From positions 124,001-188,000 of the forward strand of contig MCFE01000023.1 in assembly GCA_002104905.1 (NCBI GenBank): DNA of 64,000 nucleotides, in the 5' to 3' direction. Origin of the DNA: Basidiobolus meristosporus CBS 931.73. Lineage: Eukaryota; Fungi; Basidiobolomycota. A program made the translations under genes and the position numbers. Positions 1 through 64,000 of this stretch are shown piece by piece. Below the pieces are notes generated by a model. That model ran no database searches. It saw only the letters and a program-made list of their open reading frames with translations, and was not told the origin of the DNA. Numbering within the stretch: position 1 is the stretch's first letter; the number at the start of each line of letters is the position of its first letter.

Positions 1-1914
1 TTTCTTACGAGTGAAATTGGAGGTTTTCCCTGTTTCTTGTCGGATTCCTTGACGTTCCCTTGCCCCCCGAGCAGCATCTGTTTCAGGAGCCTGGGGTATC
101 TCCGTATACCCTGCCGTTGATCGAACATTTGCAAAACTCCATGATGTTCCTTGTCAGGGTACCAGTTTTATCAGAAAAGATGTACTCAATCTGACCCAAG
201 TCATCAGACAAGTTCCACTAAGAACAGGCATGAGTCTATGCTCCCCAAACACCTTCCCACTTGAAAACACTGACCGATTTCGGAACACACGAGGCTTTAG
301 TGGCTTCGTGATACATATTAAGATCGTTAAAAATAAAGAAGGCCTAGGAGCACAAAGAAAGGGTGAGCATCGATCTACAGAGAACAAAGAGTATTTTCAA
401 ATACTCACCTGCCAAGTCTTCACAAACTCCACACTGACGTAAAGCGAAATTGGAATGATATTTTGGAAGATAATCAAACTCGACCTAATAGGATGAGTCA
501 ATACCAAGACATGCAACTTCAGCTGCATAGAGGAACCTACCAGAAAGTTAGAAAAGCCAGTGTGAACGGCGAATCGGATGCCGAATCATTGATCGAGCTT
601 TGGCCTTTGCCTTCCATGATGCCATTGGCAATGGCGCAAAGCAAGCACAAAACCAACAGAATGATAAAGTTCATAATGACCTAGAGCAATAAGATTCAGA
701 AGCGAGGGTTAGAGGAATATTATTCGAGACTCCTTCAAACCATATCGTCTGGTTACCTGACGGTTCATGGCTTTCTCGATTTTACTTCTTTTTGAAGGAG
801 TAAGTCCCGAGTTCAGTAAGATCTTGGTGTCGCTACCAGTAAACACGGCGACTCCAATTACATAGCTGGTGTTCCGGATTACATGGCCTCTCAGTAGGGT
901 GTTACTAATATTGATTGGGACCGCGGAAGCCCGCTTCCTCGAGCCGCCCTGACTCTTATCGGACTCATCGTTGGAGTAAATGTGCATAGTAGCTTGATAT
1001 GCGTAGAGATTTGATGAGGGCATTTCTGAATCGATGTAGAATCTGGTATTGGCAAAGTCGGTTGGTGTTTTCAAATGCAAGGTCTCATCTATAGACAGCC
1101 TTGTCTTGAGGTTTGTTTCTCCGTCAAGCTCTTTCGTTTCGATAAAGCATTCGCCATCTGGCTCGCCAGAGGAAAGGATGACTAGATCAGCCGGACAAGT
1201 CTCATTGTTCTTTAAATAGACAATATCGCCCACCCGGATATCTTGCCACAATGCCTCTCGAAACTCGGTTGTGTCTGAATAAGACTCCTGGAATACCACA
1301 TCCTCGTTTCTGTTATTTTGCGTATCGTCGTCGATAAACCCAAACAACTTGTATTTGTATAGCGGGGCAGTGACTACATCCGATACGGAATACTGTATTC
1401 TCTGCCAAATCGTGGGTTGTTGGAGCGGGTGGTTAGTGTTTATCCAGTTCTGCAGGAGCTGTGTCTTGGAGCTATTGTAATTGAGGTCCGTCCTATGTCG
1501 CTTGTAATCTTCCACGCCATCCTTGATGGCGGTGATAGATATCACAGTTATCAACGGCATTATGGAAAAGATAGGGCTACTCACGCCTACGTAGGGCAAG
1601 AACTGCAGGATAGCCATAAATAGAAAGTACATGTTTGCTACGCGACGGAACTGCTCGAACAAATTCTTGGGTAAAAAATTAAATACGGTATATTTTGAGG
1701 TGCGAATGCGATTGCTTGGGAATTGCTTCTTGGGTAAACCATGTCTATTCAGCGCTCTAGGTGGTAGTTGGATATTTACATATATTTGGAGGGTTTCTCC
1801 ACTTCGGCGATGTCGAGAAGGGGAACGAAGTAAGGATTTCTCCACTCGCTTTCTCTTTGCCTTTTCACGTTGAGAGGGTAAAAACCTTCGACCACCGAAA
1901 TTTATCTTCCCCAT
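1..1914 (-). CDS. P4-type ATPase (phospholipid flippase, Dnf1/Drs2 family), 5' part; runs off the window start
   Basis: ORF 709-1926 has [32 protein letters not shown] and LLRG motifs. Spliced downstream exons give [14 protein letters not shown] and [23 protein letters not shown] (phosphorylation motif). Confidence 0.96.
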
Positions 1915-2020
1915 CGCAAGCTTCACGACTATCTGAGCGCGGGGTTTGGGTGTAAATGAGTATCAAAAAGCCGGAATAGAGAAGAAAGGCAATCAAAGGC
2001 TAAATCACACACAATTAGGC

Positions 2021-2105
2021 TTAGTATTGTTGATAGGCAGCGGGCTGTATTAGTATTGTTGATAGGCAGCGGGCTGTATTAGTATTGTTGATAGGCAGAG
2101 GGCTG
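2021..2105. repeat. 29-bp tandem repeat, about 2.9 copies (TAGTATTGTTGATAGGCAGCGGGCTGTAT)
   Basis: Units start at 2022, 2051 and 2080; read directly from the sequence. Confidence 0.95.
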
Positions 2106-2940
2106 AGAGCCATAAACAATCTTAAAATAATATTCTACAAAACTATATGGCTTGAATCAGACAATATGCTGGTGGGACTATATATATAGAGAAAGGGTCA
2201 ATGCCAGAAGTATTGTTCCCTTTTTCAGCGAATTCGAGGGAAATTGGAGAGTTTGAATGGATTTGGCATTCAAGGTTTTATCGAGTTTGACAAATAAGTC
2301 AAGGAGAGGGTTGATGGGTTTTGACGATTGGTGCTATGCTGGCAGATTGGAATGGAGGTTCATATTTGGGCAATATGACTGGACTAATTAATGTAGGACA
2401 GATTCATCGAAGATACTGCTAATGCTATATTGCCAAGATTTAAGCCTAATATTTGCCAAGTGATACTATTGTTTATGTCGAAAGCCTTGTAACCATATAT
2501 GGTGGAGTGTAATTGCAGGGTCACTCCACTCTCCTGTTTATCTCAATAGGGGATAGCCTTTCCATGCCAAGCCCATTGCTAAAGATCTGCCACTTACTGA
2601 GCAATCGCTCTTTCAGTGATACAACTACCATGGCTGAAAACCGAAGAATCCCATTAAACTCCGTATAATCCCGGCCCGACAGAAGATCAAATCTCTGCCG
2701 ATTCCATATACAGCACACTTGGTCTCCTCCATGACGCAATCCACTATAGTTTGTGCTATCCCTAGAGCTCAGATGTGATTTTCTTCACCAAAACTCGAAT
2801 GTTTTTTGCCGAGCGACGGCATTGACCAATTCCGTAGAAATGCGGATTGGTAGTACCATTGTTTACTGCTGATTCCTGCATGAATGGATGTGCACTCGAG
2901 ACTATTCTACTGCTATCTTTTAATGGTGAATGGCGATTGT

Positions 2941-5365
2941 TTACAGAATGATTACATCCGGATTCATGGTTTCATCCAGTTTATCCAAGTCTATTTCGAT
3001 TTTTCTTTTCCTCGCCTCCCTTGGCTTTGCAATCTTGGCATTTGCTGGCTCTTTGTTATTATCACAAGAGTCGTCTAGCTGGCTGATGTAGAATATGGGT
3101 TGGGCTGACTTTTCTGGCGAGGGGCTGTAGTGGGCTACAAATCCACGTGCTCTGGAGAGGTTCACGGTTAAATAGGAGATGGTAGAGTAGGCTGTGTAAT
3201 GCATCACTTCCTTTAAATAGCCGTCTAATAGCAATTTTATGGTGGTGTCCTCGATATTTTCTTTCGTCAGCGTATCTTGAGATTTGTTGGATCGAAGGGT
3301 TATTTTGGGAATATCGGCCCAGTTTCTGAGTGTAGGGTATTTGGTCATACCAACCCCGCGAACCAAATCCAGCATCTTCAGGAACGTGACCTTTTCTTCT
3401 GATAGTCCTTCTTCTTTCAGCTTCAGCAGGATCTTAACGATGGCTAGTGCGATAGTGGTAGCATCCTTTTGTTGGGGAATCTTGCCTGCTGACCTTCCGC
3501 TACATACATCACACCATTGATCGCATGCGTTGGCTGCGAGGGTGGAGTCGCCAAAGTGCTGTGCAATAGAGATATGTCTACAGGTGTCTATGTTTTGGCA
3601 GTATTCCACAAGCTTGTAAAGGTTTTTTTGTCCGGATTGTTCATGGAACACCATAGTCGATTGCCGAAATACGTCTTGAACTCGGTAAAGAAGTATGCAA
3701 CTTGCTGGCTCGCCATCTCTGCCGGCACGCCCGCTTTCTTGGTAGTAAGACTCCATCGATTTGGGGACGGAATGATGAATCACCTGTGTAAGCAATATGT
3801 ATCAGGCATGAAGTCACTCAGCTCTCCATAGTAATAGGACGATACTCTACAAAGCGCACGTGAGGATGAGATATTCCCAGTCCAAAGGCAATGGTGGCAA
3901 CGATCACTGTGATGACCATCGTTAGCAAACCAAAAAGTCAACTAGCCACACTAATATCAGCATACCTTGGATAGTCCCTTTCATCCACCTTGAATGGATT
4001 TTACTTCGATGGTCTTCGTCCATATCTGCGTGATAGGCAGCAGCCTTGATTCTCTGTTGAATCAGATCGGATGCCAATTCAGATGACTCCTTTTTCGAAA
4101 AGCAATATATAATGCCACATCCCCCATTAAATCGACCTATGGTTTGGCATATCATTTGGAATGCTTCGTTTTTCTCCGAAGGCTGGGTTGGAGGGAAGAG
4201 TATCAGTGTTTCTAATCGTGAATGCGATTTCTCCCACTTCACAAACCTTACGAAGCACCTCATAGTTTAGATTTGGTCGATCGACCGGTGAACGGAACAA
4301 GACACATTTGGAAGATAGTCCAAGTATGCTCTTGACATCTTGTATGATCGTAGAGGTTGCAGTCGCAGTGACTGCTATGATCGGTACCTTGGGCATTACT
4401 TTCCGTAATAGCCCCAACTTCGCATAGTCCGTTCTAAAGTCATGGCCATACACACTACAGCAATGCGCCTCATCAACCACTATTCTCAAAAGCAATCGAC
4501 GCTAATATTTGAATGAGAGGTGAACAATGGCATGATCAATATATCCATAGATCAATCTTACTTGGGCAAGCTTCTCCAGTTGATTAACAAACATTTTGCT
4601 TTTGGCGATTTTTTCCGGAGTAACATAACTAAAGGAAAAGTGTCTGTACTCAATAAATGGCCTTGAGCCTACCGATCTAGTGCTATGTACCCACAGGAAT
4701 TTCAAAGGTCTTCGAGTGCCCTCTTTTTCATCTTGAGCGCAGCTAAGCATGGCAGCCATGATTGCTTTCGCCTGATCTTTCGGCGTTTTCGCAGTAAGGC
4801 AGGTCGCATAGATTCCCAGAGTTTCGAGATGCATGATCTGATCATGAATTAAAGATAATAAAGGGCTTATGACCAAAGTCATTCCCTCTGATAGTAACCC
4901 AGGGATTTGATAGGTTAGCGATTTTCCTTAGTGATCGGGATAGTCAGATAGTCGCGGGCTTTAGTGAGGGATTTTGAAGGAGTGGTAGGTTTGTATATAA
5001 ATACCTCCACCAGTAGGCATGAGGACGAACACGTCGGCATTTGAGGTGGTGGCATTTATGATTCCCACCTGATTGAACCGAAAGGATTTTATATGGAAAA
5101 CATTATCTCGCACGTTGTTGGCCTTGGCTGACCAAGGGAAATCGGAGAACCATTTTTCCACCTCCTTTTCTCCCAGGTCAGCTTCCAAGCAGATTAGCTC
5201 ATTTTCACTATCTGATATTTCTAGAGTGGATATCTGACGTTGCAGTAAGGAAACCCGTTCGTTAAGTTCGTCTTTCCTTATTTGCAATATCTCCAGCTCT
5301 TGCTCTACACAAGACAACTCAATCTGGCACTGCTCCAACTCCGCATACAGACTCTGCTCAGCCAT
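2941..5365 (-). CDS. RECQL: RecQ family DNA helicase, RECQ1/RECQL type, multi-exon
   Basis: Spliced motifs [60 protein letters not shown]. Zn-binding CRH..HF..C..CDVC. Winged-helix hairpin [17 protein letters not shown] and N-terminal coiled coil resemble RECQ1. Confidence 0.92.
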
Positions 5366-5865
5366 GGCCGTAAACAATCGTCGGAAATCAGCGGTAAGCT
5401 GACCATCATGTCACTCTCCGTCAAATAAGCCAACAAGATACACGTGATCTTGATCGATGAATCTAACCTCAAGAGTGAAATTCAAGCTCATTAGTAAGAA
5501 GCCAAGTTGGAAGAGCATAAACTCGATCAGCATTTGCACCACAGATAGACATATTAGACCCAGAAGGTGCAGCTTGATACTAGTAGATTGGAAAAGGAGT
5601 TGATGCTGCCAGAGCACTCACTAATCAGTTCATTTATGCTTTGATATGTGACGATTGGACTGAATAAGGACCAGAGTCGTTAGACATATCAGGGATAATG
5701 CGATTGCAATATGGGGAAACGAAGCCCCCTCGATGACACATGGTTATGCAGATAAGGCATAGTGCGAAGTAGAATACAGATGAAAGGGGGGCCTAATCGT
5801 TTTGTAACATCTTATAAATATCGTGCTCGAAGCAATAGCCTTGCACTAGTTTCACTATACCCACC

Positions 5866-6558
5866 ATGCTATTGAAACTTCTACACATCACTTTCTCGGG
5901 GTTCATGCTGGCCCAGATGGTTGCTGGCCATATGGAAATGGTAGAGCCTGCCCCTCGAAGATCCTCACACAATGCATATTTCCAAAGAAAAGGCGACGTT
6001 GACTACGATATCATGGCACCACTCAGTAATAAGGTATGGGGCTCAGTTGTTTTATTTACGGCGTAGGTGATATTAAGTGACTTTATCCAGAGGCCGTTTC
6101 CCTGTCAAGGGGCACCCAAGGGGCCTAGTGTTGGGACCTATTCTGCTGGTTCGAGCATCAGGTTTAAAATAGCTGGAAGCACTCCGCATAAAGGCGGAAC
6201 ATGCCAATTTGTGATTTCATATGATAGCAGGACGTGGGTTGTCTTAAAAACAGTTCTTCGGGAATGTTTGAACTCTGGATTGAACTTTGATGTTCCACTG
6301 CCCACAAACGCACCCTCCGGCGCGGCCATAGTAGCCTGGACGTGGATCAGCAAAGAAGGAAATCGAGACTTTTACATGAACTGTGCTGATGTTACTATCA
6401 AAGGTAAAACTGGGGGATCCATCACTGGGCCCAGGTTGGCCATTGCTCAACTGCCAAGTTATCCAACAATCCCCGAATATCCAGAGCGTGGTTGGGACGA
6501 CGTTTCTATATTTGAGAAGAGACCCACCATCACTATTAACGGTAAAGGGGGCTGTTAA
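5866..6558 (+). CDS. Secreted AA11-like lytic polysaccharide monooxygenase, 2 exons (intron 6034-6090)
   Basis: Signal peptide ends AG|HMEMVEPAP (N-terminal His). Motifs FPC, PHKGGTCQF, AWTW..GNRDFYMNCADVTI match the AA11 pattern. Confidence 0.85.
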
Positions 6559-6875
6559 GGAATGGAGTGGACATTGACATTGGAGTTGGGAAAAACTCCA
6601 GGAACGAGAATCGTGAAGAGAACGACGAGGATGAAGAATAGGAATTCAACATCCGGACGACCTAGTCTTGGTAACGATTGGAGCAGGCTTCACTTATTTT
6701 AGTGCTAGATGAAATAAATCAATCTCCATATATAATTGAGCGACAGTTTCCATTATAATGATGTTTAATGTACACTACTTGATGTAGTGAAATTGATGAA
6801 ATGGTACAACTGATATCAAATCTAAATTATATTTACTCAAAGGTGATTTTGTTTACTTTCAAATGGACCGAGTAT

Positions 6876-8028
6876 TTAGGCCTTGCCAGTGCTTTTGGCA
6901 AGAGCCTTTTGCTTTTTGAGAGTGGCGGCTTGGGACTTGGCTCCCATGATACCACCACCCCAATGCTTACGGGCTTCCTCATATTTGTCGTTGTATGAGA
7001 CCTTGAGAGCATCCACCAACTTGGCAAGGTCGGCTTTATCAGCATCCTGAACATCGGTGATGGCAAGGGCAGTAGCGGTCTTCTTGTGAACAACGGTACC
7101 AAGACGAGCCTTACCCTTAACAATGCAGTAAGGAATTCCCATCTTACGGCAAAGGGCAGGCAACCAGAGAACAATTTCGATGGGGTCAACATCATCGGCA
7201 ATCACAACAAGTTGCGCCTTCTTAGATTCGACCAAGGCAGTAATATGGTTGATACCATACTTGACGAAGGTGGGCTTCTTGCTCTCGACCTTGGAGCCTT
7301 CAGCAGCAGCTTTGGCAGCTTCAGTAAGACGAGCCTTCTTGTCTTGCTTGGTTTCGGGGCGATACTTGTTCAAGAACTTGAAAAGTTCAGTGGCTAAATC
7401 GAAATTGAAAAGGGAGTGTCAATAACATACAACACAATAAATGGTATGGAGGTCATTGGTAGCCAGAAGTCCTATGACTGAACACCATCCGATTGTTCAC
7501 ACTCATCAAACAATCAGACAGTTTCAGCACCATCAGACTCCGACTCCTATCAGGATCATTGACAACCAAATGCATCTTTGAAGATCAGCTGTCGTCGCAA
7601 GAAGTGTAGAAAACACTACAAAGCATCGGACAAGATATTGAAGGATGACATCTAGACTGCCTACTTCGAATAAATTCGAATAACCATACCAGTGTTGCGG
7701 TCCAAAACCTTTGTGAATTGGTTAAGGGTGGGAGGAACCTTGAGACGAAGCTTGAGAACCTTTCTTTGGCGTTGAAGACGAACATACTCAGGCCACTTGA
7801 CAAAGCGAGATAAATCACGCTTGGGCTGAACGTCAGCTCCAATACCAAAGTTCTTGGGTGTCTTCTCAAACAAGGGGTTCTTCACAACCTTGCTGGATTG
7901 CTTTCCCTTGGAAGGATAAGGAGCAGGGGCGACTTTCTTGGAAGATTTCTTGGAGGGAGCCTACATGATATTTGTTGGGTCAACACGGGTGGTTGGATGG
8001 CATTAGCGGGTTGTTTAGAACTTACCAT
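6876..8028 (-). CDS. RPL8: 60S ribosomal protein eL8 (L7a/L8), 3 exons
   Basis: ATG|GTAAG first exon. [54 protein letters not shown] and HWGGGIMG. Confidence 0.98.
7466..7593 (-). ncRNA. Candidate structured intronic RNA (snoRNA-like) in the long RPL8 intron
   Basis: Intron is about 290 nt versus about 60 nt typical. Two hand-folded hairpins at 7561-7593 and 7466-7541. Identity not established. Confidence 0.3.
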
Positions 8029-8291
8029 TTGAATAACGCGCAAAGAACAGATAAGCGAGAAGGAGCGTTCCTTGGCACAGACCCCTTTTAAAGCGTCCTC
8101 TGAATTCTTTTTTTTATTCGGAACCATTTTTTTGCTGGTCATAATTCGGTTAACCCTAGATCCTCACGTACCACAGAAATTGCCGATACCAATTGCGATA
8201 CTCTTTTGAATCTTCAGAATTTATTGTAATTATAACCTTTAGCTACGAATAGCATGGCAGAGCTAGAACGTACACTCTATTAACCTAGAAC

Positions 8292-8736
8292 TTACTCGGG
8301 GAAAAATGTAAATTCTAAATAAACCTCCCCTGCAGGTACACCTCGGTCATTCAATTCAAACCATTCTGTTTCGAAACGTTAGTACGAACTTGGTGAACTA
8401 GAAAAGCGAATACTTACTGTCTAGTTGATAATAAGTAAGCGCAGGCCCAAAATCAATCTCTCCCTCGCCGATAAATGCATGCTCCCGTAAGTTTTGGTCA
8501 AAACATTTCACTATCACTCTATGCACTCCTTCAGTTACGTCAAAGGATAGACGCTCATTCCACGTAGGTTTTTGGCCCCCATTCCTATCCGCTTTGGTAC
8601 GCTGACGCTTGTTCCCTATCTCAATCTGGAGAAAGGGGTCCTGTTTTCCTATTTTTTGAACCACTTTCAAATCACGGCCTTTGCAGGGCCTAACCTCCAG
8701 CGTTCCCAAAGACTTTGCTTTTCTCCTGAAGACCAT
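8292..8736 (-). CDS. Small C2-domain protein, 2 exons
   Basis: GTLEVRPCKGRDL..GKQDPFLQIEIG..RTKADRNGGQKPTWNE.LSF..FD..FIGEGEI. Second exon WFELNDRGVPAGEVYLEFTFFPE*. Confidence 0.85.
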
Positions 8737-8917
8737 AACTGCTGTTTAGTAGAGGATTACGACGACGAAAAGGAAGGCTAGAGTAACGTGATTTATCATT
8801 AACTACGGTTAGTTAATCAATACACAGTAAAGAATGCTGTAGATATTGAAGTGTAAGATGCTTGCGAGGATTATAAAAAGCAACGCACGACTCTCAACAC
8901 AGAGGGGTGGAGCATTA

Positions 8918-9968
8918 TTATAATACATCCTGGGCCTGGTTAGAGCGGAATACTCTCCTAACCCACATAGCAGCTGCATCCATTCTCCATCTTGACAATG
9001 GATCACTTTCCCCCACATAGCCAATGAGATCACCGAGCATTACAAGGACATATGTCAAATTTATTGTGGCAGTAATGCATGACTGCAGGCGATAATTCAG
9101 GCGATATTGTTCATATAATGCTGTGCAATCTGCGAGGAAAAGGTGGAAATTTAGTGCACATGAATAATAGGTTTTACGAATATGGCCTACCTTTTCCAGC
9201 ACGGTAGCCTTCTCATGATTCTCTGTGGTTGGATGAAGCATTTCATCAAGGAGACGGATCTCCTTTTCCGCTCTTTTCAGATACGAGTCTACAGACCGAA
9301 AGGTTCCAGTCCAATCAGTTTTTGACAAGGTGCGTTCAGGCTCCGGCAATTCTGAACTGGTGGGAATTTCGCTCTCTGCAAAGCACATGCTTGACTTCTC
9401 GTGAGGAGGCCATCGTCTACAATAGTATGAAGCTGATTCACATACCTTGCTTTTCTCTTCTTGCTCGCCCCGGTGTTTTTTAATTGTTCCATATCGACTT
9501 GATAGAGAAGTGCATGGAGTTGAGCGCGTGGGTTGACAATGTGCTTCAGAGGCAGGCTTCCAAGCTCCAATTGATTTTTATTGAACGGACGAGAGCTTGG
9601 GGGAAATAGCAGGTTGATTAAGGCCATACAATTGGAAGAGGAGAACGGGGTCTTTTGCATCTCCAATAGCACCATCTATATGATACAACAGTTAAAATAG
9701 AGAAGAGTAGAAAATCTCTTCAATTTCCGGATACCACTTGTTTCAAGGAGGATATGCTCTTCTCGAATAGTATCTCTAAAGTAGTAGAGTCTTGTACTGA
9801 ATAGTTGCCCTTTTCTTCCTTATTATCAGCCAATTGCTGTTCCCGAAGTTTTCTGCGTGCTCGCTCAATCAACTGAATAAACTTGACTACTTCTAACATG
9901 TTCTCCCAATTACAGTCTTGTTGGTTTTCTGAAATATTGTCCCGGATGGTGAATAGTAAAAGTGACAA
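8918..9968 (-). CDS. Hypothetical helical protein, multi-exon; 5' end unresolved (may extend past 10.1 kb)
   Basis: Three protein-like ORF segments (9720-9968, 9289-9675, 8918-9388) separated by plausible GT-AG introns. No family recognised. Confidence 0.55.
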
Positions 9969-10539
9969 TGAGGGATTTCCAATATGTTTACTTCCATCGC
10001 AACACTCGACAAGCCCTATATGACAATTTGAGGATCGAGCCGGGTAAGAGTCTTCTCAAGATTATTTACCTTTTATTAATTTGAATGAAGGTAAATCTCC
10101 GGTTGCTCTTGTACAGTAATGCTCAACAATCCAGTCAAGAGGTGAAGCGATCGACATTTTCTGGCTCTCGTTACAAAAACGGGGCGTGTACTGTATGTTT
10201 ACATGTTTTGATATTAAATGGGATATTCCGGATCAGCCAATTAACAATAAAGGATGATTTCAACAGCTACGTTCATTGGAATGAATTGACATGAACACAC
10301 AGGAGCATATGGAGGAATTTTGTCGATTCAAAATTATTGAGTTTCGATTGATGACTGTGGTTTTGCTGGTGATGTAGAGTGAGCAGTCCCACAACCATTA
10401 AAGATGGCATTTTTTGCTTCTGACTTGTGTATTTTAACTGCCTCTGCATTGTTGGTGAAATATAAGCATGTTGACTAAAGACACCATACCCACGTAAACC
10501 ATTTTACGGGTAATTTTCGCGAGAAGCTTTCTCTATTCG

Positions 10540-10962
10540 TTAACCATAGCGTGCTGTCGGAGTTGGTAGAATGTAGCGCAATCGCAACTTCGGTATCATA
10601 AAATCGACCATTTGAATCACATTCATGATTGGTGTGAAAACGACCTGATGAATACGGTTTTTATCAACTACCGCGAATAAACCACCCACACACAAATGGT
10701 TCACAAGAAAAACCTCTTCGGATTCGACATAAACCGAATCTACCTGTATTACTCCGATAGGTCGCCCTTGGTTACCGGCAGTAAATAGCCATTTACGTTG
10801 TTTTTCCATACCAAACGAAACGAGATCCATCAGTGGGAATAGCCTACGCGGTGGGAAAACGAGAGCTATCATATTGTCGAATTCTAGTTCACGTTTCAAT
10901 CTAGATTTGGAACAGAAGCTCACGTATTTTGCCACTTTACGTAGCGCATATTCCAGAATCAA
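10540..10962 (-). CDS. Possible exon or ORF of unknown function (140 codons)
   Basis: Open frame with protein-like composition and no ATG at its start. Could belong to the 8.9-10 kb gene. Confidence 0.3.
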   Translation of the reverse strand: MILEYALRKVAKYVSFCSKSRLKRELEFDNMIALVFPPRRLFPLMDLVSFGMEKQRKWLFTAGNQGRPIGVIQVDSVYVESEEVFLVNHLCVGGLFAVVDKNRIHQVVFTPIMNVIQMVDFMIPKLRLRYILPTPTARYG

Positions 10963-11401
10963 GACGAAGTCAGCCGAAGTTTATTTCGTATTCCATTTTT
11001 GGATTTACTATCGATAAAGCTAGTGAAACTACAATACACAAACGGGTATAGCATTCGAAATTCGTAGGTGTTGAGGTCTTTCGAGATTCTACATCAAATG
11101 TGGATATCCACAGTCCCCACGAATTCCTAAGCCATTTTGTGACTCAGGTCGTACCTCTTAACTCTACATGAGCGATAGATATTATTTATATATGCCATAT
11201 CAACATGTGTCTGTATCACTTTTCGATTGTTCAGTATTCTTTTGGCTCTTTAGAGTGAAAGATTTAGCCGAAGATTATTCAAAAGATGACTTCCTTGTGC
11301 TCTAAGGTGCACCCAATTCACTTTTCGCTGTTGTCTGAGCCCCTTTTAATAGCGAACGTCCTATCTACTAGTTAGCAAGGCCGTTGTTTCGTGCTACAGC
11401 G

Positions 11402-13079
11402 ATGCGCCTACAGACGAGATCTTTTACCCACGCGACAAGTTGGCAAGCAGCGGGAAATACAACCGGAGCAGAGGAAAAAATCCAGCCCTATGACATGGTA
11501 AACACCTGCTAATTCTTGTTACTTCCCATTTGCTTTGCTCAAAAACGCTTCCAGGAACCTCAAACCAAAGCACTGTTCGATAATCTTATTACGGGGGATC
11601 GTCGTTCTCTAGCCAAAGCAATCACCTTAGGTTGTCTCGATTTTTAGAATGGCTCAAAAGCATCTGAAGCTAAATAAGTAGACAATGTTTAGTTGAATCC
11701 TCCAAAGAAGCCCACAAAAAGCAGGCACATCAACTACTAGCGAACGTAATGCTCCACAATAGCCAAATGAAAGACTCTAAAAGAACCTTTCGGATTGGCT
11801 TGAGTGGGCCGCCTGGAACTGGTAAATCGACTTTTATTGAAGCGTTCGGGATGTATTTACTTGATAAAGGAATGAAAGTCTCCGTTCTGGTAAGCTTTAC
11901 TTTGGATACCACATTTTGCGTTTGCCTTACCAGTTTACCCACAGGCGGTTGATCCTTCATCCACACGCACCGGTGGCTCAATATTAGGGGATAAAACAAG
12001 AATGGAGCAACTTTCTATCCAGAATAATGCTTACATCCGACCCACCCCCTCTAGAGGCTCATTAGGTAACCGTAAATCCCAGAGTCGGTATGGTTTAGAG
12101 AAGTATTGAAATCATGTCTGCAGGCGGAGTTGCTAGAAACACCAATGACGCTATTGTATTGTGCGAAGGTACAAGCTATACGTATTCTAATATATGAAGC
12201 ATATACTAAATGTTGATGAACACTCACAGCGAATGGATACGACATATGCTTAGTTGAAACGGTCGGGGTTGGCCAATCCGAGACCATGGTGGCCAATATG
12301 GTGGACATGTAAGCTTCTTTCGAGTTATTTGGCTGCGAATCCTCAAGTTAATCCAACTTTACAGGTTCGTGTTGTTGGTTCCTCCTGGAGGTAGGCACTT
12401 GTGGCAGTATCATAGCCGCACAGGTACTAAATCGTGATGACAAATAGGCGGGGATGAGCTTCAGGGAATGAAGCGAGGTATTATTGAGCTATCAGATCTC
12501 ATCATTGTTAACAAAGCAGATGGGGAGTTGAAGAATGCGGCCAAGTATGCTCAACTAGAATATAAGCGTGGCTTGGCATTTATTCAACCTTCGAGCCCCA
12601 ACTGGATGCCTAAGGTATGTATTGAGCACATTTCTGTGTGATCAATCAACTAACTTGGATCCATATTGATTAGACCACTCTTGTCTCTTCCCGAGAGAAG
12701 ACTGGCTTGGACAAAGCTTGGAAGTACATGACTGATTTCAAGAAGGCCATGGAGGTATGCATTATCTACGCGCGTTCGGGTATCTCACTCATTGACTCAA
12801 CTTTGGGCAGGATTCTGGTGAATTTGATCAAAAACGGGCTCAGCAACGTAAGAAATGGATGTGGAAAGAGGTCACCGAGTCCTTACTCCACCAGTAAGTA
12901 CATCGTTGTTTGGACTATATTGTGTAGGAAACTAACGCATCTTGGCCAGTCTTCATACAAACACCGAGGTGCAAGATTTGATAAAGGGAATAGAGGGTCA
13001 AGTGATCTCAGGACAATTGGCTTCAGGACAGGCAGCTGACAAAGTGCTAGAATGCTTTATGAAGAATGCGAAATTTTGA
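11402..13079 (+). CDS. MMAA: MMAA/MeaB/ArgK GTPase (methylmalonyl-CoA mutase B12 chaperone), many short exons
   Basis: Spliced motifs [89 protein letters not shown]-terminus resembles a mitochondrial presequence. Confidence 0.96.
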
Positions 13080-13380
13080 GTTTCCTTCAGCATTCCTCTA
13101 GTAAATAATATGTTGAGGCCATCCTCATCACCAATCTCTAATTGATTGGCTTTTTCTTGCATACTCTGACCTCACAATTAAACTGTCTATAGGTTTGTTT
13201 TCATTAAATGCACAAAATAAATCCCTCAATACGGCATTTTCCACACTCAACAAGTGTCAATCATTGGTTGAAGAATCAGAGATGCGCAGTGTTGATAAAT
13301 GCCCTGTTGTTGCGCAGTACTAGTACTAATACTAAAGCAACCGCCATTTGTGCCTGACTTCTTCTTTTGTTCTTTGAAGT

Positions 13381-15443
13381 ATGACTTCTAGACCAGGAAC
13401 CAATCGCACCTTAGCTAGCAGATCCTCTACCTCCCGCTTTGCCAACTCTGGGAACAAACCTTGGCAAAGGAGCGGCACCATAGGTGGTCAGGTAGCTCCC
13501 GAAGATGCCTCAAAGGTCTTTGAAAAAGTTACACAACAGGCTCGGGCTTCTGGTATGAACCCTTATGTTGTATTCTGTGTATGTTTGGATTATTGTTGAC
13601 TTTTGTTCAGGAATATTGAACCTGGCCGGGCGCTTCTTGGACCATATTCCTGACGAAGTATGGAATATGTACAATGTCGATCCCAAAAAAGTGGACTTGG
13701 ACTTCAATAATAGCGATAGGTGGTGGGAATCCGTTGAGTTAACCAAGTTTTTTGCAAACGATAATCTACTGAAAGAGCTTGACGCCAGAATTGGTCACTT
13801 CGAGGCGTTGACTGTGCTTGATGTAAGTATATGAGTATGCCGTTTGCTGTAGAGTGCCTCATCTAATATGTGCATATAAAAATCCCCATCAGCTACACAA
13901 CAACCAACTCAAGGAATTGCCAAACGAAATGAGCCAATTGAATCGTCTTTGTTTGCTCAACTTGGCTGGAAACGAACTTGAAGCCTTGCCCGAGTTTATA
14001 TTCGACCTCCCACTCGTTGAACTGCATCTACAGCGAAACAAGCTATCTAGCTCATTAGATGGCCTTGAAAGGCTCTCTAAACTGTCTATCCTAGACCTCT
14101 CGGATAATAGTATTGACAGCATTCCCGAGAATATTGGTCAACTCAAGTCATTGCGTAAACTTAACTTGACAAAAAACAAGTTGACCTCGTTGCCTACTAG
14201 TCTTAGCGATATAACATCTCTTTCGGAGCTTGAGGTGAAAGAAAATAGCCTCACTCAGATCTTCAACAAACCAGCAACCCTCTCAAAGTTGCTACGCTTG
14301 GACCTCTCTCGTAATAAGTTGACAGGCTTCATTGATGAACTGAACTTCCCTATACTGAAGGAACTTCTTTGTGCCGGAAATAATATCAAGTCACTCGGAA
14401 ATCTTCTTGTTGGTACTCCTGCATTACATATCTTGGATCTTCAGAACAACAGTCTAGATAGCTTCCCACCCAATCTCTTTGAGCTCAAGGAAATCAAAGT
14501 GCTTGATTTTCGTAACAACTACCTATCACAGCTGCCTTTAGAGCTATGTCACCTTACAACTCTTCAAACTGTATATTATGATGGAAACCCTCTGAAGAAC
14601 TTCCCTAGAGCGAAAAGCACCGCGGATCTTTTGCATACTCTGGAGATTCGACTTCTTGCTCAAGAACGGGCGCAGAACAAAACAGAAAAGAAGGATACGG
14701 TAGAAACTGCGCCCAGCAACGAATCACGACCAAAGGCCCTCAATGAAAAGCAAGTGATTGATAGAAATATTGAAACGCAAACCGCACCAAAGGCCAGTCC
14801 GACCCATAACACCCTTGTGTCTCGCCTTACTACACAACAGATTTCGGCACGTACGCTTGATCTCACGAAGAACTCCCTCACCAACCTTGAAGAATCGTCT
14901 ATAGCTGATCTGACATTTTCGCCCATTCACATCAAGTTGGACTTCAATGCTCTAACTACGGTTCCAACTGTTATCTTCAATTATTTCGAGACACTCACTA
15001 CTTTAACATTAACCCATAACAAAATTACGGAATTTCCTATTCCGTCACACACGCTACCTGCTCTTCGATCCTTGGATCTCTCACACAACCTCATCACATC
15101 AATTCCGTTAGAAACCGAGGCATTCCCTGCTCTGGCTGAGCTTTATCTGAACTTTAACCGAATCGCCGGTACGTTCCCGGCTAAACTCCCATTTCCCAAC
15201 CTCTCAATCCTTGAGGTGTCATCCAATAAGCTAGATGCATTTCAACCTGATGCTTTCCATGGGTTGGTCCAATTGGATCTATCGAACAACAATATAGCCA
15301 GAGTTCCGCCAGAACTTGGATTAATTGATACCATCACTAGATTACAATTGGAAGGGAATGTATTCCGCGTTCCTAGATATGAACTACTTCAAAAGGGTAC
15401 ACAGGAAATCATGTCATACCTCAAGTCGCGAGTAGCCAAATGA
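13381..15443 (+). CDS. LRRC40: Leucine-rich repeat protein, LRRC40-like, 3 exons
   Basis: QARASG|ILNLAGR..IPDEVW..D.WWESVELTKF N-terminus. Two LRR blocks. C-terminal cap L.GNVFRVPRYELLQKGT.EIMSYLKSR. Confidence 0.8.
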
Positions 15444-15786
15444 TGCAATATTCTAGCCTAACAAATACCATTAACCTCTAATCAAGTTGCCTTCACCATG
15501 AACCAACTCTGCTATTGCAAATTAACCACTATTCAACATAATCTATTCTGAAGAGAATAAAATCCAACAGAGATTCGATTAACCTGTTTGCTCTGGTAGC
15601 TCTGCACACAACTTTTATAGAATGGAGTATACCGGAACCATCCAAACACTTCATGGAAGGCAACAAATCATTCCCGAATTCCTGAACATGCCTTAACCAT
15701 TGAGAAAAAGAAAAAAATCCTTGGAGATTTATCATATACCACCTCTCCGGTTTCGACCAAACCTTTGCAGCAACAATCTACTCCCC

Positions 15787-16506
15787 ATGCCCAAAGTACG
15801 CAGAAACAGAACCCGTCTTCACACTCAAGCAGCAGCAACACCACATATCTCCGAGCGTGCATTTGCTGCTCAAGATAACCAGGTGCAAAAGCTAGCCGAT
15901 GCGTCAGAGGTCAGTTTAGAGACAAATCCTGACCCAACCTCACCGCCAACCATTCGAGCTAACTTTTGTGTATTCGTGTTTGGGGGATTTTAGAGCGATG
16001 GTCCCGGGGCTTTGAATAGTTCCAAAAAAGACAAAAGAAAGCAACGCCACGACAACTGGCTTTCAAGTAAGAGGAATGCTATGTCGAGGGAGACGACGGA
16101 TGGTGATTGATTTAATGCTTGGCTTCTAGAGCTTCACACAGCACACCAGGAGATGAGAAAGAGCAAAAAGAAGGACACCAGCTTGAACATGACCATGTTC
16201 AATGAAGCGCTACCCAAGGTCGAGGCGAACAAGAAAGGACAAGAACAGAAGCCAACCTCTCAAGAGAAGCTGGGCAAAAAACGGGTTGCTACCAAGAAAG
16301 GAAGAAAAAACACAGCGTGAGTTCGAGCATCCATCGATTCCTGTGGTTGGGGACCGTACTAAAGCTTGATTTCTAGTCTGCAAGAAATTGTTCGATTCCA
16401 AAACATCCTAAAGCATCCCGATTTTCAACAAAACCCGCTTCAAACCATCCAACAGCATGTGGCTAATACGGTTGAAACTCGTACCACCAATGAAGAGCAG
16501 TCTTGA
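15787..16506 (+). CDS. SLX9: Ribosome biogenesis protein Slx9/FAM207-like, 4 exons
   Basis: MPKVRRNRTRLH, KKDKRKQRHDNWL, and C-terminal LQEIVRFQNILKHPDFQQNPLQTIQQHVANT. Introns splice in frame. Confidence 0.85.
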
Positions 16507-16951
16507 TCCGATTCGACTAATCCCAGCGCACTCGTGCATGTGTCTCCACTATCCGTTCTCCATTATCCATTATCCATTATCCATCATCCCTTTCCCAATC
16601 CTCGCCCCATAGATTAGCTGAGTGTGCTGGAAATAAATCATCAGTAATGTACAAAACACCCAAATTAATTTGATTTAATCCTCAACAGAGTAGCATTTAC
16701 TGTATGATCGATTTGATTGAATATACAGGTGCTGATCTTGCCTACCAATCATGGGGATTCCCTGTTGAAAGGTTCCCCTGTGTAATTGAAGAGTGGTTGG
16801 ATTTAAAGCTCACATGACGAATCGTTTAAAACGCTTCAAGGCGTCCTCGATGAGATCAATTTAATCGACTGATTACCACTTCGTACATTAACCGAAACAC
16901 ATCACTCTAGCATTCTTCCTCAATCATAGGTTGTTCGCGTTTTGGCCAAGA

Positions 16952-19025
16952 ATGGAAGCTCCTAACACACCAGACTCGAAAGGAACAGTGGACCGTACAC
17001 TTATCGCGCCCAAGAGCAAACGGAGAAGTGATGTGTGGGACCATTTCTATTTGGCAAGAGAGGGGAGATACCAGTGTCGTTACTGCACGAACACCTTCTC
17101 CAAATTAACTGCTACCACGCCGCTGAGATATCATTTGAGGTCACAGCACGCGTCCGTGCTTGGGGATAGGTTCAAGGCAAGCGCCAACCACCCAGGCTCT
17201 CTTTCCCCGAGCCTGTTGAGCCAATACCCTCCAATAAATAGTCTGAATCCCGCACTGTTGCCAGGACGTAACTCCGCCTCTTTACCGCAGCAGCTTCAGC
17301 ATCCCCAACTAAATACCACCTCCGCACAGCTTGGCCAGAGCACCAATTTTCTGCCGAACTCGCCCCAAAGCGTGGAGACCCTAAAAAACGAGCTTCTCCA
17401 AACGAATCCGCCTCTCAAGGAGTACGGGGCTCTGCCGAAAGATTGGCAGGATTCCTTGCTAGACTGGTTGATCAGCGACCTTCAACCCTTCGAGGTTGTG
17501 GAGCGTCCGTCGTTTGTCAACTTCATTGGCAAGATTTGCCAAAGCTGCGTTCTTCCGGACCCGGAGAAACTTGAGCAACTGGCCTTCCATCGATTCCAGA
17601 AGGAGAAGGGGCAGTTCAAGACGAAAATTACACGAGGAGGCATCCAAGGTTGCATTATCGGTAGATTTGTGGACCTCCAGTGACCTAAGAACGTACCTGG
17701 CTCTCTCCATCCAGTATATCGACAACGAATGGGACGTGAAGTCCTACTTCTTGGACGTCAAGGATTACGATGCGAGTAGTGATGGGAACCAGATCGCCGC
17801 CATAGTCTACAACGTACTCATTGACTACAACCTTGCAGGAAAGGTGATTGCGATCACTTCAGATAACGCACCCAACCTGATGGCCGGTAAGTGAGATCGA
17901 TGCAGCCAGTATTTCTGCTCCATGCCACGAGCTAAACGAACCCGTTTTACAGGAATGCCCGTTCTAACCTCGATACTCCAAGAGAAGATGGTGGAGCTCA
18001 AGTTCTACCCATGCTCCACCAAGATCCTGAACCTTGTGGTGCAAGAGGGCTTGAAGAACGAAAATGCGGTCGTCAGCAAAGTTCGGACGGTCATTACATA
18101 CATCAAGAACTCTCCCGAGATCTACTCGCAGTTGATGGAGTTGCAAAGGAATGCCTCCAGGCCTCAACAGCCGCTGGAGCTCGACAACCCGGTCCAATGG
18201 AACTCCACATTCACCATGTTGAAAGGCTTCCTGAGTCACCAGGATGTGATCCAAACCATCCTCAAGCAAAACGCCGACCTGAAAGACCACATGAATGTCA
18301 GTGACTGGGAGCGGATCAAGCAGTACACAGCTCTTCTCCAGCCATTCAACCAGGCAGCTGAGATCCTGACCACCCCGTGCCAATGCACCCTGGGCAAGGT
18401 ATACACGATCTTCCATGGGCTGGCGTCAATTCTACGGGACGTTCCATCCAAGCTTCCCTTGGTTTCGGTGGACACCATCAACTCGATGCTTCAGACTCTC
18501 CTTGAGTATTGGAGTTGGAACGACTTCAGCTCTCTGCAGTTCATCCCGGTCGTACTGGACCCCCGAGTCAAGTTGGAGTACTTCTCGGACGATGTCAACA
18601 TCGAACACGTGAAGGAATGCCTGGTGTCGATCATCGAGATCTACAGCCTGTCGGGGATTGGACCGGCGCACCCATCCTCGAAGCACGAACCAGAGACCAA
18701 TTCTCTGAATCTCAACAATTACATTGCTCGGCCGTTGAAACGTGGCCGGATCTATTCGGACTCGAACGAGCTAGGGATGTACTTTGCCAGCCCGGTGGTT
18801 CCACCCGATTCCAACGCACTGGAGTGGTGGAAGACCAACCAAGCCTCCTACCCGATACTCTCCAAAATCGCCCGGGATTTCCTGAGCATCTCCGCCATGG
18901 TGCCGCAGCCCGACCAGATTTTCAGCCCCTCCGGCGAGAATTACTCGAGAATCCTGGCGAGGCTGGACCAATCAGAGGTTGCCCGGTCCGCACTGTGTTT
19001 GAGCTCGTGGACACGCTCCATATAA
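16952..19025 (+). mobile_element. hAT-superfamily transposase-derived gene (zf-BED, RNaseH-like core, hAT dimerisation domain); one intron (17887-17952), one apparent +1 frame break near 17624-17627
   Basis: BED finger VWDHF..CRYC..HLRSQH. Core motifs DLQPFEVVERPSF, SVDLWTS, ITSDNA, WNST, LDPRVKL, LEWWKTNQASYPILSKIARDFL. No TIR or TSD found by eye. Confidence 0.9.
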
Positions 19026-19201
19026 TGGATTGTTTATAGACTTCATGACTTCATGGATCCACATTATTGTACAGGGGATGGATTTTCATTTTATCAATTT
19101 AGATTCTAACCAAATAAACGCTGTTAATTTACAAGGTTGCTGCCGCTATTACCACCACCACCACTAATACTACTGACGCACTATAGATGCTACGTGGACG
19201 G

Positions 19202-20752
19202 TCAATACTGGTCCTCTATCACTTTTCTAAGAAGGTTCACCATTGCCTGGTACGTTCCGATACAGCAGCAGAGCACGCCCACGAGAACGATGACCCCAGA
19301 CCAGGCGAGTTTCGCGGAGCTTGCATTCCTCAAACCGAAGAGTTTCAGATTGAAGAGCACAGGTAAGACAAAGATCAGCATGGAGTTGGAGATCGCCCCC
19401 AGGAGCGTCATCACATCCGAGAAGAAATGCAGTTTGATGGCGATCACTGCGGCGGAGGCGAGAAGCGCAGTACGGAACAAGGCGCGGTAGAGTAGCTCTC
19501 TTGCTGGCGACAGATACGCGATGTCGATCTTGAGCCTGGTTTCCGCCTCGAGTGACAGCGAGGCGAGAAGGATCGGGTTGGTCAGGAGTACGTGTGCGGT
19601 GATCACTGCCACCGCAAGAGTCAAATACGCTCCGGGCGGCAGGTTAAGTAATATGGGGGATTGGGTCCGTTGTCCATATACGTAGTAGCCAACAATGGCG
19701 GTAGCAATATACATCCCGGCGACGGTGATTATGGAGTAGCCATAGACCTTTGGCCAGGCTTTGCGATCCTTCATGCTATGCTCGACATGTGGGAAAACGC
19801 AGTTCCCGCCAAACGAAAAGCCAATCGCGGCGAGTACGGAGGGGAATGCTCCGATGTTGGCGAAGGTATGGGTGGTCGATAGATTGTTGGGCAGATCAAT
19901 AATCCCAAGGACAATGATCACCACCACCATGATCACAGTAGAGAAGGCACCGAAGAAGCTGAGAACTGCCACCTCCTTCAATGTCTTCATAAACACAAAG
20001 AATGGCCAGGTAAGCATGGCGCACACAACGACCCTAGTTTGAGAACACGTTGGGTGAATGCGGCAAGAATGGGGCATAAGGGTGGGCTCTTACCAAGTGG
20101 CTTCGTTCCAGCTCGGAAGGAAAGAGTTGCAAAGCACCTTGAGATTTTCCGCCGCCAATATCAGAAAAAGAGCCGAGGACCCGAACAGGATTGTCCACGT
20201 AAAGAAGATCACTACGTTCTTCCCGATGGTGCCAAATGCGGCTTCGCCAATCTCGGATAAGTCGCTCAAGCGAACGCTACACAATAGGAGATGTTGGGAC
20301 TGTGTTCGCACGGGATTATCATAGAGTGCGGCGCATACCTATCCACATAGAGGCACTTGATCAAGATATTTCCGGTATAGTAGACAATCACGGCACAGAG
20401 CAAAATGCTGAATACGCCGATCCAGCCTCCTTCCTGAAGACAAAGTGGAAGCTGAAGGATACCTGTTCCGGCCATGATACAACTGCAGGGAGTAAGTAAG
20501 GTGCCGAGAAGTGCTGTATATTCCATGTATGGAGTAGCTTACACCAAGTTGAAATATGCCCCGACATTCGAGCCGTGGCTCCCTTCATCAAACAGCTCGT
20601 GCTCGGAAATGGTCGATTTCCTTGTTGCTTCCAAGGAAAAGCCAGTTAGCTTACGTGATAGCATCGAGTTGGTACTTCGAATACTTACTGCTGATTGGAA
20701 CCACGCTATGGTAGGATATCGGCGGGGTTGCGTTTATCGGGGTTTGGTCCAT
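19202..20752 (-). CDS. Amino-acid transporter, AAAP/Aa_trans family (Avt1-like), 4 exons
   Basis: AYFNLV|CIMAGTGILQLP, FSFGGNCVFPHVEHSMK, GYYVYG, PFF-like FFSDVMTLLGA. Multiple transmembrane segments. Confidence 0.93.
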
Positions 20753-21466
20753 GTTGAAGTAGAAACGGCGCTACCGAGAAGTATTGAAAGGGACTCGAGG
20801 GTCGGGCGGTGAAGCAAATTATAGTTGAAAGAAAATAGACAACGCTAGGCCTGAGAAACACTAGTCATTTAAGTAATGGTGTACAACCGAGTGGCTGTCA
20901 ATCAATTGGGCGAAGAATTACATGGCATGAGAAATGGGCGAAGTAAAGTAACATATCCCAAGTGTGGGTGCACATGACCCAATCAAAGAGAAAACACTAG
21001 CAAACATTGGCTCGATATAATTGAATCAAGAGCTTATATAACCAATTCAGAAACAGTACTCATATTGACTGCCCTTTCCCGAGTCGAGGTGATTGGCCAA
21101 CCATCGAAGTCCATCCAGCTGCGTGTAAGTGATCTCTGGCCATGTGTACAGAATAACACTCATCGAGCTCTGGCCAACCTGAATGTACATCAGGTTGCCA
21201 ACGCTCCTTTGATACACAACACACACATATTCTTTGGACGGGTCTCGAAAAAGCTGAACACATGTCACATTACTGTGCATCTGGAATGACGAGGTAGAAT
21301 GTTACGTTCCATCAAACAATCTACGTAAATCTGTCCAAATCCGACTTAATATGAATCACTGGACTGAAACCATTCATTTATAGAAGCCCGTGAAACCATT
21401 AAAAGGTGGAAATCTACTGGGAAATCTCCACTTACAACTAGCATTGATTATTATTCAACCTCAACG

Positions 21467-22175
21467 ATGGAATCCATGTAAGTGGTCTGCAAAGTTGCCC
21501 TTGGCTACCCAGGTGCAGAGAGCTCTAACCATTCCGAAGCCCTTACACGTTAGTGGTCGCTCTGGATTCAGGTGAACTTTCAAGAAAGACAGCAAACTAT
21601 GCCATCGATTTGGTCACCCGCTTGGCGTGCCCATACAAGCTCTATTTCATACACGCAATTGGTCTGAACCCAGCTCAAAGTCTACCTTTTTTGTAAGCAA
21701 CAACCTTTACGCTTGCGCATAATACGACCGGGAGAGTGACTTCTTTCTTAGGGATGATCTGGACAAGGCCAACAACTACGATATCGAGGAAAAGGGCGAA
21801 AGAGTGGTTGCAGAAAATCTCAAATGGCTCGAGCAATACAAGAATAAGGTAGATATACTCGGTTCGCCTGACGGAAGGTAGGTCAACTGCTAACCTGGAA
21901 ATCGAACAGGTCCAATATGAGTGGGTTACTCTAAAGGAGGCTGGAGAGTGCGGGGTGATAATCGAGAAATACATCAATTCCTTACCTCATGTGGACATCG
22001 TGATCACCGGGACTCGTAATTATGAAGGGGTGAAAAAGTACTGATTGCACTGAACACTCTCATTGTGATTGGATCTTGACTAACCAGCACTCCCCTTAGG
22101 TTCATCATGGGCTCGCTCAGTGAATACTTGGTTCACCATATCAAATACCCAGTGGTTGTCATCAAAAGCACTTAA
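21467..22175 (+). CDS. Universal stress protein (UspA domain), 5 exons
   Basis: Spliced by eye: TLVVALDSGELS..ANYAI..LYFIH; DIVITGTRNYEGVKK|FIMGSLSEYLVHHIKYPVVVIK. Confidence 0.88.
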
Positions 22176-22299
22176 CAATCCTCATGTATAATTACTATGT
22201 TGGCACAGAAATTGCATTTATTAAAATGAAATGGCAGTTGTTGAATTTTGGAAATTTTTATAAGCAGAAACGTGGAGAAAGAAAGAGGAGAAAGGGTGC

Positions 22300-23339
22300 T
22301 TAGATCCTTTTGGGCTGGACAACGATTTTACTAGGTCTACCGTACTTCTTCAACACTCTATCCTCAATATCGTCAAGGTTCCATTCGTGTTGAATCAACT
22401 CCAGGTTTTCCTTCTCTGCTAGGAAAAGCTTGTTGAAGTCTTGGGGCTGTCCAGTTGGCGTCATGTTCATTCCGCCCATCGCTTGCATATCCTTCATACC
22501 ATCAGCAGCTATGTATTGTATCAATGGTAAATATCGAGGTGGCGGGTTCTTTAGCTAGGCTGGGAATTACCGTTATCTTCTCCCAAGATCAGGGTGTAAA
22601 CTCCACGCAGACCAAACAAGTTCAGGAAATACCAAGAGAGTGAGGACACCCATACAACATCCATATCAGCGGTTTCCACGCCTCTTTGCAGCATACTTTT
22701 AAATCTTAGAGTGAGAGGGAAGGGAAGACGAACTACAGTTCGCAATATCTTAGTAAAGGGCGGTTACACATTTCAATGAACTCTTGTTTCGTACCCAAAA
22801 CGAAGCCAGAAAAGAAATAATTGATCCAACCCATAATGATGGTCTGTGGGATGATCATGGCCATATTCTTCTTCATTCCATCCATCATCATCTCCATACC
22901 AGCTGGATCTGCCATAGGGTTTGGAGTACCGGAGTTCACTGCTCCTGGGTTCTTCAAATAAGCACCCGACTCGTATGCAGTGGTAAGGAATGTACGACGG
23001 TTGAGGAAAGCTTGTTGAGGAATGTAGTTGGCTGCATTACGAAGAATGGCACCGCGCATCAAAGCTTTGCTAAATCACATAAACGAAAAAGTTCATAAAT
23101 GAAAAGGAGATATGAGCGTCGACGACGTAGAACAGGTACTTTTCTCTTATCGCCTTGAGATCAGGCTTCTTTGGCTCTCCAGCAAGTAGGAGGGTTACTT
23201 GGTGTCTCAAGACACCAACCAGAATCATCACAAACATAATGGGGATTAAGACCCAGTCACGAATAGCTGTTGTTCACGCTTAGAAAGTTGCCCGTGGAAA
23301 GATAGATGTCTGGTGAGGTTTACCTGAGTCCAAGTACAT
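22300..23339 (-). CDS. EMC3: ER membrane protein complex subunit 3
   Basis: LDS|[82 protein letters not shown]. Confidence 0.97.
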
Positions 23340-23676
23340 GGCTTGTCTGTTTTTCAAGACACGAAGCGTAGCGGAAAAAAGAAGAATATGGTTTAGGTCA
23401 AAATGCCTACAGGTTGCGAATAGAAGACATATGCTACCTTTCGAGATTGTTACTCATCTTGTTTGAAAGAACAAAAGGGGAAGGCCACGAAGTCTTGGAA
23501 ATTTCAGACGCAATAGTCAAGTAAATCTCAAATGTATCCCGAGATCGAATAATTTTCGACCATTGGCGAGCATTATCATATAGAGGTTGGATGACATTGA
23601 ATTGATTTTTGATATTCATTCCCTCAATCCATTCCCTCGACGGCAGGATTAATATTCACTCTCGTTTGCAGTAGTC

Positions 23677-26600
23677 ATGTCCGATAAATCCATTATCGTA
23701 TCTTGCTTTGACGAGACAGATAAGGGTTCGTACTTCCCCACGGACTGGACTGTCGTACTATGAGAAATCTAACGCATATCTTTCCACCTCAGGTGAATGT
23801 AGCGCAAGGCAAAACCTTCTATGGGTCACTAGAGGTTTTATCACCAAGAATAAGCTCCGGCTGGGTTCCTGGCTGCAAATTAAAAATCCAAGAAACCAAA
23901 GAGCAGTCAACGTTCTTTGTCAAGAGTGTAATACCTCCTCCAACCTCCTCGGCACCATTCCCGGGATTGTTTTGGAGAATGATCAGGAAATGATCATATC
24001 CTCTCTAGCTGCAGCCTCGATAGGTCTAAAGATTCCCGGAATTGGCGAATATTCTCAGTATATTGTGTACGAAGAGTGTGTCGAAGTGGAATGGTCCATT
24101 CAAGTACTGCAATTCCAATCGATTCTTTCAGCGACCAGTTTTAACCAACTTACCAAAATATTCATCTATTCCAGAAAGGGCCTTTCCCCTATGCAGCCTC
24201 CTTACTCCTCGCTCCTGTATCGTACTCTGAAGCCGAGCTTGGATTTGTCCCTGATCGATCCTCTTTTCCCGTGCCTCCGGAATGTCGAGCCGACCTGATT
24301 AAAGAGAGCGTGTTTGGTAGCTTTGTATGTGTGGGCGAATATCTGGCAGCTCCGTATTACAATGGTATACAGCACTTTCAAGTGCTTGATGCTCAACCTG
24401 AGAATCTCAAAGATAGCCATAGCCTTGTATCCGTATCCGAAAAGACTGAAATCAAACTTACGCAGTTGTTCGATAGCACCATCGTAGACAATAAAAATGA
24501 GCCAAACATCTTACCCATTAGCACTTGGGTCGAGGGGATTCAGAGAAGTATCGGCGGGTTGGAAGAAACCACTCAGCAAATCGTCGAATTGATCGCCAAT
24601 TCCTATTCGAACACACAGTCGAGGAGTATATCTAAAGGTCTCATCCTCTCCGGAAAGCCCGGCACTGGCAAAACTGCACTCGCTCGAGCGATAATAGGTA
24701 AATGCGGATCTGGTGACATCGCATATAATGAGGTGAAAGTAAATGCTTATCTCAAACAGACACCTCAAAGCTGCCGTCAGTGTTCATAAGCTGCCCAGAG
24801 CTTTTTCAGAGCGGTAACCTTCCAGTATGTTATCTTGAGACTTCACATTACTGAACCCTTGGCTCTAGAGGAAGGCTCCAGTGAACGATATTTAGAAAGC
24901 CTATTCGATGAGATCTCCAATTCCAAGTTTGGCATAGTGGTCCTAGATGAATTAGACACTATCACCAGTCCTAAATTCAAGAAATCTACTAGTGAGTCCT
25001 GATATCAGCAATCATCTCCACCACATCGTTGTACTTACCACTGTGTAGATGTCGAGGGCAGGCTCTTTTCCAAGTTGATCGCGACCATAGACTCTATTGG
25101 TGTCACGCGCAATCTTTTTGTTATTGGTAAGGAAATTGGTGACTACCACTGTTGAGTGTTGGCTAACATTTCCTTTGAACCCAGGTATTACAAATCGACT
25201 CCATGCGATCAGTACGAGCATCATGAGGTCTGGTAGACTGGATCGTCTTTATGAGATAAATTACACGCGCTGGGAGCAGCGGGAGCGCGTTCTGGAGCTG
25301 ATCACGAAAGGTATGGAAACAACAGTTTGGTATTGTAAGGATCGTACAACTCATGGCATCCTTTAGATTTACCACTTGACAAAGATCGAGAGGAGATCAT
25401 CAGAGCTGTCAGCAAAGCTACCCACGGCTTTGTCCCCTCCGATTTACGCGCTCTATGCTCGTATGTGACAATTTCAACCATCCAAAAGCTAGGCAAGGGC
25501 GATACATTGGTAATTTCTTTGACTCTGGTGGTAGCTTTTGTGATTGTAACCATATCAAAAACAGCCATCCATCACCCTGAGCCAATTTCTGCAAGCGCTA
25601 AAAACAGTTCGCCCTTCGAACCTCGGAGAATTCCAAACCAAGGTAGCTACCATTCCTTAGGAACTCTGAAATTCCATGACTAAACAGTTGCCAATCACAG
25701 ACACCTGATATTCGGTTTAGTGATATCTTTGGAATGGAAGAGATTATTGCTGATCTTAAGGTAAACCGATACCTCAAACTTTCTATAATACAGCGCTACC
25801 AACGGTGGAATGTTCAGGCATCTGTTATCACACCGTTTCATCACCCAGAAGAATTCGACAAGCTTGGAATTACCCCACCCAGGGGGGTGCTCGTATATGG
25901 ACCGCCCGGCGTCGGTAAAACTATGCTATGCTCTGCACTGGCGGTCGAAACTGGGATGAACTTCATTTTGGTTGAGGTGAGACATGTTTGTCCTATAGTA
26001 ACTCCGGAATGGTCCCTGATTTTATTAGAGTTCACAAGTAAGATCCATGATTGTGGGTGAGTCCGAGAAGAACATTGCGAAAATCTTTGCTAGCGCCAAA
26101 TCCAACGCGCCATGCATCTTGTTCATCGATCAAGTAAGCCGCTTTATCAACCCTCACAAGGATTCTCACTAAACCTCTCCATGCTAGATCGACATCCTGG
26201 CCGCTGCTAGAGGGACCACCTTCTCGTCCGAAAATAGTGGAGATCGAATTGTCACAAGCCTGTTAACTGGTAATTTTAGCAGCCTTCAATGTTATATGGT
26301 GACTGGATAATAACGGAGAGCATCAGAAATGGACGGATTTTTTAGCAAATCTACCACTGACATTCTGATCATAGCTGGTTTGTTACTCTAACCAATCCTC
26401 CATTAATCCGCTCTTTGCTAACATGCCACCAAGCAACCAATCGACCTGCTGCACTTGACTCGGCCATTCTCCGTCCTGGCCGGTTAGATCAGCACATATA
26501 TGTTGGCCCACCCAGTTTGGTCCAACGAGAAAAAATCCTTCGTGGATTTTCTGATCAGATGCCAATTCAGATAAGCACCGAATACTTCGAAGAGCTGTGC

Positions 26601-26894
26601 AGAGATACTGAAGGATTTTCAGGTACAAAAGCGATGGCTAGTGAGCCCCATGGAGCGCTAACTAATTTTGGGAATTCCCAGCCGCCGATCTACAGAACCT
26701 GTGCCGCGAAGCAGCGCTTATCTGCATCAGACAAGATGTTAACGCAACCAAGGTAATTTATCACACACACCTGAACTGTTTCCACATGGAAGCTAACCAG
26801 CAACTTCGATAAGATTGGCGAAGGCGATTTGAGAAAGGCTAGGGATATATGCGCACCTTCGCTGCTGAACTGGAAGCCTGAACATCCTTATTAA
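23677..26894 (+). CDS. Double-AAA+ ATPase, Cdc48/Afg2(SPATA5/5L1)-like, many exons; D2 Walker B reads ILFIDQID
   Basis: D1 GKPGTGKT and VVLDELD. D2 LGITPPRGVLVYGPPGVGKT, VGESEK, TNRPAALDSAILRPGRLD. Subfamily not certain. Confidence 0.88.
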
Positions 26895-27092
26895 CGGACA
26901 CCTAATACAATATAGACCATGTATAAATAAATCTTCGTTTCCCATCCATTCGGACTTGTGCCCGTTCTACACGTCACCACCATGATTGAAGGAAATTAAA
27001 TAACGTATAGATTACGGGGCTTCATACTATTTTGGAGCGCCAGTAGTTGTGACGTATTTCATTAGTGAGTGGGAAGGGTATAAATTGCCCGG

Positions 27093-27779
27093 ATGAATGC
27101 TTGGATATCTAACAACATGTCTGCCCCAGTAAAATCCCACCATCGCTCCAGCGGTAATAACTACGTGAATCTATTCTACTCCGTAGCTCCAATTATTGTG
27201 CTATTCACTCTCATATACGCATTTTACATCGACCACAGAGATGCAATCGACTTCGCCTCCGACGTCGTGATGCCCACTCAAGAAAGTACCTCAGGAATCA
27301 TGACCACTGGTGAATGGACCGGGAAGGAGTACATCAATGGTGAAGAAATCTCGCCCGAGGAAATTGAGGACCTAGTTGACATGACATCTGGATGCCCAAG
27401 AGACCCCAAACTCTCGGTCTTCGCCATGGCGCTTCCTTTAACCGAATCCAGCAAGTACATCACTACCCTGCACACACCTAATTTCCCGGCGATGGAAGAA
27501 GAGTACTTGGAGAGGTTCCCCGCTCACTGCCTTCCTGATGAAGATGTGCGCAGACGCATCTGGCTAGCAGCAGGAACTTTGGCCAATCTGAAGAATAACC
27601 TCGGAGAAGAGCAAAAATATGCCGTGACCCAAACCTACTTCAAACCGGGCGATTATCCTTCCTTAGTCAAAGCAGTTCTCTTCCCCGAAGGGGATTATCC
27701 AGGCTTCCCAAAGTATGCCAAAATTCCAGTTACACTCGTAGAAGCTTTCAGAAAGGACATCAAACCTGTCCGGGTTTAG
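27093..27779 (+). CDS. Intronless hypothetical single-pass membrane protein (228 aa)
   Basis: Long clean ORF with ATG. One hydrophobic segment (LFYSVAPIIVLFTLIYAFYI). No family recognised. Confidence 0.75.
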   Translation: MNAWISNNMSAPVKSHHRSSGNNYVNLFYSVAPIIVLFTLIYAFYIDHRDAIDFASDVVMPTQESTSGIMTTGEWTGKEYINGEEISPEEIEDLVDMTSGCPRDPKLSVFAMALPLTESSKYITTLHTPNFPAMEEEYLERFPAHCLPDEDVRRRIWLAAGTLANLKNNLGEEQKYAVTQTYFKPGDYPSLVKAVLFPEGDYPGFPKYAKIPVTLVEAFRKDIKPVRV

Positions 27780-28598
27780 GACCCATACATCAAGCCATAA
27801 ATCTTTCTGTGCATAATGCCTTGCTATACATCTCCCCCTCTCATATACACCCTATATACATGCTTTCAAACGTTGTGACGACCACTTGTAATTTAACAAA
27901 TTCCATCTGATCTTTATGAAAGTTTATCGAAATTCCCATATTTGTAATCGGGTGTGTTAACGAATAGGGTTTATAAAAGGAAACATACTAAACATTTTCG
28001 TCCACCACCGATAGCATGATTTGTATTATGGAGTACATCGGGAGTATCACGTGCCAACCTGACCAATATAGACCCTTCTCATGCAAAATATATAGAGGTT
28101 GTACCACAAAAAACTCTCATATTTGGAAAATGAGTAATGAGGGAGTAATGGACTGTGAAATTTCTCACTTACAGATGTTTTTCATCCAATTGTTCCGTCG
28201 AAGGAAAAATTCATGAAAATAAACGATCGATATTCTTCAAATTCCGATACCACTGGTTGAAATATCTGCTTATTACTAGTGAAAATTTTGGTCCTCGGCG
28301 CCTTCGTCAATCTGATTGTGGTCAAGATTGGCAAATTGTGAAAGTGGGTGTGTTCAGATCCTAGCACCGCCAAATTCGACCCTTCTCTGTGACAAACCTA
28401 TTTAGTTAGTGAACGTTGGTTTGATACTTGCTTGCTTTCGTGTGTTGGATAACCTTTGCCAGCCTCTTCTGTTGAGAAAAATTAGACTCGAGTTGCCCGC
28501 TCTCACCTTGAACTTGTTGATCTCTGGTGCAACCTCCGCCTTCTGCCGAAATCCCCTTGTCCAACTCCCCTTTCCGTTTGCAATACGCTGTATTTATA

Positions 28599-29905
28599 AT
28601 GCCAGAGATCTCCGCGATACCCGATCCATTGGTAGTGCCTACTAGTGTGGACGGACATAACGTTGATCCGCCCTATTTGCATGTAAGCAGTCCGTTCTCA
28701 CACATACCCTGATACATCTGCTGAGTTTATTTCTTCAAAGGTATTGATAGCTGGTGGGTTAGGTGGAAGCATAGCAGATTTTATCATGCACAGGTAATAT
28801 GTTTGCATTTACTACTGGATTTTATACCTTTTTTACTAATGCTACTCCTATCGTTAGTGTTGACACTGTCAAGACAAGATTGCAAGGCCAGCCATTCCCA
28901 CCGAAATACGAAAATATGTTTCACGCATACCGAACAATCTTACGTGAAGAAGGTGTTACCCGAGGACTATACAGCGGAATCGGTCCAGCCATGACTGGCT
29001 CAAGTAAGTACCTATATCAATCAAGTGATACTCGTGCCCGTTCTTAAATGCTCCCTTTCTGACAGTCCCCGGTACGACGATCTACTTCGGTACTTATGAG
29101 TTTGTAAAGCGAACCTGTATCGAAAAAGGAGTTCCTGAAAGCGCTTCACACTTGGCAGCTGGTTTGTTGAAGAATGCACTAGATAACAATGCTGTCATAC
29201 CATTGCTAAACATGTCTTACATTCATTAGGTGCAATTGGAGATTTGGCAGCGTCGATAATCTACGTTCCTTCGGAGGTGAAGTAGTGATCACAGCATTGC
29301 CAGCGTGAGGCATTTTGTTAACTTCATCAATACAGGTGCTGAAAACGAGAATGCAGCTCCAGGGAAGATACAACAACCCAAACTTCACCAGCGGATACAA
29401 CTACAAGAACTCTCTACACGCACTAAAGATGATCGTCAAATATGATGGATTTCGCGCGTTGTACAATGGTTTTCGAGCGACCATCCTTCGAGATGTCCCA
29501 TTCTCCGCCCTTCAATTCGCATTCTACGAAAAGCTTAAAAAGGTCTCCCTAAACAACCGCGCCGACAAAACCAAGTCTCTTTCCCTACCGACCGAGATTG
29601 GAATTGGCGCTCTGGCTGGCGGTGCTGCCGGTGCGATCACCACCCCGTTGGATGTAATGAAGACTCTGTTGCAGACCCAAGTGAAGACCACTACAGCGTC
29701 CAAGAAAGGAGTCCCCCACAAATATTACACAGGGATCATCGATGGCCTGATATGGAACTATCGCCAAGAAGGCATCAAGGGACTGTTTCGTGGTATTGGA
29801 CCGCGAGTCTTCTGGACCGCCTTGCAATCCGGAGGGATGTTTGTGATTTATGAGCAAGTGTTACTCCTGCTCGATAACATGCAATCGGTCGAGGCCATTC
29901 CCTAA
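28599..29905 (+). CDS. MME1: Mitochondrial carrier (SLC25), Mme1/YMR166C-like
   Basis: Three carrier repeats ([23 protein letters not shown]). Signature [29 protein letters not shown]. Confidence 0.88.
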
Positions 29906-30482
29906 TCCCTAACCAACGCCCTTAAAATGGACATTCATATGCATTCGTGATAGAACTTCCTTCTCCCATCTCTTATTTTTACATCACATCTCCCATACAA
30001 CCATCTTTTAGTAGAGGCTCACTAGCACCTATCATCTCGCTTATCCAATATAAGCATTCATATTCACCTGTACAGTGGTATCACAAAGTAATCAAGAGCC
30101 CCTCCAAATGATCGCCCACGAGATCATGATTAAAGACTGGCCAACAATTACGAATTGAACCTTTGGTTTCACTGGTGTTTGACTGAGCATTAGACACACT
30201 CATGCGGTGAGGTGCGTGTCGGTATGTATATATATGAACACTGAGCTGGCCCAAAATTCCCACGGCTCGATGATTTCACCTCCCCCTGATCTCATCAGGA
30301 TTCAAGGCAACATGCGTATTACGATAGAGACGAGGGTAAAAATAGCGAATTAAATAAAACCGTATAGATTTATGTATACGACCTGATCCCTCTATGATCA
30401 CTGTACGGCCGGCTGAGGTAAACCAAAAAGAAAAATACAAGAAAAGCGGATTAACTACATGAATGAGCGGATGGGGTGGGCT

Positions 30483-31650
30483 TCAATGAAAATTCCGAAT
30501 GGGCGCTAGAAGGATGGTGGTGCCAATTTCGGTTTTTGGTGGCTTCATCAACGAGAGCGAATGTAGGATTGGGTCCGAGAATATGCTCTTCGCCTTGGAT
30601 GAGAGTCCGTTATGAAGTGGCGGGGAAACTGGGCCAAGGGGCAGAGGTCCCGAGATTAGGCTATCCTTGATGGCAGGGCGATGTAGAGGCTCATCATGAC
30701 AGGGGCTCAATCGGGTGCTTGGTTTGTCAAACTGGTAAGCTTGCAGTTTGGGTGCATTGATCTCAGATATGGATGGCAGTAGATATGAAAGCACTGGCTC
30801 ATCTGGCTGAACGGTTTTGAGTCCTTCGTTACCCGGACAGTGCATTAATTGATGGTCAAAGAGTAAATGCGGTGCCGTAGTAGCTCGGTGCTTTTAATTG
30901 GACTCATATTCAGACTCTCATCTTCCTCTATCCTTCGAGGTGACATTGAATGTGAATCGCGAGTGGATGAAGGATGTGTAGAAGAAGGAAGAGAGTAAGA
31001 AGAAAAGACCGGCGATGGCAGTATCTGCTCAGGAAGAGGCGACGTTGAATAGGATCTCATATCGAGGTGTGAATCCGATATTCTGCGATACTTTGGGGAT
31101 CTCTCAGTAGGCGGAAGAGCATGCCTGTTGTTGATACCATGGTGGATGTTGGGATCAATGGTTAGCTCTAGAGGCAATCTATGATGTTTAAATGTAAGCG
31201 GTTGGGGTTGAGATAGGCTTCGTTTGCAGTCTATTGGGGCTGATAGGGGTTGATCGGAGATATAGCTATCGGTAGCTGAACCACTGGCATCACCATTCTG
31301 GCTTAGACGTTGGACGCTGCGAGAGGCACGTTTACGACGTTTAATTACACTCCTTTTCATGCTAACAGGACGATGAACACCGTGTAATTTAAAATACAAT
31401 CCTAAACATAAGATATACGGTTAGAAAACGGCGCGGAGACCTCATCGGATGCAGCAGGTATAGACTAACCACATGCGTTACAAATGGTGGAACCAGCTTC
31501 GTCCCTTCGCCAAAGCGGAGTAGTATTTGTGCTACAGTTAGCACATGTTAGCAAAGATTTGCTTTTTTCAGGGGTGGGTGAGACTTCGGTTTGAGCGCTA
31601 TTGCTGGTGGAATTAGCGTCTTCTGTGGTTGGGGCGATGTATAGGTTCAT
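30483..31650 (-). CDS. GATA zinc-finger transcription factor (single CX2CX17CX2C finger); main frame stops at 30845, P/S-rich frame continues to 30483
   Basis: [26 protein letters not shown]|[21 protein letters not shown]. Kozak-like GCCACCATG at the start. Confidence 0.93.
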
Positions 31651-32019
31651 GGTGGCGCACTGTCACGAAGCAGTCTTTAGGAATGCAGTAGAAACGGGAT
31701 ATTGGGCAGATCCTTGATCTGATACGAATGAAGATAGCGGTTTATTGCAGCAGGCGAGAATAGGTTTGGTTTGTCCCCCCGAGGCATCGAATGTTGGGAG
31801 GTTTGCGTGACTTGACGGAAGGCTCAGAAAATCCAGTTGACAAATAGGGTTGGGAAGATACAGTTGAGATCTGGGGGAAATGGAAGAACTATCACCTGAG
31901 GGGATGTGCAGTGAGATGCTTACAGCAAGTTGAAGGGCTTCTATAGAAAACACCGAGTTTAAATATTAAAAAATTACGAAGTTTTGGATCAGAGTAAACA
32001 ACTATATCAGGAATTGAAT

Positions 32020-32870
32020 TGACATGTTCAACATCCGTTGATTATCGTAGAATGGCTCATCAGATCATTGGGTGACGGAGATTGATTGGGTTTAAAATGG
32101 TTGAGTAGACAATCTAATCGAAAACTGTGCAACGGGAGTCGCATAATTATACGGAACGGAACAATCCTCCAGAGTGTCAATTTCATCGAGGTTATTCCAA
32201 TCGCCGGCTGCCTGGCCTCGCGTCCAGAAGAGAGAAGCATATCGAAATAGAGGGACCTGTGCAGTAGCGTCGACATCTACTCTCGTGGGCCTAATAGCAA
32301 AGCTGGTGTGCGGAGTAGGTCAGGCCGCAGAGCTGGAGATTCTGGGATCACTTGGTAAACCGTCGGTGTAGAGCATTCTATATGGAAGCGAATGTCAGTC
32401 CCACATGAGTCCCCCAATGATTTGAGAATTTCTCATCACTATTTGATGTCAACTGACTTCATAATCATTAGTACACCAATCTGACAAACTATCAGTAACG
32501 GATTCAACCTGGACTGTGCAACCACTGAATTCACTCACACTCATCTCCAAGTGGACTTCTCCGCTCAGTGCTTATGAGGCTGACTAATTTGCTGTCATCT
32601 GACAACTCATATGAATGAACAATTTACTGGTAAGAGAGCATGATGTGAGGCTGTCAGATGACGCTTCCATTATTGATTAGTCTGCACGTTCAGAACCATA
32701 TAAAAAGTGACAACCATCATCTATTTAGAGGCAATGACTAGTGGAGATTATCGTCCGATGAAATCGGTCATGAAACAAACATCGTGTTAAGCTTCTCCCC
32801 GCTAGCTCGTTTATGATTGGCATGCGGAGATGAATAGCCGTGTCAAATATGGGAACAAGAGGCAATGTCA
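32020..32870. promoter_or_regulatory. Cluster of 11 TGACA/TGTCA motifs upstream of the GATA gene
   Basis: Motifs at 32020, 32175, 32393, 32447, 32482, 32593, 32600, 32652, 32708, 32841, 32866, counted by hand. Confidence 0.45.
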
Positions 32871-33755
32871 AAACCTCTTACTTAAAATGGCAAGTGTGGA
32901 TTCCACTTTGAATGGGTGCCGTGTTATCCTTGTGCACCAATAACATCTGGTGATTGGGGATTATGACCACATCACAAGCACAGATGTATTCTTATCATAA
33001 CCAGCATTTGAAGCTTGAGAGACAAATATATCTTCAACATGAAACCGCTCCCACTTTTGGCATCAGGAACTAGTAAATAATCACAGTGATATCATAGTGG
33101 CTGATACAGCTTTATTGAATGTCTTTTCTACCTTGTCATGGTATATGAAATACTCATTCCCACGTAGTACATGATGTGCAATACTGCAGCTGCAACCATC
33201 CGCACTCAGTGATAATGATATGGTAGCAATCGTCAAAATGCCATGATATTCGTCATTTGTTGATCTCCAACACATCATCATCGTCCTTTGATTTGTGATG
33301 GGCCTCCAATATGGTGTTTGAATCTGGAGGGTTTATCCGACAGAATGATCGCAGCAGTAGCTAACGTGTTGATCTTGGGAGTAAACTGATATATCTGGGA
33401 CTGATATGGATGCAGTGCCCACACCCAACTGAAATACAAGGTTCGTCCATGGGGAGGCTCTTCATTAGGAAGTGGTCTAGACCTTTTTTTAGTTTGTATA
33501 CCAAAGCATTTGTAATTGCGCGGGTGTGCGAGGTTTCACAGCTGATTAGATCGTTATTTGGATTTGTAAGAATTTGCTACGGAAAGTTGATTAAAATGGA
33601 CAGGATTAAACAAAATTTGCAATCAGTCACACATGATCAATATAGTGCATCATGAAGAGTCATCTAATTAGTGTATCATCGTAAGTATTGTTCAAGTCGT
33701 GAAGATACCAAACGAAAAGTAAACCTTGTCCTTCCGGGGGTTGGGTTATCAACAA

Positions 33756-34675
33756 ATGTCGACAAATACAACAACCACAGGTTGCATTAAAACTGCCGCT
33801 GCCTGTATTATTGGCGATGAAATTCTAAGCGGAAAAACTCGGGATACCAATACCAACTTTCTAGGTTGGCCTCAAACCTCTTTCCGTGCCACTTTAATCT
33901 ACTCACGCTTACTTGAATATAGCAAAGTACTTGTTCGACTTGGGAATAGATTTACGTAGAGTAGAGGTTATCCCCGATGTAGAGGAGGACATTGTTGAAA
34001 CTGTTACGAGGTTATCCCGGAAATTTGATGTCGTTTTCACCAGTGGCGGGATAGGTTGCCTGGAAATATTGTTGCTACTGTAATTATTCACCTTGACTAA
34101 ACAGTATTCACTGAGTAGGCCCAACACATGACGATATCACATATTCCTCGATTGCTACAGCTTATGGAGACACGGTAGAATATCACGAAGATACCATGAG
34201 ACGTATGTTACGTATTTCTCCGCATCTCGAGCTGACCGAGGCTCGAAAGCGAATGGCCCTGCTCCCAAGTCGTTCAGAGGTGTTTTTCCCTAGCGAAGAA
34301 TTCTGGGTTCCTTTGGCGGTCGTCAACCAAAATATCCATATATTGCCCGGAGTACCAAGAATTTTTCAGCAGCTTCTTACTGACTTCAGGCCTCAATTTG
34401 AAACACTTGCCAGTGGTCAGAAATTCCACCGTAAACTGGTAGGCACTATGTGGGCGGAAAGTAAAATCGCCAAGATCTTGAGGGATGCTCAAGAAGAGCT
34501 CGGTGAAAGGGCGAAAATTGGTAGTTATCCGAAATGGAATAACAGTAAGGTGAATGTGGTTATCTCCTTTGTTGGTAAAGATGAGGGTTTGCTTGAGGAG
34601 TATGCAAAGAAGATTGCCCTATTAGTGGATGGATTTGAGATCACAGAAGAGCATGATGGTAAATCCAATTTATGA
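33756..34675 (+). CDS. Molybdopterin-binding (MoCF_biosynth/CinA-like) protein, FAD diphosphatase Fpy1/FLAD1 N-domain-like
   Basis: CIIGDEILSGKTRDTN, VEVIPD, VFTSGGI|GPTHDDIT, NIHILPGVPRIF. Confidence 0.9.
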
Positions 34676-34997
34676 GCCATCTAACCAAGTAGGTTTATAT
34701 TTAATGAAGTTGATTCCTTTAGCTTGAACTGCCACTGCCCACTGTTGAATATACATCATCCACACCATCACTGTTTTGCAGTATTCACAATACGACAATA
34801 AAGTAATAGGTAACACTGGCCGTAAAGCACGTATTAACCAAAGGCGTATTGGCGTAGATAAGATAGAACAAAAACGAAAAAGCAGTAACCTCAGGGCAGT
34901 CTTGAATGTGAACTTAATAGCAATGCCATTGAGGCTTGAAGATTCACCTTTTTGGGGGCACATAGCTCCCCTGTTTTGCGGTTACCAGTATGGACAA

Positions 34998-35594
34998 TTA
35001 GCCTTTACGGCATTCATCAAGCAGATCTTCTGCCAGCATTCCTGGTAAGTAGAAGGAAGGTGCTACAAAAGGAAAATCAGGTCAACTCTGGCAGTGAAGG
35101 AATTAGGACCCATTGACTTATCAATCGTGAACACCATTGGTAGAGTCCATCTTTGGTTATTAGGAAGTCTAGATTAGCAAATGTGTATGCAATCCAAAGC
35201 AATTTACTGGACGAGTGATTTATCTGAGAAAACATCAGTTCAATGATAATACACAGTTTACGATCTGATAAGTTCCATGAGAGGAGGGGCTATTGGTGGC
35301 AAGCCATACATTACGTTTGCCAATGGATGATAGGCTGCTCGTTGATGTTTGGAATATTCGTATCTCATGTTCAATTTTGGAATACTGAAGTTGCTTAATT
35401 TGTAGAAGAGTCAAGTAGGATTGAATCTGATTAATATACACCGAAGTGAGTTTGTCCGTTCTTTTGCCATTCACAATAAATAATGTCCCGTTATATGGCT
35501 GATACACAAAATTTTCCGCTCTTTCGCCGGTCAATTTCTTTAAATAGCCTTTCCAGCCCCTCAATTCTCTCTGATAAAACAATCCAAGTACCAC
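34998..35594 (-). CDS. Possible small spliced gene of unknown function
   Basis: Three GT-AG introns (35224-35261, 35169-35207, 35063-35117) splice in frame to ..TYQI|INHSS|NFLITKDGLYQWCSRLI|TPSFYLPGMLAEDLLDECRKG*. Start uncertain. Confidence 0.35.
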
Positions 35595-35626
35595 CTTGAG
35601 TTCCCTTGTTTATCGCTATACACACC

Positions 35627-37166
35627 ATGAAGAGAACGACTCGTCTTACAGTGCTGCTTGCTCTGACTACATCATTCTTTTTTGTTGAATTGATTGTTGG
35701 CTATGCTGCAGGTTCTATTGCTTTGGTAGCCGACTCCTTCCATATGTTGAGTGATCTGTTGAGTATATGCGTTGCCTTGTACGCAATCAAGGTATTTACG
35801 CACCTATAAACTATTCATGACTAGACAAGTCACTCACCCTAAGACTGTTTAGCTTGGAGAAGACAAGAACCATTCTTCACAATACACCTATGGCTGGCAA
35901 CGTGCCGAAATTTTGGGTGCCCTGATCAACGGTGTTTTTCTCCTCGCTCTTTGCTTCTCCATTTTTGTTGAAGCCATCCAAAGATTCTTTGAGCCTAGAG
36001 GTACTTGCAGTAGGATCCCATTTGTCATTGTTCCTGATACTTATCGATGCTCTTAGCAATCGAGAACCCTGAATTGGTGCTGGTTGTAGGTGGCTTAGGC
36101 CTCTTGGTTAACATAATCGGATTACTTCTCTTCCACGGTACGTTCCAGAGCACCGATTGTGTTTGAGTTTATTCTTACATGCTTTCGTGATGTTTAGAGC
36201 ATGGCCACGGGCACGGTCACGGCCATTCCCATTCTCACACCGAGTCTAACCCTCTACACACTCCTGTATCCATAATCCAAACTGCTGACGAAGTCCGCCG
36301 TATCTGCGCTGACGCTGATCATCAACCTAACGAGAACACCGCACTTCTTCCTGATAGCCACTCAGCTCACAGTCACGATCTTGAAGGTGATCAAAAGCAT
36401 GCTCACGGTGGTCGTCTCAATATGCATGGTGTTTTCCTCCATGTGTTGGGTGATGCTCTCGGTAGTATTGCTGTGATTATCAGCGCCGTTGTTATTTGGA
36501 AGTGCGAGTTTCCTGAAAGATTCCTTTTGGATCCAATCATCAGTCTTGTAATCACTGGATTGATTCTGACTTTCTCATTGCCCTTGGGTAAGTATTCAAG
36601 TCTGTGCTATAACATACATCTATACCAGCAGCTTATTAATCTTCGTGGCTCTCGTGTGTAGTTAAAAGTACTTGCTACATCTTGTTGCAAGGCGTGCCCA
36701 ACTCCATCCCTATTGACATCCTTAAGAACGAAATGCAAAACGTAAATATCTGGATATTGAGAATTCTATGATCTTCTGTTAACCTTGATCAATGTAAAGA
36801 TTCCCGGGGTTATTTCGGTGCATGAGCTTCACGTGTGGCAACTCTCCGACATTAAGACTATTGCTTCTGTGCATATCCACGTATCCGACAGTGACATCTA
36901 TATGAATGTTGCCAACAGTGTCAAAGATTTACTTCATGCTTACGGAATTCACTCCGTAACCATTCAACCGGAGTTCCCCAAAACCTCACCTAATGTATGT
37001 GGCTTCCCTAATTCCTCGCAACTTCAAGAGGTTGATTTCTAACTGATGTTTCTTCATGTTCTAGGAACAATGCTTGATCCGCTGTCCAGCTACCTGCGAT
37101 GAATCTGCATGTTGCCCGGTCAAACCAGCTGGTGAGCTTGAATCTTCAAGCCAACACAGTCACTAG
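35627..37166 (+). CDS. ZRC1: CDF-family zinc/cobalt transporter (Zrc1/Cot1, ZnT1-like)
   Basis: ELIVGY..GSIALVADSFHMLSD, TYGWQRAEILGALINGVFL, His-rich loop HGHGHGHGHSHSH, LNMHGVFLHVLGDALG, HELHVWQL, Cys-rich tail. Confidence 0.96.
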
Positions 37167-37396
37167 GCTTTCGAGTCTCTACGAAACAATAGATTTTGAA
37201 TCACGCATACAATACAGTAGAAACAAACTACCAGATTCAGTTCATATACATATTAGTTAATTAAAATACCAACAGTTTGTATTTGAACAGGCAAATTTAC
37301 CACCATTTTAATGTTTATTTTCGGTATTAAAATCCAAGAAAATGCTTCATATTAATATAATATATATCTGGATGACAGTTGCGTAGCTGTCAAAGT

Positions 37397-39574
37397 CTAC
37401 ATGGAATCATCATCAGAATAGCCACATAGTGCACCTAAGACTGATTCTTCGTTTACAGCTGGTTTAGGTGCTTGTTCCTGTTCCTGTTCCTGTTCCTGTT
37501 CTTTCTCTTTCTCTTTCTCTTTCTCTTTCTCCGCCTCCTCATCTTCTTTGGCATCTGTAGACATGGTATCCTCAGCTGGGTTCTCTAATTCCTTATTATC
37601 GGATTCAGCATTCAGTGCATCTTCAATCACATCCATCGTGGGTTCAGCTGCAGGTAACGTAGTGCCATCGATTTCAGAGTTGTCTGAGGATTCTTTGGGG
37701 GTGGCCTCGCTACCAGTCTGCGATTTCGGCTCACCGCCTTGAGGATCATCGTTATTGGCCGACCGGCTTTCAGCTTCATTGCTCTCACTCTCCTTCACCT
37801 CGAGGGCTTCAGATTGTGGCTGTTCGTTATTAATAGGATCAGGCAATTTATCCGCAACAGTTGGTTGCGAATCATCGGTCTGGATCTGGGAGGCGTGAGA
37901 CTCAATATCATCAGCAGCGGTGTTTGGTAAATCCAAAATCGGCGTCTCATTGACAGCATCAATATTCTCCGACACTTCACTGAGTTGTTGTTCCTCTTGG
38001 ACTTGCTCAGACTCTTCGACGTTTACTTCAGAAGGCGATTCTACAAAAGCAAGCGATTAATATTATGAGGCGGGTGCAATCGACGATTCTAAGCTGACCT
38101 TTGGTTTCTGATTCCACTTTTTCTTGGTCTGGCTGCTGTTCATCACTAGGTAGCTCAGTAACAACCACACCACCAGCTATGTCGTCTTTATTGTCATCAA
38201 TAACATCCGAAGTATTGGTATCCATGTTGTCGGATTTGGAATGATTATTCGATACATCTTCATTAGGCGTTTCGGCTACATTTGCGTCCTCCGGAGTAGC
38301 GTCCATACTGGCTGTATTTTCATCAGCCGTATTGTCCTCGTTCGACAAAATACCGGCATCCTTCACTACGGTCAATTCTGGCTCATCAAGAGCCTTCTCG
38401 TCATCTGCTTTGCTTGAGAGGTCGCTTTCTTGGGGCTTGGCCTCCTCATCAAAGGCATCTGTCATATCAACATCTGCGCCTGAGCTTTCTTGGCTCTGCG
38501 AGTCCGTCGGTTGATCTTCTGGGTTACTTTTCTCTATACTAGGACCATGTTTAGGTGAATTGCTTGCTGACTGCATTTGCTCCGATTCGTTGATCTGAGA
38601 GTCACTCTTGCTACAGGACTCTTCTAATTCAGAGCTTTCTGAGGCTTGGCTTGCAGCAAAAGACTCTCGGAGGCCGGATTTTGATAAAACTGTATCGATC
38701 GGACTGTCAGCCGATGGTGCATAGGTGCTCTCCAGCGGTGTTTCAACCGAAGAGTCCACGTTTTCTTCCACTGGGGAATCAATCTGTGTATCAGTGTTTT
38801 CAACCGGTGAACTGACTTTAGCAGATGACTGGGAGTTTTCATCAAAAGGCTTATCTACGGGGGTGTCGTTTGCTGAGATCAGGTCGGGAGTATTTACACT
38901 GGAAGCTTGTGTCAAGATCGCTGAACCTGGTGTATCTTGCGGTGTATTGAGTTCATCTAATCTAGGCGTGTCTATATCGGTGTCTCCACCAGCATCAGAT
39001 TTATGTCGTTTGATCGTGGTATCAGTCATTTCATCATCCTCTTTGTCTCGTTTTTTAGACTGTACAGATGCTTCATTCTGAGATATTGAGAAGAGTGTCA
39101 GTACAGAGTCGTATATTGTGTGGCACACGCTAAAGTAAAACTTACCTCCGAAACGACCGCAGGATACGACTCTTCTTCGGATGAATCATCGTCAAAATCG
39201 GGCTCTCTATCCACTATGCGTATTTGTTAGTGCTGTTTTCGACGGCTGCAGCTAAAGCAAAGAACTTCAATCTACCTTTAACCCACTTGTAGATCTGGAT
39301 TTGCTTGCTATTGTTTGGGTGTGTCCATTTCTTCATCCTTTAGTGGAAGACAGGGAATTAGAAGAAAGCAAAAAGTGTAGCAGGAAGTCGGCGAGAGAAT
39401 TTTATCTCGATCGAGGATAAAACTTGGTGACCTCTCGACGATCCTAGCCTGATGTTAAATTAGTTACCAAGCCTGCACTGGTTCTACTAATGCCCGCTTT
39501 AACCGATCATGCTCATTAGTCGCGTGTCTATGACCACGCGCTTCAGAATTTCTGCTTGGTCGTGTTGAAGTCAT
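37397..39574 (-). CDS. BCL7-like (BCL_N motif) protein with very long acidic low-complexity tail, 5 exons
   Basis: Exon 1 (39468-39574) plus exon 2 (39276-39337) give MTSTRPSRNSEARGHRHATNEHDRLKRALVEPVQAW|MKKWTHPNNSKQIQIYKWVK, matching BCL7 V..W.KKW....L.IYKWV. The rest is a D/E/S-rich tail with EK/EQ repeats. Confidence 0.7.
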
Positions 39575-39932
39575 TGCGCTTCTCAAAAACCAGTCAACTC
39601 GAATGATGGGTGTGTATAGGATCTTTTAGACTATTTTTAAGCAAAATCGAATTATTTGGGGCTACTTTGATACAAGGGCTCTGGACAGATACGAGAATTC
39701 CACCATGCTACACCATGCACCACCTTAACCTAACCTATGGCCCAACCCGGCATAATTTGCTGATTTATTCATACATGATTAACTCCAGGAATAATTGGTT
39801 ATCTGGGTTGTTGCTTTGTGTACGTAATCATAAATTGCGTTGCGTCAACGAAAAATAACCAAGTAACGAGCTAGTAGTCGTTCCTACTATACTAAAGTAT
39901 ACTTGAATCCCTCTTTTCTCTTGACACATACA

Positions 39933-40683
39933 ATGGTAAATATTCCTTTTATCAGGCAAAGCGGCGCTTCTCTAGCTAGTGGCCTATCAACACTCTATTG
40001 TATGTTTGGAATTGACTGACTGATCAAGCTTCTCTTTCGTCATTTTCATGTAGGCTTCCAACTCTCTTAGAGTCGTTCCCAGCAACTTCACTTCTGAATC
40101 CGAGAAGCATAGTTTCGCGGAAACTAATAACTCCTTCAAAGTTCACGACACTCTTCGCCATGGATTCAAGTCCGTTGCCAGTGAAGTCACTGCCGGCCAT
40201 CCCTTGGAGGCAAAGCTCAACAATGTAAGAGATGCGACGCTATTACTGATTTCCATTTACTAATCCATCTATGGGGCCACAAAGTGGGAAGAAACCCAAA
40301 CCAATCTCAAGTTGAACATGCAACGTCAACTTTACGGAATCCACGCACCAGTTAGAGTTCTGATGGAGAGAGATATCGTCTCGCGTGTATGTACTTTGCC
40401 TTTTCAAGCGATATCTTTACCTATACTGAAGACCATCTTGTCAACTCGAATAGAACCAACGCCTCCCCGTACTTCCTTCCTCAAACATCGGCCTCGACAT
40501 TTTGACTGGAAAGGACGAGCATGTTGATTTTGAAGACTATCTAAATGGTAAGCACCATTCTCTCTCTAGCACTAACAACCAACCTGATAATCAACCGTTT
40601 GCACCATTTTAGACCCCGCTATGTCCACCCAAATGATGGATGTTCACGCCTCCATGGAGCATAAGCTTGGCATGAGATTCTAG
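39933..40683 (+). CDS. UMP1: Proteasome maturation factor Ump1/POMP, 5 exons
   Basis: HDTLRHG..HPLE..L.NW.ETQ, RQLYGIHAPVRVLMERDIV, LPSSNIGLDILTGKDE.VDFED, DVHASMEHKLGM. Confidence 0.95.
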
Positions 40684-41090
40684 TCTACTCAATGATATGA
40701 ATTTCAGTAGCAACCACTCTATTCTCTTGTATTAATTGACATACTTTACACCTATTAAACCATTTTCTCTTTAATGGCAAATCGCCTTATTGACATGTTT
40801 CAATTGATATCAATGAATAATGATTAATCTCAACAGACAACCCACAACCCACAACTCGCAACTCGCAACCAGCCTTACGATTTCTAAGCTAATATTCAGA
40901 TCGGATTGATTGGACAAGGAAAAAAATCCGATTGTGGTATAAGGATTACATACTGGTTCTATTAGCTTGTTCCCATTCAACCCCGTACACGGACGAAATC
41001 CAAAGGTCAGTGGAGAAGCAAGTTACATCCATTCGGTGGATTCTTATCGAGCCAGGGGTCCTGTTTATTGATATGTAATTGATATTTTAG

Positions 41091-41516
41091 ATGGCTGGCA
41101 TCACCGTTAAGGACGTGAATCCTCATGCATTCATCAAGGCTTACGCTGCCCACTTGAAGCGTTCCGGCAAACTTGAAGTCCCCAAGTGGATCGATTTAGC
41201 CAAGACCGCCACCTACAAAGAGCTCGGCCCTTATGACCAAGATTGGTTTTACATTCGCGCTGCTTCAGTTGCTCGTCACGTCTACCTTCACAAGACTGTT
41301 GGTGTCGGCCATTTGAGACGTCTCCACGGTGGTCGCAAGAACCGCGGCAGTCGTCCATCTCACCATGCTGACGGATCTGGTTCTGTCGCTCGTAAGATTC
41401 TCCAAGCCTTAGAGAAGATCAACATCATCGAACACAGAGCCAACGGTGGTCGTTCTCTTACTCAAGATGGCCAGCGTGACCTTGACCGCATCAGTGCTCA
41501 AGTCGCCAAGGCTTAA
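41091..41516 (+). CDS. RPS19: 40S ribosomal protein eS19
   Basis: MAGITVKDV..FIKAYAAHLKRSGKLEVPKWIDLAKT..ELGPYDQDWFYIRAAS; full-length ORF. Confidence 0.99.
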   Translation: MAGITVKDVNPHAFIKAYAAHLKRSGKLEVPKWIDLAKTATYKELGPYDQDWFYIRAASVARHVYLHKTVGVGHLRRLHGGRKNRGSRPSHHADGSGSVARKILQALEKINIIEHRANGGRSLTQDGQRDLDRISAQVAKA

Positions 41517-41852
41517 TTCTAGTATTATAGTTGACCACTCATACCCTTTGTAATGCCGATTGCTAAATAAAACCACTTCTTTCGCCGAACATTGGTGACT
41601 TATCGTTTTCACGATCTATACCATCCATCATCAGCTGCTGATGCCAATTCACAATCATTCAAAATCCACTACTCATTAAAGGTTGAACGTTAAACCAATG
41701 CTCGGATCCACATATAACTCTGCTAGCGGGAAAAATTTATACTCTGATCGAATTTCACGAGGAGCAGTCCAATCTGACAGAAAGTGGTGAATGTGAAGTA
41801 GCCTGAGGTTGGATTAACCGGTTGACTCAAGGTGTAGAAGCTACTGCTAACA

Positions 41853-45432
<3,580 letters not shown>

Positions 45433-45539
45433 TGGTGATGGCTCAATGTTTGGCCTCAATAATAAACGCATTTGTACACATGGATCTGTCTAAGGGATTG
45501 ATTATATATTTACATTATCAGTGGCCCATCCCGGCAGTA

Positions 45540-47314
45540 TTACGAGTTACGGGTAGCATGCATCTTGAATGCATTTGAAATCGCCAAGATGGTTGGCTTC
45601 ATCATGATCTCCACCTTTTTCAAATCAAAGCTCTCTGCCTCTGCAGCTATCATAGCTGACTTCATTCGCTCGTTGATTTTTTTTAGTGCTTCGATCATTC
45701 TTTGCGCCTTCTTTTCGTTCGTGTTGGCTTCTTGAGAGATAGAGGCCCAGAAGTGCCGCAATAGCTCTTTAGCACTAATGTGACAGCTGCTGATTTCTCG
45801 TAGTACGCTATGTGGGATGTTCAACTGTTTTGAGTCGAAACTGTGGGCCTGTCTCTTGTGAACTATGTCTCTATTCAGCTCTTGTGAGATCTCCAGGCCG
45901 ACAGACGGGTCGATCTCAACCGACTCCAATTCCGCCATTTCGTAACTGCTTTTGAATCTGGACAGGATGCTCGAGTAGTCTACGTCTGAGTTCGCCTGGT
46001 CATGCTCGCCGATGTTTTCGAAATATCTCGACTGATTTTCTATATCTAGATACAACACATTGGAATCGTGGCTCTCCTGGAGATCTGGCAACAAGATTTC
46101 ATTTTCGATATCTTGCTTTCTCTGGACATGGTCGCGGGAATCGGTGTTCTTCAGAATTTGCTCCGAAAACAAGTTGAATCGTCTAATTAGGGATAATGGC
46201 TGCGCACTGCTTCCAGGAATCATCGTAAAATTCGGCTTATTGCCAGTTTCTGGATGATCCTCCGAAGTTGCGTCCAGGTTCAACACAGTTGGAAGATCAT
46301 CGGTTCGGATTCGTTTGCTGGAATTGGCAATTGCTATCTCGTCCTCTTCCAAATACTTGTCGAATATATCGTCCTGGTGGTCAGCGGTGCTTCGTGATCG
46401 GCGAACCCGGTGGAAAAGCTTCGAAGCAAAATAACGTCTCCAGAAGTCCTCTTCTGACAGTTGATCCGGGACCGTGTCGTCGTATGCCCTTTTAACTGCT
46501 GGATATTGCAGGAATATGCCGTGAATGATCTCTGGTGTAAGAGTATATTGGAGGTCAGTCCCTTCTTGCTGAGTTGGCTTCAAATTAACCCAAGCAGATG
46601 ATTGTCCACGCTTTTGGTTCATTTTCGCCGTTTGATTTTCCAACAAATGCTAATTGAATATTGTCGTGGATTTTAGTAATGATGCATTGGCCGTTTTGTC
46701 CAGAGGCTATGGTAGATACTAACTTGTCTGGTTTCCCAAAACTCCTCTTCAGTTATATGCCCGGACAAGACCAATTGCTGGTGGAGCTTTGAAAGCTCTT
46801 CATTCCGAGCAAGTAGATTTTGTCGAATCTTGAGATCAATTGCAGACACCCTCGATTGAACTTGAGGCGAGGAACTTGCAGTGGAGTTGTTTCCCGTGGC
46901 AGACGGAGTGCTGACAGGGGTATTGAAGTTGGTTGAAGGTCAAAACTCTCGCCAAAATCTCGGTGATTTTATCCTTTATCTGCTCGCGCTCTGCTTTTGC
47001 GTTTGGCGAGGTGAAGTTGAAGGTATACGAGAGTTCAACCCCTTTATCGGAAACCGTTAATTTCAGCATCACCTTTGCCGACGAGCTTGGACTAACATGC
47101 TGGGCTTTGCGAGTAGTAAGTTAACATAAGGACAAGAATGAGTTCAAGAAATGAAAAAAATACCTCGAAAATTGGCGTGCACTATAGAGACACCAAGGTT
47201 CGTAGCGCCCTTCATTCGCCATGCTATTCTCTTGGTGGTTAAATAAACAGTTCCCTCTTTCTTTTTGTGACTTGCGGGAGACTCCAATATGACTTTCTCG
47301 CCCTTTTCCCACAT
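45540..47314 (-). CDS. TFB1: TFIIH subunit Tfb1/p62 (PH plus two BSD domains); apparent 1-nt frame break near 46940
   Basis: KKKEGTVYLT PH domain. BSD motifs ITEEEFWETR and LTPEIIHGIFLQYPAVKRAY..LSEEDFWRRYFASKLF. C-terminal ELLRHFW. Confidence 0.93.
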
Positions 47315-47770
47315 TTCTTGTTTCTTGGAAGCTAACTGAATAGAAGGCCAGGTCAAGCACGCACTCTACTGGCTGATCCGTGATTTATCTAACTCCTCGT
47401 GGAATCCAGCAGTCTCCGAGTCCATTGCCGCAGCAACATTGAGTTAATTAATTACTTCACCAATTCGTTAATCCCAATACATGGAGATGCGTCCTTATCA
47501 AATAATAGTTGAGAAGGGATGGCTTCGCTAAGAAATTGGCCCGAAGTGCTTCAAGTTATTCATTTGGTGCCACACATCGTAAATGGTATATTCACCGATC
47601 TATTTACGTCATGATGGCATCCTTCAATGATCGGGTTATTGGTACTTGGTTAGGGCGAGAACGTTGATATTTTAAGCTACAGAAATGGGCTATATAAGCA
47701 GGATGATTCGATCAACGGGATCTAACTACACACCACTTTCTAAACTCTGAAAACAGTTAAGGAATACCCA

Positions 47771-50058
47771 ATGTCTTCTTCCCTCACCTTGGACGGACCT
47801 TGGTTCAAAGATCACCTCGGAAGAAAAGTTCTCTTACGAGGAGTGAACATGGCTGGATCCTGCAAAACGCCACCATCAGTACCGTCACACGAGCGTACTT
47901 CCTTTTTCGACCACAAAACGGTGAGCTTCATAAACCGGCCCTTTCCAATAGAAGATGCTGATGAACATTTCAGAAGACTTCGTGCTTGGGGGTTTAACTT
48001 CTTGAGAATCTTGGTCCCTTGGGAAGCTCTAGAGCACGCTGGGCCGTAAGTTCACCTTCACACGAAACTCGCCAAGTATACATTAACTAAACAGGAAATA
48101 GAGGCCAATATGACTTGGCGTATATGGACTACTTGGTAGAAGTGTTCAAGAAAGCTCGAGAATATAATTTCAAGTGCTTTATTGATCCCCACCAGGACGT
48201 GGTAAGCTAGAGGTAGACCAGCGGTTTTACTCGACCACTGCCTTACTAAAATCTTCCTTTCTAGTGGTCCCGGTTCTCGGGAGGCTCAGGAGCACCCGGC
48301 TGGACGCTAACGCTGGCTGGATTAGATATGACCCAGTTTGCCAGTACCGAAGCAGCGTTGGTTCATAATACCTACGACGAGCCAACGAAGTTTCCAAAAA
48401 TGATCTGGGCAACGAACTACTTCAAATTAGCAGCAGCTACCATGTTTACTTTGTTCTTTGGCGGGTCTATATTTGCAAGGAAATTCGCAGTCGACGGAGT
48501 CAATATTCAAGAGTATTTACAGAACAAGTACTTTGAGGCCTACAAAACGCTTGCGAAACGAATCGTTATGGAAGGCTTGGATGATGTTGTGATCGGCTAC
48601 GACACTTTAAATGAGCCATCCAAAGGGTGGATAGAAGTAAAAGACCTGAGAAAATTTCCTGAGGAACAAGTACTGAAAAAAGGTTCAACACCAACACCAT
48701 TCCAAGCCATGCTAATGGGAGAGGGCTATGCATGTACTGTGGAAACCTGGGAGGTTGGGGCATTCGGCCCTCAAAGAAAGGGCTCTAAGCATATCAATCC
48801 TCAGGGGAACTCTGCGTGGTTCAGATCCAAAGATCGCACCAGTAACTCTGAGAGCGATAGATTTGAGTCCTATGATTGGAACGCCAGTTTTTTTGGTGGA
48901 TGTATCTGGGCAGAGCATGGAGTGTGGGATAGACATACGGGAAACCTACTTCAACCCAATTATTTCAGTACCTTTCCCGGGACAAACAATCCGGTAAACT
49001 TCGAGGAACATTGCTGGAAACCTTTTGTCAATCGTTTTGCCAGTATTCTCAGGACCGTCCAGCCCAACGCCATAATCTTTGTAGAGCCTCCAGTTAACGA
49101 GGTACCGCCCGAATGGCACGACTCCGATGCTACAAACATTGTATACGCCCCTCATTTTTACGATGGTCTTACGCTGGTCAACAAGCATTGGGGCTGGTGG
49201 AATATTGATTTTGTCGGATACAAGCGAGGTCATTACATGACGATTTTACAGGCCTTAAGATTCGGCTCCAAAGCTATACGCCAATGCTTCGTGGATCAGC
49301 TACAAACCATAAAAGACGAAGGAACAAAGTATCTAGGTAATTTTCCAAGCACAACCGAAGATGCAGCGGATTTATGCTAACTCTTGAATCTAGGGAGCTA
49401 TCCTTGCTTAATCGGCGAAATTGGCATTCCCTTCGACATGGATAACGGAGTGTCATATCGGACCAACGATTACTCACAGCAAATCCTGGCCATGGACGCG
49501 AACTTGAACGCCTTAGAAAGAAATCTGTTGCATTTCACTCTGTGGACCTATTGCCCAGACAACTGCCACTACTGGGGTGATCAATGGAACGGAGAGGATT
49601 TGTCTATATATTCGAGACCAACACACCAACCCAAGCAACACGAATACTCTTCTGATAAATTCAAGGATGACGTTGTAGACGAAGCATACGCTCCGAGCAG
49701 CCTTGTGGCCACATCAATCTACGATGGGGGAAGAGCACTAGCCGCTATCTTAAGACCGTATCCAATGGCAGTTTGTGGAGAGCCGATTTCCCTCGAGTTT
49801 GATCGCCTCAAGAAAGAATTCCGCTTCACATACGAACACCAAAAAAGCGCGACGACCAATATCAACTTATTTTATATTCCCATATATCAGTATCCAAGGC
49901 TGGGGTGTGAAATAACTGTCAGCTCTGGAACATGGAGTTGGAAAGATATGGGGTATGGTCTTTTGGAATGGGAATGCAATGATCCTGGATTGCAAACAAT
50001 TCATATCGTTGCGGAACAACCGCCACAGGACCCAAGCCCATTTTGTCAAATTTTGTAA
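47771..50058 (+). CDS. Glycoside hydrolase family 5, subfamily 12-like (endoglycoceramidase-related / steryl-beta-glucosidase)
   Basis: FKDHLGRKVLLRGVN, WGFNFLRILVPWEALEHAGPG, IDPHQDV, GYDTLNEP, YAPHFYDG, GEIGIPFDM, FTLWTYCPDN..WGDQWNGEDLSI. Confidence 0.94.
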
Positions 50059-50214
50059 CCATCTGTATTTTAACAACTATATTAATAAACCTATCTACCA
50101 TTGTCGTCTAGTTCTCAATGATTCAGATTTATTGTTATGTTAGTCCGATGAAATAGGGAAGGTTTGTCGAGTAGAAAAATAAAAATACAGAAGAATTAAC
50201 GAGCATTTTGATAT

Positions 50215-51934
50215 CTATCCTGAAATATCTTCAATGGAGGTGTAAACAACGCGATCCCATGGGCATCGGTCGGAGATATCTTTCAAACGAACTGCGCACT
50301 CTTCGCACATACGGTGCCCACATGGCTTTATCACTTTGCTTTCTTCCACAGAGAAGCATAGTTGGCATTCCTCAGGAGGGGCATGAGCAGGGCGAACTGG
50401 ACTATCTACGATTCCCATCATGGAGGTTTGTGAAGAGAGCTCGCTCTCGTAGTTGACAATCAAGTTGGCTATTGTGGCTTTGTACTCGGCTTCAGCATGT
50501 TGGATCATCTCTTGACGCCTTGACTGGGCTTCCTCGACTAACGCCTTGTAAGATTCATTTTGAAGCAAAGCCTTAATGCCGATGGGTGATTTGACTAAAG
50601 ATACTCTGGGACTTTTCCTGGCCATGTTCTTTTCTTGACTCTGAATAGCATTGGCGGTTGGAATTGTGGGCTGACTGTTTGCAGACACGTTTCGAGTGTT
50701 GAATTCTTGCTGGGCAGCCTTCACCAAACCAACGAAATGCTCTGCATCCTTCTCATCCCCCCTTTTAAATAGGAATTGTAGGAATCTACTCTCTCCAATG
50801 GTTACTAGGATAGTTGGTTGGTCATCTGGCAGGCATTTGTGACGGATGTCTGTGGTCACGTCGAATCCGAACGTAAGTATTTCATTGTCAAGCCTGGTTA
50901 TAGACAGAGTGCTAGGCTGTGAAGAGAGGGTCTCTTTGGCTTTGTCGGCAGATAATAACTCTCCCTCCCATCTGATTCCATCCTGGCAAATATTAAGCTT
51001 TCCATGACCAAGGGTGATCTAAAGAAGAAGGGTTAGTTAATTCCACCCAATGCCGTATCTTCTAAGGATAACCACATACATAGTTTGAGCAGATAGAAAT
51101 CTCCTCAAAAGCTTGTTCAGCATTGAACTGCCATGTCGAATCAGTGTTGTTTTTTCCAATGGCGAGAAGACTCTCGAGATGTTCGCTCCAGACCTGTTCA
51201 TTTGTTTTGACTTGGTCTTCGGCCAGTTTCTCGCGTGCCTTTTCCTGAATGATATGTGGCGAGGTTAGCAGTGAACTAAATGAAAAGTCCACTCGAACTC
51301 AACATACCAGATCCTCTTCGGTTATAAACACATCATCAAACGAGCCCAACCCAAATGAGTCCTCTGGGCCGTTTCGGCCATTCGTTGCTGCATTAGATTT
51401 GACCTCTGGCTCAGGTACTTGCGCTTTGAAAAGCGATTTTCTCTCGGAAAGCTTGAATACTGATGTATTATCAGAAAATAAGTCGTCATTCAGAGTAGGT
51501 TTGAAAGCTCTGGAGCTTTCGAGTCTGGAAAAAAGGTTCCGCCCTTGCGGCTTGTATTGAGGTGTTTCGAGACCGGTGGAGAACAGTTCTGGATCGCTTT
51601 TATGAGGAGTGTCGTCCTTGTTGGCAGCACCAAACAATTTCCTTTCAAATGGGCGAGTGCGCGGAGTCGTGGAGCTGGTGCCAAATAAATCACTGCCAAC
51701 GGATTGTGAAGGCTGTTTTGGCGTTTTAAAAAAAGAAGCAGCCAGTGGAGATTCAGGTGGGATGAAATAATTGTGTGCTGCTCGTTGAGGAGTTTGATGA
51801 GATTTCCGAGCAACGTTCTGCTCTGGCTTAGAAACACTCAGGTCGGAAAAATGAACATCAAAGCTCGAGGATGAATTCAAATCGAAATCGAGATTAAACG
51901 AACTATTGGGTTTGTTGTTTCTAAAGGAATTCAT
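50215..51934 (-). CDS. Hypothetical protein: S/T/P-rich N-terminus, PH/GRAM-like domain, coiled coil and C-terminal C3HC4 RING
   Basis: Three exons splice in frame. RING CQLC..PCGH..CEEC..CPWDR. A further upstream exon from 52098 is possible but out of phase by 1 nt. Confidence 0.75.
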
Positions 51935-52506
51935 GGTAGCAAGTGACTAGGGCAGGAAGTGCAAACGTCCAAGTGATCATTTAGCTTAGTACGTTGTCTG
52001 TTGTGTTTGTTTTTCGATGGAGTAAACAAATCGACAATGCTTGATTTGCTAATTGGTGATGGGCAGTCACTTATATGGCCAATTCTTGATCTTGACATTA
52101 TTTGGGGAATCAAGTGGAAGACTGTGCTTCAGCTTTCATACGCATGACGATGTTTTGAGCAACATGGCTTGAGACATAGGTTTACTTCTTGGTCGCAAAA
52201 AGGCCAAACTGGATTGGACTGGAGCTGATATCTACTTTCAGGGATAAGACCTTCAGGGGAACCGAAGTGGATATTGGCTTCCAATACCACACAACCAGAA
52301 ACAAGCTTGATTCGAGGCATACGTTATCTCCCACCCCTCAATGCTCCCCTCCCATCATATGAACTCCTTGATCAACCTTCGAATTCATTCATTACCCTCT
52401 GCACTCCCAGAACGTACTCTGTTCTTTTACTATACCTCTAGTAGTATACCATAGAATACATACCGCCAAGGACCCACACCACTCAAGACCCAGTCCGCTT
52501 TATACA

Positions 52507-54453
52507 ATGAGATATTGTGCACTGACTCCTGTTTTGCTTGGACTTCTCTCATATCGTTTGGTCCAAGGCGAGGCTTCTGAGGAGGAGGACCTATTCACAC
52601 GACATGACTATAAATTAAGTTTCAAGAAACCTTACGTGGTTGATGATGTCATTCCAAATTTCCGCCACTATGATAGTAAGATACTGTTCCCAGTTATCCC
52701 TCGAGGTATTCTTAAACTTATCTTCCGTAGATGCTATCGTCAGCCCCAGCTCAATCAGGCTGGCGCCAAGTGTCCCAGGATTGAAAGGCTCCATTTGGGC
52801 AGAAAACCCAAATCCATACAAACAGTGGGAGGTCGAGTTCTCTTTCACTATTACAGGCAGAGGCTATACTGGTGGCAACGGTCTCGCATTTTGGTATACT
52901 AAAGAGAGCGCACAGTCTGGTCCAATCTATGGTAGCCGTGACCAATGGGACGGGCTTGCCATTTTCTTTGACACATTCGACCCCAAGGCAAACGTATGTT
53001 GACTAGAAGATACTCGTGTGTGTCGTAGAGGTCTGGATATTCATATTTCGTATTATTTAGAGATACACACCATTTGTTTCTGCATTTCTCAATGATGGGG
53101 CTTTGAAGATCAGCCAGATTTCCGAGAAAAACTCAAAGATGTTTGCTGGGTGCCACAAAGATTACCGAAACTCCAAAGGACCTGTTTATGCAAAGCTATC
53201 GTATTACGACTATACCTTAACTGTATGAATTCATGCACCTGTATAGTTTTGGTGAATTTGATCTGACATTTCGCTTTTTCAGCTCTCTATAGATACTGTC
53301 GAGAAAGGGCAGGCATACATTAAATGTTTCGAGGCCTCCGATATCGAATTGCCGACTGGGTATTATTTTGGTTTCTCTGCCTCCACCTCCGAACTAGCTG
53401 GTTAGTCGAAAATGCCATTGTCTTTGCACGGTTTGATCACTCAGCTCACATCTTTCAAAGACGACCATGATATCATTTCTTTCGAAACCTACGAAGTGAA
53501 CCCACCAGACCGTAAAAAAGTAAGGGTCCCACTACACCACTAGTAGAGCTCGCAGTGTTTAACAGGCTTGTGTTAGGAGTCGTCTAAGAGGTCTCATGAA
53601 GCAGAAAAGGTCAAAAAGACCGGAACATTCAAGCTGAAATCCAAGGATAAGAAGGTCAGTGAGAGTAGAGTGTGTAAACTGGCAGCCGAAACTAATCGAT
53701 GTCTTTAGAAAATCGAGGAGATCCAAACCAAAATGGAGGAACTCAGAAAAGAGGAAGAGCTTCAAGAGACAGGATTAGTAAGCACTTTTCTAAACTCTGC
53801 ATCCATGAGACATGTTTTCTCATACATTTAAACAGCCACCTCTATTGGAAGGCCTGCAAGAAACTCAACTTAAAATCATAGAGTCGTTAAATAGCCTACA
53901 GTCAACAGTTGAGGAGCTGGTGAGCGAAAAAGAAGAAACTCCAATTGCGGTGATCAGTGAGGATGGGTCACCAGCCAAGGTCGATACTGAGTTAAGGTAA
54001 GTGCTTATTGAGAATTACCGGCCCAAATCACGGACTAACACAAATCCAGCCAAAAGATTTCGAGAATGGCAAAAGACATGGGCATCTTGAGAAAGACTTT
54101 AACCACTCTGACAGACGACCTTCGTGAATTCATGAAAACAACCAAAGATAATGATGAGCTGCAAAAGATCCGGGACTCCATTGATAATCTGGATTCAAAG
54201 CTTGATAATATCCTGGTAAGTCCGCTCAGCTTCCATAAGTCAGTGAATTCGAATTAACCAAATCGCACAGTCCAAATCTACCCCCAAGGGGTTCAAAAAC
54301 CTAAAAAGCCAAATGGGTAACCCAGCACAATCGCCCGTAGAACGGTCTTACTGGAAGTACATCTTTGGATTTGTCGGTCTTCAAGTTGCTCTGGCAGTAG
54401 GCTACACGATCTATATGAAGAAATTTGACAATTCGGGAAAAAAATACATATGA
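52507..54453 (+). CDS. L-type lectin cargo receptor (ERGIC-53/Emp47-like)
   Basis: Signal peptide, HDYKLSFKKP, WEVEFSF.I.G..GGNGLAFWY, WDGLAIFFDT, LPTGYYFGFSAST..DDHDIISF, coiled coil, TM segment, KKYI* tail. Confidence 0.93.
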
Positions 54454-55837
54454 ATCATTTCTGTTACGTTACAATTATTCGGAGTACAATCCCTTAGGCT
54501 GTAGTTTTCTATACTTCTTGTATCTTTCATCGGTTAAACTTTCATAAAGTCGGAGTAAATCGAAATACACCATCGTCTCTAGCTAATATTGGTAATGATC
54601 CAAGAATTCCCTATCAACACTGCTACTCCCGGTTGCACAATTCACTGTATGCACTCTGGTTTCATATGGAGGCAAACCACAATCGAGATTTCCTCTTAAA
54701 GTGATAGCGCAACAGCCTGACTCCCAACACCATAGCACTCCTTACAAATAGCCCCCTCATTCGCCAGGAATAATTGCATAGCTGTCTGAATCTCGGCACG
54801 GTAAGGTGCCAACCCCTCAGCAATTACCAACAATTTGTGACCATAAATAGAACATCAAGGCAGCAACGATCTTGGGTGTCTTGGTATTATGTAGTATACT
54901 GATTTGGAGTGAACGAATTTCCACTTCCAATTAATTCTCCGCATTGTTTGACCTTCTTTGTAAGTACTAGTGTGAGGATTTTCAGTGAGGAGTCAGGGCT
55001 TGATTGCTTGATTTACGACCTTTGAGGCCCTATCAGCCCATATCCATAAATTGGTTTTTTCCATTTTGAAGTAGCGTTGATCACTTTGTTAAGCAAGAAT
55101 GGTACAACTGCAATCGTGCCCACGGAAACATCCGCAACCAGCCTACGCTTAGTTTGAAGGCAGAGACCGCGCTGCCTCCTCATATCTTTTTCATCAAACT
55201 AACTGTGAAGACAACGGTTTAGCCTGAATATGAGGCGCATGAAACAACCCGAAATCCGAAATCCAATAATCAAATATTGGATGAAACTGCGGCTTGTGCC
55301 AAGTCAACACACATGGTTTTGGTGCTACTGCTCATTCAGAAAGTGCTACATACTGAGGTCACTTGAATGTAATCCATGATGAAGCCTATTGGCCTGATGA
55401 TATCGTTCGTGTGAAAGCAAATCAACTAGTGGCGAACTCTATGCAACTGATCTCCAGTGCGCAGGATCGATATTATCCAGGTGTTTAGCCTTAATAGTAG
55501 ATCCTAATTGATTCCATTCTAGGATGGCTAATGCAAATACCCATTCTGGTGCGGCCTAGACGAGATTGCCGACCTCAGAGAAGTTTAATTGGCTTTCGGA
55601 GTTACATTGATTCTCGATATTCCACTGAAACAACGAATCGCCATTGATCCGTTGATATTTCCGAGGTTATTTATATAGAATTGGGAACGGTTACTGAAAT
55701 GGAACTTTGTTAAGAAAGGCGTCACTGTGGTTGACTATACATGATGGAATTAATTAATGTCAATCTCAAGCCATTTCCAATGGATATTTTAAGAAAAGTC
55801 TAGTAAGAGATCCATGAGCTAAACTTATAGTGATGCT

Positions 55838-55951
55838 GGCCAATCAGGCTGACCGGTGATCAAAAGAATTGGTAAATGGAAAGATGATGGAAACGTAATG
55901 GGATTTCCTGCCCATTCTGAGAATTTCATTGATGGACTCCCAGCCAATCAG
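55838..55951 (+). promoter_or_regulatory. Two identical GCCAATCAG CCAAT-box (NF-Y/HAP) consensus sites upstream of MCM1
   Basis: GGCCAATCAG at 55838-55847 and AGCCAATCAG at 55942-55951. Confidence 0.45.
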
Positions 55952-56348
55952 TTGCCTATTTCTCGGATATGGTCACAAGAATGGGGATTCCTGGACGAAT
56001 AGGATTTCCGGGCCACTACTGAAAAAAAAGCTGATGTTGATCTGGGCTAACTATAAAACTACATAAAAGACCTTTTCTAATTTGGAATTGCTATATCCTC
56101 CATTTTGCCACGCACTCCTGCTCGTTTGGTTTAAAAGCTTATACCCTATCCATACACCAAAACCTTGATTTGGAACCTTGTTCATCAGATATTTCACATC
56201 TCAAGTCCCGTTTTGGTTTCTATCTCTTTATTTGAACGTATATTGCGCTATTCTTGTTTTTACACCTTTTCGGTTCTGTGACGCATACTAGCAAGTTTCC
56301 TGCCAACTTACGTTCTTTAATTGTTCGACCGTTGCTTTAATATCCAAT

Positions 56349-57482
56349 ATGAATAATCTTGGTACCGCAAACACGATGAACAGCGTTGTAAACAGAAGCT
56401 TCAATAACAGCGGCATTTCCTCCCCGCTTTCAAAAGAGGACCAGCGCGGAACTAAGCGCGAATTTGAGGATGACGACGATGGTGACTCGGACGAAGTTGC
56501 CCCCAAAAATGAGAAGAGGGCTGGTCGCCGCAAGATCAAAATCGAGTATATCGAAGATAAGAGTCGTCGCCACATTACTTTCAGCAAACGTAAGGCTGGT
56601 ATCATGAAGAAGGTATGTTATTTGGATGTAATCCCATCTCTAATCAGATACTGACCATTGTCTATAGGCTTACGAGTTGAGTACGCTCACTGGCACTCAG
56701 GTGCTCCTCTTGGTCGTCTCCGAAACCGGGCTCGTTTATACTTTCACCACGCCTAAATTGCAGCCATTGGTGACCCAGCCAGAGGGGAAAAACCTAATTC
56801 AGTCTTGCTTGAATGCTCCAGATCCAGCACAATCTAAAGATAGTAACTCTTCACCCGTAAGTCTAATCGACTTTACAATGAATGCCATGGCTCTTTTACT
56901 GATATTCAATCTATTAGCAGCCAAGCCAGCCCCGTACACCGCAACCATCCAATGTTTATGGCAACGAGGGCGTCCCAGTCGAACCAACCAACGATCCGAT
57001 CTACGGAGACGACAGAAAGGTTGGTTTTCTATGCCATTGATCACTGTGGAGCCAGGTCTTAACTCTTATACTTATAGCAGTCAGCTCCACACAATGCTTA
57101 CAATGCTGCTCTTGCGGGGCTCAACTACGGTCAACAATATGGTGGACTTCCCAGCCAGCTCTCTAACCAGATGAGCCCACAAATGCCCAGCCAACTGTCC
57201 GGCCAGATGTCTAGTCCGATGGCCAACCAGATGCCCAATCAAATGCCCAACCAACTCCAATCACAACTATCATCACAAATGTCTAATCAAATGCCACTCG
57301 GCGCAGGAAGCTTAAACTCAGGCAATTACATGAACCCAGGACAGTATCCCCAATACAATCAGCAGCAGTCCATCAATCCATACGCTGCCCAAGCCAACCA
57401 GTACATGCAGCCCAACAACTACTGGGGAGGTAACACCAACATGAACAAGATTCCTCAGTATCCTCAGGGGGACAAGAAGTAA
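56349..57482 (+). CDS. MCM1: MADS-box transcription factor, SRF/Mcm1 type, 4 exons
   Basis: GRRKIKIEYIEDKSRRHITFSKRKAGIMKK|AYELSTLTGTQVLLLVVSETGLVYTFTTPKLQPLV. Q/M/N-rich tail. Confidence 0.97.
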
Positions 57483-57955
57483 ACGTTGGTACGCCGTTGC
57501 TTGTTCAGTTCGTACATACATATTCTCCTAAAACGATCATAGACATTTTTATTTGGTTAATTTTGCATTTGTTCAATAATACCAGTTCGCAGCTCGTCCT
57601 TTTTTGCTTGGGTTTAGTTTCCTATTTCTTTCCATGTAAAATTTCCTACCATTTTGTGATTTGTTGCCTTTTTGTGGGTATTCAATTACCTGATTATACA
57701 TGTTCGTTGATGTCACCCATTCCTTTTAGACTTTTTCCATAGTAAACTCCTATTTCAAAAGCAGCTCGACAACCATTTCCATATTCTGTTGCGTGCTCTC
57801 CATATTGTTGTTTGCGGGCACTTCAATGTTTGCGGCCCAAACTAGTCCATCAGTAGTGATTTTGGTGCAGTGGTTCAGTTAGTTTACATCTATCGTGAAT
57901 TAGGGTTTAATACAGAGTATATAATCAAAGGGGAGTTGGGTAAATGTAATCCGGC

Positions 57956-58610
57956 TCAGTTATTATCGTCCTCCCAGGCCTCCAACCAGGCATCTGACTG
58001 ATACAAGCATGCATTCACCACACCTATAGGAATATCCTGTAGCTCAGGCACAGCACTTTCGGTCATCCGAGTTTGGTCACCGGGCTTCATGACGTTCGCG
58101 AATTCATCTATTATATTGGTTTTCTTCTCAATTAGACATATCCGTTGAGTGAAAGCCGTGTGGGTTAGCAAACGTACCGGTGAAAGTATTGAAGGAGTCG
58201 AATGGCGCGGTGGTAAGGAGATTGTAGGAGATGAACACGAGGAATACATAGAGTGCGACCGCAAAGATCCACACAGGGACTGCCAGCGCCCAATACCTAG
58301 AGTGGGGGTTAGCGAGGTTGGGAAATTTCTTCATCAAGGGTTTGACTCGCCTGTTGGGATAGTACGTGATGCCAATCTTATCTAGAGTTCCTTCGGGAAG
58401 GTAGGCCCAAAGTAACCAGCCCCCTAAGTAAGCAGAATGTTACGTCTAGTTGTTGAAGAGACTTTCTTATAATGGATTACCGTAAGCAAAGAAGGAAATT
58501 AGATAGATCACAAAGCCGTAGTACTCGTAGGTGGGGGTCTTGGTTAGTGTGGTCGGAGAATCATCTAGGAATGCCGGTGAGTTCGGGTTGTTATTTGCAA
58601 CGCTGGACAT
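57956..58610 (-). CDS. PIGP: GPI-GlcNAc transferase subunit PIG-P/Gpi19, 4 exons
   Basis: TYEYYGFVIY, WLLWAYLPE..GITYYPN|RYWALAVP, LQDIPIGVVNACLY. Confidence 0.92.
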
Positions 58611-59277
58611 GTCAAGAAAATGCCCGTCAAATTTTACAATTGAGCTCCTGAACCTTGGGTTGCTTCAATAAACTAGCTTATCAACCTCAGCTTGATCTCC
58701 TAACGTCGATTAATGACAAAAACCATGCTGTTTTTTGAGGATCATGATTGGTAACAAACTTGCACATTACCACTACCCAGAGATACAAGGTCGGTGCAAA
58801 ATACATTATCGCCTGCTAAGTGAATCGTGTATGGGGTGCCCGGAGAAACGATTGATTTCTACCGGATGGCCAATTTAACGATCTTGATTGATTTGATGAT
58901 ACTCATATTCCGGGAATTTAAACGGAAATTCTGAGAACTATTGGCAGTTAACCACGGTTCATAATTACGTTTGGTTTCGGTGGGATGATTTGATTAATAG
59001 AATTCGGCGGATTTTCGTACAAAAAGGATTCGCATATGTCGGAGGATTCCTTCTTTTTGCCTACTTTCTAGTTGGACAAGCTCAGTGAGGTATGTATCTT
59101 TTCACCTAGAGATTGGTTGCTCCCAGTTGCCACATGAATACATCCATCTTCATCCCACAAGCCGAGTTGATTCTCATCACCTGATCCATCTTTTTTTTCT
59201 ATTTCATCCATCCATTTCGGCAGTAGCGCTTCACTCTTGATATTGGCTTACCTTCCTTACCAGCAGTAACTGTGATA

Positions 59278-59616
59278 ATGGCTCAACGTGTTACCTATCG
59301 TCGTCGTCTCTCCTACAACACCAAGTCTAACCGTGTCCGCATTGTTAAGACCCCCGGTGGCAAGCTTACCTACTTGCACGAGAAGAAGCCTGGCAGCAGC
59401 CCCCGTTGCGGTGACTGTGGTATGAACCTTGCCGGTGTCCCTGCCCTTCGCCCACGTGAATACGCTCGCATCTCCAAGCGTCAAAAGACCGTCCAACGTC
59501 CTTACGGTGGTAGTCGTTGCGGCCACTGCGTCCGTGAACGTATTGTCCGTGCCTTCCTCATCGAGGAGCAGAAGATTGTCAAGAGAGTCATCAAGGCTCA
59601 ATCTGGCAAAAACTAA
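59278..59616 (+). CDS. RPL34: 60S ribosomal protein eL34 (5'-UTR intron near 59090-59261)
   Basis: MAQRVTYRRRLSYNTKSN..VKTPGG..CGDC..RPYGGSRC..RAFLIEEQKIV. Confidence 0.99.
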   Translation: MAQRVTYRRRLSYNTKSNRVRIVKTPGGKLTYLHEKKPGSSPRCGDCGMNLAGVPALRPREYARISKRQKTVQRPYGGSRCGHCVRERIVRAFLIEEQKIVKRVIKAQSGKN

Positions 59617-59930
59617 ATCCATAGTGTAGCTATTTCAGATGATCTAATAAATAACCCGTCAACTCAACTCAAACCTCGCGAAGCCAACACCCACCGAATT
59701 ACTATGTAGTGTAGACCGCAATGGCTGAGGGGGTTGATTGAATCTCGATCCCCGACGGGTGGGCTCTCGCCATAACACGAAGCATTGGGAATTTCCATGG
59801 GGAATGTGGTTGGTTTAATTGGAGCATGTTTACTCTTGGAAAGTCCGACGAATTAAATACTAGTACAAGGTAAAAATAGAATTGGTGCTCATTCCGTCTT
59901 GACGATTCAAGCTTTTAAATCGAGTCGAGT

Positions 59931-61227
59931 TTACTGCTTGGGCTCGAAGGGGACAACCAACATTTCCGAGAATTCCTTGATATCGTTCACGCCACGGACT
60001 TCCTTGGTAAGGAGTGGCAATCTGACGATGTGGAAGTCCTCGTAAAGGTCGTAGATTTGGTCGAGATATTTCTGCTGCATCTTGTGACGGACGTTGCACT
60101 GCTCACAGTCAGAACCGGTCTTGGGGAACAAGAGTTGGTTGACGATGATGTTGTGTGTATCGATCTCGTAGGCAGTCAACTCTTGAATCATACGCTCGGT
60201 TTCGTACAGGGAAAGGAATTCCGAGATACAGACGCACACGAAGGTGGTCTTTTCCTGTTCGTGGGGGGGGGGAAGTTGTTCAATGTAAGTGGGGGTGGGT
60301 TTGGTCATGGTTGAGACGGACAAATCAACTTACTGGGTCCTTGAATTGGTTGTTGACCTCAGTAATAACTGAGCGCATACCCTCGAGTTTGCTAAACATA
60401 TCCTCTTGAGGGTCCATTCCCATCATTCCGGACATCTATAGAAAGGAACAATCGTTAGGCGGTTGGTTCGACAAGTGTTATCAACTGTAGCTTACTTGTT
60501 GCAACATAGGTCCAAATCTACCACTTAACTGGGACACCTTGGCGAGAGCCTTCTCCAGAACAGAGGGGAAAGACAAGAAGCGAAGAGTATGTCCGGTGGG
60601 TGCGGTATCAAACACAACAACTGAGTACTCCATTGACTTGACAAGTCTGGAAGGGGGATGGTTAACAACGAGGGAAACAAGAAATCGGGAAGAATAAATA
60701 GCCATACTTCATGACTTCGGCAAAGCCCATGGCTTCATCAACACCTGGAATAGCGAAGGCAAGATCCTGCATCATGGAGCTCATAGCACCACCTTCAGCT
60801 TTATCAATCATCTCTTGAATGCTGCTTGTTGGGTCGATTTCCTGCAGTCAAAAGTTAGGCATATGAACCTCGACCCCACACAACTTCCAAACTTACCATA
60901 GCATAGAAGTTGTTGAAACCGTTCACCAAAGTAGGGGTCTTGGAAAACTTCTGGCTGAAGGCGTCGGAAAGATTGTGTGCTGGATCGGTGGAGATGAGCA
61001 GGACACTATCTCTAACTTTCGATAACTGAACCGCTAGGGAACAACTAGACGTCAAGGAAGGCGTTAGTGAAGGATGGGAGAGGGGTGCCGTTCGAGGGAA
61101 ATGTCTCGTACCTGCTGGTAGTTTTACCGACACCACCTTTACCACCAACGAAAATCCAGTTGAGTGATTTTTGGTCGAGCACATTGCGAAGGGAGCCTTC
61201 AAGAGGTTGGAATTCTTCGTCAGACAT
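59931..61227 (-). CDS. GET3: ArsA-family ATPase Get3/Asna1
   Basis: [67 protein letters not shown]. Confidence 0.98.
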
Positions 61228-61338
61228 GTTGATAGGTGGTGTTGACGTTGATAAAACGGATACTTTAGTAAGAGTACGTCAAATCCTTCTCGTCAATATA
61301 CTAGTTGCGAAATCCTTCTACAAAGTTCCCTAGTTATG

Positions 61339-61393
61339 TCACGTGATACGTCACCATCGAAATGAACACTCAATCCCGAATGCCGCCAATCAG
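61339..61393. promoter_or_regulatory. TCACGTGA E-box (Cbf1-type) and GCCAATCAG CCAAT box upstream of GET3
   Basis: TCACGTGA at 61339-61346 and GCCAATCAG at 61385-61393, within about 170 bp of the ATG. Confidence 0.4.
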
Positions 61394-61749
61394 ATGCCCT
61401 TCACCAACAGCCCCTGATATACGATAACAGCGTATACCGGAAGAAAGCACCGCAGTATAGTAGATTTCTCATATTCAAGAACAAGATTAAAGAGTTTGAA
61501 AGCTGATCAGCTGTTCGATCAAATTACCAAACGCATTTCTCAATGCCCAAAAGATCTAATCTAAGCCATTTGTGTATGGAGGCGAAGCATTGCTCAATTG
61601 TGATGAACAGTGCAGCAATGTAATAATGCCATTCCAAATTCAGCCACCGTACATAGCGGTAATGCCCTTTCACCCACCCACTCGCTCCCGGAAATCAATG
61701 TTCGGTGTCGTTCGAAGAAATGCTGGTCAGGTTTGTTTATTGGAAAACT

Positions 61750-62983
61750 CTAAGTAGATGGTGTGGATCCTTGGTCAACGGTGACTGCTTGCTCTGATTG
61801 ATTGTCTTTCGTCTCCTCGTCAAGCTCGGCGAACTTACGACGCGGTATAACATAAGTGAATGCTGTCTCCCAGCTTTTCGTCTCCAGATATTTCACAAGA
61901 ATCTCGAATACTGTTGTGGGATGGAATTAGTCGGATGTTGGTAGCACTTCAATGTGAACAATCATTACCATGGTTGACGGTTAGGACTTTGCGGGTGGCC
62001 AGTTTCACAAACTCGCCGATTGGAAGTTGAGCCGTCTGGATGCCCTCCTCCTGAGCTTTGTTGTACGTTAAAAGCTTGATGGGACAGAGAGCAAGTTATT
62101 GATGCGGTCTGGATTCAATGGAATTCTCTCTCAAGGTACCTTATGCCGGTTCTTATCAACGATCCCGCCAATAATGTACACTTTGTCGTCGTCAAGCTCA
62201 TGAATGACGTTGGGTGAGTCGGCAGTCAGGTACACCAACTCCTCCTTTTTGAATACTTCAGTGTAGTTCCTCTTCTCAAAAGTGAAATTTTTCCAGTTCT
62301 TCATGTCCGGAGCTTCGTTGAAACGACGTTCAAGCTCGCCACCCAAACTGGTAGAATAAATATTTACAGGGTGTTTGCAGGCTCTGTTCGCAGAGTAGCA
62401 ACGTTGGATTTGCCCGAACATGGAGGATATTTCCTAAAGGATAAAGTCGATGAGGAAACGTGCACGCAGTTGAGATTCCCCTCTCCAAGTAAAAAAATTC
62501 TCCGCAGGGTTTGGCAAAATGACACTACCTTTGTTGTCATCAACGATTCAAAGCTAAGGTCTAATACAACTCTAACATCACTTGGCTCTTGTTCGAGCTT
62601 TACTTTCTTCGGTGGAGCCTCGACAAGACCTGATAGCAACAATGCATGTTTAGAAAAGACATGAAAGGGGGGTTTGAAGGCAGCAAACGGAGACCATGCA
62701 TACCAGCCTCAATTGCCTGTCGCTTTTCCGCCTTTTTCTGCTTGGCAAGCAGCTTTTTTTTGACTTTCCAGTCCTCTTTGGTGATTTCCAACCGCTTCTG
62801 CTTTATCAATTTTCTAAGGGCATTTTTGGTGACCCCCTCCGAGGAAATGCCCAATTCCTCGGCTTGCTCTAGCAACGAAGGACGTGTCTTATTTTGGTTC
62901 TCCTTTGAACTCACGTCAGGGGTGTCGGACGAAATCCCCTCGATATCTTTGACAGTGCTCATGATAGGCGAACCACTTGACAT
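61750..62983 (-). CDS. TRM10: tRNA m1G9 methyltransferase Trm10
   Basis: SKNALRK-like N-terminus, [61 protein letters not shown]. Confidence 0.96.
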
Positions 62984-63605
62984 TCACTAGACAACCATCC
63001 CTTCCACCACCCTCACGACTTTTTCAAGATCGGAATCGAATATGGAAAAACAAATTGAAATCGAATTGAGATCAAATTGAATGGGCTAATGTGTACATGA
63101 AGAAAAAACCGGCTGGTGTTCAACGTGGTAGCGATTATCTATATATTACTGTTTACCTATGATGGTTATTTGGATGACCCTGGGATTGGGTCTACTTGAT
63201 TCGCCTGAGGAGTACTAGAAAAATTCTCTGATGATTCCAATTGAGGTAATTGGTCAAGAAACCGATGGAAAGTACCCGAAGTATCTAGTAACGTTCAATC
63301 GAACTTGAGGATTCCCATTGGATTGCAGACGGCCCGTTGATTCGACGTGATCGCTGGGCTTTTTAAAGTAGCCAGGCCATATGAAAAATGTCCACAATTA
63401 TTAGCAAAACAAAGGAAAAAAAAGAACATTGCGCTGAATCCATTAATAATTGGGGAGTTCGAGAAAAGGGGCAACTTCCAATTGGAAACCAATTTCCGCC
63501 CAGGATTTATTAGACGCTCGCTTGGGTACTGGCCTCTTCTTGCTCAGTTACTTGACTTAACCGCCGGAAACTGTTCAGTGCCACTTCCTTCCCCTTTCAT
63601 TAATT

Positions 63606-64000
63606 ATGGTTAAGGACACCAAGTACTACGATATTTTGGGGGTTTCCCCAACCGCCTCCGAGAGTGAGCTCAAGAAAGCTTATCGCAAGCTTGCTTTGAA
63701 GTATCACCCTGATAAGGTAGATGTTCGAACTGGAAAACTTCATCTGGCCCTCTCCAGGCGAAACTAACTCTTTTCTCTGTTCAGAACCCTGATGCTGGGG
63801 ACAAGTTCAAGGATATCTCCCACGCTTACGAGATTCTGTCTGACTCTGAGAAGAGAAACATTTACGATCAGTATGGTGAGGAGGGTCTCAAGAATGAAGG
63901 CGGTCCTGGTATGTCTGCTGAGGATCTGTTCTCTCAGTTCTTCGGCGGAGGTTTCTTCGGCGGAGGTGGACCTCGTCAACCAAGTGGCCCCAGAAGAGGC
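63606..64000 (+). CDS. YDJ1: Type I DnaJ/Hsp40 (Ydj1/Mas5), 5' part; runs off the window end
   Basis: [32 protein letters not shown]|[31 protein letters not shown]. Confidence 0.97.

Follow-up and report, generated by a model that had tools for sequence, protein, structure and literature searches.

The locus described here lies between SLX9 and an amino-acid transporter gene in the fungus Basidiobolus meristosporus CBS 931.73 and holds a gene derived from a hAT transposase, and the question that it raises is whether this gene still belongs to a transposon, is the decaying remnant of one, or has been taken over by its host. Positions are given in the window, by which we mean the whole stretch of 64,000 nucleotides that was analysed. 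We consider it likely that a hAT transposase gene of the Ac/Hermes type has been domesticated here, having lost its mobility and being kept as a single-copy host gene. Our literature search found no papers on this gene.

Parts of the gene and its ortholog

A first-pass annotation of this DNA, made from its letters, had placed a gene at 16952-19025 with an intact BED finger, a Q/P/S/N-rich low-complexity stretch, the motifs VDLWTS, TSDNA, CSTK, QWNST and PDQIFS and a canonical 66-nt intron, and we find all of these at the locus (Table 1). The zinc ligands of the finger (C-x2-C...H-x4-H, here CRYC...HLRSQH) occupy columns in which C, C, H and H are conserved in homologs, and the stretch equivalent to the low-complexity sequence is disordered in a model of the ortholog. 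The annotation overlooked a one-base frameshift upstream of the intron.

Table 1. Features of the locus, in window coordinates
Feature	Position	Strand	Remarks
Flanking SLX9, last exon	16366-16506		PF15341
Conserved non-coding block directly 5' of the ATG	16796..16951	+	84% identity over aligned bases with B. ranarum L001:9841-10000
Transposase-derived gene	16952-19025	+	ATG at 16952, stop 19023-19025 (ORF list and raw sequence)
Coding piece A, frame 2, 226 codons	16952..17629	+	80% identical to residues 1-224 of the ortholog P0005
BED zinc finger, residues 26-66	17027..17149	+	Pfam PF02892, E=4.4e-10
S/P/Q/N-rich low-complexity linker, predicted disordered	17165..17401	+	dN 0.21, 26/78 residues differing
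Frameshift site	17624..17631	+	window AAAATTAC, B. ranarum AAAAATAC
Coding piece B, frame 0	17631..17886	+	94% identical to the ortholog, dN 0.026
VDLWTS	D codon 17664-17666	+	
TSDNA	D codon 17862-17864	+	
Intron, 66 nt, phase 1	17887..17952	+	GTAAGT...CTAAC (branch site)...CAG; holds an in-frame stop
Exon 2	17953..19025	+	90-91% identical to the ortholog, dN 0.051; ends at the stop codon
CSTK (CxxH equivalent)	18012-18023	+	
QWNST	Q codon 18195-18197	+	
hAT C-terminal dimerisation region (LEWWK...YPILSKIARDFLSI)	18768..19010	+	Pfam PF05699, E=4.8e-14
Degenerate E-motif helix MVPQPDQIFSPSGENYSR	18897..18950	+	third catalytic position D here, E in B. ranarum
PDQIFS	D codon 18912-18914	+	
Flanking amino-acid transporter (Aa_trans), convergent	19202-20526	minus	

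The first coding piece (A) carries an N-terminal basic patch (KSKRR), the BED finger, the disordered linker and the onset of the transposase N-terminal domain. Piece B corresponds to the RNase-H core strands with the first and second catalytic Asp, which align to Hermes D180 and D248; on its own it is too short to give a PDB or Pfam match, and we assigned its residues by way of the full-length ortholog. Exon 2 holds CSTK, the all-alpha insertion domain with QWNST, the third catalytic position and the C-terminal domain, whose dimerisation region aligns to Hermes residues 523-603 (chain 8edg_A). The window gene was searched in separate pieces, with the protein of Basidiobolus ranarum used in place of a full-length one.

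That protein, KAK9729678.1 (P0005; 666 aa, labelled 'hypothetical protein'), is encoded by an intact open reading frame. In an exhaustive search of 1.84 billion representative sequences with exon 2 it matched at 91% identity; the next match stood at 33%, and no relative above that value was found among the representatives besides P0005 itself. Searching again with P0005 gave no other close protein of 366-1165 aa, and a word search with exon 2 returned, within its length range, only relatives at 23-27% identity. A third ortholog, or a gene model of the window itself, was also sought by word searches that used exon 2, P0005 and an exon of the neighbouring transporter gene; they found B. ranarum only. 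For the transporter exon its proteins were 85% and 83% identical, B. ranarum having a second transporter paralog (P0180), against 59% for the closest protein of B. meristosporus CBS 931.73. That the annotated proteome of this strain shows no ortholog of 196-1165 aa counts against our reading, and exact look-ups of seven window open reading frames in the protein collection gave no match. The distant relatives are plant SLEEPER-like proteins, insect and fish ZBED-like proteins and proteins of Paraglomus.

Synteny and selection at the locus

The first-pass annotation regarded the gene as a domesticated and apparently lineage-specific hAT derivative, and it proposed to examine synteny with SLX9 and the transporter, copy number, dN/dS, terminal inverted repeats (TIRs), target-site duplications (TSDs) and a structure model. 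Its view is borne out by a syntenic intact ortholog, purifying selection, the lack of TIRs and TSDs, and a next relative at 33% identity. The same seven genes (LRR-SLX9-gene-Aa_trans(-)-Usp-EMC3-AAA) follow one another in the window and in the 22-kb B. ranarum locus (L001), and a tblastn comparison with every L001 open reading frame shows order and orientation to be collinear between about 10 kb and 26.6 kb of the window. The B. ranarum gene has a single intron of 94 nt (GTATGT...TAG) at exactly the same codon position as the intron in the window, and the two intron sequences are essentially unalignable (many gaps, and 56% identity where bases align). Taken together, the syntenic locus and the intron position leave one ancestral insertion as the sole reasonable interpretation; a recent horizontal transfer, or an independent insertion in B. 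ranarum, is disfavoured by the shared flanks and the shared intron.

Over all pieces, 665 codons can be compared with B. ranarum, with 82 amino-acid differences (87.7% identity) and a dN of 0.067, a sum over the pieces after a separate calculation for each. The N-terminus and the BED finger, which make up the first 72 alignment columns, have a dN of 0.035, and the linker evolves fast, its dN well above those of piece B and exon 2 (Table 1). Synonymous sites are saturated, third positions being 43% identical and the 231 four-fold sites 32%, and the 3' flank, like the intron, does not align. With an NG86 pS of 0.88, reflecting saturation and a shift in GC3, dS is not computable and omega is an upper bound, at roughly 0.05 or lower given a dS above roughly 1.5. 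The neighbouring genes give dN values of 0.046-0.10 (EMC3), 0.06-0.14 (MeaB), 0.07-0.17 (SLX9), 0.06-0.12 (LRR), 0.06-0.10 (Aa_trans) and 0.15-0.28 (AAA). The gene is thus as constrained as its housekeeping neighbours and under strong purifying selection, which is measured between two species and hence not assignable to one branch. Since this constraint is seen where neutral sites are saturated, domestication of the hAT transposase gene in Basidiobolus is, on the sequence comparison, well supported.

Conservation extends beyond the coding sequence. The block of non-coding DNA directly upstream of the start codon holds 22-nt runs that are identical in both species, and its identity (Table 1) stands against 56-59%, with many gaps, for spacer farther from the gene and for the intron, and against 46% for the 3' flank. 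An upstream ATG lies within it at 16814, with its first 7 codons (MTNRLKR) common to B. ranarum. The block is probably promoter and 5'UTR, a reading that fits a regulated host gene. No Rfam match was found in 16400-19400, upstream block included, and an RNA fold of the block, drawn from just two sequences, was uninformative.

Traces of a mobile element were sought in the same DNA. As the first-pass annotation had also reported, there is no TIR or 8-bp TSD: a repeat search, and a comparison with shuffled controls of the inverted pairs that link the 5' flank to the 3' flank in both species, gave nothing above chance. In the window, 10 inverted pairs of 12-mers were observed against 6.7 in shuffled sequence, and 82 pairs of 10-mers against 77; no inverted pair in either species was accompanied by a TSD matching at 7 or more of 8 positions. 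The pair formed by TCCCCTGTGTAA (16774) and TTGTACAGGGGA (19067-19078) is weak, and it was rejected as a candidate for the element ends, being in the wrong orientation and having no TSD. No second copy was found in the 64-kb window at either the protein or the DNA level, nor in the 22-kb B. ranarum locus, and the protein collections contain no paralog above 33% identity.

These observations bear on the possibility that the gene is a neutrally decaying transposon relic or a still-mobile autonomous hAT element. Homology to hAT transposases is evident throughout the gene, this copy carries a frameshift, and the gene is intron-poor next to intron-rich neighbours, all of which might be expected of such an element. 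Yet both species have the gene at this locus although their synonymous sites are saturated, the proteins are still 88% identical at the low dN given above, and the intron position and the 5' non-coding block are conserved; TIRs, TSDs and close database paralogs are missing as well. We regard this possibility as very remote indeed, and a neutrally decaying relic is ruled out because the constraint on the gene matches that on its housekeeping neighbours.

The frame change

Domestication in the genus leaves the question of whether the copy in CBS 931.73 still makes its protein. Up to 17629 the codons are read in frame 2, and those beginning at 17631 in frame 0, with one extra T at about 17628-17629 relative to the ortholog (window GACGAAAATTACACGAGGAGG, B. 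ranarum GACAAAAATACTCGAGGAGG); the extra base sits in an A4T2 run. Across the frame change, K-T-K-I / H-E-E in the window corresponds to K-T-K-I-L-E-E in B. ranarum. Frame 2 itself is unbroken past the shift until a stop at 17681-17683, and the full-length protein is not encoded by the gene as assembled, a point against the reading as a host gene.

As candidates for an intron bridging the frame change we took all GT..AG pairs of length 3n+1 that join both frames without a stop. None of the 62 has a canonical donor, and all of them would remove conserved coding sequence, the deleted residues including the PFxxVE motif or the first catalytic Asp. With no plausible intron bridge, the break is a one-base frameshift. 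No other change of frame occurs in the roughly 12 kb of coding sequence that tblastn of the L001 open reading frames aligns to the window.

One reading is that the gene was domesticated in the genus and the frameshift is real, so that the gene in this strain has very recently been pseudogenised or has been reduced to a 243-aa protein of BED finger plus linker that ends at the frame 2 stop. We hold this to be conceivable, while tending to doubt it. The extra base is present in the sequence as given and no intron rescues the frame; the break being the only one in the aligned coding sequence, errors are not obviously frequent in this part of the assembly; and the protein collection contains no gene model for the locus. 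Against this, there is no second lesion downstream of the shift in pieces B and C, where relaxed constraint is not seen either, and the dN of both pieces (0.026 and 0.051) does not exceed that upstream. We polarised the 39 differences that these two pieces contain against 88 distant homologs, and derived changes at conserved columns 3' of the shift are not in excess in the window, which has 3 of them against 4 in B. ranarum; the residue commoner among the outgroups is the window's at 21 sites and that of B. ranarum at 16. The position of the extra base in an A4T2 run also counts against a real lesion.

Because the sequence downstream of the break is as constrained as in the intact ortholog, the break is either not real or very young. 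We lean towards an assembly error, probably a long-read consensus error. The CBS 931.73 genome is stated to have been sequenced with PacBio (PMC7466969). A real but very recent lesion would be the less likely of the two, and still one to be taken seriously. Two metagenome scans, one with the frameshift site as query and one with 30 nt on which the two species agree exactly, gave no matches. We note that one-base frame breaks in the B. meristosporus assembly should be checked against the reads before a gene is called a pseudogene.

It is improbable, in our estimation, that the frame change is a programmed +1 slippage. The precedent is Kat1, a fungal domesticated hAT gene that was formerly annotated as a pseudogene and that requires a programmed frameshift (PMC4763223). 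If the gene studied here worked in a similar way, +1 slippage on A-AAA-A (17624-17627) might bypass the frame change and limit expression, and a +1 slip on AAAA would indeed yield FKTK-LHEE, equal in length to FKTKILEE in B. ranarum. However, B. ranarum is without the frameshift, which is therefore not a conserved feature, and ATT, the codon in the A site in the 0 frame, is not a stop and not obviously rare. Bypass of this kind thus seems unlikely to us.

Catalytic positions, proposed role and known systems

We return to the domesticated host gene as the preferred reading and to what its protein might do. An AlphaFold model of the B. ranarum ortholog, built on an alignment of 89 sequences, has a mean pLDDT of 81 and a pTM of 0.73 and is disordered at residues 1-19, 75-137 (the linker, pLDDT below 50) and 547-577. 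The top 11 Foldseek matches of this model are all Hermes, with E-values down to 4e-20 and target TM-scores of 0.71-0.73, so the ortholog's body is Hermes-like, and the domestication reading also passes the structure check that the first-pass annotation had suggested. The model, Foldseek and phmmer all place an RNase-H-like core and an all-alpha insertion domain in the protein. As modelled, the entire transposase body is kept, beyond the BED and dimerisation ends.

The catalytic positions were read from phmmer alignments to Hermes (E=9e-13) and from column counts in an alignment of homologs. The first two Asp are retained: the residue aligned to Hermes D180 is D, as in 73/84 homologs, and that aligned to D248 is D, as in 78/87. 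W319, which is invariant, is likewise present. H268, the histidine of CxxH, is K in both Basidiobolus species (CSTK) and H in 72/88 homologs; R318 is Q in both (QW) and R in 72/88. At E572 the window has D and B. ranarum has E; 75/86 homologs have E and 6/86 have D. The first-pass annotation read the motif at this position correctly as PDQIFS, but the loss of the third catalytic Glu that this implied does not stand, since E-to-D is a conservative substitution in a single lineage and the ortholog keeps E. Nor was the BED finger rebuilt: it was inherited from the transposase, and the D-D-E/D triad is essentially kept.

The surroundings of the third position give a stronger hint that the chemistry was lost. 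The E-motif is MVPQPDQIFS in the window's gene and MVPPPEQLFN in that of B. ranarum, against a family consensus of (T/S)SVx(S/C)ERxFS in what is normally the best-conserved block, and 10 of the 39 differences of pieces B and C fall inside 16 residues here (Fisher p=5e-8), indicating that the motif is locally relaxed. In Hermes, mutations of H268 severely impair catalysis (PMC4763223). Given that H268 has become K and R318 has become Q, and that the E-motif helix has drifted in both species, cut-and-paste transposition chemistry has probably been lost. A CxxH double mutant of Kat1 nicks DNA and does not form hairpins (PMC4763223); as this mutant still nicks, and as both Asp and an acidic third residue persist in Basidiobolus, the protein may retain some residual nuclease or nicking activity.

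That possibility can be taken further. The protein might be an active domesticated nuclease of the Kat1 type whose D-D-E/D site nicks or cuts fossil transposon-end sites. Both Asp and the acidic third residue have been kept after long divergence together with the invariant tryptophan, and the conserved upstream block of 150 bp might serve as a target; yet H268 and R318 are replaced in both species, the E-motif is drifting, and inverted-repeat remnants are not above chance. We think such an activity very unlikely. No more likely is the full version, a host-tamed nickase or recombinase that would act at fossil sites with its dosage throttled by the +1 slip on A-AAA-A. If true, fungi would have a second, independent example of frameshift regulation in a domesticated hAT enzyme.

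For the domesticated gene that we prefer, the following course of events can be proposed. A hAT element would have inserted between SLX9 and the amino-acid transporter gene before the split from the B. ranarum lineage; its ends and its mobility would then have been lost, and the transposase gene retained as a single-copy host gene. In the protein, the N-terminal basic patch and the BED finger would bring it into the nucleus and onto specific sites in the DNA, the transposase body and the hAT C-terminal domain, both retained, would serve for oligomerisation and as a scaffold, and the fast-evolving, disordered S/P/Q/N-rich linker might be an interaction or activation region. Judged from this architecture, as for ZBED and SLEEPER proteins, the protein is most likely a nuclear, oligomeric factor that binds DNA through its BED finger and carries a disordered effector linker; its domain content suggests that it may act in transcription or as a chromatin factor. 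As orthologs are available from two species in an undisturbed syntenic setting, the locus offers a tractable system in which to study the role of a BED-hAT protein in a fungus. It also indicates which regions are still constrained once catalysis has, as seems probable, been lost; here this is the whole fold except the E-motif helix.

Compared with the transposases Hermes and Ac, the Basidiobolus gene shares the fold (Foldseek TM 0.71-0.73 to 4d1q and 6dww), D180, D248, W319 and the C-terminal dimerisation motif. It differs from them in having, as far as the window and the protein collections show, a single copy and no TIR or 8-bp TSD, in having K for H268 and Q for R318, and in its E-motif, where SER has become PDQ in the window and PEQ in B. 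ranarum within a fast-evolving helix.

The vertebrate ZBED proteins (ZBED1/DREF-like, ZBED4 and ZBED6) likewise combine a BED finger, an RNase-H-like body and a hAT dimerisation domain, and they are single-copy, as the Basidiobolus gene appears to be, and like it syntenic, without TIRs and under purifying selection; the B. ranarum ortholog has precomputed Pfam matches to PF27041 and PF27039 (ZBED1_RNase-like). Identity to them is only 22-25%, however, so that the domestication was independent, here in a zoopagomycete fungus, and in contrast to them the Basidiobolus gene has a single BED finger, a linker of roughly 65 aa rich in S, P, Q and N, and both catalytic Asp. The angiosperm SLEEPER genes (DAYSLEEPER and RICESLEEPER) are also BED and hAT-dimerisation host genes that came from Ac-like transposases, and outside the genus a RICESLEEPER-2-like protein (33% identity) scores highest among the named relatives. 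They belong to another kingdom, are non-orthologous and were independently domesticated, and the resemblance may reflect only common Ac-like ancestry.

Few domesticated hAT transposases have been described in fungi, and Kat1, which acts in mating-type switching in Kluyveromyces lactis, is the only fungal example that we found in the literature. Like the Basidiobolus gene it is a fungal, syntenic, domesticated hAT gene with a BED finger, and it is read in two overlapping frames (PMC4763223). Kat1 keeps CxxH, is catalytically active and has a programmed -1 frameshift, whereas the Basidiobolus gene has CxxK and a +1 shift that its sister species lacks. The gene described here is an independent case from an early-diverging fungus, one with abundant transposons and unusual BED-finger fusions in its genome, and it is a new, genus-restricted case among the domestications of the ZBED, SLEEPER and Kat1 types.

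Exon structure and base composition of the hAT-derived gene

When positions 10000-26600 of the window are compared with the syntenic locus of B. ranarum (L001), the hAT-derived gene has a single intron over 2 kb, whereas most of its neighbours (MeaB, SLX9, Aa_trans, EMC3, Usp and AAA) are split into many exons of 40-100 codons each. The single intron of the hAT-derived gene, set against these exon-rich neighbours, fits a transposon origin. Together with the convergent amino-acid transporter gene Aa_trans, in its long exons, the hAT-derived gene forms a local GC3 island (third-position GC 0.68 for Aa_trans and 0.70 for the hAT-derived gene). These values are far above those of the neighbours (0.39-0.60) and of the B. 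ranarum orthologs of both genes (0.39-0.40), and the island accounts for the GC bump (0.52 at 18-20 kb) in the composition profile of the window. The island could stem from biased gene conversion, or from codon bias linked to expression.

Features of the window and the B. ranarum locus L001
Feature	Window	L001	Position or content	Measure
Conserved non-coding block	16796-16951	9837-10000	upstream of hAT-derived gene	84% identity, against saturated neutral sites
Local GC3 island	17000-20300		hAT-derived gene and Aa_trans long exons	third-position GC
Type III glutamine synthetase gene (GSIII_N, Gln-synt_C)		405-2720	adjoins MeaB	

Conserved upstream block

Within the block upstream of the hAT-derived gene, the two species have in common two exact 22-nt runs, AGATCAATTTAATCGACTGATT and ACATTAACCGAAACACATCACT. 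An upstream ATG also lies in the block, at 16814, and the 7 codons that begin there are shared with B. ranarum.

Gene content beside the conserved neighbours

Two close B. ranarum copies of the neighbouring transporter, P0179 and P0180, lie on separate contigs and match the copy in the window at 85% and 83% identity; B. ranarum may carry a duplication of the transporter region. The type III glutamine synthetase has no counterpart across the whole 64-kb window; its gene beside MeaB is therefore a lineage-specific gain or loss, and the enzyme belongs to a bacterial-type family.
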